64,000 nt of DNA from Candidatus Marinacidobacterales bacterium (GTDB lineage: Bacteria > Acidobacteriota > Vicinamibacteria > Marinacidobacterales > DATDRI01): positions 32,001 through 96,000 of the forward strand of contig CBDCNP010000001.1 of NCBI GenBank assembly GCA_965219415.1. The letters run 5' to 3'. The notes beneath the pieces were generated by a model. It saw only the letters and a list, made by a program, of their open reading frames with translations. It ran no database searches and was not told where the DNA came from. This document shows positions 1 to 64,000 of the stretch, piece by piece; the stretch's first letter is position 1; each line of letters begins with the position of its first letter. Both the position numbers and the translations under genes were made by a program.

Positions 1-2324
1 TTCACCGTGGCGTACCCCTCGGTGTAGCCATGGAACCCGGCCGTGAGCACGTCGCTCCAGAACGCGCCGGTCGCGGCGTTCACCGAGGCAGAGCCCAGTA
101 ACCGCGACCCGTTCCAGCTCATCTCCGCGTTGAACCGGTGCGTCGGGGGCAGGTTGAGCTCCGCCGGCAGATACGGGTTCGGATTGTCCAGGATCTCCGG
201 TTTGGACTGCCATGAGTAGTTGATGGACGTGGCTAGCAACCGTGAGACCTTTTGATCGAGCCACAGCTCCACACCGGTCTGGCGGATCGGACCCAGATTC
301 AGGTACGTGAACGCGGTTCGAGGCAGAAAAATCCCTAACTGCGCCATCTGCGTCAGCACGAACGGCGGGAGCTGCCATCCGGGCGGTGGACTCGCCGCGG
401 TATATGGGTCGAGTGACTGCGGCAGTGCGGTGAAATTGATGGAGTCATCCCGCCGATTGACGAAGAACGAGCCGCCGAACGTCGTCCCGCGCGGGAGTAC
501 GCCGGTGTAGCTCACTTCGTACGCCGTCAACGATTCCTCCGTCAGCTCGTCCTGAGGCATCCGGCCGATCGGGATGTCGCTGCCGACCGCGTTGACGATG
601 AGCGGAAACGGCTGGGCGACCGCCGGCTGCAGCACCGGCGGCAGAAGTGGCGCCAAGCCGCTGAGATCCACTGGGGTAACGATGCTCGTCTGCAGGGCGT
701 TGTTGATAGCCGACGGTGCGCGGTATGCTTGGTTGAACGACAGCGTGATGGAGTGGTCCTCTGTCGGCTTGACGATGAACGCGATGCGCGGTGAGAACTT
801 CGGGGCAGACAGGTTGCCGAACTTATCGACGCGTCCGCCCAGAACGAGGCGGAACCGTTCCCAGAAGATTTCGTCCTGTAGGTACCCGCCTACCTCAAGG
901 CGGTTCTCGCCAAGCGGTGTGAGGGTGATGTCGAAGTTGTTCTGTCGCACGTTGCCGCCGTAGCTTAGCCGGTGCCGGCTTCCGAGGAACACCGAGTGGC
1001 CGATCTCGCCGTCGTACGTCTGTGTTTTGAAGTTGAGTTGCAGCGGCATCCCGGTGGCGACGTCCGGCAGCAGCAGGTTCGGCGCCTTGCTGTCCCCGAA
1101 GTTCGTGAAGAACTGCAGCCGCAAGGCGCCCCGCGTATAGTTTACCTTGGCGTATCCCATATACGATCCCCGCTGGATATCGAATGGACCGATACCGCTG
1201 TGGATAAGCCCCTCCGTGCCAGCCACGCCGCCGGAATAGGTGATGGTGGCGTCGGACAACTCGTGGTCCACCCGCACATCGAATTTGGGCTGGCTGGTGC
1301 CCCGGTTCGCGAATCCGGTCCCAAAACCGACGGCAGCCGAGTCGAGCGGATAGAATGACCCGCCCACCGTCTGGCCCGGCTGCCGCGGGTCGTCACTCAC
1401 CGGGATCCGGCCGACCGGCCGCGAGAACGCGTCGGATGTGAAGTACCCGGCGCTGACGCGGTACGACAACCGGTCGCTTGGCGCCCGCGTCACCGTCGCG
1501 TTGGCGCCGAACATCGACCCGGCTCCGAGTCCGACGCCCGAACCGTCGTTGCGGTCGATATACCCGCCGCTGAGGGTCACCGTCGTGCCGACCGATTCCC
1601 GCGGCGGCTTGGTGATGATATTGACTGCCCCGGTCATCGCGTTAGCACCCCACACCGCCGAGGCTGGCCCGCGCACCACCTCGATCTGCTCCACGTCTTC
1701 GAGACTCGTCGGGACCAAGTCCCACATCACGAGCCCGAAGAAGTCGAGGTAGGCGCTGCGCCCATCCACCAGCAAGAGTTGCGTGTTGGTCAGCGTATTG
1801 CCGGCGCTGCGGCTAGCCACCTGTACGTCGCGCGCCGAGAGCTGGATGACGTTGACGCCCGGCGTCGCGCGTAGGAGGTCGCCGTAGTTTTGCGCCGACG
1901 TGGTTTCGAGCTTGGCCGCCGAGATGACAGACGTCGATACGGGCGCATTGAGCAATCGCACCTCATTGCGCGACGCGGTCACGACCACCGTCTCGCCAAA
2001 GCTGGTGAGCTGCAGTTCGACCGGCGCCAGCTCCAGCGCCCCGCCAGAAACCGTCACGTCCTCGACCGTTGCGTCGGAGAAGCTGGCCAGCGAAACGGTA
2101 AGCGTGTAGTTACCGGACGCGACCTCGTCTAGCTCGAAGTTGCCCTGCTCGTCGGTATACGTGGTGCGCGGTACCCCTTTGCCGCGTAATGTCACGGTGG
2201 CACCCCGCAACACCAGCCCGGTCTGGTCTATCACGCTGCCGGCAACGCTGCCGGTCTGCGCCGATCCGGACGCCGGCCATATGACGAACAGGAAAAGGCA
2301 CAAAATTCCAACGGGACGAATCAT
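1..2324 (-). CDS. TonB-dependent receptor with N-terminal carboxypeptidase-regulatory-like domain (runs off left edge)
   Basis: Minus-strand reading MIRPVGILCLFLFVIWPASGSAQTGSVAGSVIDQTGLVLRGATVTL, plug motifs LLRATPGVNV and IEVVRGPASAVWGANAMTGAVNIITK; RBS GGAGGT upstream. Confidence 0.88.
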   Translation of the reverse strand, partial: MIRPVGILCLFLFVIWPASGSAQTGSVAGSVIDQTGLVLRGATVTLRGKGVPRTTYTDEQGNFELDEVASGNYTLTVSLASFSDATVEDVTVSGGALELAPVELQLTSFGETVVVTASRNEVRLLNAPVSTSVISAAKLETTSAQNYGDLLRATPGVNVIQLSARDVQVASRSAGNTLTNTQLLLVDGRSAYLDFFGLVMWDLVPTSLEDVEQIEVVRGPASAVWGANAMTGAVNIITKPPRESVGTTVTLSGGYIDRNDGSGVGLGAGSMFGANATVTRAPSDRLSYRVSAGYFTSDAFSRPVGRIPVSDDPRQPGQTVGGSFYPLDSAAVGFGTGFANRGTSQPKFDVRVDHELSDATITYSGGVAGTEGLIHSGIGPFDIQRGSYMGYAKVNYTRGALRLQFFTNFGDSKAPNLLLPDVATGMPLQLNFKTQTYDGEIGHSVFLGSRHRLSYGGNVRQNNFDITLTPLGENRLEVGGYLQDEIFWERFRLVLGGRVDKFGNLSAPKFSPRIAFIVKPTEDHSITLSFNQAYRAPSAINNALQTSIVTPVDLSGLAPLLPPVLQPAVAQPFPLIVNAVGSDIPIGRMPQDELTEESLTAYEVSYTGVLPRGTTFGGSFFVNRRDDSINFTALPQSLDPYTAASPPPGWQLPPFVLTQMAQLGIFLPRTAFTYLNLGPIRQTGVELWLDQKVSRLLATSINYSWQSKPEILDNPNPYLPAELNLPPTHRFNAEMSWNGSRLLGSASVNAATGAFWSDVLTAGFHGYTEGYATV

Positions 2325-2728
2325 CAAGTACCTCCACTACGATCCCGGGCGCATGACAGATGTGATCTCGCCATGACCATTACCTCGGGTTGTGTACGTC
2401 AAATTGTGCAGAAGCAGATTCATGGGTGCTTGCTCCATTTACTGTTGCGGGCTCGTCCACGTCGTCGTGCGAGGACGGCACTTATGCACAGCTTGGCGCA
2501 AGCTGAAGCCCGGTGATATTAGAATCTGATGTAACCTACTGCAATACAAAATCTTCCCCTTATGCGTCCCCGGCGCGTGGGTCTTGAGTATGTTTGTGTT
2601 TTTGGACACGACGCGATCGGCAAGTTGGTCGATGGAGATGTTGGTGTGTAGCCCTCGACCGCGCGAGCCGCTTCTCCCACACGTAGAAAAAGCTTCGAAC
2701 CAGGGACATCGACGAAATGCGGAGATGG

Positions 2729-3181
2729 CTAGTCGGTGCCGGACGCCTCGCTGTAGTCGCGGAGCATCTTCTTGAGCTCCATCTGGTGAAGCTCCTCTTG
2801 CCCGACCATGGTGCGCGCGAACTCCTCTAGGTAGATACTGGAATTCTCTACCGCTTCGAGGAGCTCGATATAGAGCTTCACAGCGTTTTTTTCGTGGTTC
2901 ACGCTTTCCTGGAGAATCGCTTTGAGCGAATGCTGAAAGGTCTCCTTGAGAGGTGCCACACTGAGCGATGGGTGGCCACCAAGGCCGGTCAGAATCTCAC
3001 CCACCTGTTGAGCATGGTCCAAGGACTCGGACGCCTGTGCCTTCATGAATTCCACGATCGGCAGCCGATTGGGGCCGGTCACCATGAGCGCATAATGCGT
3101 GTAGCGAACAACCCCCGCGAGCTCCTGCTCCAAGATCGTATTTAGTATTTTGACAGTCTTTTCGGTGTCGAGCTTTTCCAT
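2729..3181 (-). CDS. bacterioferritin/ferritin-like protein
   Basis: MEKLDTEKTVKILNTILEQELAGVVRYTHY..ESLDHA..HEKNA..EELHQ di-iron ligands; the longer track ORF runs into a transposon end. Confidence 0.85.
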   Translation of the reverse strand: MEKLDTEKTVKILNTILEQELAGVVRYTHYALMVTGPNRLPIVEFMKAQASESLDHAQQVGEILTGLGGHPSLSVAPLKETFQHSLKAILQESVNHEKNAVKLYIELLEAVENSSIYLEEFARTMVGQEELHQMELKKMLRDYSEASGTD

Positions 3182-3213
3182 ACCCGCGCATTCTATCAAG
3201 TCCGGGGTCTTCC

Positions 3214-3426
3214 CGTCGTATCCGAAAACGCGAACGGAGCCGAAAGCTCGAATCCTGGAGGTGTTCTCGGAATTCGCGGAGACCAGCCGACGCAGCACTG
3301 GCGCTGCGATAGGCGACCCCGAGCAGATCTCTCCTCCAGACCATCCGTCCCGTCCAGCTTGCGTGCACGAACTCCTATGCGGCAGCGCGTGGGTCTTAGA
3401 GTTCGTTTGTATTCTTGGACACGACG
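3214..3426. mobile_element. 213-bp non-autonomous derivative of family-B rve element
   Basis: Inverted ends CGTCGTATCCGAAAAC and GTATTCTTGGACACGACG; contains transposase stop region (R-A-A-A-stop) also seen near 46000 and 49960. Confidence 0.75.
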
Positions 3427-3591
3427 CGTTCGCGTCATTCAGCGCTGCCGCGAGTTCCTCGCCTTTTAGCTGTGGTGCTTCGTCGATCATGTCGGTCGCC
3501 GATTCAGCCGGTTCGACCCGCGCCGATGAGGAAGCAGGCTTTACCGGACTTCCTGGATGAGCGATTCGACTCCGAATCTGTTGATGGGCAT

Positions 3592-3621
3592 TTGACTAAA
3601 TCCTAGCCTCTGCCCTATAGT
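3592..3621 (+). promoter_or_regulatory. sigma70-like promoter
   Basis: TTGACT-N18-TATAGT. Confidence 0.55.
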
Positions 3622-3628
3622 CTCTCCT

Positions 3629-3739
3629 GCCAGAACAATCTACGGCTGGTCCGAAACCATCGGGCCACCCGCTGAATAGAACACCTATCCTTACCGGGAA
3701 ATAGGCGGGAACCTACAAGCAGTCGTAGGTTGTTCTGGC
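3629..3739 (+). ncRNA. candidate structured RNA or 5' leader
   Basis: 20-bp closing stem GCCAGAACAATCTACGGCTG / CAGTCGTAGGTTGTTCTGGC (two G-U pairs) enclosing two inner hairpins; begins about 7 nt after the -10 box. Confidence 0.45.
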
Positions 3740-3790
3740 GAACGGCCCGGTGACCAATCAAAGTTGCCGGGAAGCCAGGAGAAATTTCAA

Positions 3791-4030
3791 ATGCCTAACC
3801 TGCGATCTGACGCATTCACAATTGCTCTCGTTTTCGCTGTTGGCTTGGCACTGGTGTTCGGCGCCCACCTATACGACCGTTCTCACGAGTTACCAACTGA
3901 GCCAATCATCAGTGCTGACGTCCAAGGCGTTGGGCAGCTCGATATAACCATCACGGCCATCGTGTATGTCGTGACGGCTCTAACCGTTTTGGTACTGGCT
4001 GGTGCGGCAATTACTGGTCGTCGAACATGA
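3791..4030 (+). CDS. small two-TM hypothetical membrane protein
   Basis: 79 aa from ATG 3791, two hydrophobic stretches, AGGAG upstream. Confidence 0.55.
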   Translation: MPNLRSDAFTIALVFAVGLALVFGAHLYDRSHELPTEPIISADVQGVGQLDITITAIVYVVTALTVLVLAGAAITGRRT

Positions 4031-4047
4031 GCCCAGTTGCACGTTAG

Positions 4048-4199
4048 TGAACCGCACCGGGTTTTCCGGAGACTGTTTTAGTTGAGTCTCGCCATCTCTA
4101 GCGAGCCTTCCTGCGACCGATAGTAGTTCATCTCGTACTCGACGGGGGAGACATTTCCGATCGGCTCCAAGAGTCGTTGCGTGTTGTACCAATGGACCC
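4048..4199 (-). mobile_element. IS3-family 3' remnant
   Basis: IR TGAACCGCACCGGGTTTTCCGGAG; WYNTQRLLEPIGNVSPVEYE; related remnants at about 42200-42377 and 59737-59806. Confidence 0.8.
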
Positions 4200-4485
4200 C
4201 GTCCTGTGCCAAAACTCGGCCCTTTTGAAATAGGCCATAAATCAGCAACTTAGTGTCTGTGTTTGCGACCGGGCCAAGGGCCGTGGGCTTTACAATCGTC
4301 TTGGGCGGGCGGGTCGTCACCATGCAGATGACCACCTCGTCCTGTGCCAAAACTCGGCCCTTTAGAAATAGACCACAAATCAGCAGCTTAGACGCCCTTG
4401 GAATCCCGCGCAGAATCCAGGGTATTTCGCGCCGCAGGGCTGACTTCCGACCCATGGGCTGGCGGATGAATAAATAGAAGGCACA
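4200..4485. mobile_element. nested family-A ends (4200, 4338) closed by a family-C end (4485)
   Basis: Two CGTCCTGTGCCAAAACTCGG copies followed by GGATGAATAAATAGAAGGCACA. Confidence 0.85.
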
Positions 4486-5264
4486 GGGCAAATATCTCGC
4501 AGCGCTGCCATCCCGGTCGGCCTCGGATTGATGCCGAGATTTGTCGCGTCGTCCGCACGATGGCGCAAGACGGCTGGGGGGCGCCACGCATCCATGCTGA
4601 GCTCACCAAGCTCGGTTTCATCATCTCCGAGAGCACGGTGTCGCGATACCTGCCGCGGCGTCCCGCGGAGCCCGACCAGCTGAAACGATGGATGGCTTTC
4701 TTGCGCAACCATAAAGACGATATCGCCGCCATGGATCTGTTCACCGTGCCCACCGCGTCGCTCCGGCTGCTGTACGGCTTCTTCGTCATCGAGCACGGTC
4801 GCCGGCACATCGTTCACTTCAACGCCACGTTCCACCCGACGTCTGCTTGGGTTATTCAGCAACTACGCGAGGCGTTTCCCTACGACACCGCTCCGAGATA
4901 TCTCATCTTCGATCGCGACTTCATCTTTAACACTGCGGTCATCGAGTTCATCAAGGCAACGGGCACAAAACCCGTTCGCACTTCGTTTCGCAGCCCATGG
5001 CAAAACGGAACCGCGGAGCGGTGGGTCGGCAGCTGCCGTCGCGAGCTCCTTGAGCACGTCGTGGTTCTCGGTGCATGTCATCTCATCCGGCTCGTGCGAG
5101 CTTACATCAGCTACTATCATGAGGACCGTTGCCACTTGGGGCTGAACAAGGACACACCGAGCTTGAGAACGGTCACGCACCGACCGTCTCCTACGGCGAA
5201 AGTAGTCGCACTGCCGCGAGTCGGTGGACTGCACCATCGATACGAGTGGCGAGAGGCAGCCTGA
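4486..5264 (+). pseudogene. 5'-truncated integrase-core (rve, IS481-like) transposase
   Basis: WGAPRIHAEL..DLFTV..LIFDRD..SPWQNGTAERWVGSCRRE..GGLHHRYE. Confidence 0.85.
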
Positions 5265-5487
5265 GTCCGCTTGGTCGCTCGCGTTACTCGGCTGGTCGCC
5301 GAGAAGTTCGTCCTCAGCACCTTCCCTCGCGCGCTGACCACGCTCTCCAGCATGTGCTCGAGGGCGGTCCGGGCCCTAGAGTCCAGTCCCGGATTAATAA
5401 TGATGATGGACAGGGAACGGGTCAGCCGGTCGACCTTGTAGACCACCACGGATTCTGCGCGGATTCTGGAGGGCTGGGCTGGTCGCC

Positions 5488-6513
5488 CTATTCTCTCGGT
5501 GACGACTTCTGCTTCTTCTTCGCCCTGGCCTTGGCCTCTCTCTCGGCCAAGATCCGGCGAGCGGCCTCATTAACCTCCTCTACAGTCGGCCCCTCATCTG
5601 CTGCTCGGATTCCCTCTGCGGGCTGGATAAATCGCTCCAGTCTCTTCTGCAGCTCCTTGCGACGCTCCGGGACCAGATACGGGTACTCCTTGGCAAAGTG
5701 GTCGTACGTCGTCTGGTCTCTCTCCGAGAGTTTTTTGCCATCGGCTTTGGCTTTCTCGGCCTTCTCGAAGATCTCGATAGCGCTCTTTCGGAGTGTTCTT
5801 TCTACCACCAGTCGGATTTCGGCCTGGCTCGGCGATGTGGCCGGATCCGCGATTTCTCGCGGGTCCAAGACAAAGCGATTGTACTTTCGCTTAGCCATTC
5901 TTACTCCTCTTCCTGCGCGAGCCGCATTCGCTTTGGCCTGTGCCTCGGCAGCAGTCCGAAGGGCAACCGCATTGATCTCTGCGGTCGTGGGGCCCTCCTT
6001 CGGTGTCAACTTCTGCTTCTGCTTCTTCTTCGTCCTAGCCTTGGCCCCTGTCTCGGCCAGAACCCGGCGAGCGGCCTCGTTGACCTCCTCTGTGGTCGGC
6101 CCCTCACCTGCCGCCCGGATTCCCTCCGCGGGCTGGATGAATCGCTCCAGCCGCTTCTGCAGCTCCTTGCGGCGCTCCGGGACCAGATACGGGTACTCCT
6201 TGGCAAAGTGGTCGTACCGATCCTGGTCTCTCTTCGATAGCTTCTTGCCACTGGACTTCGCCTTTTCGGCTTTCTCGAAGATATCAAGCGCACTTTTCCG
6301 AAGTGTTCTTTCGACCGCCATCCGGATTTCGGCCTGGCTCGGCGATGTGGCCGGATCCGCGATTTCTCGCGGGTCCAAGACAAAGCGATTGTACTTTCGC
6401 TTAGCCATTCTTACTCCTCTTCCTGCGCTTGCCGCATTCGCTTTGGCCTGTGCCTCGGCAGCAGTCCGAAGGGCAACCGCATTGATTTCTGCGGTCGTGG
6501 GGCCTTCCTTCGG
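5488..6513 (-). CDS. basic K/R/E/A-rich hypothetical protein made of two 170-aa tandem repeats
   Basis: 510-bp tandem duplication (e.g. 5671/6181, 5941/6451); GAGGAG-N5-ATG at 6408 and 5898. Confidence 0.6.
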   Translation of the reverse strand, partial: PKEGPTTAEINAVALRTAAEAQAKANAASAGRGVRMAKRKYNRFVLDPREIADPATSPSQAEIRMAVERTLRKSALDIFEKAEKAKSSGKKLSKRDQDRYDHFAKEYPYLVPERRKELQKRLERFIQPAEGIRAAGEGPTTEEVNEAARRVLAETGAKARTKKKQKQKLTPKEGPTTAEINAVALRTAAEAQAKANAARAGRGVRMAKRKYNRFVLDPREIADPATSPSQAEIRLVVERTLRKSAIEIFEKAEKAKADGKKLSERDQTTYDHFAKEYPYLVPERRKELQKRLERFIQPAEGIRAADEGPTVEEVNEAARRILAEREAKARAKKKQKSSPRE

Positions 6514-6612
6514 CAAGCGGATCTCCTCGGCTCGTCCCCCATGGCCTCCCAGATCCGTTTGGCCGACACAACTGAGCACGACGCCGCTGGCCTTGAATCA
6601 ATTGGCCTTGAA

Positions 6613-6847
6613 TCAATCCGCTGGCGACACACTGATCAGCTTGTCCAGACGCTCGAGCAGTGTTTCGTAGTCTTGCACCCACGAGGAGATCGCTTCGGCC
6701 GTAGCCGCCGGCAACGCCATTCGCCCCGCCAGGTCGTCGAGATACTGCCGTTCTTCAGCGCTCATCTCATCATCGACAAGAGCCAGCGTGACGGCATCGC
6801 GATAGACGAGAACCCGTGTGGCCCACGGGAGCGCCGACAAGTCATCG
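6613..6847 (-). pseudogene. TerB-like protein, 3' fragment
   Basis: YRDAVTLALVDDEMSAEERQYLDDLAGRMAL; 5' part replaced by MITE F. Confidence 0.6.
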
Positions 6848-7013
6848 GGTGCTTCCGCCATTAAGTGTTGGTGAGATGACGCTAAGACTCTGCGATGCAT
6901 TAAATTACAGCCAAAATAGCGCTCGTGACTTTCGCTGCGCGCTAAATGGAGCGTATGCACATCTTTTGCAAAGGGATGCGCACACATCACCAACAGTAAA
7001 TAGCGCAAGCACC
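6848..7013 (+). mobile_element. 166-bp IS1-like MITE (F)
   Basis: Ends GGTGCTTCCGC and GCGCAAGCACC; other copies 8827-8992, 29023-29188, 51859-52025, 52504-52669; partial 19608-19719 and 31667-31730. Confidence 0.9.
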
Positions 7014-8146
7014 CATCGTGGGACGTCGGCCCGTACGCCGTGCAGGGCTTCGTCTCCGGCTCCAACGGCTTTCCCGGATTTCCCGACTATACGGCCGGCA
7101 CCTGGACCCGCAGCAACGTCGCACTCTACGGCGACGTCGAGCTGCGGGACCCCGATGACCGGTGGACGGTCGGCGGTGCTGTCAGGTTCGAGCACTTCGA
7201 CATCTTCGGCGCCACAACGAACGGCAAGCTGTCAGCCCGCTACGGACTGGGCGACGCCGTCTCGGTGCGTGGCGGCGTGAGCACCGGGTTCCGCGCGCCG
7301 ACGCCCGGCCAGCAGAACACGCTCAACGTACAGACGACTATCGACCCTGAGACACTGGAACTGGTTGACAGCGCCAACGTGCCGTCCACCTTCAGGGCCG
7401 CGGAGTTGCGGGGCGGCCAGCCGCTCCAGCCCGAGACGTCGTTCAACTCGACGGTCGGGCTGGTCGTCGATACCGGGCCGTTCACGTTGACCGCCGACTA
7501 CTTCCGCGTCGATGTCTCCAATCGCCTCGCCCTGTCGCAGACCTTCACGCTCACGACGGACGAACGCGCGCTCCTTCTGTCAGAAGGTATCACCTCGGCG
7601 GGCACTCTGGCCTTCTTCCGGTTCTTCATCAACGACTTCTCGAGCCGGACTCAGGGGATCGACCTCGTCTCGACCTACACTCCAACCGCATTCGCCGGCG
7701 ACACGGTCTTCAGCGTCACCATGAACTACACCGACACGGCGGTGACGAAGGAATCGGACCTGCTCGGCCCCGGCGATATTCTTGGCCTGACGCGAGGCGT
7801 GCCCAAGACCCGCTGGAACGTCGCCCTCAGCCAGCGCGTCGGGCGGGTGGGCCTGCTCGGCCGCCTGAACTATTACGGCTCCTGGGTCGACCACTTCGAC
7901 GCACGGTTCGTCCGCGGCCCGGCCGCGCCGGTTCTGGACGGCCGGTACATCGTCGACCTTGAGGCCAGCATCCCACTCGCCAACGAGGTGACGCTGGCGG
8001 TCGGTGGCCAAAACATATTTGACGTCTTCTCGGACCGGATGGACCTTTTCGCTGCCGAGTTCGGCCTCCCCTACAGCCAGTTCACGCCTTGGGGTTTAAG
8101 TGGCGGGTACTACTACGCCCGCATCAACTACCAGTGGGGCCACTAG
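7014..8146 (+). pseudogene. TonB-dependent receptor, C-terminal barrel fragment
   Basis: GFRAPTPGQ, GGQNIFD, terminal YYYARINYQW; begins directly at a MITE end. Confidence 0.85.
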
Positions 8147-8373
8147 CTGCCATCACGGCCGATTCTTTCACTGTCCTTGGGGATACAGAGCCGGGCGAGG
8201 TTCCCGCCTAATCGACTTCTAGGCACCAGCCCTGAGCTAGTCTCGTGGGGGCTTCTTGGTCGTGCGACGGGCAGAATGAGAGGGGCGTTGCGCGTCGCGT
8301 CCGGGCGCCAAAACTCGGCCCTTTTGAAATAGACCATAAATCAGCAGCTTAGTGTCTGTGTTTGCGACCGGCG

Positions 8374-8510
8374 GTAGGGTTGAGGGCTGGCGCGGTGCTC
8401 CGTAGGCGCGGCCTGTCTGTTTCTCCCCGTTTCCTGTGGGAGTGCCTCACTAGCCGCACCGTAAGTCCGTTTCCAACCCCCGCCACATCGCACGCAGCGT
8501 GCGGCTTTCC
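8374..8510 (-). ncRNA. group II intron 3' remnant (part of domain V and domain VI)
   Basis: Minus strand GGGAAAGCCGCACGCTGCGTGCGATGTGGCGGGGG..CCCTCAACCCTAC resembles a group II intron 3' end; flanked by family-A sequences. Confidence 0.6.
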
Positions 8511-8635
8511 CGTTCTGTGCCAAAACTCGGCCCAGCCGGCATCGACGAAAGAACTGCGCCTCTTGAAATCAGGCTAAAACTCTAGCACGCGAACAGGTTA
8601 CGCGGCGACCGCCAACACTTGACTGCGGAAGCACC
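8511..8635. mobile_element. hybrid mini-element: family-A end plus IS1-like left end
   Basis: Diverged inverted copy with the same internal junction at 33686-33810. Confidence 0.8.
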
Positions 8636-8826
8636 CATCGGTGGATCGGTTGCGTGTCCTTCATCATCATCATAGTCGGCACCCTGAGCATCAGCAGGGG
8701 AACCGTCCGGCGCAGCGGGCTTCTGGTCAGGCTCCTTCGTTGTCCTCCGCCGTGATTCGCGTCCTGTCCAAAAATACAAACGAACTCAAGATCAGACCCA
8801 AAATGGCCCCGAATTGCCTGTTTTTC

Positions 8827-8992
8827 GGTGCTTGCGCTGTTTACTGTTGGTGATGTGTACGCATCCCTTTGCAAAAGAGGCGCTTACGCTCCATTTAGCA
8901 CGCAGCGAAGGTCACGAATGCTATTTTGGCTGTAATTTAATGCACCGTAGGGTCTTAGCGTCATCTCACCAACACTTAATGGCGGAAGCACC
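8827..8992 (-). mobile_element. MITE F copy
   Basis: Reverse complement of 6848-7013. Confidence 0.9.
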
Positions 8993-9350
8993 GGTCACGC
9001 TGTAGCCAACCAGCGATGGCGACGACCAACAAGGTCAAGGGCTGGACCGGCGTGCTCATGACCGAGGATTCTAGCTCCCATTGGCCAACTAAGCGTAGAC
9101 ACGTTTATTACGAAACGTCCGGGCGAGCCGGTCTTGAGTTCGTTTGTGTTTTTGGACACGACGCGATAGCCGCCTGTTGGTCACGCTGGATCCAACCAGC
9201 GATAGCGACTAGCAACAGTGTCAAGGGCTGGATCGGCGTCCTCATGACCGGGGATTCTAGCTTCCATTGGCGAACCAAGCCTAGGCGCCTCTAATCCGAA
9301 ACGCCCCGGCGCGCGGGGTCTTGAGTTCGTTTGTATTTTTGGACACGACG
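8993..9350 (-). mobile_element. two nested family-B left ends, each with a transposase start
   Basis: Ends at 9163 and 9350, each followed by an M(S/R)TP(V/I)QPLTLLV..AGW start. Confidence 0.8.
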
Positions 9351-9358
9351 ACAACTAT

Positions 9359-10606
9359 GTGATACAGCATATCGCTCCGGTGGGCAAGCTCGCGGCGACA
9401 CTCCGAAGCCTAGGTCCCGGCCTTCTCGTGACCGCAGCCTTCATCGGTCCGGGAACCATCGTTACCTCCTCACGCGCCGGGGCACGCTACGGCTTCGCGT
9501 TGCTCTGGGCCGTCGTCTTCTCGGTCATCGCTACTGCCGTTCTGCAGGAAATGGCCGCTCGCCTGGGGATCGTCCGCCGCTCGGGACTGAGCGACGCAAT
9601 CCGTCAGAGCTTTCGTCGACCACTCCTGCGCTACGCGGCACTCGGGCTGGTGGCGCTCGCCATTACGGTTGGCAACGCCGCCTACGAGGCGGGAAACCTG
9701 CTCGGCGCCTCGCTGGGGCTCGAGCTGACGCTCGGCTGGACACCCAGAGCCTGGGCGGTCGTGATCGCGGTCGCTGCGACCGTCCTCCTCGGCTCGGGCA
9801 CCTATCGCGTGATACAGAGCGTCTTGGTGGCGCTGGTCGTGGTCATGAGTGCCGTGTTCCTCTTCACCGCGGTCATGGTCGGGCCCGCTCCGGGAGAGCT
9901 CCTCGAGGGCATGCTGGTCCCGCAGATCCCAGCCGGCTCGCTCGTCACCATCATCGCCCTCATCGGAACCACCGTGGTCCCGTACAACCTCTTTCTGCAC
10001 GCGAGCGCCGTTCAGGAGAAGTGGTCCTCGGAGGTTCCGGCCGACGAAGCCCTCCCGGCCGCTCGGCTCGATACATATTTGTCCGTGACCCTCGGAGGTG
10101 CGGTGACGCTTGCGATCGTCGTGACCGCCACACCACTTTTTGGCCGAGGCATCGAACAGGCCGACGCACTCATGGTGACGGGGGTACTCGAGCCCATCCT
10201 AGGCTCCGCCGCGAAAACGTTCTTTGGCCTCGGCCTCTTCGCCGCCGGCCTCACCAGTGCGATCACAGCACCTCTGGCAGCGGCCTATGCGACGACGGGC
10301 GCGCTCGGCATGGACCGCGACATGAGGTCCACCGCCTTTCGCAGCGTATGGATCCTGGTCATCGTCGTCGGTGTCGCCTTGTCGCTCTCGGGCGGCAGCC
10401 CCACCGAAGCCATCCTCCTCGCGCAGGCTGCGAACGGGCTCCTGCTGCCGCTCATCGCCATCTTCCTGCTCGTCGTCGTGAACGACCGGTCACTGCTCGG
10501 GCGCCATCGGAACAGATGGTTTGCCAACCTGCTCGCGGGCACAGTGGTGCTCGTCGTCATTGGGCTGGGAGCGTTCCAGCTGTTGCGCGTGTCCGGCGTC
10601 GTTTGA
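9359..10606 (+). CDS. NRAMP/MntH-family divalent metal transporter
   Basis: GPGLLVTAAFIGPG, LQEMAARLG, IGTTVVPYNLFLH motifs; multiple TM segments. Confidence 0.9.
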   Translation: MIQHIAPVGKLAATLRSLGPGLLVTAAFIGPGTIVTSSRAGARYGFALLWAVVFSVIATAVLQEMAARLGIVRRSGLSDAIRQSFRRPLLRYAALGLVALAITVGNAAYEAGNLLGASLGLELTLGWTPRAWAVVIAVAATVLLGSGTYRVIQSVLVALVVVMSAVFLFTAVMVGPAPGELLEGMLVPQIPAGSLVTIIALIGTTVVPYNLFLHASAVQEKWSSEVPADEALPAARLDTYLSVTLGGAVTLAIVVTATPLFGRGIEQADALMVTGVLEPILGSAAKTFFGLGLFAAGLTSAITAPLAAAYATTGALGMDRDMRSTAFRSVWILVIVVGVALSLSGGSPTEAILLAQAANGLLLPLIAIFLLVVVNDRSLLGRHRNRWFANLLAGTVVLVVIGLGAFQLLRVSGVV

Positions 10607-10764
10607 GTTGTTTTCGCGTCTTCCTGGCAGCGGTTCTAGCCCAGATCGCCTGCATACGGGCTGTCGTCCGCAAAAAAGAAGTCGCAAACTCGCTGCGACA
10701 GAACCGGGAGGGCGATGCTCGTGAAATCGATCTCGAGGCGTCGTTGATGTCTGAACTCTCTTCC

Positions 10765-11014
10765 TGTCCTGTGCCAAAACTCGGCCCTTTTGAAATAGGC
10801 CATAAATCAGCAGCTTAGTGTCTGTGTTTGCGACCGGGCCAAGGGCCGTAGGCTTTACAATCGTCTGTCCCGAGGGTGTTATCTTCAGCTCCATGATGAC
10901 GTACCACGCGCAATTCCTACTGCTCGTTGTGGCTGGCTGGGTCAACCGCCAGCAGCAGGATGTGTCGACTACCTTTGCAAGAGGAGAACCGCGTCCTGTG
11001 CCAAAACTCGGCCC
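10765..11014 (+). mobile_element. family-A left end and transposase start, interrupted by a second A end at 10992
   Basis: MMTYHAQFLLLVVAGWVNRQQQDV..EENR followed by CGTCCTGTGCC. Confidence 0.8.
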
Positions 11015-11250
11015 TGGACTTGACCCGCTTTCGTGGACACCTAATCCTTTGGGAGACAGGAGTCCACGATGTCAAAGCAGGGAAACAGATACGCGGCCGA
11101 ATTCCGGCGCCAAATGGTAGAGCTGGTGCGAGCTGGCCGCGGCTCCGAAGAGCTGGCGCGAGAGTTTGAGCCCTCGGGCCAGACGATCCGGAACTGGGTG
11201 AACCAGGCGGATCTCGACGAGGGTCGCAGGCAGGACGGTCTGACGAGTGA
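11015..11250 (+). mobile_element. IS3-family 5' fragment (same element as 43089-44345)
   Basis: MSKQGNRYAAEFRRQMVELVRAG; cut by an IS1-like end. Confidence 0.9.
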
Positions 11251-12361
11251 GGTGCTTCCGCCATCAAGTGTTGCTACGCGGCTGCGGGCAGTGGTACAGG
11301 TGCGGAAGAGACCGGGTTGCGCGCCCTACTGAGCAGGAAAACCTCGATCCGCGACCACAAAGGAATCGTCGTCGCCAAGAAGATGTCTCGAAAGGTGAGC
11401 CGTCGCGTGGTGAGACCGGCCTGCATAGCCGGAGTTCGGATCTCACGTCCGAACTTCAGAGCTCCGTGCGGTCGGACGAAGTTGTAATAGCAACGGAGCA
11501 ACTCCAGATGCTCATCGAGCCTCTCCGTCGAGCGAGCGTGGGAAAGCGTTCGTCTCGAAAGGTATGCCGAGCTTTGCCGGATGGTCAGATTCAACCGCTC
11601 GATGAACGACGTGTTCATCGTTCCTGCGCGTTTTTAGGACCTGGCCGTAGAGACACGCTGGACCGAAGAAGCGACGGATGACCTTCTGGTAGAATTCGAA
11701 TCCATCCGTGACGATCAAGGGAAGACGCTCGAAATTCATCCGCCTCGAAAGGTCGCGAAACAGAGCGTGAGTGTTCCGGTAGCTTCGCCTTCCCGTCACC
11801 GTCGATGGCCAGAGCCGAGACCAGACCTCGATCGTAACGAAGACCCAACTCGGCGTCTTCTTGTTGCCCGCGAACGTGCGAATCTCGTCGGCTTGAAGCT
11901 CTTCGGCAGCGAAGCCCGCGATCCTTCTGTGATTGAATCGACGACACACTTGGGCTGCCTTCTCGAGCCAGCGGGCGACGGTGTTCCAGGCAATCCCTTT
12001 GATCCGGGAAATCGCGGAAATGCTGACACCCTCGACTCTGAGAGCGATGACCCCATCGAAAGTAGCTCTTCGATGTTGGAGACGGTAGTAGGGCGTGCCT
12101 TTCGTCGAGGAGAACGTCTTTCCGCACTCGCCGCACCGGTATCGACGGCGTTTCCCGGACCTCGTTCTGTAGAATCCGTGGCGAACGATGTTTCCGGAAC
12201 TGACTTTGCCCCGCAACGGACATGCGAGATTGAGACATCTGCGATTCTTCACTTTGGCTCGGCCCTGACGATGAGAGAACTGTGTCTTCGGAATTCTGGT
12301 TCAAACTCTAGCACGCAGACCGGTTAGGGGCTGGCCGCCAACACTTAATTGCGGAAGCACC
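11251..12361 (-). mobile_element. IS1-family element with about 89-bp internal deletion
   Basis: TIRs GGTGCTTCCGC; near-identical to 35612-36811 except for a deletion near 11615. Confidence 0.9.
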
Positions 12362-12945
12362 CCGCGCTCAGCCTTTCTGTACCCCAGCTCATCACGAATG
12401 CCGTGAAGGCCGAGCGGGAAGGGGTGGATGGAATCGTCGTCAACTGCATGGCCGATCCCGGCGTGCGGGAGATGCGCGAGAATGTTGCCATCCCGGTGCT
12501 CGGGCCCGGCCAAACCTCGATGCATGTGGCCACCTTGGTGGGGCGACGGTTTAGTCTCCTGGTGACCAGCGAGTTCTCTGCGCGTTATTTCGAGGAACAG
12601 GCGGAGAAGGTAGGGCTGGGCGCGCGGCTTGCATCCTGCGAAGTAGTTGGTATTCCGCCCGATGAGATAGGGGCCGATCCGGGACGAACCACAGCTTTAC
12701 TGGTCGAAGCGGCCCGGAGAGCGATCTGCGGAGCGAATGCTGACACGCTGGTGCTTTGCTGCACGGGGTTCGCGTTTCTTGCCAGAGATCTCCGGAAGAA
12801 ACTAGAGGCCATGAAGTTGAGCGTGCCCCTCATCGACCCGCTTGCCGTCACCATCCATACACTGGCGGTTCTCCTGGATGCCGGGCTCACCCACAGCCGA
12901 GTCGCTTACCCCGGTATTCGTGCGTCCCTGACCTCCAAAACATAG
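12362..12945 (+). pseudogene. Asp/Glu/hydantoin racemase family, 5'-truncated
   Basis: IVVNCMADPG and LVLCCTGF catalytic Cys motifs. Confidence 0.85.
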
Positions 12946-13203
12946 GGCCGGAAGCAAAAAAGCCAGCCCTTTCGGGCCGGTGCTGTGATCCGCAAAAAAG
13001 AAGATCGCGCATATCAGGGCGTCACTGCCACTTGTGAGCGACGGTGCCGCCCTGCCCTTCTTTCTGCGCCCGTGTGCCCGTCTTCATCCACGCGCTCAAA
13101 CGGCTGTATCGTTGAACCACAGATGGGCTTGGATCTCGTCCTGTGGAACGCCCTCGCCGGGCGATGTCGTACTGTGCCAAAAGATGAATAGATAGAAGGC
13201 GCA

Positions 13204-14300
13204 CCGCGGCCGACAACTATCTCAAGCACACCACCATCGGTGATCCCGAGCTCGACCCGATCATGGAGGAGCTCTCAGCGGAGTTGTCTCCAAGCGACCT
13301 GCACCGGTTCATCGGGGCCGGCATAGAGCAGAACGAGGAGGTTCTGCGCCTCGCGCCGCGTTCTCTGCGCGATTTCTTCAAGAATTTCAAGGAGCCTCCC
13401 TGGCTCTACTACGAAGGTTTTCGTTCCGGGATTCGCGCTTTTCATGAAAACGTAGACCTGATGCTCACCGCCTTCGTCACGGGAGTGCTGGTAGAAGGCT
13501 TTTCGACGCTCATCGCCAAGTCTTTCAATATTACCGGGCGAGTGGCGTCCACCAGAAGACGCCTCCAGCAGAACAACCGCCACATGCTGGAGATCTTCTT
13601 TCCCGGCAACTTGCAGAGAAACGGCGAGGGATGGAAGCTGTCCACGCGCATTCGGTTCGTTCATACTCGGATACGGGGCCTGCTGGCGAAGTCAGATGAC
13701 TGGAATCACGAAGCCTGGGGCACGCCGGTAAGCGCGGCGCACCTGGGTTTCGCCATCTCCGTCTTTTCCAAGCGCCTGCTGGAGTACTCGACGATGCTGG
13801 GCGCGAAGTTCAGCCAGGAAGAACAGGAGAGCGTTCTCGCCGTCTGGCGCTACGCCGGCTACCTCATGGGGATACCGGAAACCATCCTCTATAAGAACGG
13901 CGAGGAGGCGGAAAAAATATACGAGATCGGTTACCTGTGCGAGCCGAAGCCGGACGCCGATTCGGTAGCCGTGGCCAATTTGTTGATCCAGTCCATTCCA
14001 AAGGTTGCGGACGTCAAGGACCCGGCTGAGCAAAAGCAACTGGTGAAACTGGCCTACCGTCTGTCACGCGCCCTCATTGGAAAGGAGCTCGCGGACAGTT
14101 TCGAGTTTCCACCGGATCCCAAGTGGGCGACCCTATTCAAGTACCGGATGAAGCAGCGCGTTCTGCGATTGTTGCGAACCAACAAGATGATCAGATCGGA
14201 CAATTTCACCCAGCTTCTCCAGATATCGGTGTACGACGGCGAGGGACTGAGCTACAAGAGGCCGGACCACGTCTACACGTCGAAATCGAGCCCGTGGTAA
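13204..14300 (+). pseudogene. MpaB/DUF2236-like (ER-bound oxygenase) protein, probably 5'-truncated
   Basis: GDPELD, IRFVHTRIR, WGTPVS, WRYAGYLMGIP; frame opens at a C-type end. Confidence 0.75.
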
Positions 14301-14535
14301 CAATCGAATAGCCCGTCGCTTCCAGTACGAGATGGTAGAGGCGCTGACTCCTTCGCTGCTGGGCCGCTACGCCGCCGCCACTGTGCGCTACCGGTGGGTG
14401 GTTGTTGCGCTCGCTGCCTTATTCATGCTGGCCGTGACGGCCGGCGCCCGCTTCATCGTCGTTACGAACGACTTGTCCCTTCCATAAACTCGAGCTGTAT
14501 GAGATTGGCGAACTGCCCTGCTATTCGCACGACCC

Positions 14536-14658
14536 CGTCCTGTGCCAAAACTCGGCTCTTTTGAAATAGACCATAAATCAGCAGCTTAGTGTCTGTGTTT
14601 GCGACCGGGCGAAGGCGGCGCAAGGCTCTTGAGTTCATTTGTATTTTTGGACACGACG
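14536..14658. mobile_element. hybrid mini-element: family-A end plus family-B end
   Basis: CGTCCTGTGCC at one end, TTTTTGGACACGACG at the other; preceded by a C right end at 14474. Confidence 0.8.
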
Positions 14659-14863
14659 AGGAACAACTGCTCTGGGTTCGCCACTTCCAATCAATTCCGG
14701 AACTGCTCGAAGCCCTTCAGCACTTCCGCGAACTCTACAACCAGAACTGGCTCATAGAGCGTCTTGGCTTTCAATCGCCCGTTCAGGCAAGACAACGCCT
14801 TGCTCTCGAACCGGCCGCTTGATTATGATGAGTTCAATCTGTCCAAGAAATCAGGGGCGGTAC
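14659..14863 (+). mobile_element. IS3/IS481-type transposase 3' remnant with terminal repeat
   Basis: EQLLWVRHF..YNQNWLIERLGFQSP; ends GGGGCGGTACA. Confidence 0.65.
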
Positions 14864-14913
14864 AGCCGCCAAAAGGTGCCGTGCGCGCACGAAAGGATTT
14901 TTGCACCAACACT

Positions 14914-16185
14914 TCAATACGCAACGATTTTCGCGACATTGTGATTTTGGAGCTGGCGACGAATCAACTCGCTGGAGACGAGAAATTCTTGTCCGAGCTC
15001 GTCAATTTGTTCGGTGTCTATGTATTCACTCGAAATTCGCTCGCGTAGCAAGTCAGCAGGGGCTAGGAATTCTGCCGCGAACGCCCGCGACTGTGCCTGA
15101 CGGTCCGTTGCCAGAGAACTGAGTAGACCGTGATTGGATACAGACCGGCCCAGGTAGTCGCCGAGCGCACGAGCAATGAGAAACCGGGTACCGGTTGCAC
15201 CTCGTGGCGCCGTCATGCAGGCGGGCGTATCTGTTCCCACGATCCCATGAATGCGCGACGACGGCGGAGTTGTTTGGCGCTGCGGGATCGTCAGCGACCC
15301 GAGTTGGTCGAAATCGATCCGCCCACCGTTGATGCCGATCTTGTCGCGGGCTACACGCGCCAGTTGGTAGCCCCGAGCCCACGGTTCAACCTCAAGGTGC
15401 GGCGGCAACGTCTGGCGAATCTCCGACCAGTGATTGTTTTTTTGGCCTTGCGCAAGCGTTTCTATAGCGTCACTCAACCAAACGCCGACGGGGTCCAATG
15501 AATCTACCCTAGCGAGGGCCAGAGCATCCTCTCGGACAGACGAGTCTGCGTTTTCCCAGAACATCACGATGGAATCGGCGACATGATCCCTCACGTCGAA
15601 AGGATCGACTCCGAGCAGGGCGGCGGCGCGGCTGAACTCAAGTTCGTCAGCATCCAGATCGTTGATCGCGTTCCAGACGCGACCAAGGTTTTCCGCTGCT
15701 TGGCCGGTCTCGGGACAGCTGCGGAGCCGTTCTAATACAGCGTCGATGAGGTTTCGGAATTGCAATTCCAGTTCCTCCCGCTCGACGCGATGCTGTCCCT
15801 CATCGACGAATTCGATCCCGGCGTACTGTGGTTTGTACCGAGTCCACTCCAGATCCATTCGCCCTGAAACGGGGATCATACTCAGACGCGGTAGTACGAA
15901 GCCGTCGGCGGCGAACGCCAGGTTGTGGCGGGACTCGAATTCAGGCCGTTGCTCGCTCGTGTCCCCGACCTCGTACCAAATGTGCCACCAGTTGGTGACC
16001 AGCCACTCGGCTACGCTGAACAGAGGAACGACGACCTCCTTGCTGTATATCCCGCTCCGACGATCCAGAACGGCAGTGACAGTCGTGCCGTCGGCTTCGA
16101 CGGAGAGTGCGGCCATAGTCGTTTGGGCCAGCTTGTCGGGTGACGGTCCCGCATCGACCCAGTTGAATCGAAAATCAACGCTCAT
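14914..16185 (-). CDS. protein with C-terminal ImmA/IrrE-like domain lacking HExxH
   Basis: RFLIARALGDYL in place of RFTLAHELGH; QAQSRAFAAEFLAP; 4-bp overlap with the upstream gene. Confidence 0.7.
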   Translation of the reverse strand: MSVDFRFNWVDAGPSPDKLAQTTMAALSVEADGTTVTAVLDRRSGIYSKEVVVPLFSVAEWLVTNWWHIWYEVGDTSEQRPEFESRHNLAFAADGFVLPRLSMIPVSGRMDLEWTRYKPQYAGIEFVDEGQHRVEREELELQFRNLIDAVLERLRSCPETGQAAENLGRVWNAINDLDADELEFSRAAALLGVDPFDVRDHVADSIVMFWENADSSVREDALALARVDSLDPVGVWLSDAIETLAQGQKNNHWSEIRQTLPPHLEVEPWARGYQLARVARDKIGINGGRIDFDQLGSLTIPQRQTTPPSSRIHGIVGTDTPACMTAPRGATGTRFLIARALGDYLGRSVSNHGLLSSLATDRQAQSRAFAAEFLAPADLLRERISSEYIDTEQIDELGQEFLVSSELIRRQLQNHNVAKIVAY

Positions 16186-16577
16186 CCGAGACCTTGTACT
16201 CGCTGCATCGGTTCCAGTGGATATCCATGGTACTCGCCAGAACCAGGAGAGCCCTGCCGTGCTTCGAAAATAACGTCATCTTCGCGGTGCCAAACGTAGC
16301 GCGGAAAGCGTCCGTCCCACGCGCCGACGCGACCGGATCTCACCGCATCTCGGAGCCACCCCTCAACAAGGTCCCGACAGTGCACCAGCTTGCTAGGACA
16401 CAAGCTGGCGGTGGGCCGGCGGCCGCGAGGCATCCCGGCAAATCCCAAGGCATCCTTATGGTAGGGACTCCCGACGTACCGACAAGATTCGGCTACCTGT
16501 GTCAAGTCAGTGCCGTTAGGCGGTGCCTGTACCTTGCGCACCTTCGGGTTGTCACGCTGGAATCTCGGTCGCCTCAC
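16182..16577 (-). CDS. small basic protein, candidate nuclease toxin
   Basis: YVGSPYHK and GEYHGYP motifs; translationally coupled to the IrrE-like gene. Confidence 0.55.
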   Translation of the reverse strand: MRRPRFQRDNPKVRKVQAPPNGTDLTQVAESCRYVGSPYHKDALGFAGMPRGRRPTASLCPSKLVHCRDLVEGWLRDAVRSGRVGAWDGRFPRYVWHREDDVIFEARQGSPGSGEYHGYPLEPMQRVQGLG

Positions 16578-16643
16578 GACGCTTCGTCCGCATTATACGC
16601 ATCTTTCCGCGACAAATTGAACGCCACGTGTTGCTCGTGACAC

Positions 16644-16830
16644 TTCCCTGATTGACCCACCTCAATTCCCTGTTCGCCTATTGTAAATCCCCTGTTCGGT
16701 CATCTCAAATTCCCTGTTCTTTTGGAACAGGGAATTACCTGCTAACCATTTGAAATTTGGAAGGTTAGCACGTGAAAAAACAGCCCGATCGGCGCAAAAA
16801 AGGCCCAAATTCCCTGTTAATTCCCTGTTT
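16644..16830. repeat. cluster of about 7 AATTCCCTGTT-like motifs (direct and inverted)
   Basis: Copies near 16644, 16664, 16687, 16709, 16726 (inverted) and 16808 (twice). Confidence 0.8.
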
Positions 16831-17097
16831 TTTGTGGTTTCCAGCCGAGACCGGGCCTGCCTGGAGTCCCTCCAGAACGGCCCCCAGGGTTACACATTCG
16901 TCCCGTGGCCGATCCGATCTCACTTCTCGCGTTCGGGCCACGAGCGAACGAGGGTTATTCGAACGAGATCGACGGCCGGGAGGAAGCAGAGCCCTGTTGA
17001 TCAAGAAATCGCTTTAGAATCCCCCGCCTGTTTCAGTTGTGTCCAGAGACGAATGCCTTCGCGAACGGACTCGCCTTAGGCGAAAAACGCCCTTCGC

Positions 17098-17890
17098 CTA
17101 CAAACGAGCTCCACAGTCCTTGCAGAACTTGACATCGGTATCGTGGCCTTCGCTGGAGCAGATGGGACAAGCCTGCGTGCTCACCGCAAGCCTTGCCGCC
17201 GCGTGCATCTCGACGCTCACGATCCCGGTCGGTACGGCGATGATTCCGTAGCCGAGGATCATGATCACAGTGGCCAAGAACTTACCCAAAACCGTTTGCG
17301 GGGCAATGTCTCCGTAACCCACCGTGGTCATGGTCACGATAGCCCAGTACATCGCCTGCGGAATGCTGGTGAAACCGCGCTCTTCTCCCTCGAGCAGATA
17401 GATAAGCGCCCCGACGATGAGAGCAATGGCGAGGATCGCACCGATGAAAATGACGATCTTGCGCGCGCTCGCGTGAAGCGCAGCGCTGAGCTGAGCCCCT
17501 TCTCCGACGAACCTCACCAGCTTCAGCACCCGAAAGACCCGGAGGAGCCGAAGAGCACGGATAACTAAAAGCGACTGAGCCCCGCCGAAGATCAGGCTCA
17601 AGTAGGTTGGCAGAATGGCTAGGAGATCGACCACACCGAAGAAGCTGGTGGCGTATGCAAGAGGTCTTCCCACCGAATACAGCCGTAAGATGTACTCGAT
17701 GGTGAAGAGAATCGTCACCAGCCATTCGAATCCGCGAAGCACGGTCCCGTAGTCCTCGCGGACGGCGGTCACGCTTTCCAGCATCACCGCGACAATACTC
17801 GCCAGAATGAGAACGAGCAGTGCCAGGTCGAAGACTTTCCCCGCAGGCGTATCCGCCTCGAAAATGATCTCGTGGAGCTTGGCTCGATGC
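17098..17890 (-). pseudogene. voltage-gated-type potassium channel, native start lost
   Basis: RALRLLRVFRVLK S4 segment and TMTTVGYGD filter; 5' end fused to an exonuclease fragment. Confidence 0.85.
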
Positions 17891-18079
17891 CGCGTCTTGA
17901 ACATCCTCCCAGCACAGGCCATGGATCCTCGTGAGCGAGAAGCGCGCCGAAGGCGGTCGGATCAGGAACGACCGCAACACCACAATACGGCCGTCGCAGC
18001 CGACCGCGAGGCCGACCGCGCATGCGCTGTCCCGTCGGTGATTGGCCGTCTCGAAGTCGATCGCCACGAAGGTGCTCAT
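17891..18079 (-). pseudogene. DEDDh 3'-5' exonuclease (DnaQ-like), 5' fragment
   Basis: MSTFVAIDFETAN..SACAVGL..TRIHGL. Confidence 0.8.
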
Positions 18080-18139
18080 TGCATCCGGCTCTGTCATACT
18101 CCATCATAAGGCAGATCCGGCGACGGAAAGGTCAAAGCG

Positions 18140-18275
18140 TTAGCCGCGGGAGACGTTGATCCATGGACAGGTGGGGAAAGCCGGATGCCTTCGCTCGGCC
18201 CCTGCGGAACGTCGTCGGCCATCGCAGGGCCTACGGGTACGGCATGCTGCTCGTACGACCGCCGGCGGGGACGGC
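18140..18275 (+). pseudogene. cas6e: cas6e 3' remnant
   Basis: C-terminal G-loop-like HRRAYGYGMLLVRP just upstream of cas1. Confidence 0.55.
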
Positions 18276-18290
18276 CTGTCGCACCTCACC

Positions 18291-19196
18291 ATGTTGAAAG
18301 GGCGTCTCGGCCTTGACACGGCCCGGATCCCCCACACGGATCGGGCCGGGCTTCTCTGGCTCTCGCGCGGCGCGCTGACCGCGCGGGACGGAACCCTCAC
18401 CTTCGAGCGCGGCCCGTACGGAACGGAGAACGACCCCCTGGAACCGGGTCACTACGCCATACCGTTTCAGGGCGTCTCCATGATCTTGCTCGGTCCTGGC
18501 TCGACCGTGAGCCATGACGCGCTACGGCTTCTGGCCCGGCACGGTACCGCGCTCGCCGCTGTCGGCGAGGACGGAGTGCGCTGTTATACTGCTCCACCGT
18601 TGATCGCCGACCGGTCGGGCCTCGCGCGACGCCAGGCGCGCGTCTGGGCTGACGCCAAAACTCGGCTCCAAATCGCGCGACGCATGTACGCATGGCGCTT
18701 GGGTGACGTTCTTCCCCGCAGCGACCTCGCGGTGATGCGCGGCATTGAGGGCGCCAGGATGAAGGAGACCTATCGTCTCATGGCTACGACGATCGGAATC
18801 GAATGGCGGGGACGGCGCTACGATCGGTCACGGCCGATGGCGAGCGATCTGCCGAACCAAGCGCTGAACCACGCGTCGAGTGCGGTTGAAGCCGCTGCCG
18901 CCATTGCCGTCTCCGCGACGGCGACCGTGCCGCAACTCGGTTTCATCCATGAAGATGCAGGCCAGTCCTTTGTGCTCGACATCGCTGATCTGTTCCGCGA
19001 CTCGGTGACCATTCCCACTGCGTTCCGGGCTGCGAAGAAGGTCTTGGCGGCGCCCCGTGCGAACATCGAGCGCGTAACGCGGCGCGAGACCGGGTACGTC
19101 CTCAGCCGGGAGCAAACGATCCCGAGAATGATCGACCGGATTAAGGATTTGTTTGGAGATCCGAAGCCAAATAAGGAGTCGCGGTCATGCCCATGA
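18291..19196 (+). CDS. cas1: type I-E CRISPR-associated Cas1
   Basis: MLKGRLGLDTARIPH, LLGPGSTVSHDAL, MRGIEGAR, LGFIH..SFVLDIADL. Confidence 0.93.
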   Translation: MLKGRLGLDTARIPHTDRAGLLWLSRGALTARDGTLTFERGPYGTENDPLEPGHYAIPFQGVSMILLGPGSTVSHDALRLLARHGTALAAVGEDGVRCYTAPPLIADRSGLARRQARVWADAKTRLQIARRMYAWRLGDVLPRSDLAVMRGIEGARMKETYRLMATTIGIEWRGRRYDRSRPMASDLPNQALNHASSAVEAAAAIAVSATATVPQLGFIHEDAGQSFVLDIADLFRDSVTIPTAFRAAKKVLAAPRANIERVTRRETGYVLSREQTIPRMIDRIKDLFGDPKPNKESRSCP

Positions 19197-19480
19197 CGGT
19201 CGTCGTCACGCGGGACGTCGAACCCAGATATCGTGGCTTCCTCGCCTCAGCGCTGCTCGAGGTCGCCCCGGGCGTCTACGTGTCGCCCAACCTCTCAGCC
19301 GGGGTGCGCGAGCGCATCTGGTCAGTGATCGAAGACTGGTTCGGTGCGCTTGGGAACGGCGCCATCGCCATAATCTGGCGGGACAGCACTGCCGGAGGCG
19401 GCCTCGCACTCCGCCATCTGGGTGACCCTCCGAAGGAGATCCGTGAAGCCGACGGCGTGCTGCTCGTCAAGAGGTTGTGA
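19187..19480 (+). CDS. cas2: type I-E Cas2
   Basis: VVVTRDVEPRYRGFL..LEVAPGVYVSP..VRERIW. Confidence 0.93.
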   Translation: MPMTVVVTRDVEPRYRGFLASALLEVAPGVYVSPNLSAGVRERIWSVIEDWFGALGNGAIAIIWRDSTAGGGLALRHLGDPPKEIREADGVLLVKRL

Positions 19481-19607
19481 GGTGCGGAAGTCTTGTCTTG
19501 CTAGCTCTTTGACAACTGAATAGAATTGTTTCTTGACAGGCTTCCCTTCTGTTTCGAAGAGGTAATTTTTACTCAGAGGGTTCCCCCGCATGCGCGGGGA
19601 TAGACCG
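19481..19607 (+). CRISPR. AT-rich leader plus a single type I-E repeat (19579-19607); rest of array lost
   Basis: GGTTCCCCCGCATGCGCGGGGATAGACCG directly downstream of cas2 and the leader. Confidence 0.85.
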
Positions 19608-19719
19608 ATTACAGCCAAAATAGCGCTCACGACCTTCGCCGCGCGCTAAATGGAGCGTAAGTGCTTTTTTTTTGCAAAGAGATACGTACACATCACCAAC
19701 GGCAAACAGCGCAAGCACC

Positions 19720-19857
19720 GCCAGATCGCATTCGCGAGGACGCACTCCGCATCCACGCGCCGTTCCGCTTGCGTCGACGCGGCGTCGAGACCAAGCTCGT
19801 TCTGGGCAACCCCACGAAATCCGTTGACCGCACCCTCCTGCGCAATATCGCCAATGC
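19720..19857 (+). pseudogene. internal fragment of a large serine recombinase
   Basis: LRIHAPFRLRRRGVETKLVLG..VDRTLLRNIANA; a catalytic-domain scrap VVVYKVDRLTRSL lies at about 5410-5452 (-). Confidence 0.5.
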
Positions 19858-20035
19858 CGTCCTGTGCCAAAACTCGGCCCTTTTGAAATAGCCCATAAAT
19901 CAGCAACTTAGAGTCTGTGTTTGTGGCCGTGCCCAGGGCCGGGCACGAACGAACGACGAAATCATGCAGGCATGGTGCCCGCAGACCGGAGATCAATCAA
20001 GTTCGGTGCGCGCGGATGAATAAATAGAAGGCACA
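19858..20035. mobile_element. 178-bp hybrid mini-element: family-A end plus family-C left end
   Basis: Same chimera at 33272-33449 and 42984-44422 (the latter holding an IS3 insertion). Confidence 0.85.
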
Positions 20036-20183
20036 ACCCAATGGGCGGTGAGAAACGTGCGCCACGGCGTCCGCTCTCCTCGTTCCGGCGCGGGCTCGAT
20101 GCCTTGTTCCCGCAGAATACTTGCGATGGTGCTCCTAGCTACGGCATGGCCGAGATTCGAGAGGGCACGCCGCGAATCCTAAT

Positions 20184-20665
20184 CTATCCCCACCGCGGAT
20201 TTTCCTTCGCTAGACGTAGGACGAGCTCCGTACTCTCGACCATCACCCAGGGTCGTCCAAGCTGTTTCCGCCGTGTGCTGTAGTCCCACTTCCGCGCAAT
20301 GAGCCTTCGGTGCCAAGCCAGAAGGGTTTCCGGTGTGACGATACCGGCAACTTCTGCCAAGAGTTTCCGGCCAAGCGCCTTACCCTTTACCGCGAGCCGA
20401 CGTCGCTCGTCGTCCGTGAGGCGAAGCTTCCTCCCGCGAAGCCGAGCTTTGAGGACTCTGTTCTCCTCAAGCAAGTAGACGATAGCGGCTTGTTGGTCAC
20501 GCTGGACCCAACCAGCGATGGTGACCACCAACAATGTCAAGGGCTGGATCGGCGTGTTCATGACCGAGGATTCTAGCTTCCATTGGCGAATCAAGCCTAG
20601 ACACCTCTAATCCGAAACGTCCCGGCGCGCCGGTCTTGAGTTCGTTTATATTTTTGGACACGACG
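20184..20665 (-). mobile_element. family-B left end with transposase N-terminus
   Basis: MNTPIQPLTLLVVTIAGWVQRDQQAAIVYLLEENRVL..KENPRWG. Confidence 0.85.
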
Positions 20666-20785
20666 CCATCCGTTCCGTCTAACTGGCGCGACCGAACTCC
20701 TATGCGGCGGCACGGTGGTAATAACCCGTGCTCCGCAAAAAGTCGATCCAGGGTCTTGAGTACGTTTGTATTTTTAGACACGACG

Positions 20786-20928
20786 GGAATTACCAACGAA
20801 AGGCGCCATCCGTGCGGTAACTTGATTCGTAGGTACGACTACGGCAGAACCACCAAGCACGGCTGGGAAATTGACCACATCCGCTCTGTCGCCAAGGGCG
20901 GCACTGACATTCTCAGTAATCTTCAGCC
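20786..20928 (+). pseudogene. HNH endonuclease fragment between two B ends
   Basis: CGNLIRRYDYG..GWEIDHIRSVAKGGTDILSNLQP. Confidence 0.7.
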
Positions 20929-21021
20929 CGCCGTGTCCAAGAACACAAACGAACCCGAGACTAGCGCGCCCGCCTCAAATCAATGCTGGATCGACTTTTT
21001 GCGGAGCACAACACGGGTCAC

Positions 21022-21546
21022 TCAACTGTCTTCCGCCCAATCGAAGTGGACGTTCAGTGCCCGAAGCATGGCGAACGTGTTGTCGCGCCGCACTCCGAAC
21101 TGATCGCATACATCGGGCAGCTTGATCTCCTTCCTAGACTCCGGCGCACTTTGCTCGTTCGTCACGACGGTGGCGCCGTGAACCTGTGCGTAGGCGACGA
21201 GCCAGCCGTCCGCACCCGTCGCGAACTTTGCCTTCGCATAGTCGAAATATTTCGGGTGACGTTGAACCCACATCATGACGTCCGTATAGGCGCGCACCAC
21301 CACGTCGGTGTCCACTTGGACGAAGAACCCTTCCGGGACTTCATCCCTCACCCACCGAACGAGATCCTCCGTCCTGCGACCCACGAGTAGTTCGCTACGA
21401 ACTCTGTCGACGCTAAAGACTCGGCCCTCCCGGTGGTGATGAAGCACGCTCTTCCAGAAGCCGGGGCAGATGTCGAATGAGTAATACAGGTTCTTCGCCG
21501 TGATGAAGACGTCCGAATCCACAAGGTAGGTCCGATCCACCATCAT
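21022..21546 (-). CDS. DUF4411-like PIN-domain protein (putative toxin)
   Basis: YLVDSDVFI..YYSFDICPGFW..ADGWLVAYA..VVTNE..KLPDVC. Confidence 0.85.
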   Translation of the reverse strand: MMVDRTYLVDSDVFITAKNLYYSFDICPGFWKSVLHHHREGRVFSVDRVRSELLVGRRTEDLVRWVRDEVPEGFFVQVDTDVVVRAYTDVMMWVQRHPKYFDYAKAKFATGADGWLVAYAQVHGATVVTNEQSAPESRKEIKLPDVCDQFGVRRDNTFAMLRALNVHFDWAEDS

Positions 21547-22691
21547 GGGATATCCACCCCCAGCCGCTTGGCGTACTTCTGGAAGCTTCCTCCACGCAGC
21601 CCTGTCAGGTCATAGGCTTCCTTGAATCCGATACGGCCCTCCATCGCTGCGCGCAGCACCTGGATCGCAAATAGCTCGCCGACACGCGTGTTCTGGTTGT
21701 TATAGAAATCTCCCCCGCTCGGTGTCGTGCCACCCTTGCGTTCCCGATTGACGTAGCGCTCGTAGAAATCGAAGAAGGTGCTGCGGTCAACGAGATTCAG
21801 GTCGAGAGCTCGGCGGGCAGCGACTACGGGGCTCACCTTGAACGTCCGGGCGAGTGCCTCGAAGGGACTCGCCCTCCGTCTGACTTCCCCCCAGCGCGCT
21901 CTGAGCTCCCGTGCTGGCGCGAGGAGCTCCGCCGCCGCTCGGTTGCACCAGTCCTCCACGTCCGTACCGCCGGGGAGTAGGACTTCGAAGCCGGAAAGCC
22001 CCTCTGTGCCGAGCCAGATGTGCGCCAACTCGTGAGCGAGCGTGAACATCTGCGCCGACTTCGAATCCGCACCGTTCACGAAGATCAGCGGCGCGTAGGG
22101 ATCGGTGAGCGCAAAGCCGCGGAACTCTTTCACGCTCAGCGGGCGATGGGTATTGTTCCCCACCACACCGTTGATCACCGCCATCACGCCGAGCTGCTCG
22201 ATCGCGCGACGCAACTCGCTCACGGCATCCTGCCAAGTACGGACTCCCGCGGCCCATCCACCATCGAGGCCGAGCGCCCGTCGCATCTCGCGACCCACAG
22301 CGCCCGGCTCATCGCCAAGACGGGCGCTTGCCACGAAGGCCAATGGTTCCACCTCGTTCTCGACGAGGGAGTCCCGCAGCCACACCTGTCGGCGTTGCAT
22401 CGTGTACAGCGTGTCGAGCAGGTCGGGGCTCGGCTTTGCTTCCGCAGCGCCCCCCACGGTGCGATAGTCAGGAACCGGGAGGCGTTCGTCGGGGGGCTCG
22501 GGGAGGAACAGGTAGCCGAGCGGCGTATGGGTGAGTTTGGCCAGCTTCTCCAGCTGCTTCAGCGTCGGCTGTTTCTCACGTCGGACCCAGGCCGGGAGCT
22601 GTGGCATGCGCTCCGCAACGTGCGCCACATCGTAGCCGGCGCGTTCGCAAGCCCAGCGAAGCATCTCAGGGTGCACTGGGACGCGGGTCAT
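21543..22691 (-). CDS. HTH + ImmA/IrrE (peptidase M78) protein
   Basis: N-terminal HTH (PTLKQLEKLA), FTLAHELAH, EDWCNRAAAELLAP. Confidence 0.9.
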   Translation of the reverse strand: MTRVPVHPEMLRWACERAGYDVAHVAERMPQLPAWVRREKQPTLKQLEKLAKLTHTPLGYLFLPEPPDERLPVPDYRTVGGAAEAKPSPDLLDTLYTMQRRQVWLRDSLVENEVEPLAFVASARLGDEPGAVGREMRRALGLDGGWAAGVRTWQDAVSELRRAIEQLGVMAVINGVVGNNTHRPLSVKEFRGFALTDPYAPLIFVNGADSKSAQMFTLAHELAHIWLGTEGLSGFEVLLPGGTDVEDWCNRAAAELLAPARELRARWGEVRRRASPFEALARTFKVSPVVAARRALDLNLVDRSTFFDFYERYVNRERKGGTTPSGGDFYNNQNTRVGELFAIQVLRAAMEGRIGFKEAYDLTGLRGGSFQKYAKRLGVDIP

Positions 22692-22738
22692 GGTCTTATC
22701 CTCGCGACACCATCCCGGCTGGGCCGAATGTGGGGTAC

Positions 22739-22832
22739 TGTGCTCCGTAAATAGTCGATCCAGCGCTGATTGTGCATTTTAGACTCGCTATGGTCGGCTG
22801 CTTCTGGCCGATCTTCTTTTTTGCGGATCACA
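22739..22832. mobile_element. about 94-bp MITE (D)
   Basis: Ends TGTGCTCCG and TTTTTTGCGGATCACA; copies 45607-45686 and 52227-52321; single ends at 12984, 20727, 48683, 56203. Confidence 0.85.
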
Positions 22833-22949
22833 ATTGAAGGAATCAGGGGAAAGGACCAGTGCGGGGCGCCTCTTGGGCGACGTGAGGTCGGTGAAGGGGA
22901 AGGAGACCAGTACGATGTCGCCCTGTCTATAACCTGTCGTAGACGGCAT
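22833..22949 (-). pseudogene. PemK/MazF toxin 5' fragment
   Basis: MPSTTGYRQGDIVLVSFPFTDLTSPKRRPALVLSPDSFN, cut by MITE D. Confidence 0.8.
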
Positions 22950-23127
22950 CCTCCTTATTCTTCCAGAACTCGAAGCTCCGCTCCGAGCCCTTCAGCCACG
23001 GCAGGTCCTCGGTGAGCCGCTTCAGCTCATCCTCTGAAAAGACTTGGTAGACCTTTCCCGAAGCGGCGTCGATCTCTTTCTCCAGTGGTCTGAAGACCCC
23101 ATTCCTGTACTCGACCTTAATGCTCAT
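22927..23127 (-). CDS. antitoxin (DUF104/AF2212-like)
   Basis: MSIKVEYRNGVFRPLEK..SFEFWKNKEDAVYDRL, overlapping the toxin start. Confidence 0.7.
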   Translation of the reverse strand: MSIKVEYRNGVFRPLEKEIDAASGKVYQVFSEDELKRLTEDLPWLKGSERSFEFWKNKEDAVYDRL

Positions 23128-23158
23128 TATCCAGATTATATCAGGCAAAGCTTGACCG

Positions 23159-24584
23159 CGTCCTGTGCCAAAACTCGGCCCTTTTGAAATAGGCCATAAA
23201 TCAGCAACTTAGTGTCTGTGTTTGCGACCGGGCCAAGGGCCGTGGGCTTTACAATCGTCTTGGGCGGGCGGGTCGTCGCCATGCAGATGACCACCTAGTC
23301 GAGAGCGAATATCGAAGCGTGTTCCTGAAGCGGTTTCCACGCTACGCCTGTCGAGCCCGCCGAGTGGCTACCGTCGCCGGCGACCATCTACGCGGCACGG
23401 CAGTAGTAGTTGAGAATGCCCCCAAGTCGCTCTCGCGACACGATGGGGCTAGTGTCATTCGCGCTTGCCGGCAGAGGTGTGATGAGCTCGTTGCCGAGAC
23501 CTTGGTGGTTCCGTTCTGTGTGATAGTGCACTACGTATTCGGTTACCGCTGTGCGCAGGTGTCGCTCACTGAGAAGTACGAAGCGGTCGAGACACTCTCG
23601 ACGTATGGAGAGAACGAATCTTTCCGCGTATGCGTTCAGATTCGGACTATTAGCGGGAAGGCGAAGGGGCTTCACGCCTGAATCTCTCAACAGCCCACGT
23701 ACCGCCTCGGTGAATAGCGGGTCCCGGTCGTGGATGAGGTATCGCTTGCCAAGGAGGAAACCATCCCACATGTCCGTGAGGTTTCTTGCCACCTGCTTCA
23801 TCCACTCCCCGTTTGGGTCTGAAGTCATCCCACCGATGCACACGCAGCGAGTGGCGATATCGATGACAAACAGGACATGGTAGCGGACGAGCCCGAACGG
23901 GTTCGCAACCTCGACGGTGAACAGGTCTGTCGCAGCGATAGCGCCCCAATGAGCCTTGAGGAAAGTGCTCCACGAACATGCTCTTGCCCCGCTCCGGAGC
24001 CGGCGCGATACCGTGCTCGGCGAGGAGCCTCTTGATGGTGTTGCGTCCGAGTTCATGTCCTAGGTTCTTGAGTGCGCCTCGCAGGCGCGTATATCCCCAC
24101 GTCGGGTTCTCCTGCGCCACGCGCACAATGAGCTCACGGATGTCCTTCGCCGTCGGAGGTCGGCCTGGGCTCCGGTTCTTGCTGCCATCGTACTTGGCTG
24201 CGATGAGGCAGCGGTACCAGCGCAGAAGCGTAGCGGGTGTGGCAACGGACGCAATCTGGGCCAGCGCCTCGCGGCCCAAAGCCTGGGCCTTGACGGCGAG
24301 CCTGCGCCGGTCGTCGTCCGAGAGACTGAGACGCTTGCCCCGAAGCCCGGCTCGGAGCACACGGTTCTCCTCTTGCTGGTAGTCGATCACATCCTGCTGC
24401 TGGCGGTTGACCCAGCCAGAACGAGCAGTAGGAATTGCACGTGGTACGTCATCATGGATCTGAAGATAACACCCCTCGGGCCAGACGATTGTAAAGCCCA
24501 CGGCCCTTGGCCCGGTCGCAAACACAGACGCTAAGCTGCTGATTTATGGCCTATTTCAAAAGGGCCGAATTTTGGCACAGGACG
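23159..24584 (-). mobile_element. full-length family-A rve (IS481-like) element with about 100-bp TIRs; transposase frameshifted
   Basis: TIR CGTCCTGTGCC..TTTACAATCGTCT at both ends; split ORFs 23388-24056 and 23650-24525 (DLFTV, IHDRD, AERFV); no TSD. Confidence 0.9.
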
Positions 24585-24739
24585 AGGTGGTCATCTGCAT
24601 GGTGACGACCCGCCCGCCCAAGACGATTGTAAAGCTCACGGCCCTTGGCCCGGTCGCAAACACAGACACTAAGTTGCTGATTTATGGCCTATTTCAAAAG
24701 GGCCGAGTTTTGGCACAGGACGCCATCGGACTTACAGAC

Positions 24740-26190
24740 TCAATCTTTTTCGGTAGCCGTGACGAGGCGCTCGGCGCTTCGTTGAGCGGCTCGCATCAAC
24801 TCGCTTTCACGCCATCCACGCAGCTCCCCGCCCTCAAGTAGGATCTTTCCGTCGACCAGAACCGTGTCCACGTCGCTGCCGTGTGCCGAGAAGACCAGCA
24901 GCGCATAAATGTTGCTGTAGGGCCCGCCCACGATGAGTGGACTCCAATGAGGCTTGCCCTCGGTGTCTAAGAGAATGATGTCCGCCTTCTTACCAACCTC
25001 CAAGGATCCAATCTGTTCCTCCAAGGCCAAGCCGAAGGCACCGTTCCGCGTGGCCATTCGCAGCACCTGCCGAGCAAGAAGCGCCTGCGGGTCCCGGTAC
25101 CGGATGCGCTGAAGAAGGGCAGCCAACCGCATCACTTCAAACATGTCCACTTTGAAGCTGCTCACCAAACCATCGGTCCCTAAGGAGACGTTCACCCCGG
25201 CGTCTATTAGCTCGCGCACCGGTGTAATAGGCATTCCTTCCTTGGAGACGCTTACCGGACAGTGAACGATCGTTGCCTCGGACTTCGCCAGGGCGGCGAT
25301 GTCCTCTTCGTTGACCCAGACTCCGTGGGCGAAGCTCACCCCTTTCCTGAGAAGCCCGATACGCTGCAGCATCGGGAAGGGTCGCTCCGAAAAATGCTGT
25401 GAAAAGAACTCAAGCTCTAGCAGGATCTCCAGCAGGTGGCCGTGGAAGCCGGTTCCGTAAGTCTTTGCTGCTTCGGAGACGACTTGGTACATGGGCGTGG
25501 TGCCCGATTCCTCGAACGGCTGCTTGTAAGACTCCCAGGTGAACCAAACCTGGACTCGATCATCGGTTTGCTGCTCGTGGCTTTCCAGATAACGAACCGT
25601 ATCGTTATAGTCGCCGTAGCCTTTTTCGTCCCGATGTAAAGCCAGTCGGGCACGGATTCCCATGTCTTGCGCCGCCTCGATACAACCGTCGAACAAGGCG
25701 GGCATGAGCGCGGTGGTGGTCGTTCCCGAGCGGATCGATTCCGCCAAACCGAGCATGCAGCCCGCGTAGGAGTCTTCCCGCGTCATGCTGTAGGTGATGG
25801 GGTCCACGATACGCACATGCCATTCCTCTTCGGTCATGCCGTCGCCGAAGCCCCGTGCCGGACGGGAGTGCATATGCCCGTTGACCAAACCGGGCATGAT
25901 GATCTTTCCGCTGGCATCGATGCGCTGGGCATGCTGCCACTGGCTCGGCGCCTCTCCTTCGCCTACGGCAACGATACGGTCTCCTTGCACCACGACATAG
26001 CCGCGCTCGAACAAGCTGTCTTGGTCGTCCAGGGTAACGATGATGCCGTTGGTGAAGAGGAGGCCATTCTCTTCTCCCGCCTCTTGTGCTTCGAGAGGTC
26101 GGGAGCCGAGCCAAGCGATCGCCGTGACGAGCAGTAGGATTGACGTAGAGACAACCCAGTGCCGAGTGGATCGAATACTTTCGTTCATCA
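24740..26190 (-). CDS. amidohydrolase (MTA/SAH-deaminase-like) with signal peptide
   Basis: PGLVNGHMH, HGHLLE, HGVW, LGTDG, GKKADII; probable start MMNESIR. Confidence 0.85.
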
Positions 26191-26238
26191 TGTCATCCTC
26201 ATCAAGTTCGGTCTTCAAGAGTGCAGCATCAACGGCCG

Positions 26239-27290
26239 TCAGAACCGGAGAGACGTCGAGAGATTGAACCGTCGCGCCGCGTTGAGTCCCAGGATCTTCG
26301 CGATGTCCCCATCGCTGAAACGCTCGTAATAAAGACGATCGGCCCAGAGGTTGATATTGCGAACTTGGCCGACCACCGTCCCCGGATCGCAGATGCTGTG
26401 CTCGCTTCCAAACATCACCTTGTCCATGCAATCCACGTCACGGGCCAAGGCCAGCATGGCCATCAATTGTTGCGGTGGATAGGCGCACCATGAGGAAAGT
26501 CGAGAGAGAAATTCTCGTGCTTGGCCGTGACGAGTACTGCCTCCGGCCACTGGGCCGGCCCACCTGCATGGGCAACGTTGACCTTCAGCTCCGGGTAGCG
26601 CCGACCCAATTGATCTAGGCTATGGATCTCCGCGAGAGATCCATACTCGAGGGGCGCAGCGGCAACTGGCGCCCAGCCGGTGTGGAAATCTATCAAGATC
26701 TCGCGCTCCATGGCCCTCTCATAAAAAGACCAGATTTCCTCGTCGTAAGGATCATAACCTTCATAGGCGGCGAGGAGTTTGACCCCCTTGAAGCCCAAGT
26801 CCGCGATCTCATCCACAAACTCTGGTCCCCGCCAGGGCTCGAAGAGAGGGTCATACATGGGAACTCCCACCAGCCGGTCGGGATACTTTTCTAGCTGTTG
26901 GGCCAAGTACGCCAGCAGATTCCCGCGTCGCCCGCGTCTTCGTGAACCGCTCGTCACCATGACCAGCGAAACGTCGACTCCCCCTTCGTTCATTCGCTCG
27001 ATGATCTCTTCGGGAAGATACGAGTACTTCTTCGGATTGGGATGGCGCTTGCCCTCCCCATCATAGATAGCATCGAAATTCTTGAACAAAATGTCGCGAT
27101 AAGCCTTCCCCTGTTTGGCGCCCTCCGGGTCACTCATGTGGACGTGCATGTCGAACACGAAGGGGCGACTCGACGCACTTTGAGCAACGGGAGGCCCAGG
27201 CTGCGAACCGCTGTCGGCAGCGACGGCTGTGACACCACCGGTGGTTAACAGAGCACCTTTCAAGAATTCTCTCCGACCTACTACACTCAT
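26239..27290 (-). pseudogene. Tat-signal amidohydrolase_2 protein, frameshifted near 26490
   Basis: GRREFLKG, DMHVH, FHTG, AHAG; the C-terminus KVMFGSE..KILGLNAARRF lies in another frame. Confidence 0.75.
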
Positions 27291-27303
27291 CGCAGTTCCT
27301 CCT

Positions 27304-28905
27304 TTACCCGTGTTTCACTCCTTCAGGGGCGACGCCACTTGGCGATCCTGCTTCTGAACGCCTATGCACCTCCCCCGCACATCGGTATCCGGACTCGAGC
27401 GCACCGTTCATGTACGCATGCCAGAACGAGGTATGCTCTCCCGCGAAGTGCACTCGCCCCTCCGGTTTGACGAGCGCTGGCAGATGCGTCGTCATTTGCC
27501 CGGTCTCATACACCACGTAAGCCCCACGGTTCCATTCCTCGGCGTCCCAAAACCAAATCTGATGATCTTCGGCGTGCTTACCGACGTCGGGACTAACCCG
27601 GGCGATCTGATCCAGAATCTCTTCCCTTTGTCGCTGACCGCTCAGTGCGAAAATCTCCTGGGCGGCCGGGGCGGTCGTGTAGTTTCGCAGGATCCCTCGC
27701 GGTCCCGGCTGGTTGCCGGTCTCGTGGGACAAGATCCCGATGGGAAGATCGCCCCATAGGCTTCCATTCCATCCTTGCTCCTCCCAGTACCGTTGACGGA
27801 ATTGAAGGAAGAGCTTATGCAGTGAAACGTACGGGACTTCCTTGATGGCTCGGGTCTTCTTCTCGCTGAATGGCGGGAGGACCTCTACCAGCCGTAACGT
27901 GGGCAGCGGTAAGGTGCAGACCACGTAGTCGACGGAAATGCTTTCCAGAGCGTCCCCCTGCCGGACCACCACCCTTGCCTCATTGGCATCCTGTTCGATC
28001 CGAACGACCGGAGTGCCATAACGGATCTTGTCCGAGAGTCGCTTGGCGAACGCAAGGGGGAATTGATCGTTGCCGCCAATGATCCGAAACTTATGACCGG
28101 TGCGAAGCCCGATGGCGTCATCCATCAATAAGTAGAGAGGGGAGATCCGCTCCAGGGCGTTGCCGTTGTAGTAGTTGTCCAGTGACCGACCGAAGATCTC
28201 CAACAGCCCCTTCGAGGCACCTCGCTGCTTGAGGAACTCGCCGACCGGGACCTGGTCGAGATCTTTGAGATCTGCCAAATTGGGAATATCCGCGTTGACC
28301 AGCCGCGCGTAACTTTTGGAACCGAAGTGGTAGGCGTTGAAGTCCACGTAGGCGAGGGTCCCTATGGGGGGTGCACTTCTGAGAAAAGAGATGTCTTTTG
28401 AGGTCAAGTCGTACGGCAGAATGCTCGGATCGGCTTCGACTTCGGATTGCCGATACGCACGTCCTTTAAGATAGAGTATTCCAGTCGTTTTCTTGACCTG
28501 GGCGCGCGGGAACATCGGCTGCAGGGGCATGTCAAACTCCATGCAATAGTGCACGGAGTACCGGTGCATGGTGTAGAAGTTGGCCGCTCCCGCCTCCACA
28601 TAGAGCCCGTCACTGAATCCCTCTCGTAGGGTACAGACCCGGCCGCCGGGCCGGTTTCGCGCTTCGAGCACCACGACGTCGTGACCGAGCCGGGCGAGCT
28701 CGTAGGCGGCGCACAATCCCGCCAACCCGGCACCCAAGACCGCCACCTTTCTGGGCAGCTTTGCTCGCCGCGGGAGAATCGGAGGAATGTCCTCGAACAG
28801 GTGCTGGAGCGCCATCAGCCTGGGTGCATACCAGTGGGAGCTTGCTCCGGCGATGGAGCTGGTAATTAAGGCGGTAAGAAAACGCCGCCGACTCCAATGA
28901 GGCAT
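27304..28905 (-). CDS. Tat-signal flavin monoamine/L-amino-acid oxidase family
   Basis: SRRRFL, VLGAGLAGL..LEARNRPGGR, HFAGEHT..MNGALESG. Confidence 0.9.
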   Translation of the reverse strand: MPHWSRRRFLTALITSSIAGASSHWYAPRLMALQHLFEDIPPILPRRAKLPRKVAVLGAGLAGLCAAYELARLGHDVVVLEARNRPGGRVCTLREGFSDGLYVEAGAANFYTMHRYSVHYCMEFDMPLQPMFPRAQVKKTTGILYLKGRAYRQSEVEADPSILPYDLTSKDISFLRSAPPIGTLAYVDFNAYHFGSKSYARLVNADIPNLADLKDLDQVPVGEFLKQRGASKGLLEIFGRSLDNYYNGNALERISPLYLLMDDAIGLRTGHKFRIIGGNDQFPLAFAKRLSDKIRYGTPVVRIEQDANEARVVVRQGDALESISVDYVVCTLPLPTLRLVEVLPPFSEKKTRAIKEVPYVSLHKLFLQFRQRYWEEQGWNGSLWGDLPIGILSHETGNQPGPRGILRNYTTAPAAQEIFALSGQRQREEILDQIARVSPDVGKHAEDHQIWFWDAEEWNRGAYVVYETGQMTTHLPALVKPEGRVHFAGEHTSFWHAYMNGALESGYRCAGEVHRRSEAGSPSGVAPEGVKHG

Positions 28906-29022
28906 GAGTGGCCTCCTTGCTACACGGTACAACCGTTCCCTGTCAAGCTGAATGTCGTCGACCCGCGTCAGATGGCATCTTGGTCGGCCTGAGTATCCGG
29001 CCGCGGTTATTGAAGTCGGAAC

Positions 29023-29188
29023 GGTGCTTCCGCCATTAAGTGTTGGTGAGATGACGCTAAGACTTTACGGTGCATTAAATTACAGCCAAAATGGCGCTCA
29101 CGACCTTCGCCGCGCGCTAAATGGAGCTTAAGCGCCTCTTTTGCAAAGGGATACGTACACATCACCAACAGCAAACAGCGCAAGCACC
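29023..29188 (+). mobile_element. MITE F copy
   Basis: Matches 6848-7013. Confidence 0.9.
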
Positions 29189-29568
29189 AAGACCGGAACA
29201 TCGACCAGCCGGAAGAAAGTGCGGTTTCCGAACCCGTCCTGACGGACGATGGCAAGCCCCTCCGGCATTGGCTCCTCGTCTCCGCCGGAGTCGTCGGGAT
29301 TCCTTTTGTCGTGGGGATCGTCCTGTACTTTCTCCTTACTGGCGGAGGTATCGACGAGACCGGGGAGGCTCCCGACGCACTTGAGGCGCCGACAAGCACC
29401 GTGGCAGAGTCGGCTGCGCCACCGTCCGGCGAGACGGAAGCTCTACCCGAGGCGGCGCCGATCGTTCTGCCACCGCTGTCCACCAGCGATGACTTCGTCC
29501 GCGCGATAGTCGAGAAGCTCTCCGCACATCCCGTGCTGGCGTCGTTTGTGGTGACCGAGCAGCTCATT
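29189..29568 (+). pseudogene. DUF3014-like membrane protein fragment
   Basis: TM helix then LPPLSTSDDFVRAIVEKLSAHP; bounded by IS1-like ends on both sides. Confidence 0.55.
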
Positions 29569-29809
29569 GGTGCTTCCGCAATCAAGTGTTGGCAGCAGAT
29601 GCCTAACCCGTTCGTGTACTAGAGTTTGAGCCTGATTTCGAGAGACTCAGTTCTTTCGGCGATGCCGGCTGGGCTGACGATGCGGTGCCTTACATTCAAG
29701 GACATCTTCGTGTGCACGCCGACATCCTTGTTAATGGCGTTCGAAGACACAGGCAGGACAACTAACACTGGTATTCAAACGCGGCTTAGCAACATATCTG
29801 GACTCCTCT

Positions 29810-30124
29810 AGTCAAGCCCCTTTCTTTCTAGTCACGCCCCTTTCTTAATAAATCTTCCATCGAAGCTGCGCATCCATCGCGTCGTGACGAGTGGGTCAGA
29901 CTGCAAACGTATCTTCGGCCTCAGTGAGGAGCGTCTTGGGTGCTCCGGGCCATGATGGAAAATCCGCGCGCGAGGAGCCAATCACTTTGAACGACCTCTT
30001 AGGGCCAGTGTTGCTATTGGCTTGACCCCGCGCCGGTCCGACCGGTACGCCATCAGTTGGATGGGTATCGTCGCAGCCTCTTTTGGAAGGGAAAAAGGAA
30101 AACACGAAAGTGGAGCCTCTAAAT
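29810..30124 (-). ncRNA. bridge/seek RNA region of the IS1111-type element
   Basis: Target guides at 30007-30016 and 29983-29987 inside stem AGCCAAT/ATTGGCT; donor guides at 29953-29960 and 29908-29914. Confidence 0.75.
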
Positions 30125-31156
30125 CTAAGCGGCCACCGGCGACTGGAATTCACTCTCGCGGGTGGAGACGGCCCAGACGATCCGGGCGAGTTTGTTGGCG
30201 ACAGCAATCACGGCCTTGTTGTGTCCCCGCGAGCGGTGGACCTTCCGAGCCCAGGCGCGGAGCTTGTCGGGCGGGCTCTTGCTGACGTTCGCCGCGCGGA
30301 GCACGGCGCGCCCGCCCTGGGTGAGGAGCATACGGAGGTAGGAGTCGCCACGCTTGGTGATGCGTCCGAGGCGGCGAATGTCGCCACTGGAGTTTTCCTT
30401 GGGAACTAGGCCGAGGTAGCTCGAGAAGCGGCGCCCCGATGGGAAGCGGCGAAGATCGCCGACGAAGCCCACGATGGCGGTCGCGGCCAGAAGTCCGATG
30501 CCGGGAATGGCGAGAAGTCGTTGGACTTCAGGAAGCTGCTTGGTGAGCGCCTTGAGCTCGTGCTCGATGCTAGCGCACTTGTCCTTGAGTTCTCGAATCT
30601 CGGAGCAGGCATCACGGAGATGCGAACGGAGCACGTCGGGCAAATCAGAATCAGCGTCTTCGACGAGTTCGAAGAGGGCGGGCACGACGAAGTGAGCGCC
30701 CTTTGGGATGATGAATCCGAGTTCGCGCAGGAGCCCGCGTACGGCATTGATGCGTGCGGTCCGTGTGGAGAGCCATCCTGAGCGCAGGCGATGGAGCGCA
30801 GCGAGGGTGTGCTGGTGCACGGACTTGATGGGTACGGGAAGAAGCTCCTCGTTCCTGTAGGCCTCGAGCAACGCCTTCGTGTCGGCGCGGTCGTTCTTGC
30901 TCCCGCGTCGATACGGCCTCACGAGGTGAGGTGGGAGCAGGACGACGTCGTGTCCCAACCTTCGGAACGTCCTTGCCCAGAAGTGAGCCGAGCCGCAGGC
31001 TTCGAGAAGCACGGTGGCAGCGCTCTGTTTGGCAAAGAACGACACCAATTTGGGTCGACTCACACGGAGTTGCTTGGACACCTTCCCCGCTTCTCCCGAG
31101 ATGGCAATCTCGAAGACGTTCTTTGCAAGATCCACAGCGATTGTCGTATCTTTCAT
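30125..31156 (-). CDS. IS110-family recombinase/transposase
   Basis: IAVDLAK, LEACG, KNDRADT (DEDD), IPGIG, GLVPKENSSG. Confidence 0.95.
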   Translation of the reverse strand: MKDTTIAVDLAKNVFEIAISGEAGKVSKQLRVSRPKLVSFFAKQSAATVLLEACGSAHFWARTFRRLGHDVVLLPPHLVRPYRRGSKNDRADTKALLEAYRNEELLPVPIKSVHQHTLAALHRLRSGWLSTRTARINAVRGLLRELGFIIPKGAHFVVPALFELVEDADSDLPDVLRSHLRDACSEIRELKDKCASIEHELKALTKQLPEVQRLLAIPGIGLLAATAIVGFVGDLRRFPSGRRFSSYLGLVPKENSSGDIRRLGRITKRGDSYLRMLLTQGGRAVLRAANVSKSPPDKLRAWARKVHRSRGHNKAVIAVANKLARIVWAVSTRESEFQSPVAA

Positions 31157-31257
31157 TTGGACTCCTCCTTTTCGATGCGTATTCGACTGACTTTGGCACA
31201 TCGATGCCGTCTATGTCAGTGGAGGAGTCCATTCCATCACTTGATAGCGGAAGCACC

Positions 31258-31451
31258 AGACAGCGCGAAATGGAGTCGTGCATCGAACTTGGAACTGTTT
31301 CAATCCACTCCCCCCGCCGAAGCGAGGGGAGACGGCAAGTATTCCGACTCAATGTCACCGGGGGCGGAGAGTTTCAATCCACTCCCCCCGCCGAAGCGAG
31401 GGGAGACAACAAGTCATTCCGTTCCCGTCAACGCCACGTGAGTTTCAATCC
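31258..31451. CRISPR. CRISPR array fragment: two full 37-bp repeats, two partial repeats, three spacers
   Basis: GTTTCAATCCACTCCCCCCGCCGAAGCGAGGGGAGAC at 31297-31333 and 31371-31407; partial AGAC 31258-31261 and GTTTCAATCC 31442-31451; spacers 35, 37 and 34 bp. Confidence 0.9.
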
Positions 31452-32030
31452 CGTCCTGTGCCAAAACTCGGCCCTCTTGAAATAGCCGATAAATCAGCAG
31501 CTTAGCGTCTGTGTTTTGCGACGGTGCCAAGGGCTGTGGGCTTTACAATCGTCTGGCCCGAGGGTGTTATCTTCGGATCCATCATGACGTACCATGTGCA
31601 AATCCTACTGTTGGTCAGGCAGCCGTTGTTCGATCGGGCAGCCCTGCTGCTCACACAGACCTCATGGGTGCTTCCGCCATTAAGTGTTGGTAAAATGACG
31701 CTAAGACTTTACGGTGCATTAAATTACAGCCATGGTCTTTCAAAAGGGCCGAGTTTTGGCACAGGACGGGGTCCCGGTCGTGGATGAGGTATCGCTTGCC
31801 AAGGAGGAAACCATCCCACAGGTCAGTGAGGTTTCTTGCCACCTGCTTCATCCACTCCCCGTTGGGGTCCGACGTTATCCCACCGATGCACACGCAGCGG
31901 GTGGCGATATCGATGACAAACAGGACATGGTAGCGGACGAGCCCGAACGGGTTCACAACCTCGACGGTGAACAGGTCTGTCGCAGCGGATAGCGCCCGTC
32001 GTGTCCAAAAACACGAACGAACTCACGACC
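31452..32030. mobile_element. pile-up of A end, partial MITE F, A end, A-transposase fragment and B end
   Basis: Termini at 31452, 31667, 31768, 31997; 31769-31992 matches 23720-23945. Confidence 0.8.
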
Positions 32031-32099
32031 TCGGGCCTTTGGGAAAGTGCAAACTGCTGACCCGCTGGGCGTTCGAGTATTTGGACCAGACGAGATCGA

Positions 32100-33142
32100 G
32101 AGCAGCGACGGAGTCTACCGCTAGTCTTCCAGAGCCCGTTTCGTGGCGGCGAGATTCTTCTCGTGCCCGATCACGACCAAGGTATCTCCTGCGCTCAGTG
32201 CTTGCTCCGGCCCAGGGTTGAATACCATCTTTCCGTCGGTAGGTTTGACAGCGCGACGACCGTAACGCCGAAGCTCGTGCGCAAGTCCGCCTCGCCGAGG
32301 CTTCGCCCCGCGATTTTGGCGTGTTCACCGATACGCGCCTCACCTAGGTTTATCTCAAGCGTGGCTCGGTCGGCGACGTGGTCCATGAACTGCAGAATCG
32401 TCGGAGCCATCGCCGCCTGAACGATTCGATGGCTCGCGAGCCGGTACGGGGAGAACACCTCGGTCGCACCGGCGCGACGGAGCTTCAGCTCACCACGCTC
32501 GTCGAGCGTCCGCGCAATGATGCGCACGGACGGGTTTAGCGCCTTGGCCGTCACCGTGACGTAGAGGTTGTCGGCATCCGAGGGGAGTAGGGCAAGGACG
32601 GCGGCGGCCTTCTGGACGCCGGCGTTGAGGAGAGCCTCGTCCGACGTCGCGTCCTCCAGAAGATACAGGTAACGAAGCTCCCGGAGCGTCGGCTCTCTCG
32701 AAGCGTCCGACTCGATGATGCAGAACGGGTGGTTCTTATGATCGAGATCCTCGGCGACGGACCTCGAGAAACGGCCGAACCCACACAATACGTAGTGATC
32801 GACGAGTTCGTTCAGCTCTTTCCGCATTCGTCTCCTTCCTAGGTTCCCAAACAGCTCTCCCTCGAGGACGACCTGCCCCAGTTGGGTGAGCGTATAGATG
32901 GACAACGAGAGCCCCCCTACGATTAGAAAGCTCGCGAAGAGCTTCCCGGGTGCCGAAAGGGGTTGCACTTCGCCGTATCCCACCGTGGAAATTGTGATTA
33001 CCGACATGTAGAGGGCGTCTGTCCAACGCCAGCCTTCGATCCAGGCGAAGCCCAGTGAGCCTACGAACGTCCAGATCAGCATCGCCATCACGCCGATGAC
33101 AAGACTGCGCTGGGTCCATTCGATGCTTCCAGCAGACTTCAA
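32100..33142 (-). pseudogene. TrkA/RCK-gated potassium channel, frameshift near C-terminus
   Basis: TISTVGYGE, HYVLCGFGR, DADNLYV; the RCK-C end continues in another frame. Confidence 0.8.
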
Positions 33143-33271
33143 TGGCGGTTACTCTGGTTCGTGCGAATACCGCCACAGGTACTGTCAAATTGAGGTCTTG
33201 AACTCGAAGCGGGCCGCTCGATAATGGGGCTCGAGCGCACCGCGTTGCCAACATCTTGGGGTCGGATCGGC

Positions 33272-33449
33272 TGTGCCTTCTATTTATTCATCCGCGCGCC
33301 CCGAACTTGATCGGTCTCCGGTCTCCCGGGACCATGCCTGCATGATCTCGTCGTTTGTTCGCGCTCGGCCCTTGGCACGGCCGCAAACACAGACACTAAG
33401 TTGCTGATTCATGGGCTATTTCAAAAGGGCCGAGTTTTGGCACAGGACG
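33272..33449. mobile_element. C-A hybrid mini-element
   Basis: Inverted, diverged copy of 19858-20035. Confidence 0.85.
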
Positions 33450-33685
33450 GGGAGCAACGGGACTCGGGGGCAACCACCAAGCCTCGCCACGACGTCTGGG
33501 CCGTGGCGGGGTTGTGCCACGAGCCCGTGGCGAGCACAGCGATCCATACGGGAATGGGGAAGTGTCGCATCTTATCTTACCTCTCACAGGCTATGCCGTC
33601 GTTCTCTCGGTCGATTGCGCGCGATGGAGACGCGCATATCGCGGTCCTCCACCTAGTAGCGTACAGCGGCGAAGAATGGAACTCG

Positions 33686-33932
33686 GGTGCTTCCGCAGTC
33701 AAATGTTGGCGCCTGCCGTGTAACCCGTTCGCGTGCTAGAGTTTGAGCCTGATTTCGAGAGGCGCAGTTCTTTCGTCGATGCCGGCTGGGCCGAGTTTTG
33801 GCACAGGACGGGAAGACGCTCGAAATTCATCCGCCTCGAAAGGTCGCGAAACAGAGCGTGAGTGTTCCGGTAGCTTCGCCTTCCCGTCACCGTCGATGGC
33901 GTCGTGTCCAAAAACACAAACGAACTCAAGAC
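33686..33932. mobile_element. IS1/A hybrid, IS1 transposase scrap and B end
   Basis: 33686-33810 matches 8511-8635; 33811-33899 matches 11720-11808. Confidence 0.8.
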
Positions 33933-33959
33933 CCGCCTGGGCTGCAACAAGCAGGTGCA

Positions 33960-34523
33960 GATGGCTAAACAGCCTGGAGGGCATAAGTGGCCAGCCCGAT
34001 GGCCGCCACATGGTCGTTGCCCCCAACGACCTCGAGCCGGCAGGTGGCGAGCGAGCGTCCCTTGCGGACCGACCTCTCCGATGGCGACCAGGTCTCCCTG
34101 GACTCCCGCCAGCAAGCTCATCTTGAACTCCACCGTCTTGACCGTGGAGCCCAGCGAGACCGAACCCACCGCGAAGTTACCCGCCGTGTCCGCCAGCAGA
34201 CTGATGAGACCCCCGTGGATGACGCCATGCCTTTCTTCGAACTCGGCCCGAAACGGCAAACGCGCGCGCGCCACGCCGTTTTCGCAATAGCTGAGTGTCA
34301 TGCCCAGGTAGCGGCTGATCGGAGCCGCCTCGAAGAGTTGTTTGAGTTTTTCGAGATGCGCGGAACGTTCCGTCGTTTCACCCGCCCGCTGGTGGCGGAC
34401 ACTTTCGGGCAGAGGAACCGGCACCGGCTTGGATTCATTGCGGGGAGCCGAACGAGGCCGTGCAGCGGCTTTCTTGCTAGCAGGCCTCGAAAGGATGTCT
34501 CTCTTCCTTGGTCCTTCTTTCAT
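33960..34523 (-). pseudogene. PaaI-family thioesterase, frameshifted
   Basis: HGVIHGGLISLLADTAG..KTVEFKMSLL. Confidence 0.75.
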
Positions 34524-34554
34524 ATCGAGACACGCTCCACGATGTTGCGAGTGA

Positions 34555-34668
34555 CGTGCTGTCTACGCAGGTCATAGAACTGTGTGGCCCGAGGGGTTGG
34601 AGTGTCCGGCCAGATACTGCACGTCCTCCAGGGGCACGTTCTGGCTGAGTATATCCGTGATCTCCATC
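34555..34668 (-). pseudogene. tyrosine recombinase C-terminal fragment
   Basis: ITDILSQNVPLEDVQYLAGHSNP; cut by a C end at 34694. Confidence 0.6.
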
Positions 34669-34740
34669 ACGCGGATGAATAAATAGAAGGCACACCCGCC
34701 CGGAGTTGCGTCTGATTCCCAAGCTCAGGCGATACACCCA

Positions 34741-35382
34741 TCAGGGCAACCTTGTGCCATTCCTCGGAGGAGGCGTGGGTAGCATCGCCCAGCTAATGCA
34801 CCGCTCGGCATCATCAAGCCAACTTGCCGCACCGGGATCCTTAAGCAGGGGTAGTCCAAGCTTGACCAGACAACAAGGCAAGTCCAACTCCTCCGGTAGC
34901 TCCGTCCCCAACCAGCGCACGCCCTTTGCTGCGCCCTCAATCGTCCAGGCTGTCACGCACTGAACCATGACCCGGTGCTCGGGTCCCTGGATGAGCCACC
35001 CCACTGCGCCGACCCAGGTGTTCCTGATGCTTAGAAAGTATTCAGGGAATCCGGGTAACGGCACCGCTTGCCCGCCGGTGGCCACCTTGATGATGGACTG
35101 CAACGCAGCCAATGTCTCGGAGCTAACATCCGAGCGTGGCATCTGGAACACGTGGTGCGTCGATAGGTTGTAGTGGTGCATCATCGACTCGCTGGCGAAG
35201 GAATGTCCAAGGGTAGCAACCCGTTCGCCAACATCTCCCTCGCCCGTTGGCTCCTCCGGCCGAATTGGTGGGGGCTCTGGAACCTGCAATGCTTTGGTTT
35301 CCGTCGGATTCTCAGTGTCCGCCTTCGCCCGCTTTTTACGCCGGGCACGTCGCCAGCGTGCATCCGTCGTTCGGTAGGACAT
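34741..35382 (-). CDS. hypothetical protein with basic N-terminus, downstream of HU
   Basis: ORF from MSYRTTDARW; diverged paralogous 5' part at 50894-51060. Confidence 0.55.
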   Translation of the reverse strand: MSYRTTDARWRRARRKKRAKADTENPTETKALQVPEPPPIRPEEPTGEGDVGERVATLGHSFASESMMHHYNLSTHHVFQMPRSDVSSETLAALQSIIKVATGGQAVPLPGFPEYFLSIRNTWVGAVGWLIQGPEHRVMVQCVTAWTIEGAAKGVRWLGTELPEELDLPCCLVKLGLPLLKDPGAASWLDDAERCISWAMLPTPPPRNGTRLP

Positions 35383-35402
35383 TCCGAGGCGTCGCTTGTG
35401 AG

Positions 35403-35611
35403 CTACTTCTTCGGTGAGACGACGGCGTCCAGGCAAGCTTTCGCTACTCGAAACTTGACCACCGTCTTTTTCGGGATTCGAATCTGTTCGCCGGTCCGGG
35501 GGTTGTGTCCCTTGCGCGCCTTTCGTTGCGCCTTCACGAGTTTTCCAATTCCGGGAATGATGAACTGGCCCGTCCGCTTCGTCTCCTTCGCCGCGAGATC
35601 CGCAATCGACT
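35403..35611 (-). pseudogene. HU-family DNA-binding protein, 5'-truncated by IS1
   Basis: FIIPGIGKL..ARKGHNPRTGEQIRIP..VVKFRVAK. Confidence 0.85.
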
Positions 35612-36811
35612 GGTGCTTCCGCAATTAAGTGTTGGCGGCCAGCCCCTAACCGGTCTGCGTGCTAGAGTTTGAACCAGAATTCCGAAGACACAGTTCTCTC
35701 ATCGTCAGGGCCGAGCCAAAGTGAAGAATCGCAGATGTCTCAATCTCGCATGTCCGTTGCGGGGCAAAGTCAGTTCCGGAAACATCGTTCGCCACGGATT
35801 CTACCGAACCAGGTCCGGGAAACGCCGTCGATACCGGTGCGGCGAGTGCGGAAAGACGTTCTCCTCGACGAAAGGCACGCCCTACTACCGTCTCCAACAT
35901 CGAAGAGCTACTTTCGATGGGGTCATCGCTCTCAGAGTCGAGGTTGTCAGCATTGCTGCGATTTCCCGGATCAAAGGGATTGCCTGGAACACCATCGCCC
36001 GCTGGCTCGAGAAGGCAGCCCAAGTGTGTCGTCGATTCAATCACAGAAGGATCGCCGGCTTCGCTGCCGAAGAGCTTCAAGCCGACGAGATTCGCACGTT
36101 CGCGGGCAACAAGAAGACGCCGAGTTGGGTCTTCGTTACGATCGAGGTCTGGTCTCGGCTCTGGCCATCGACGGTGACGGGAAGGCGAAGCTACCGGAAC
36201 ACTCACGCTCTGTTTCGCGACCTTTCGAGGCGGATGAATTTCGAGCGTCTTTCCTTGATCGTCACGGATGGATTCGAATTCTACCAGAAGGTCATCCGTC
36301 GCTTCTTCGGTCCAGCGTGTCTCTACGGCCAGGTCCTCAAGACGCGCAGGAACGATCGTATCATCAAGGTCGAACGGAGAGCGCTGCACGGAGCCGCGTG
36401 GCGATTCGAAGACGCGCTCAATAACTCCGAGGACTCCTCAACATTGAACACGTCGTTCATCGAGCGGTTGAATCTGACCATCCGGCAAAGCTCGGCATAC
36501 CTTTCAAGACGAACACTTTCCCACGCTCGCTCGACGGAGAGGCTCGATGAGCACCTGGAGTTGCTCCGTTGCTATTACAACTTCGTCCGACCGCACGGAG
36601 CTCTGAAGTTCGGACGTGAGATCCGAACTCCGGCTATGCAAGCCGGTCTGACCACGCGACGGCTCACCTTTCGAGACATCTTCTTGGCGACGACGATTCC
36701 TTTGTGGTCGCGGATCGAGGTTTTCCTGCTCACTGGGGCGCGCAACCCGGTCTCTTCCGCACCTGTACCACTGTCCGCAGCCGCGTAGCAACACTTGATG
36801 GCGGAAGCACC
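35612..36811 (+). mobile_element. intact 1200-bp IS1-family element, single-ORF transposase 35721-36788
   Basis: 23-bp TIRs; Zn ribbon, HTH, ADE..TDG..IER DDE motifs; no TSD. Confidence 0.92.
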
Positions 36812-37217
36812 CGAAGCCTAGCCGCAGTCGGTTCCGGATGGACTCGCCGGTGGCCTTCCAGGCGTGCTCGAAGTCCTGTTCCGGCGCCTCTCCGTCGGGA
36901 ATCGGGGCATGCCACCACTCCATGTGCCGGTCTCGAACCGCCCTCGGGAGATCGTGCACCTTCAGATAGGCGAGCTCCTCGTGGGTGATCAGGCTGACCA
37001 CCGCAGTCGCTCCTCAGTGCTGAATCGCGTCGAGGTCGGCGTCGAGATCCCGCTTCCAGGGCCCTTCGAACAGGCGGCCCCGAACTTGGGCCTCCTGGAC
37101 CGCCAGCGCGCCCCGGCAAAAGGGGGCGTGGTTCCAGTACCCGCGCTTGAGCGTGCCGTAGACGAAGAGTCTCAACACGCCGGAAGAGTTCTCTTTCGGG
37201 GATTCTCTGGGTTTCAC
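36812..37217 (-). pseudogene. gamma-glutamylcyclotransferase (AIG2-like) fragment followed by a second gene fragment
   Basis: LFVYGTLKRGYWNH. Confidence 0.6.
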
Positions 37218-37367
37218 TCAGGAGTTGTCCTCCTGTTCATGAAAGGTGACCTAACCCCACGGTTAGTACCACGTTGTATCTCAGTCATTCGGTGCTGACA
37301 ATGGCTGGTTGAAGCCGGCGGAGCGGAGAAGGATCTGGACCCAGGCCTGAGGAATGATGGACATAAA

Positions 37368-38809
37368 GGGAGTCAAGCCCATTTTTAGTTGAAATTTTCC
37401 ACGGCTCCCGGTTCGTTTAAGCAACGTTCTTCCTCGACGTATTCTTTTTCGCGGTCTCGATCTTCAGTTCACGCTTGAGCGCTTCACGCAGCTTTGGAAG
37501 GTGTCGGTAGCCCATCACCTTCCGGAGGCGCGGCTCGATGTCGGTGAGCGCGGTCGCGAGCCAGCGTTGGCGTTGGTTCGAAGTCTTCCAGTGATCGACC
37601 TTCGCGCAACGTTCCTCGATAAGCGCATTGACGGACTCGATGCAGTTCGTCGTCTTTAGTGAGTGACCGAGCACCCCGTACACGCCAAGACGATGCAAGG
37701 TCAGGGTCTCCTCCAGCCTCTCTTCGAGGCTAGAGGCCGCAGACTGATTCCTCTCTTCCAGCTCGCGGTGGAGTTGCTCGAGGGCCTCAAGCGCCTCCTT
37801 GTGCGTCGGCCGGCCGTACGCGCGCTGCAGCCGCTTGCGCCACAACGACTGCTCGCTCTTGGACAAATAGCTCACGACATTCTCTCGTTTGTGCCACTGG
37901 CAACGGCCCACGACGACCCGCCTGCGAAAGGCCTTGGTCACGGCTCCTCGCAGCCCCTTGCTGCCGTCGATGACCACCAGCAGCCCTTCAGAGATATCGA
38001 GACCCCGCTCGACCAATGAACGCAGGAACGGCCTAAGAACACGCTCGTTCTCAGTGTCTGTCTCCACGAAGCCGAGGAAGCGTTTGTCCCCGGATAACGT
38101 GATGCCGAGAGCCACCACCATCGTCGCGTCGGCGAACGTCTTGCCGTCCAGGACCATCGCCACCACGTCCTCACCCGAGAGATCACGCTCCTGCATCTCA
38201 CGCAGCTTCGCTGCGCTTGCTTCGACGAAGCCGCGCGACACCGACGAACTCGACAGACCGATCGCGCCCGGGACCAATTCCGACGCCGACTCATGGTTCC
38301 GGCACGAGATCCCGTACAGCACTCTTCGTAGAACCAACTCGTCCACCTCTCCGCGGTGACTCAGACTCTCGTACGAGCTCAACGGGATCTCTCCGTCGCG
38401 GCCGCGAACACGGGGAACGCGGATCGGAACTCGCTGACCCGCGAGTTTCACCGTGCCCGGATTCGTCCCGTGACGTCGTCCCTGCACCGTCTCCGATTTC
38501 CGAACGTATCGCTCTCCCGCAAGCTCACTGACCTCGGCGTCCAGCAACTCGTGAACATGCATCAGGCCGAGAGGCACCAGTGCGCGGATCATCTCGACCT
38601 TCGAGTCCACCTCGAGCTCCCCGTATCCCTCTTGCTCCATGACCTCTACTTCACCTAGACGACGCGTCTTCTTGCCTTCCTTGACCCTTCGTAGCAGACT
38701 TCCCATATCGGCTCCTTTCTTGAGCGGCTTGATTTCGCTTTTGACAACGTCATCAAACCACCCGAGAGGGAGCCGTTTCAAATTTCAACTAAGAGTGGCA
38801 CACATTCCC
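37368..38809 (-). mobile_element. IS256-family element (transposase 37417 to about 38706)
   Basis: VLDGK, VIDGSKGL, RCQWHK, TTNCIESVN; IRs GGGAGTCAAGCCCATTTTTAGTTGAAATTT and AAATTTCAACTAAGAGTGGCACACATTCCC. Confidence 0.9.
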
Positions 38810-39117
38810 CATCGAAAGTAGCTCTTCGATGTTGGAGACGGTAGTAGGGCGTGCCTTTCGTCGAAGAGAACGTCTTTCCGCACTCGCCGCACCGGTATCG
38901 ACGGAGTTTCCCGGACCTCGTTCTGTAGAATCCGTTGTGAATAATACTTCTGGAACCGACTTTTCCATACGACGGACATGCGGGATTGAGACATCTGCGA
39001 TTCTTCACTTCGGCTCGGCCCTGACGATGAGAGAACTGTGTCTTCAGAATTCTGGTTCAAACTCTAGCACGCAGACGGGTTAGGGGCTGGCCGCCAACAC
39101 TTAATTGCGGAAGCACC
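38810..39117 (-). mobile_element. IS1-family 5' fragment interrupted by IS256
   Basis: Matches 35612-35920. Confidence 0.9.
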
Positions 39118-39241
39118 GGTTGATGGCGAAAACTTTCAGTGCGGGCACGTTATTGGCCTCTCCGAAATCTTCAACCATGGTCGCCAGATCGCGGAGCTCG
39201 GACAGCCGGACGGGTAGTGTGACACGTAATTCATCAGACAT
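39118..39241 (-). pseudogene. RsbW-like anti-sigma factor 5' fragment
   Basis: MSDELRVTLPVRLSELRDLATMVEDFGEANNVP, directly after the PP2C gene. Confidence 0.55.
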
Positions 39242-39338
39242 AGTGTTGGTTGCTCCTTGACGATTTAAGCCGTTCTAACCTCCACAGCATTCCGCGTGCG
39301 ATCACGCAGGGAAACGAACCTTCACGATTCCGTGAAGC

Positions 39339-41840
39339 TCAGCGGCGCCGCAGGACGAGGCAGGTCATGTCGTCGTCGGCCGCGGTGCCGGCCGAGAAGT
39401 TTCCGATCCGGTCCCAGACATTGTTCACGATGTGCTCCGGCGATTGCCGCGAAGAACCGTCCAGCGTTCCCTCCAGCCGCTCCTTGCCGAACAGCTCGCC
39501 GTTGCCGTTCGTGGCGTCGGTGAGGCCGTCGGTATACATGAACAGTGTTTCTCCCGGCTGAAGGACCTCATGTCCGCTCGAGTAGTCAAAGTCCTCCAAC
39601 AAACCCATCGCGAGTCCGCCGGTCAGGGCGAGCGCCCGCCTGGAGTCGTCGGCACCTATCACAAACGGGGGCTCGTGCCCGGCGCAGACGTAGTCGACCG
39701 CGCCGTTTTCGAGGTTGACCATGGCGAGCATGCAGGTGACGAACATACCCATCGGGTTCTGGCTGCACAGACGGCGGTTCGTGTCCTCGGCGATCGCGGC
39801 GACCTCGGCGGCAATCGTGGCGATATCGGCGCGCCCGAGGAAAGCGGACTTGACCGCCGACTGGGACGCCGCCATGAACAGGGCCGCGGCCACCCCCTTG
39901 CCCGAGACGTCGCCGATGGTGAAGAACAGCATCCCGTCCGACGGCCCCACGACATCGACGAAATCGCCACCCACTTGCTTCGCCGGAGTCATCCGCGCGT
40001 AGGCGGAGAAGGGGCCCAACTCGGCGCCCCCTTCCCGCACCAAAGCGTGCTGCACGAGCTTCGCCATCGCCAGATCCTCTTCCATGGCTTCATGTGCCAT
40101 GCGCAATTGATGGTTGCTATGTTGCAGCTCCCGGGTCCTTTCCGAAACCAGCGTCTCGAGCTGTTCCTCACGGTTGAAGACCTGGACCGTCATGTCGCTG
40201 AAGACGCGCGCCAGGCTGCCGATCTCGTCGGATCTGCGCATCACCGGTTCCATGACGCCGGAATCGGGTTGTTCTCCGGTTTCCACCTGCCGAGCGGCGT
40301 CGGCGATGATTTCGATCGGATGCGTCAGCAATCGCGAGCCGAAGAGCGCAGCCACGGCGGTGAGACCGAGCAGCGCGAACGCAATCAGGGCTGTGTTTCG
40401 CGCTTCGCCGCGCACCGCGAGCGCGATGTCGTCTAGACTGACGGCAACGGCCAGGCCGCCGATCAGGATCCCACCGGTGTTGACGATCGGGGATGCGACC
40501 ACGATGCCGCGGTCATCGGGTGAGAACAGACTCAGACTCGCCCTGCTGACCACGCTTTCCTGGGCCAGCGCATTTTCCATGATCCCTTCGCCGCGGCGCT
40601 CGAAGATCCCCGCCGTGTCGACGATCTCGTCACCGGTTTGCATCTCGGCGCGCGGCGCAACCGCGGCCAGCTCACCCTCGAGATTGACGATCCAGAGCGC
40701 CTGGAGGTTTCGGGAACGGACCAGGATGTCGGCCTGCTGCTGGTAGACCGAGTAGAGCAGGTTGCCCGCACTGCTTTCGATGGGCACGCCGACCTGGATC
40801 AGGCGCGACGAGTCCCGGCTGGCCCTTGTGACGTACTTGTAGACGGTGCCGTCGGAGGCGCGCGGCGATGTCGGGTGCTCGGCCACCGGCTCCAACCCGT
40901 CCAGCAGGGCGCCGAGGTCCTCGAAATGCGGCGTGTCGGCCAGAGACCGGTCCGCCCCGCCGGGAGGGAAATTGGAATAGATTGTGCCGCGCCTGGAGTC
41001 GACGATGCGAATCTCTCCGATGGTGGTGGTGTCGACGATGCGCCGCAGCCGGAGGTCGATCTCTTCGGTCGTCCACTCGGCCGCCTCCGCGGTGGAAATA
41101 AAGTAATCCAGAATCGTGGTCTGCACGGTCATGTGCTGGCCCAGGATACCTTCGATCACGGCCGAGACGTCAGGTCGCTGCGAGGCATAGACATTCCTCA
41201 GGAGCTCCTGATCGCCGAACACCAGAGCATCCCCGACTTGCACGATCCTCGGCTGGTCGACGCCGCCGACGCCGACGTACTTGAAAACCTGTTGGTTGAT
41301 CTCCCGCACCTGCGCCGGCTGCGTGATGAAGTCATCGCCGTCGAGGGGCGCCATCAGCAAAGTGTAGAACTTGGATGCCTGCGGCTGCACCGCGGGATCG
41401 GGATCGAACTGGAAGGGCACCAGCGCGCCGGTTTCATCCCGGACATTAGTGAGATAGGAGAAACCCTGATCGTCGGTGATCCAGAACTCGTCGAGCACCG
41501 TGTCCCGGACGATCGCTTCAAGGATCTCGATGATCCGGGGCGGGTCGTATCCGGCGGCTTCGGCGGCGTCGACCATGTGAGCGACAATGCGCGCCTGGGC
41601 CGTCATCGGCTCGTCGAGCGTGGAATCCAATGTCCGCGCGACATTGGCCAGCGAGATCTCGCCCATTTCGGCAAAGGTTCCCGAAATCAACTCGGCCAGA
41701 TGCACGGCCGCGATTTCAGCTTCGTCGCGCAAGGCCGTCCCGGAATTGTAAAGCAGGGTAGCCGAGGTCGTCAGGATCGCGACCGACAGCAGTCCCGCCA
41801 GGGCGATAAACACGCGGACCGCCAGGCGCAGATCCTTCAT
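39339..41840 (-). CDS. membrane SpoIIE/RsbU PP2C phosphatase with HAMP and duplicated periplasmic sensor region
   Basis: VGGDF, GDVSGKG, YTDGLTD, DDMT; DEIGSLARVF HAMP. Confidence 0.92.
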   Translation of the reverse strand: MKDLRLAVRVFIALAGLLSVAILTTSATLLYNSGTALRDEAEIAAVHLAELISGTFAEMGEISLANVARTLDSTLDEPMTAQARIVAHMVDAAEAAGYDPPRIIEILEAIVRDTVLDEFWITDDQGFSYLTNVRDETGALVPFQFDPDPAVQPQASKFYTLLMAPLDGDDFITQPAQVREINQQVFKYVGVGGVDQPRIVQVGDALVFGDQELLRNVYASQRPDVSAVIEGILGQHMTVQTTILDYFISTAEAAEWTTEEIDLRLRRIVDTTTIGEIRIVDSRRGTIYSNFPPGGADRSLADTPHFEDLGALLDGLEPVAEHPTSPRASDGTVYKYVTRASRDSSRLIQVGVPIESSAGNLLYSVYQQQADILVRSRNLQALWIVNLEGELAAVAPRAEMQTGDEIVDTAGIFERRGEGIMENALAQESVVSRASLSLFSPDDRGIVVASPIVNTGGILIGGLAVAVSLDDIALAVRGEARNTALIAFALLGLTAVAALFGSRLLTHPIEIIADAARQVETGEQPDSGVMEPVMRRSDEIGSLARVFSDMTVQVFNREEQLETLVSERTRELQHSNHQLRMAHEAMEEDLAMAKLVQHALVREGGAELGPFSAYARMTPAKQVGGDFVDVVGPSDGMLFFTIGDVSGKGVAAALFMAASQSAVKSAFLGRADIATIAAEVAAIAEDTNRRLCSQNPMGMFVTCMLAMVNLENGAVDYVCAGHEPPFVIGADDSRRALALTGGLAMGLLEDFDYSSGHEVLQPGETLFMYTDGLTDATNGNGELFGKERLEGTLDGSSRQSPEHIVNNVWDRIGNFSAGTAADDDMTCLVLRRR

Positions 41841-42552
41841 GGGTGCCGCCGGCCGCGGGGTTCTCGATCACTCGCGCCCATGTCCTGTATCATCTTCATT
41901 CACCCCAGGACTAATATGCTGCAACGGGCACGTGCATCCCGCAGCAGCCCCTAGCGAACAAGTAGCCGGATTATACTTTATCTTGCAGCTTCTTTTTCCG
42001 ATTTGGATCGGTTTGACCTTCGCTGACACGGCTACCCGCCGGACAAACAGGAGAAGGCGACCCGGACCGTGCTCGAACAGGCGGAGGTGTTGTCCACTGG
42101 CTGGGCCGCTTGAATCGGTGCAAGAACACCTTCGTCGGGGTACTGTCAAGTTTTCCACGGCCTGACGGCCACACCGAATGAATGAAACGCGATAGTCTCT
42201 GGAGGTGGCACCGGCTCCCTCGAGTGGGTCCATTGGTACAACACGCAACGACTCTTGGAGCCGATCGGAAATGTCTCCCCCGTCGAGTACGAGATGAACT
42301 ACTATCAGTCGCAGGAAGGCTCGCTGGAGATGGCGAGACTCAACTAAAACAGTCTCCGGAAAACCCGGGGCGGTTCAGTCCAATGGTGTTCGAACGGATT
42401 CATGATTTCAAAACTGCTCATGCGAGATAATCAACCTGTCTACTTTTCCTGGGCAAGGTTAAACTATCAGAGAAGCCATTAAGGGTATCGTCTCAAGGGG
42501 AGGACCGTCTATTTCAAAAGGGCCGAGTTTTGACACAGGACGGGAGACTAAC

Positions 42553-42983
42553 AATGAACACTATCAGCACATTAGAGCTTTGTGCCGGAGCCGGCAGCCA
42601 AGCGCTCGGCCTGTTCCAGGCCGGCTCCCTTCGATCTCTTCATCAATAAGGGGGAGAAAGCATGGCCATATGGCTCATTCGTGCCGGTAAGCACGGTGAA
42701 GACGAACAGAAGTTCCAGGACGAAGAAAAAGTGTATGTGATGTGGCACAACCTAGATGTTGACCTCGCCAAGCTGAAGGACCGAAGCGAACTCACCAACG
42801 CGCTGAGAGAACGTTATCCGGATTCCAAGCCGAAAACGATCACGAGTTGGGTGAGCCAAATCTGGCCATTCGCTTCTGAGATAACGAAAGATGATCTCGT
42901 TGTGTTGCCGCTGAAAACTCAGCGCGCTATCCGAATTGGCAAAGTGGTGGGGGATTACCACTTCGAACCCAACGGACCGAACC
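42553..42983 (+). pseudogene. C5 DNA methyltransferase 5' scrap and Mrr-like restriction endonuclease 5' fragment (42662-42983)
   Basis: LELCAGAG..ALGL; MAIWLIRAGKHGE..SQIWPF..DDLVVLP; bounded by A ends at 42542 and 42984. Confidence 0.65.
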
Positions 42984-43088
42984 CGTCCTGTGCCAAAACT
43001 CAGCCCTTTTGAAATAGCCCATAAATCAGCAACTTAGAGTCTGGTTTGCGGCCGTGCCCAGGGCCGAGCACGAACAAACGACGAAATC

Positions 43089-44345
43089 TGAAGTGACCCC
43101 GCTTTCGTGGACAGGTTAAGAGTTAGGGATCAAGCGTCGCGATAGTACCTCCTTTCGAATTGGATAGGCGAGCAATAGTCGATGGCGGAGTGTCGTCGTC
43201 GCGGGTTGTACCAGCCTTCGATGAAATCGAAGGTCGCCATGCGCGCCTCAGCGTGGTAGCGAAACGACCGGCGCTCGATCAGCTCGCACTCGAGCGTCGC
43301 GAAGAAGCTCTCGCACATCGCATTGTCGTAACAGTCCCCGACCGAACCCATCGACGGTCGCACCCCGGCCTCCCGGCATCGCTGGCCGAACGCTAGTGAC
43401 GTGTACTGCGTGCCCTGGTCCGAGTGATGGATGACGTCGCCGGGCTTGCGTTGGAACAGCGCCATGTCGAGGGCGCTCAAGACGAGCGACGTCCGCAGGT
43501 GGGTAGCCATTGCCCATCCGACGATGCGTCGGCTGAAGGCGTCCAGCACGACGGCGAGGAACAAGAAGCCCGACCACGTGGGCACGTAGGTGATATCGGC
43601 GACCCACAGGCGGTCGGGCCGGTCCACCTCGAAATTCCTGTCGACGAGATCGGGGGCGGGACGGGCGTCGTCACAGCGAATCGTAGTGTGCGCCCTCTTG
43701 CGCCGGTGAACACCTTGAATGCCAGCCTCGCGCATCAGCCGCGCTACACGCTTGCGTGAGACGTGGAGCTCGTGTGTCTCTCGTAGCTCGTGGAGGATCC
43801 TCGGCGCGCCGTACGTGCTCCGCGACGCGGTGTGAATCGCCCGGATCTTCTCAAGCAACTCCGCATCCGACACCGCGCGGGCCGACGGGGCACGCTCAAG
43901 CCACGCATAGTAGCCGCTGGCGGAGACGTCCAGCAGTCGGCACATCGTGGCAACCGGTAGTGAATCCTGGTTCGCCCTCACGAATCGGAAGGCTTCGGTG
44001 GTACCGACTCGGTCTCCCGAGCGAACCAGGCCGCGGCTTTTGAGAGGATCTCCCGCTCCAACCGTAGTTGACGGTTCTCCCGTCGCAGGCGGCGGAGCTC
44101 CGCACGCTCCTCACTCGTCAGACCGTCCTGCCTGCGACCCTCGTCGAGATCCGCCTGGTTCACCCAGTTCCGGATCGTCTGGCCCGAGGGCTCAAACTCT
44201 CGCGCCAGCTCTTCGGAGCCGCGGCCAGCTCGCACCAGCTCTACCATTTGGCGCCGGAACTCGGCCGCGTATCTGTTTCCCTGCTTTGACATCGTGGACT
44301 CCTGTCTCCCAAAGGATTAGGTGTCCACGAAAGCGGGTCAAGTCA
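43089..44345 (-). mobile_element. intact IS3-family element (orfA 43978-44292, orfB 43130-43981) with 5-bp TSD AAATC
   Basis: IRs TGAAGTGACCCCGCTTTCGTGGACA / TGACTTGACCCGCTTTCGTGGACA; WVADITY, HHSDQG, DNAMCESFF. Confidence 0.95.
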
Positions 44346-44443
44346 AAATCATGCAGGCATAGTCCCGGCAGATCGGAGACCGATCAGGTTCGGGGCGCGC
44401 GGATGAATAAATAGAAGGCACAGCCGAGTTTTGGCACAGGACG

Positions 44444-44600
44444 ACGTCGTCTACTATCACCACGAGAGGAATCATCAAGGCAAAGAGAATCTGCTGCTGT
44501 TCCCAGCCAGCGACCAGTTACCTCAGTCCGAGCGCAAGGTGCGCTCCCGTGAACGGCTTGGCGGGCTGCTACGTTTCTACCATCGGGAAGCCGCATGAGT
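44444..44600 (+). mobile_element. 3' remnant of a fourth rve transposase family
   Basis: YHHERNHQGK..RERLGGLLRFYHREAA; similar remnant 50070-50237; possible 5' part at 48050-48370 (MEWKTMLSYISGSVDEELL). Confidence 0.65.
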
Positions 44601-44719
44601 ATTTTGACCTCACGGGTTCGGATTGACCGATCGGTCCGCCGCCTGCTAGCCTCCCACGCGATCTACGTCGATCCGGACACAGGGACCCGCATGCGGGGCG
44701 GAGCAGCGGCGGTACGCCA

Positions 44720-45508
44720 TTGAGCAGGACACCCACTTTCGTCGAGCTACGCTCGGCCATTCGCAAGGGAGCGTTCTGCGAAACGACGTCCGGGCTCTGT
44801 CCCGACCGGGTGCAGGCGAATCTGGTGGTGCTGGCCGCGGGCGAAGCGGCCGATTTCCGGCTGTTCTGCGAGAAGAACCCGAGGCCCTGCCCGTTGATCG
44901 AGCAAACCACGCCCGGCGAGCCGGTGCCGCATGCCAGTGCGCCGAGAGCCGATCTCCGCACGGACGTGCCGCTGTATCGCGTCTATCGTCGCGGAGAGCT
45001 CGCCGAGGAGACAACGGATATCTCGTCGCTGTGGCGCGACGATTTCGTCGCTTTTCTGCTCGGCTGCAGTTTCACGTTCGAGACCGCTCTCGCGCGAGCG
45101 GGCATCCCCCTGCGGCACCAGGAAGAAAACAAAGTCGTCCCGATGTACATCACGAACCGCGACTGCGTCGCGGCAGGTGTCTTCCGAGGCCCCCTGGTCG
45201 TTTCGATGCGGCCCATCCAGCAGAGCCAGGTTCCTCGGGTCGTGGAGATTACGTCGAAGTATCCGGACGCCCACGGCGCCCCGGTGCAGTTGGGCAGACC
45301 AGAAGCCCTGGGCATCCGCGACGTCGATAACGTCGACTATGGAGATGCCGTCACCATCCACGACGGCGAGATTCCGGTCTTCTGGGCCTGTGGTGTGACG
45401 CCCCAGGCGGTGGCGGTGCAGGCCAGGCCGGAGTTGCTGATTACCCACGCTCCCGGACACATGTTCATCACCGATCTGGAGAATGTGTGCGCGACCGATA
45501 ATGTATAA
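44720..45508 (+). CDS. putative hydro-lyase, DUF1445/YcsI (D-glutamate cyclase-like)
   Basis: VQANLVVL, NPRPCPL, DLRTDVPLY, GCSFTFE, PVFWACGVTPQ, THAPGHMFITD. Confidence 0.9.
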   Translation: MSRTPTFVELRSAIRKGAFCETTSGLCPDRVQANLVVLAAGEAADFRLFCEKNPRPCPLIEQTTPGEPVPHASAPRADLRTDVPLYRVYRRGELAEETTDISSLWRDDFVAFLLGCSFTFETALARAGIPLRHQEENKVVPMYITNRDCVAAGVFRGPLVVSMRPIQQSQVPRVVEITSKYPDAHGAPVQLGRPEALGIRDVDNVDYGDAVTIHDGEIPVFWACGVTPQAVAVQARPELLITHAPGHMFITDLENVCATDNV

Positions 45509-45606
45509 TTACCAAAACCAATTGCATCTGTACGAGAATGACGCGCATCGGCCTCACCCGTTCTTTCATCCTGTCTCGCCGTCGCCCGCGGCGGGCACGC
45601 AATCCC

Positions 45607-46170
45607 TGTGCTCCGCAAAAAGTCTATCCAGCGGTGATTGCGCGTTTTAGACCTGCCATGGCCGATCTTCTTTTTTGCGGATCACACGCGCCCGAGCCTC
45701 GCCGGGTAGAGTCACCGGCGATGGGCAAAGTCAGTGCCATTCCAAAGGTCGGTGGTCTCCATCATTATTGCACTCGACGCGCTGCTTGAGCCGATCCGCT
45801 CGGAACGGCTGCCGGACTTCGCACCCCGTCCTGTGCAAAAACTCGGCCCTTTTGAAATAGGCCATAAATCAGCAGCTTAGTGTTTGTGTTTGCGACCGGG
45901 CCAAGGGCCTCAGGCTTTAATGTGGTTATATTCAACCCCACTATCATGCTCACAGTCGTAAGTGATTGGGCGGGCTTGCTCCGTTACTACCACCGCGACG
46001 CCGCATAGGAGTTCGGGCGCACCAGTTGGACGGAACGGATGGTCTGGAGGAGAGCTCTGCTCGGGCGCGCCTATCGCAGAGCCAGTGCCGCGTCGGCTGG
46101 TCTCCGCGAATTTCGAGAACGCCTCTAGGGTTCGAGATTTCGGCTCCGTTCGCGTTTTCGGACACGGACG
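45607..46170. mobile_element. MITE D, C-transposase 3' scrap, A end (45827) and B right part (end 46170)
   Basis: Direct matches to other copies in the window. Confidence 0.75.
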
Positions 46171-46183
46171 GGCGTCGCGCTTA

Positions 46184-47437
46184 TTATGAGCAGGTGCCGA
46201 TCGCCCGCTCCACGTCGCGCCCCGACGGACTCTGGAACACTCGCAGGTCGAACTCCGGTACCACCGCTAGCAGGTGGTCGAAGATGTCCGCCTGGATCGC
46301 CTCGTAGCGGCTCCAGACCTGATCGCGGCTGAAGACGTAGACCTCGATCGGGAGCCCGTGCTCGGTTGGCGCCAGCTGCCGGATTAGGAACGTCATGTCC
46401 TGGTGCACCATCGGGTGGTGGCGGAGGTACGCGACGACATAGGCGCGAAACGTCCCGACGTTCGTCAAGTGGCGGCCGTTGGCCAAGCTCGCCGGTTCGA
46501 CCCCGCGCTCCGCGTTCCAGCTTGCAATCTCCTCTCGTTTGGCTTTCAGATAGTCGGCGATGTACTGAATTTTCGAGAAGCGCGCCAGCATCTCCTCGTC
46601 ACAGAAGCGAATGGAGCCGACGTCGATGTAGAGGGCTCGCTTGATGCGCCGGCCACCCGATTCCGCCATGCCGCGCCAGTTCTTGAACGATTCCGCAATC
46701 AGCGCGTAGGTGGGAATCGTGGTGATCGTCTTGTCCCAGTTCTGCACCTTCACTGTCGTCAATCCCACATCGAGCACGTCGCCGTCGGCGCCGTGCTTCG
46801 GCATCTCGATCCAATCGCCCCGCGAGACCATTCGGTTCGCCGACAGCTGGATGCCGGCGACGAAGCCAAGAATGGCGTCCTTGAAGATAAGCATAGTCAC
46901 CGCGCTCATCGCGCCGAGGCCGCTCAACAGCAGCAGCGGCGAGCGGCCGAGGACGAGCGACAGGACGCTGATGGCCGTTACGGCGTACACCACCAGCTTG
47001 AGCACCTGGGCGATGCTCCGCACCGGTAGCTCCCGCGGGAGCCGCGAACCCCGGACGATTTCGATCCCCACGTTCACAACGCTGTCGGCCGCCAGCGCCG
47101 CGATGACGATCATGGAGATGAGCGCCCCCTGCCGCACGACGGCTGTCAGCTGGTCGTATCCGGTGAGCACCGGAGTCGCGAAGTGGTAGATCACCAGCGC
47201 CGGCGCGAGATGTGACACCCGTTGTAACACGCGGTGCTGCATCACGACGTCGTCCCAACTCGAGGTCGTCCGTCGCGCGAGCCGCGCGATACCGCGAACC
47301 ACGACACTCTTGGTGATACGGTTGGCGATCAGGGCGACGAACAGGACGAGCAGGACGCCTCCAAGCTGTGTCAGCAGCGTGGCGCCCGCCTCGCTCATCC
47401 CCCACTTAAGCAGCCAGTCGTGCAGCGGGCTAAGCAC
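46184..47437 (-). CDS. MscS-family mechanosensitive channel (YbdG/MscM-like)
   Basis: GDWIEMPKHGADGDV..VKVQNWDKTITTIPTY..GGRRIKR. Confidence 0.92.
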   Translation of the reverse strand: MLSPLHDWLLKWGMSEAGATLLTQLGGVLLVLFVALIANRITKSVVVRGIARLARRTTSSWDDVVMQHRVLQRVSHLAPALVIYHFATPVLTGYDQLTAVVRQGALISMIVIAALAADSVVNVGIEIVRGSRLPRELPVRSIAQVLKLVVYAVTAISVLSLVLGRSPLLLLSGLGAMSAVTMLIFKDAILGFVAGIQLSANRMVSRGDWIEMPKHGADGDVLDVGLTTVKVQNWDKTITTIPTYALIAESFKNWRGMAESGGRRIKRALYIDVGSIRFCDEEMLARFSKIQYIADYLKAKREEIASWNAERGVEPASLANGRHLTNVGTFRAYVVAYLRHHPMVHQDMTFLIRQLAPTEHGLPIEVYVFSRDQVWSRYEAIQADIFDHLLAVVPEFDLRVFQSPSGRDVERAIGTCS

Positions 47438-48925
47438 GCAACGTCTCCATCATGTGATTTTACGCTACTACTATATCTCTTGGTTGGACCGCTCACTAGA
47501 TGTCGTGGTCTTGTCGTACTCGGCTAGGAAGGTGTCTAGCGCATCCGCAACTTCCTTGCCCCGCGTGTACGCGATTAGCTTCTCGGCCCATCATCTCGTG
47601 GGTCCAGGGCCTGATGCAGCACATGGACGATTGCATCAACATTCTGAGGGGCTTCACAGTCGACCGTCGAGACTTCGACAAGAGCCGCCATGTGAAGGTC
47701 TATCGTCGGGCTGTTGACCCATACCGATCCCACACTGGCAAAGTGGCCGATCGAATCAAGCATCGGCAGGGTCGTCTCACCCTGCTGACTGCCCGACTTG
47801 GCGCAAGCTCTTCCGCAGGGTATTTCGTCGCCGTCGGTCTCGCGGACGGGGGAGTTGGGCCTGATCCTGACATTCATAAGCACGGATTAATGGCGTTCTC
47901 GTTTAACCGCGACCTCCGCTTCCATCTGTGCCACGTCCTCCTGACATCTGCCCGCCTTGCTCAAGCGGTTGAGGGACTAACTGGCGCCAGCCCGGTTGAA
48001 GTCGAACCCGTCCATGACCCACTGACCGACTCAGTATCCGGCCGTCTGGTTAAAATATTCGGACGCCCAGCGGGTCAGCAGTTTGCACCGTTCCAAAAGG
48101 CTGCTTGAATCCGCCATTGCGGTCGGATACGTATTCCAGTTCAGCGGAAGGAGTTGCGATGGAATGGAAGACCATGCTGAGCTACATCTCAGGGTCCGTG
48201 GATGAGGAGTTGCTCCTGCGCAACGAGTATCTTGTGGCCGAGAATCGAGTTCTTCGCAATCAGCCCCAGGGTTGCTTGCGCCTGACCGATGGCGAACGGC
48301 GGTCTCTGGCCGAGCTCGGAAAGCGTCTGGGTAAGCAAGCCCTTGATGAGATCGCAAGTATCGTGAACCCCGTCGTGTCCAAAAACACAAACGAACTCAA
48401 GACCCGCTCGTCGGGACGTTTCGGAATAAACGTGTCTACGCTTGATTCGCCAATGAAAGCTAGAGTCTTCGGTCATGAGCACGCCGGTCCAGCCCTTGAC
48501 GTTGTTGGTCGTCGCCATCGCTGGTTGGCTCCAGCGTGACCAACGGACCGCTATCGTCTACTTGCTTGAGGAGACAAGAGTCTTCACAGCTCTGCTTGGC
48601 GGGAGGAAGCTTCGCCTCACGGACGATCTCCCTCTCATGCCTGTCTGCCCGTCGATACGCGATCTTCTTTTTTGCGGATCACAACCCGCATGGAGAGAGA
48701 AATGGATTCAAACCCAAAAAAACTCAATAAAGATCACAAGACAGATCCTCTCCGAAGTGACCTTAAGGACGGAACCTTCAAGGCGTCCGGGGTTGAGCGT
48801 GTTCCCAAGTCCAAATTTAGGGAGGTTCTCGACCGTCTAAAATATTGGGTATTATACCGAGTATAACCGGATGGTGCTGCTGATTTGTGGTCTATTTCTA
48901 AAGGGCCGAGTTTTGGCACAGGACG

Positions 48926-49826
48926 GGATGCCGAGCTGAACCACCAGAAATGCGAGGTTCGCGACCACGAGCAAGGGAAGGATCGAGAAGCCCTTCTTTG
49001 CGCAGAGCTCACCCAAACGTCCGAACGCCAGGTAGCCGAGGGCCATACCCATCGCCATCGTCATCAAAACGCTAGCAACTTGAACTCGATCGAGGCCGGC
49101 CACATCGCGGAGCCACGGGCCGGCCCACAGGCTTTGAATCGAGAGATAGGCCGCCTCCTGGGCGACCGAGAAGGGTGCGATGCTCCAGAAGACGCGGCTC
49201 GTGAGGATCGATTTCACTCCCTGGAGTGATTCGCCGAGGTCGGGGACGTGCGATGGCACCTTCTTCTCGGGCACCGTAACGAACAATAACCCGGCCGCTC
49301 CCAGTGTCACGACACCCAGAGTAAGGAAGAGGCCACGCCAGTCCATGAAGCGAAGGGCCCACTCGACTGGCAGAGTGGCAGCCAGAGCGCCCGCCGAACC
49401 GACCGCCATGACGGCGCCGTTCAGGAAAGGGACGCGGTGCGAGGGTGCCCAGACGACAAATGCCTTGAACGACGCTACGAGACAGGCGGCCATCCCGAAA
49501 CCGATGAGCGCCCGTCCGAGTATCAGACCCGTCGGGCTCGCGGCTCTAGAGAACACGAATGCGCCGCCGGCGGCCACAACAAGAAGGGCCGCTTCGGTTC
49601 GGCGAGTGCCCCATCGGTCGAGCGCGACACCAATGGGAAGTTGCGAGACGGCGAAAGCGAAAAAGAAGGCGCTGGTGAGAAAACCGATCATCCAGGCGTT
49701 CAGCCCCATCGTTTCGATGAGATTCGGTGCCGCGATCGCGTTCACCGAGCGAAAGACGTGCGACAAGAAATAGCCGGCAGCGAACGGGAGAAAGACGCGG
49801 AAAACGGACATTCGATTCTCGAACAT
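48926..49826 (-). pseudogene. MFS transporter, 3'-truncated by an A end
   Basis: FLPFAAGYFLS, GVALDRWGTRR, GRALIGFG. Confidence 0.85.
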
Positions 49827-50573
49827 CATTATCATGGAGAGCGCAACCATCAAGGGCTGAGGAACGCGTTGCTCGAAGCGGAACAAAGCATCGGCAGTCC
49901 CCACGGGAAGGTGCGATGTCGTAAGCGATTGGGCGGCTTGCTCCGCTATTACCACCGCGCTGCGCGGCAGAGGAGTTCCGGCGCACGAGCTGGACGGAAC
50001 GGATGGTCCAGGAGGAGAGCTTCTGCTCGGGCTCGCCTACCGCAGAGCCCGTGCCTCTTCGGCAGGCCTCCTCGAATTTCACCAACGCCCGTGAGGTCAA
50101 AATACTCATGCGGCTTCCCGATGGTAGAAACGTAGCAGCCCGCCAAGCCGTTCACGGGAGCGCACCTTGTGCTCGGACTTGAGGTAACTGTTCGCTGGCT
50201 GGGAACAGCAGTAGATTCTCCTTGCCTTGATGATTCCCGTCGTGTCCAAAAACACAAACGAACTCAAGACCCACGCGCCGGGCCGTTTCGTATTAGACGT
50301 GTCTACGCTTGGTTCGCCAATGGAAGCTAGAATCCTCGGTGATGAGCACGCCGAGCCAGCCCTTGACATTGTTGGTCGTCGCCATCGCTACATCCATAGG
50401 AATCTGGACCGTGTCTCAGTTCCAGTGTGGCCGTCTGCTCTTTTAGGGCAGCGATACCGTTCTGGTTTGTCAACTTCGTGTAGGGCCATTAGAATAGCAC
50501 CGTTTGAGTATCGCTCGAAGCTCAACCACCTAATACGTCGAGTTAGCTGCAAACGAAAAAGGAGACTTGAGGA

Positions 50574-50891
50574 ATGGCGAAAAAACCCATGACCAAAACC
50601 CAAATCGTGGCTCAGATGTCGGAAACGATGCAGGTTCCGAAGAAGCAGGCCGCTGCATGGTTCAAGTCGATTGCCGATCTCGCGGTAAAGGAAACGAAGC
50701 GAACGGGCCAGTTCGTCATTCCCGGAATCGGAAAACTCGTGAAAGCGAAACGAAAGGCTCGCAAGGGACGCAACCCCCGGACCGGCGAACAGATTCGAAT
50801 CCCGAAAAAGACGGTGGTCAAGTTTCGAGTAGCGAAAGCTTGCCAAGACGCCGTCGTCCCACCGAAGAAGAAGCTCACAAGCGACGCCTGA
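50574..50891 (+). CDS. HU-family DNA-binding protein
   Basis: MTKTQIV..IPGIGKL..ARKGRNPRTGEQIRIP; RBS GAGG. Confidence 0.92.
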   Translation: MAKKPMTKTQIVAQMSETMQVPKKQAAAWFKSIADLAVKETKRTGQFVIPGIGKLVKAKRKARKGRNPRTGEQIRIPKKTVVKFRVAKACQDAVVPPKKKLTSDA

Positions 50892-51060
50892 GAATGTTCT
50901 TACTGATCGACGGATGCACGCCGATGATCTATGCGTAAAAAGCGCACGAGGAATCGGGCAAAGGCGGACACTGAGAAGCCGATGGAAACCAAACCATTGC
51001 AGGTTCCAGAGACCCCACCAATCCGGCCGGAGGTGCCAACGGGGGAGGGAAATGTTGGGT

Positions 51061-51410
51061 TGTGCCTTCTATTTATTCATCCGCGCGCACCGAACTTAAT
51101 TAGTCTTCGGTCTGCCGGCACCATGCCTGTATAATTTCGTCGTTTGTTCGCGCTCTCATCTCTGCTCGTCGTGTCCAAAAAAAGAGAAACCAACTCCAGA
51201 CAGGTGCACCGGGCCGTTTCGGATTAGAGGTGTCTAGGCTTGGTCGGTACGGAGTCGTGTGCTTGTCCCGGGGACGCCCACCCGCATTTGGCGGCCCATG
51301 GCGAGCTCGCGATAGAGGCGTGTCAAGCAGAGATGCGGGTTTCCGTGAATCGTCGAGCGCCGATGGATGATGTTCGACCTCCGTCCACCGGTGGGAGTCT
51401 CGGCCAACAC
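51061..51410. repeat. 350-bp composite module (C end, B end, passenger) duplicated in inverted orientation at 54295-54644
   Basis: Near-identical reverse-complement sequences with the same internal junctions. Confidence 0.9.
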
Positions 51411-51544
51411 GGGCGAACCGGGCGTCCTGCGCGCGCCGGTGACGGTTAGTGCTAGAACGGCAGTCGTGGGAGGCGACAATTCGAACACCCAGACAAGCAA
51501 GCGTCCGCGAGACGGGCTCAACTTCACATAACGAGGAAAGGGAC

Positions 51545-51858
51545 ATGACGGGTGCGCCAATCAAGTGTGCAGCGACGCTCGGATTGGTCGTTTGCATGAT
51601 GGGTGGGGCATCCGCCGCCGCGCAATCCGGTCAGATCGCGGGTGTGGTCGTCGATGCGACCGGCGCGGTGTTACCCGGCGCGACGGTCACTCTGAGTGAC
51701 GCGCTGGGTACACCGCGCGAGGTGCAGGCGGACGCGCGCGGACGGTTCGAGTTTACAGGCCTCGCTCCTGGCACGTACACGGTGATCGTCTCCCTGAGCG
51801 GCTTCGGCGCGGTGACGGTCGCTGGCGTCGCTGTCGAGACCGATCCGGTAGAGTTGCC
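51545..51858 (+). pseudogene. TonB receptor-type N-terminus (signal peptide plus carboxypeptidase-regulatory domain), cut by MITE F
   Basis: AQSGQIAGVVVDATGAVLPGATVTL..GLAPGTYTV..LSGF. Confidence 0.8.
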
Positions 51859-63045: not shown

Positions 63046-64000
63046 CTACGAGGTGTAGCCGCGCTCTCCGTGGGACTCGAAATCGAGACCTTCGGCTTCC
63101 TCCTTCTCACTGACCCTGAGTCCGACCATCGCACGCGTCAGGAGAACGATCAACCAGGTTGCCAGCACCGACCATACGACCACCACAACAACTCCCGTCG
63201 CTTGAGAGATAAACTGAGAAACGATGCCGTTTTCGAGGCCCAATCCGCCAAACGTCTCGGCGCCCAGCACCGCCACCAGGAGCGTGCCGAGTATTCCGCC
63301 CACGCCGTGGACGGCAAATACATCCAGGGAATCGTCCACTAATAATCGGCCCAGGACAAACCGGGTCGCATAGTAGCAAAGGATACCGCCCAGTATCCCG
63401 CAAACAAGGCCCCCGGCAGGCCCTACGTAACCCGCTGCCGGCGTCACCGTGGCGAGTCCCGCTATGGTGCCGGTTGCCGTTGCGATTAGACTGGGCTTGC
63501 CGGAGTGGCACCACTCCAGAGCCATCCACACGAGAGAAGCGGCGGCGGCCGCAATAAGGGTCGCCACTAAGGCTAGGCCCGCGTTGCCGTTCGCTGCCAA
63601 CGCGCTTCCAGCGTTGAATCCAGACCAGCCGACCCAAAGCAGTGAAGCGCCGATCACGGTCAAGATGGGATTATGGGGCGGCGTCAGCTTATCCGGAAAA
63701 CGGAGCCGTTTACCCAGCATCAAGGCGATCACGATCGCCGAAACGCCGGCCGTGGTATGAACGACAAGCCCACCCGCGAAATCGAGCACGCCGCGCGTTG
63801 CCAGAAAACCTCCGCCCCATATCCAATGGGTCACCGGCGAGTAGACTAGAATCCCCCATAAGCCGCTAAACAGCATCACATGGGCGAACTTGATCCGTTC
63901 CGCGTAGGCACCTGCGATCAAGCCGAGCGTAATGATGATGAATGTCATCTGAAACGTGAAGAAGACCGACTCCGGGATCGTTCCGACTAAGGCATCGGCA
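63046..64000 (-). CDS. amtB: ammonium transporter (5' end beyond the window)
   Basis: FQMTF, HWIWGGG, DFAGGLVVH, GFNAGS, DDSLDVFAVHGVGG. Confidence 0.95.
   Translation of the reverse strand, partial: ADALVGTIPESVFFTFQMTFIIITLGLIAGAYAERIKFAHVMLFSGLWGILVYSPVTHWIWGGGFLATRGVLDFAGGLVVHTTAGVSAIVIALMLGKRLRFPDKLTPPHNPILTVIGASLLWVGWSGFNAGSALAANGNAGLALVATLIAAAAASLVWMALEWCHSGKPSLIATATGTIAGLATVTPAAGYVGPAGGLVCGILGGILCYYATRFVLGRLLVDDSLDVFAVHGVGGILGTLLVAVLGAETFGGLGLENGIVSQFISQATGVVVVVVWSVLATWLIVLLTRAMVGLRVSEKEEAEGLDFESHGERGYTS

Follow-up and report, generated by a model that had tools for sequence, protein, structure and literature searches.

The window, a stretch of 64,000 nucleotides from a 'Candidatus Marinacidobacterales' genome (C2:32001–96000), carries on its minus strand an IS1111-type insertion sequence of the IS110 family, which is inserted in a terminal inverted repeat (TIR) of a MITE; two copies of a larger, IS1-like element with the same type of TIR lie elsewhere in the window (Table 1). 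The transposase, whose longest open reading frame begins at 31201, matches the Pfam domains PF01548 (DEDD_Tnp_IS110, N-terminal, RuvC-like; 7.8e-12) and PF02371 (Transposase_20, C-terminal; 3.4e-24) as well as the NCBIfam model NF033542, 'IS110 family RNA-guided transposase' (3.4e-90). Its C-terminal domain contains the segment GLVPKENSSG, an instance of the GL-P----S(t)G motif that is described as a trait of the IS1111 group (Siddiquee et al., 2024, PMC11187229). With 97–99% of the query covered, the protein is 45.9% identical to that of ISPa25, 38.2% to ISEc11, 33.7% to IS4321 and 32.9% to IS5075.

Table 1. Features of the element, its guide RNA modules and its host elements (positions in the window)
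Feature	Position	Strand	Basis or remark
Host MITE body, with the other TIR starting at 29569, interior to the insertion point	29569–29792	+	TIR pairing
IS1111-type element (IS110 family)	29793–31239	-	both 2-bp core copies included
Sub-terminal inverted repeat of the right end (RE), GAGGAGTCCA	29799–29808	-	4-nt extension GATA (29798–29795) after it; kept in relatives
Donor-binding module	29905–29964	-	apical stems 29951–29916; alignment, structure, antisense match
Target-binding module: basal stem, internal loop, apical hairpin	29976–30022	-	MFE fold and consensus structure of the alignment
Transposase, 343 aa from the ATG at 31157	30125–31157	-	ribosome-binding site AGGAGGAG precedes the ATG
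Sub-terminal inverted repeat of the left end (LE), TGGACTCCTC	31222–31231	-	6-nt extension ATGGAA (31237–31232) before it; kept in relatives
Outer 18 bp of the split host TIR	31240–31257	-	TIR search
Shortened 1111-bp IS1-like copy	11251–12361	+	empty target 11266–11276
Uninterrupted 1200-bp IS1-like element	35612–36811	+	ORF 35721–36788; empty target 36786–36796

The gene is preceded by about 80 nt and followed by 332 nt of non-coding DNA (30124–29793). At 9–10 bp, the sub-terminal inverted repeats fall within the range of 7–17 bp given for IS1111-group elements in one account (PMC11208160), while another gives 11–13 bp as usual (PMC11187229). Outside these repeats, the left extension measures 6 nt and the right one 4 nt, to which a shared core of 2 nt is added, a count that shifts with the assignment of the core. 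We read this core as TG in transposase orientation (CA on the plus strand), with one copy at the RE junction (29793–29794) and one at the LE junction (31238–31239); on the plus strand, the left flank reads ..TAGCAA-CA and the right one CA-CTTGATAGCGGAAGCACC. The domains, the full-length similarity, the 3′ non-coding region and the sub-terminal repeats agree in assigning the element to the IS1111 type, as had been proposed in an original prediction made from the letters of this DNA.

A scan of 29700–31330 returned no sigma-70-like promoters and two terminator-like sites, which lie on the wrong strand and do not rise above the level of shuffled sequences. The ends of the element show two further peculiarities. 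At the LE, the sub-terminal repeat (GGACTCCTCC, 31230–31221) and the ribosome-binding region shortly before the transposase start (GGAGGAGTCC, 31172–31163) are exactly complementary, and this complementarity is kept in relatives; in read-through transcripts, such pairing could mask the ribosome-binding site. Next to the RE repeat, on its inner side, a unit of ~20 nt is duplicated in tandem in the window's clade (29826–29865, minus strand), while it is single in relatives of 98% identity, and two copies in the window's own genome are also one unit short.

The host elements were defined by their TIRs. With up to two mismatches, the outer 18-mer occurs 454 times in the genome (8.05 Mb, three contigs), and over 23 bp the TIR is conserved in every one of its variants. 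Two hosts are delimited by paired TIRs, a 1200-bp IS1-like element and a MITE of ~245 bp. The former is present in 29 uninterrupted full-length copies of 94–100% identity and has one ORF of 355 aa, which matches the NCBIfam IS1 family model NF033558 (2.4e-23; 83 bits, below the cutoff of 100), NF050000 for the IS1/IS1595 zinc domain (7.5e-4) and Pfam PF03400 (DDE_Tnp_IS1; 1.1e-4; 23 bits, below the cutoff of 24.1). We consider the name 'IS1-like' fair, since the match to the IS1 family is clear, albeit below threshold, and is accompanied by the IS1/IS1595 zinc domain. No target-site duplications are visible at 51 such elements. The two ends of the 1200-bp element differ beyond position 23, and the sequence TTGCTA is confined to the end that follows the ORF, whose stop codon supplies the TAG of the target. 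In the window, the host with its insert spans 29569–31257 (C2:61569–63257), and its 1689 bp correspond to a ~245-bp MITE plus the element. The original prediction had thus placed the element correctly in a TIR of this family, but the right end of a full IS1-like element, which it had assumed as the host, is in this copy the end of a MITE. As for the preferences of the hosts themselves, several IS1-like ends adjoin one and the same sequence (..GTCCTGTGCCAAAAC..; 31441–31956 in the window), which codes for part of an rve-type transposase fragment, and the IS1-like elements may in turn favor a site within yet another, third insertion sequence.

A BLAST search of the genome with the element returned 36 segments, among them 26 full-length copies (99.3–100% identity), four near-complete and four partial ones. 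Rather than lying at unrelated sequences, which would have spoken against the targeting proposed in the original prediction, 29 of the 30 complete or near-complete copies share one site: ..TAGCAA adjoins the RE and the outer 18 bp of the TIR adjoin the LE, the insertion point lies 20 bp inside the 23-bp TIR, and the orientation never varies. Past the outer 18-mer, the DNA next to these 29 copies is unrelated, with different outer flanks in every case. The exception (C3:5105454–5106900) is inserted in a TIR of another subfamily, referred to as TTGG-type in the following. Empty targets that match exactly (TAGCAACACTT) are present in both IS1-like copies of the window, on the minus strand in the shortened and on the plus strand in the uninterrupted one, at the places that had been predicted; with up to one mismatch, five target matches compare with 0.32 expected. 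Comparison with the empty sites shows that nothing but the TG is shared, without any duplication beyond this core.

The preference for one TIR subfamily is pronounced. TIRs that read TG-TTGCTA are occupied in 29 of 110 cases (81 empty), whereas those that read TG-TTGG(T/C)N are occupied in one of 295 (294 empty), which corresponds to an odds ratio of 105 and a Fisher p of 4e-17; the p value overstates the case, because TIRs are related repeats rather than independent trials, but the contrast itself is large. Both subfamilies have the outer 23 bp in common and differ where the inner part of the 5′ guide, described below, would read.

Such a distribution might also arise by passive spread, with the element being carried along inside transposing IS1-like or MITE composites or in segmental duplications, without targeted insertions of its own. 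Composites of uniform size do occur (ten of ~1690 bp and three of ~2645 bp), and as 22 of the 23 TIR positions survive the insertion, a composite might still be able to move. However, the near-identity of the element copies is not matched by their surroundings: the adjoining IS1-like segments have only 91.5–98.1% identity with the reference copy, at least three sequence types are represented among the inner flanks, and no two outer flanks agree. Near-identical elements in diverged hosts indicate that the insertions were independent events in hosts that had already diverged. As passive spread would also leave the covariation of guides and flanks in relatives unexplained, we regard it as very improbable. 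Apart from these copies, the only members of the family that we detected in the genome are two distant IS110-like fragments with 27–31% identity. Two truncated copies (C3:4572943–4573069 and C3:4907569–4908289) end at the same foreign sequence, a hint that the IS1111-type element is in turn entered or cut by another element.

Targeted insertion directs attention to the 3′ non-coding region, which as a whole folds with a z-score of -3.3. In the MFE fold, the two segments that match the target face each other across an internal loop, between a basal stem AGCCAAU/AUUGGCU (AGCCAAT at 30022–30016 and ATTGGCT at 29982–29976, minus strand) and an apical hairpin. The 5′ loop guide, TAGCAACACT (30016–30007, minus strand), is complementary to the top strand over the core and the inner part of the TIR, while the 3′ loop guide, AAGUG (AAGTG in the DNA; 29987–29983, minus strand), has the sense of the outer part of the TIR and the core. 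That guide segments for both halves of the target are embedded in this stem was part of the original prediction, and the fold bears it out; the positions it had assigned to the stem and the short matches also proved correct on re-reading. A match of 10 nt between the 332-nt region and the 22-bp target arises in just three of 1000 dinucleotide shuffles; the 3′ target guide, on the other hand, is only 5 nt long, which counts against RNA guidance. In transposase orientation, the segment complementary to the top strand precedes the one complementary to the bottom strand, and this is the order described for seekRNAs of the IS1111 family, the reverse of that in the IS110 type (Siddiquee et al., 2024, PMC11187229). 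The location in a long RE likewise corresponds to what is reported for bridge RNAs of the IS1111 group (Durrant et al., 2024, PMC11208160). In the alignment with relatives, the core complement of the window's 5′ loop is separated from the apical stem by one position more than that of the relatives L047 and L078, which likewise counts against RNA guidance.

Public data were considered as well. An Rfam scan of 29000–32500 at E ≤ 1 yielded no matching family, but only a chance match to a miRNA. Parts of the stretch are contained in 20 of 24 listed public runs; four were examined, as contigs, and three of these are RNA or possibly RNA libraries, whose contigs touch parts of the element, but hold no information on transcription, strand or ends. 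No joint of RE and LE was listed for the four runs examined. A single contig from an RNA library has a different sequence for ~100 nt across the guide loops, as might be expected of a relative whose guides differ.

A second stem and internal-loop module, situated between the target module and the RE, matches the ends of the element itself. Its 5′ guide, UUCCAUCAU (29960–29952, minus strand), given as TTCCATCA at 29960–29953 in the original prediction, is a 9-nt antisense match to the core and the LE. Its 3′ guide, AGAUACG (AGATACG; 29914–29908, minus strand), has the sense of the RE followed by a CG core, and agrees with RE and core in six of seven nucleotides in the window, in seven of seven in a clade of 93% identity and in seven of seven at the CG-core RE junctions of distant relatives. 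The single mismatch in the window had been recognized before, yet it is not a random one: AGAUACG is invariant in most of the family, where it is a perfect match to RE and CG core, so that the CG is a conserved trait. Where the RE changes, the guide does so too. It reads AUAUA in all four relatives whose RE ends in CCATATA, thereby following the RE, and AGAUAUG in the 93% clade, which has the TG-core target of the window. From these changes, we conclude that the donor 3′ guide covaries with what it should read.

Elements with 92–98% protein identity are found in several 'Candidatus Marinacidobacterales' MAG records. Across 401 genomes of the phylum, 36, including the one studied here, gave matches; this search provided 18 elements with 46–62% identity (L078–L095), and a separate search one with 46% (L064). 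Both stem and internal-loop modules are conserved in relatives throughout the range of 46–98% protein identity, while the loops change along with the flanks. When 16 non-redundant elements are aligned over the stretch that precedes the RE, a conserved scaffold with hypervariable loops emerges. In the RNAalifold structure of these 16 relatives, 94.7% of the cells are paired, compared with 29–41% when the partners are slid against each other; compensatory changes occur in six of 25 pairs, and none of 500 shuffles reached the covariation score.

The guides were further compared with the flanks of their own elements. For the 5′ guide against its own core and flank, the summed longest match is 73, compared with 40.5±5.1 after permutation (0 of 20000; 11 guide classes), and for the 3′ guide against its own flank, it is 48 compared with 37.2±3.1 (30 of 20000; 13 classes). 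The close relative L047 (90.6% nucleotide identity) occupies an unrelated site, which its 5′ loop matches over 9 nt. There are misfits as well: the guide of L093 matches the flank of L085 over 10 nt and its own over 4 nt, and in L095, L088 and L079 the longest match between guide and flank is 4. In four other relatives (L082–L084 and L091), the element is inserted 10 bp inside the TIR of a MITE-like element of ~170 bp with ~25-bp terminal inverted repeats (L113:1500–1665, genome G178), an unrelated second TIR target in the clade; of the four genomes searched for this TIR pattern, one has it a single time and the other three between 8 and 51 times. In sum, the notion that the 3′ RNA carries segments for both target and donor, put forward in the original prediction, agrees with the published order of the guides and with their covariation with the flanks.

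These comparisons also bear on the possibility that the site is recognized by the protein alone, the matches in the 3′ region being due to chance or having some other role. The Rfam result and the contigs of the public runs could be read in its favor. But the permutation tests, the retargeted L047 and the rarity of the 10-nt match among shuffles are all at odds with it, and for ISEc11, ISKpn4 and ISPa11, the experiments described in PMC11187229 found the RNA to be required and reprogrammable. We therefore give recognition by the protein alone hardly any chance.

It is very probable, in our view, that this is an active or recently active IS1111-type element, whose 3′ bridge/seek RNA directs its insertion into the TIRs of the IS1-like element and the MITE. 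Its insertion is specific in site and orientation, the RNA scaffold is conserved, and the guides covary with the flanks; by analogy with published work on relatives, the RNA is presumably made, bound by the recombinase and directs the reaction. The 3′ non-coding region would encode a bridge/seek RNA of two modules. The target module would pair with both strands of the site inside the 23-bp TIR, one guide reading the core TG and TTGCTA on one strand, the other AAG and TG on the opposite strand, while the donor module would pair with the joined ends of the element. At the TG, a DEDD/serine recombinase would then integrate the circular form, and the orientation would always be the same. Since the guide would read three bases, CTA, the complement of the IS1-like transposase stop codon, which mark one TIR subfamily, only that end of that subfamily would be targeted.

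The cores at the junctions of the distant relatives (L078–L095) are not uniform. Outside the window's own target group, the LE junction reads TG in 15 of 18 and the RE junction mostly CG; empty sites have CG in eight of eight cases in one genome (G309) and in 17 of 18 in another (G178). In these relatives, three of the four guides read CG, the exception being the donor 5′ guide with TG. The states of LE junction, RE junction and empty site are seen together in G309 only. For one IS110 element, a preprint proposes that only the top strand is exchanged and that the product is fixed by replication (bioRxiv 10.1101/2025.10.25.684509). Considering the TG at the LE, the CG at the RE and in empty sites, and the corresponding difference between the donor 5′ guide and the other guides, the junctions of this clade might be a natural footprint of such top-strand-only transfer, together with a 'split' specification of the core in the guide RNA, a possibility that we offer tentatively and with considerable doubt. 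If it were true, genome sequences alone could tell the transferred strand across the IS1111 group.

Several copies are followed by one to three extra modules in tandem, both in the genome studied here (C3:3315125–3316855, G000) and in relatives (L031, L039, L040, L056 and L043–L046). Each extra module comprises the 3′ non-coding region, with both guide modules, up to the RE, and at its junction the RE and 2 nt are joined to an internal site of the element, in some cases a target-like one (for example TG-ATTGCT inside the transposase gene). Two origins suggest themselves, either insertion of the element into itself at pseudo-targets with subsequent collapse, or modular circles of the kind described for ISPpu9 (PMC12288879). 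A repeat of a different kind lies close to the element in the window, where two exact 37-nt direct repeats (31297–31333 and 31371–31407) are separated by a 37-nt spacer and a partial third one (31442–31452) runs into an insertion sequence fragment; contigs of two public runs join other sequences at the repeat. The arrangement resembles what is left of a CRISPR array after mobile elements have cut into it.

What the insertions mean for the hosts is a separate question. According to the original prediction, the element is a hyperparasite, which disables the ends of the IS1-like element; that family would thereby be limited. The position inside the TIR in 29 of 30 copies and the 5′ truncation of 11 of the 15 occupied IS1-like copies could be taken to support this view. 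Against it, the new outer end retains 22 of the 23 TIR positions that are conserved across all subfamilies (TG-ATG for TG-TTG), only position 21 being changed because the LE begins with ATG where the TIR has TTG, and the IS1-like ORF remains unbroken, as the insertion follows its stop codon. Nor is truncation significantly more common in occupied copies, with four of 15 occupied and 29 of 58 unoccupied IS1-like copies being full length (Fisher p = 0.15), and there are 81 empty TIRs of the target type, which also speak against it. For IS5075 in Tn21-type TIRs, the term 'safe harbor' has been used (PMC8269217). We consider the disabling of host ends unlikely and the claim to that effect unsupported in the form given. 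The insertion behind the stop codon, the single changed TIR position and the lack of a significant excess of truncation point instead to a landing pad of low cost, and the TIR is most likely just that, an abundant and harmless or nearly harmless one.

REP-like repeats are common targets of IS1111 elements, and IS4321 and IS5075, going by the title of an earlier report, are said to target the TIRs of Tn21-family transposons. That IS5075 sits in Tn21-type TIRs is also stated in PMC8269217. TIR targeting by IS1111 elements is hence already known, and what is added here is a new example, with this element in the TIRs of an IS1-like element and a MITE. Like IS4321 and IS5075, it is of the IS1111 type and occupies one position in one orientation inside the TIRs of another transposon family; unlike them, to which its protein is only 33.7% and 32.9% identical, it resides in the 23-bp TIR of an IS1-like insertion sequence and a MITE of an acidobacterial genome rather than in a Tn21-family TIR, and its guide discriminates between TIR subfamilies within one genome. 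Our search for IS110-family elements aimed at the TIR of another insertion sequence, or acting as hyperparasites, found nothing beyond IS4321 and IS5075 in the main texts and the minority of subscription journals covered, and supplementary target logos or bridge-RNA tables may already list similar TIR targets.

With ISEc11, ISKpn4, ISPa11 and ISPa25 and their seekRNAs, as described in PMC11187229, the element shares the 3′ non-coding region, the sub-terminal inverted repeats, a transposase of ~340 aa with the GL-P----SG motif and the guide order, with the top-strand match on the 5′ side. Close relatives that differ naturally in their targets are ISEc11 and ISXne4 in that account, and the window's element and L047 here. 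It differs from that set in its sequence (45.9% identity at best, to ISPa25), in its sub-terminal repeats of 9–10 bp, as opposed to the usual 11–13 bp, and, depending on how the core is assigned, in its extensions of 6 and 4 nt plus a 2-nt core, as opposed to the stated 7 (or 6) and 3; the targets given in that account are REP sequences, attC or short linear sites, whereas here it is a TIR. The IS621 bridge RNA (Durrant et al., 2024, PMC11208160; Hiraizumi et al., 2026, PMC13626964), as presented in these papers, likewise has target and donor modules with internal loops, each of which reads both strands around a 2-nt core. In contrast to IS621, the RNA would here be encoded in the right end, 3′ of the gene, with the guide order reversed, the core is TG or CG instead of CT, and Rfam holds no matching model for it.

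The element does not alter our knowledge of how such elements work, but it adds, from an acidobacterial lineage that is uncultured, a well-resolved natural example of one transposon being targeted to another by an RNA guide. Its genome contains a built-in specificity experiment, with ~110 cognate and ~295 near-cognate sites that differ only at guide positions 4–6 and are occupied at a ratio of 29:1, and together with its relatives it supplies a natural retargeting pair as well as a compensatory change in a donor guide. The suggestion in the original prediction that the guide, target and donor form a tool candidate is speculative. These sets of guides, targets and donors could seed bench work on the guide rules of IS1111-type elements, which are less studied than those of IS621.
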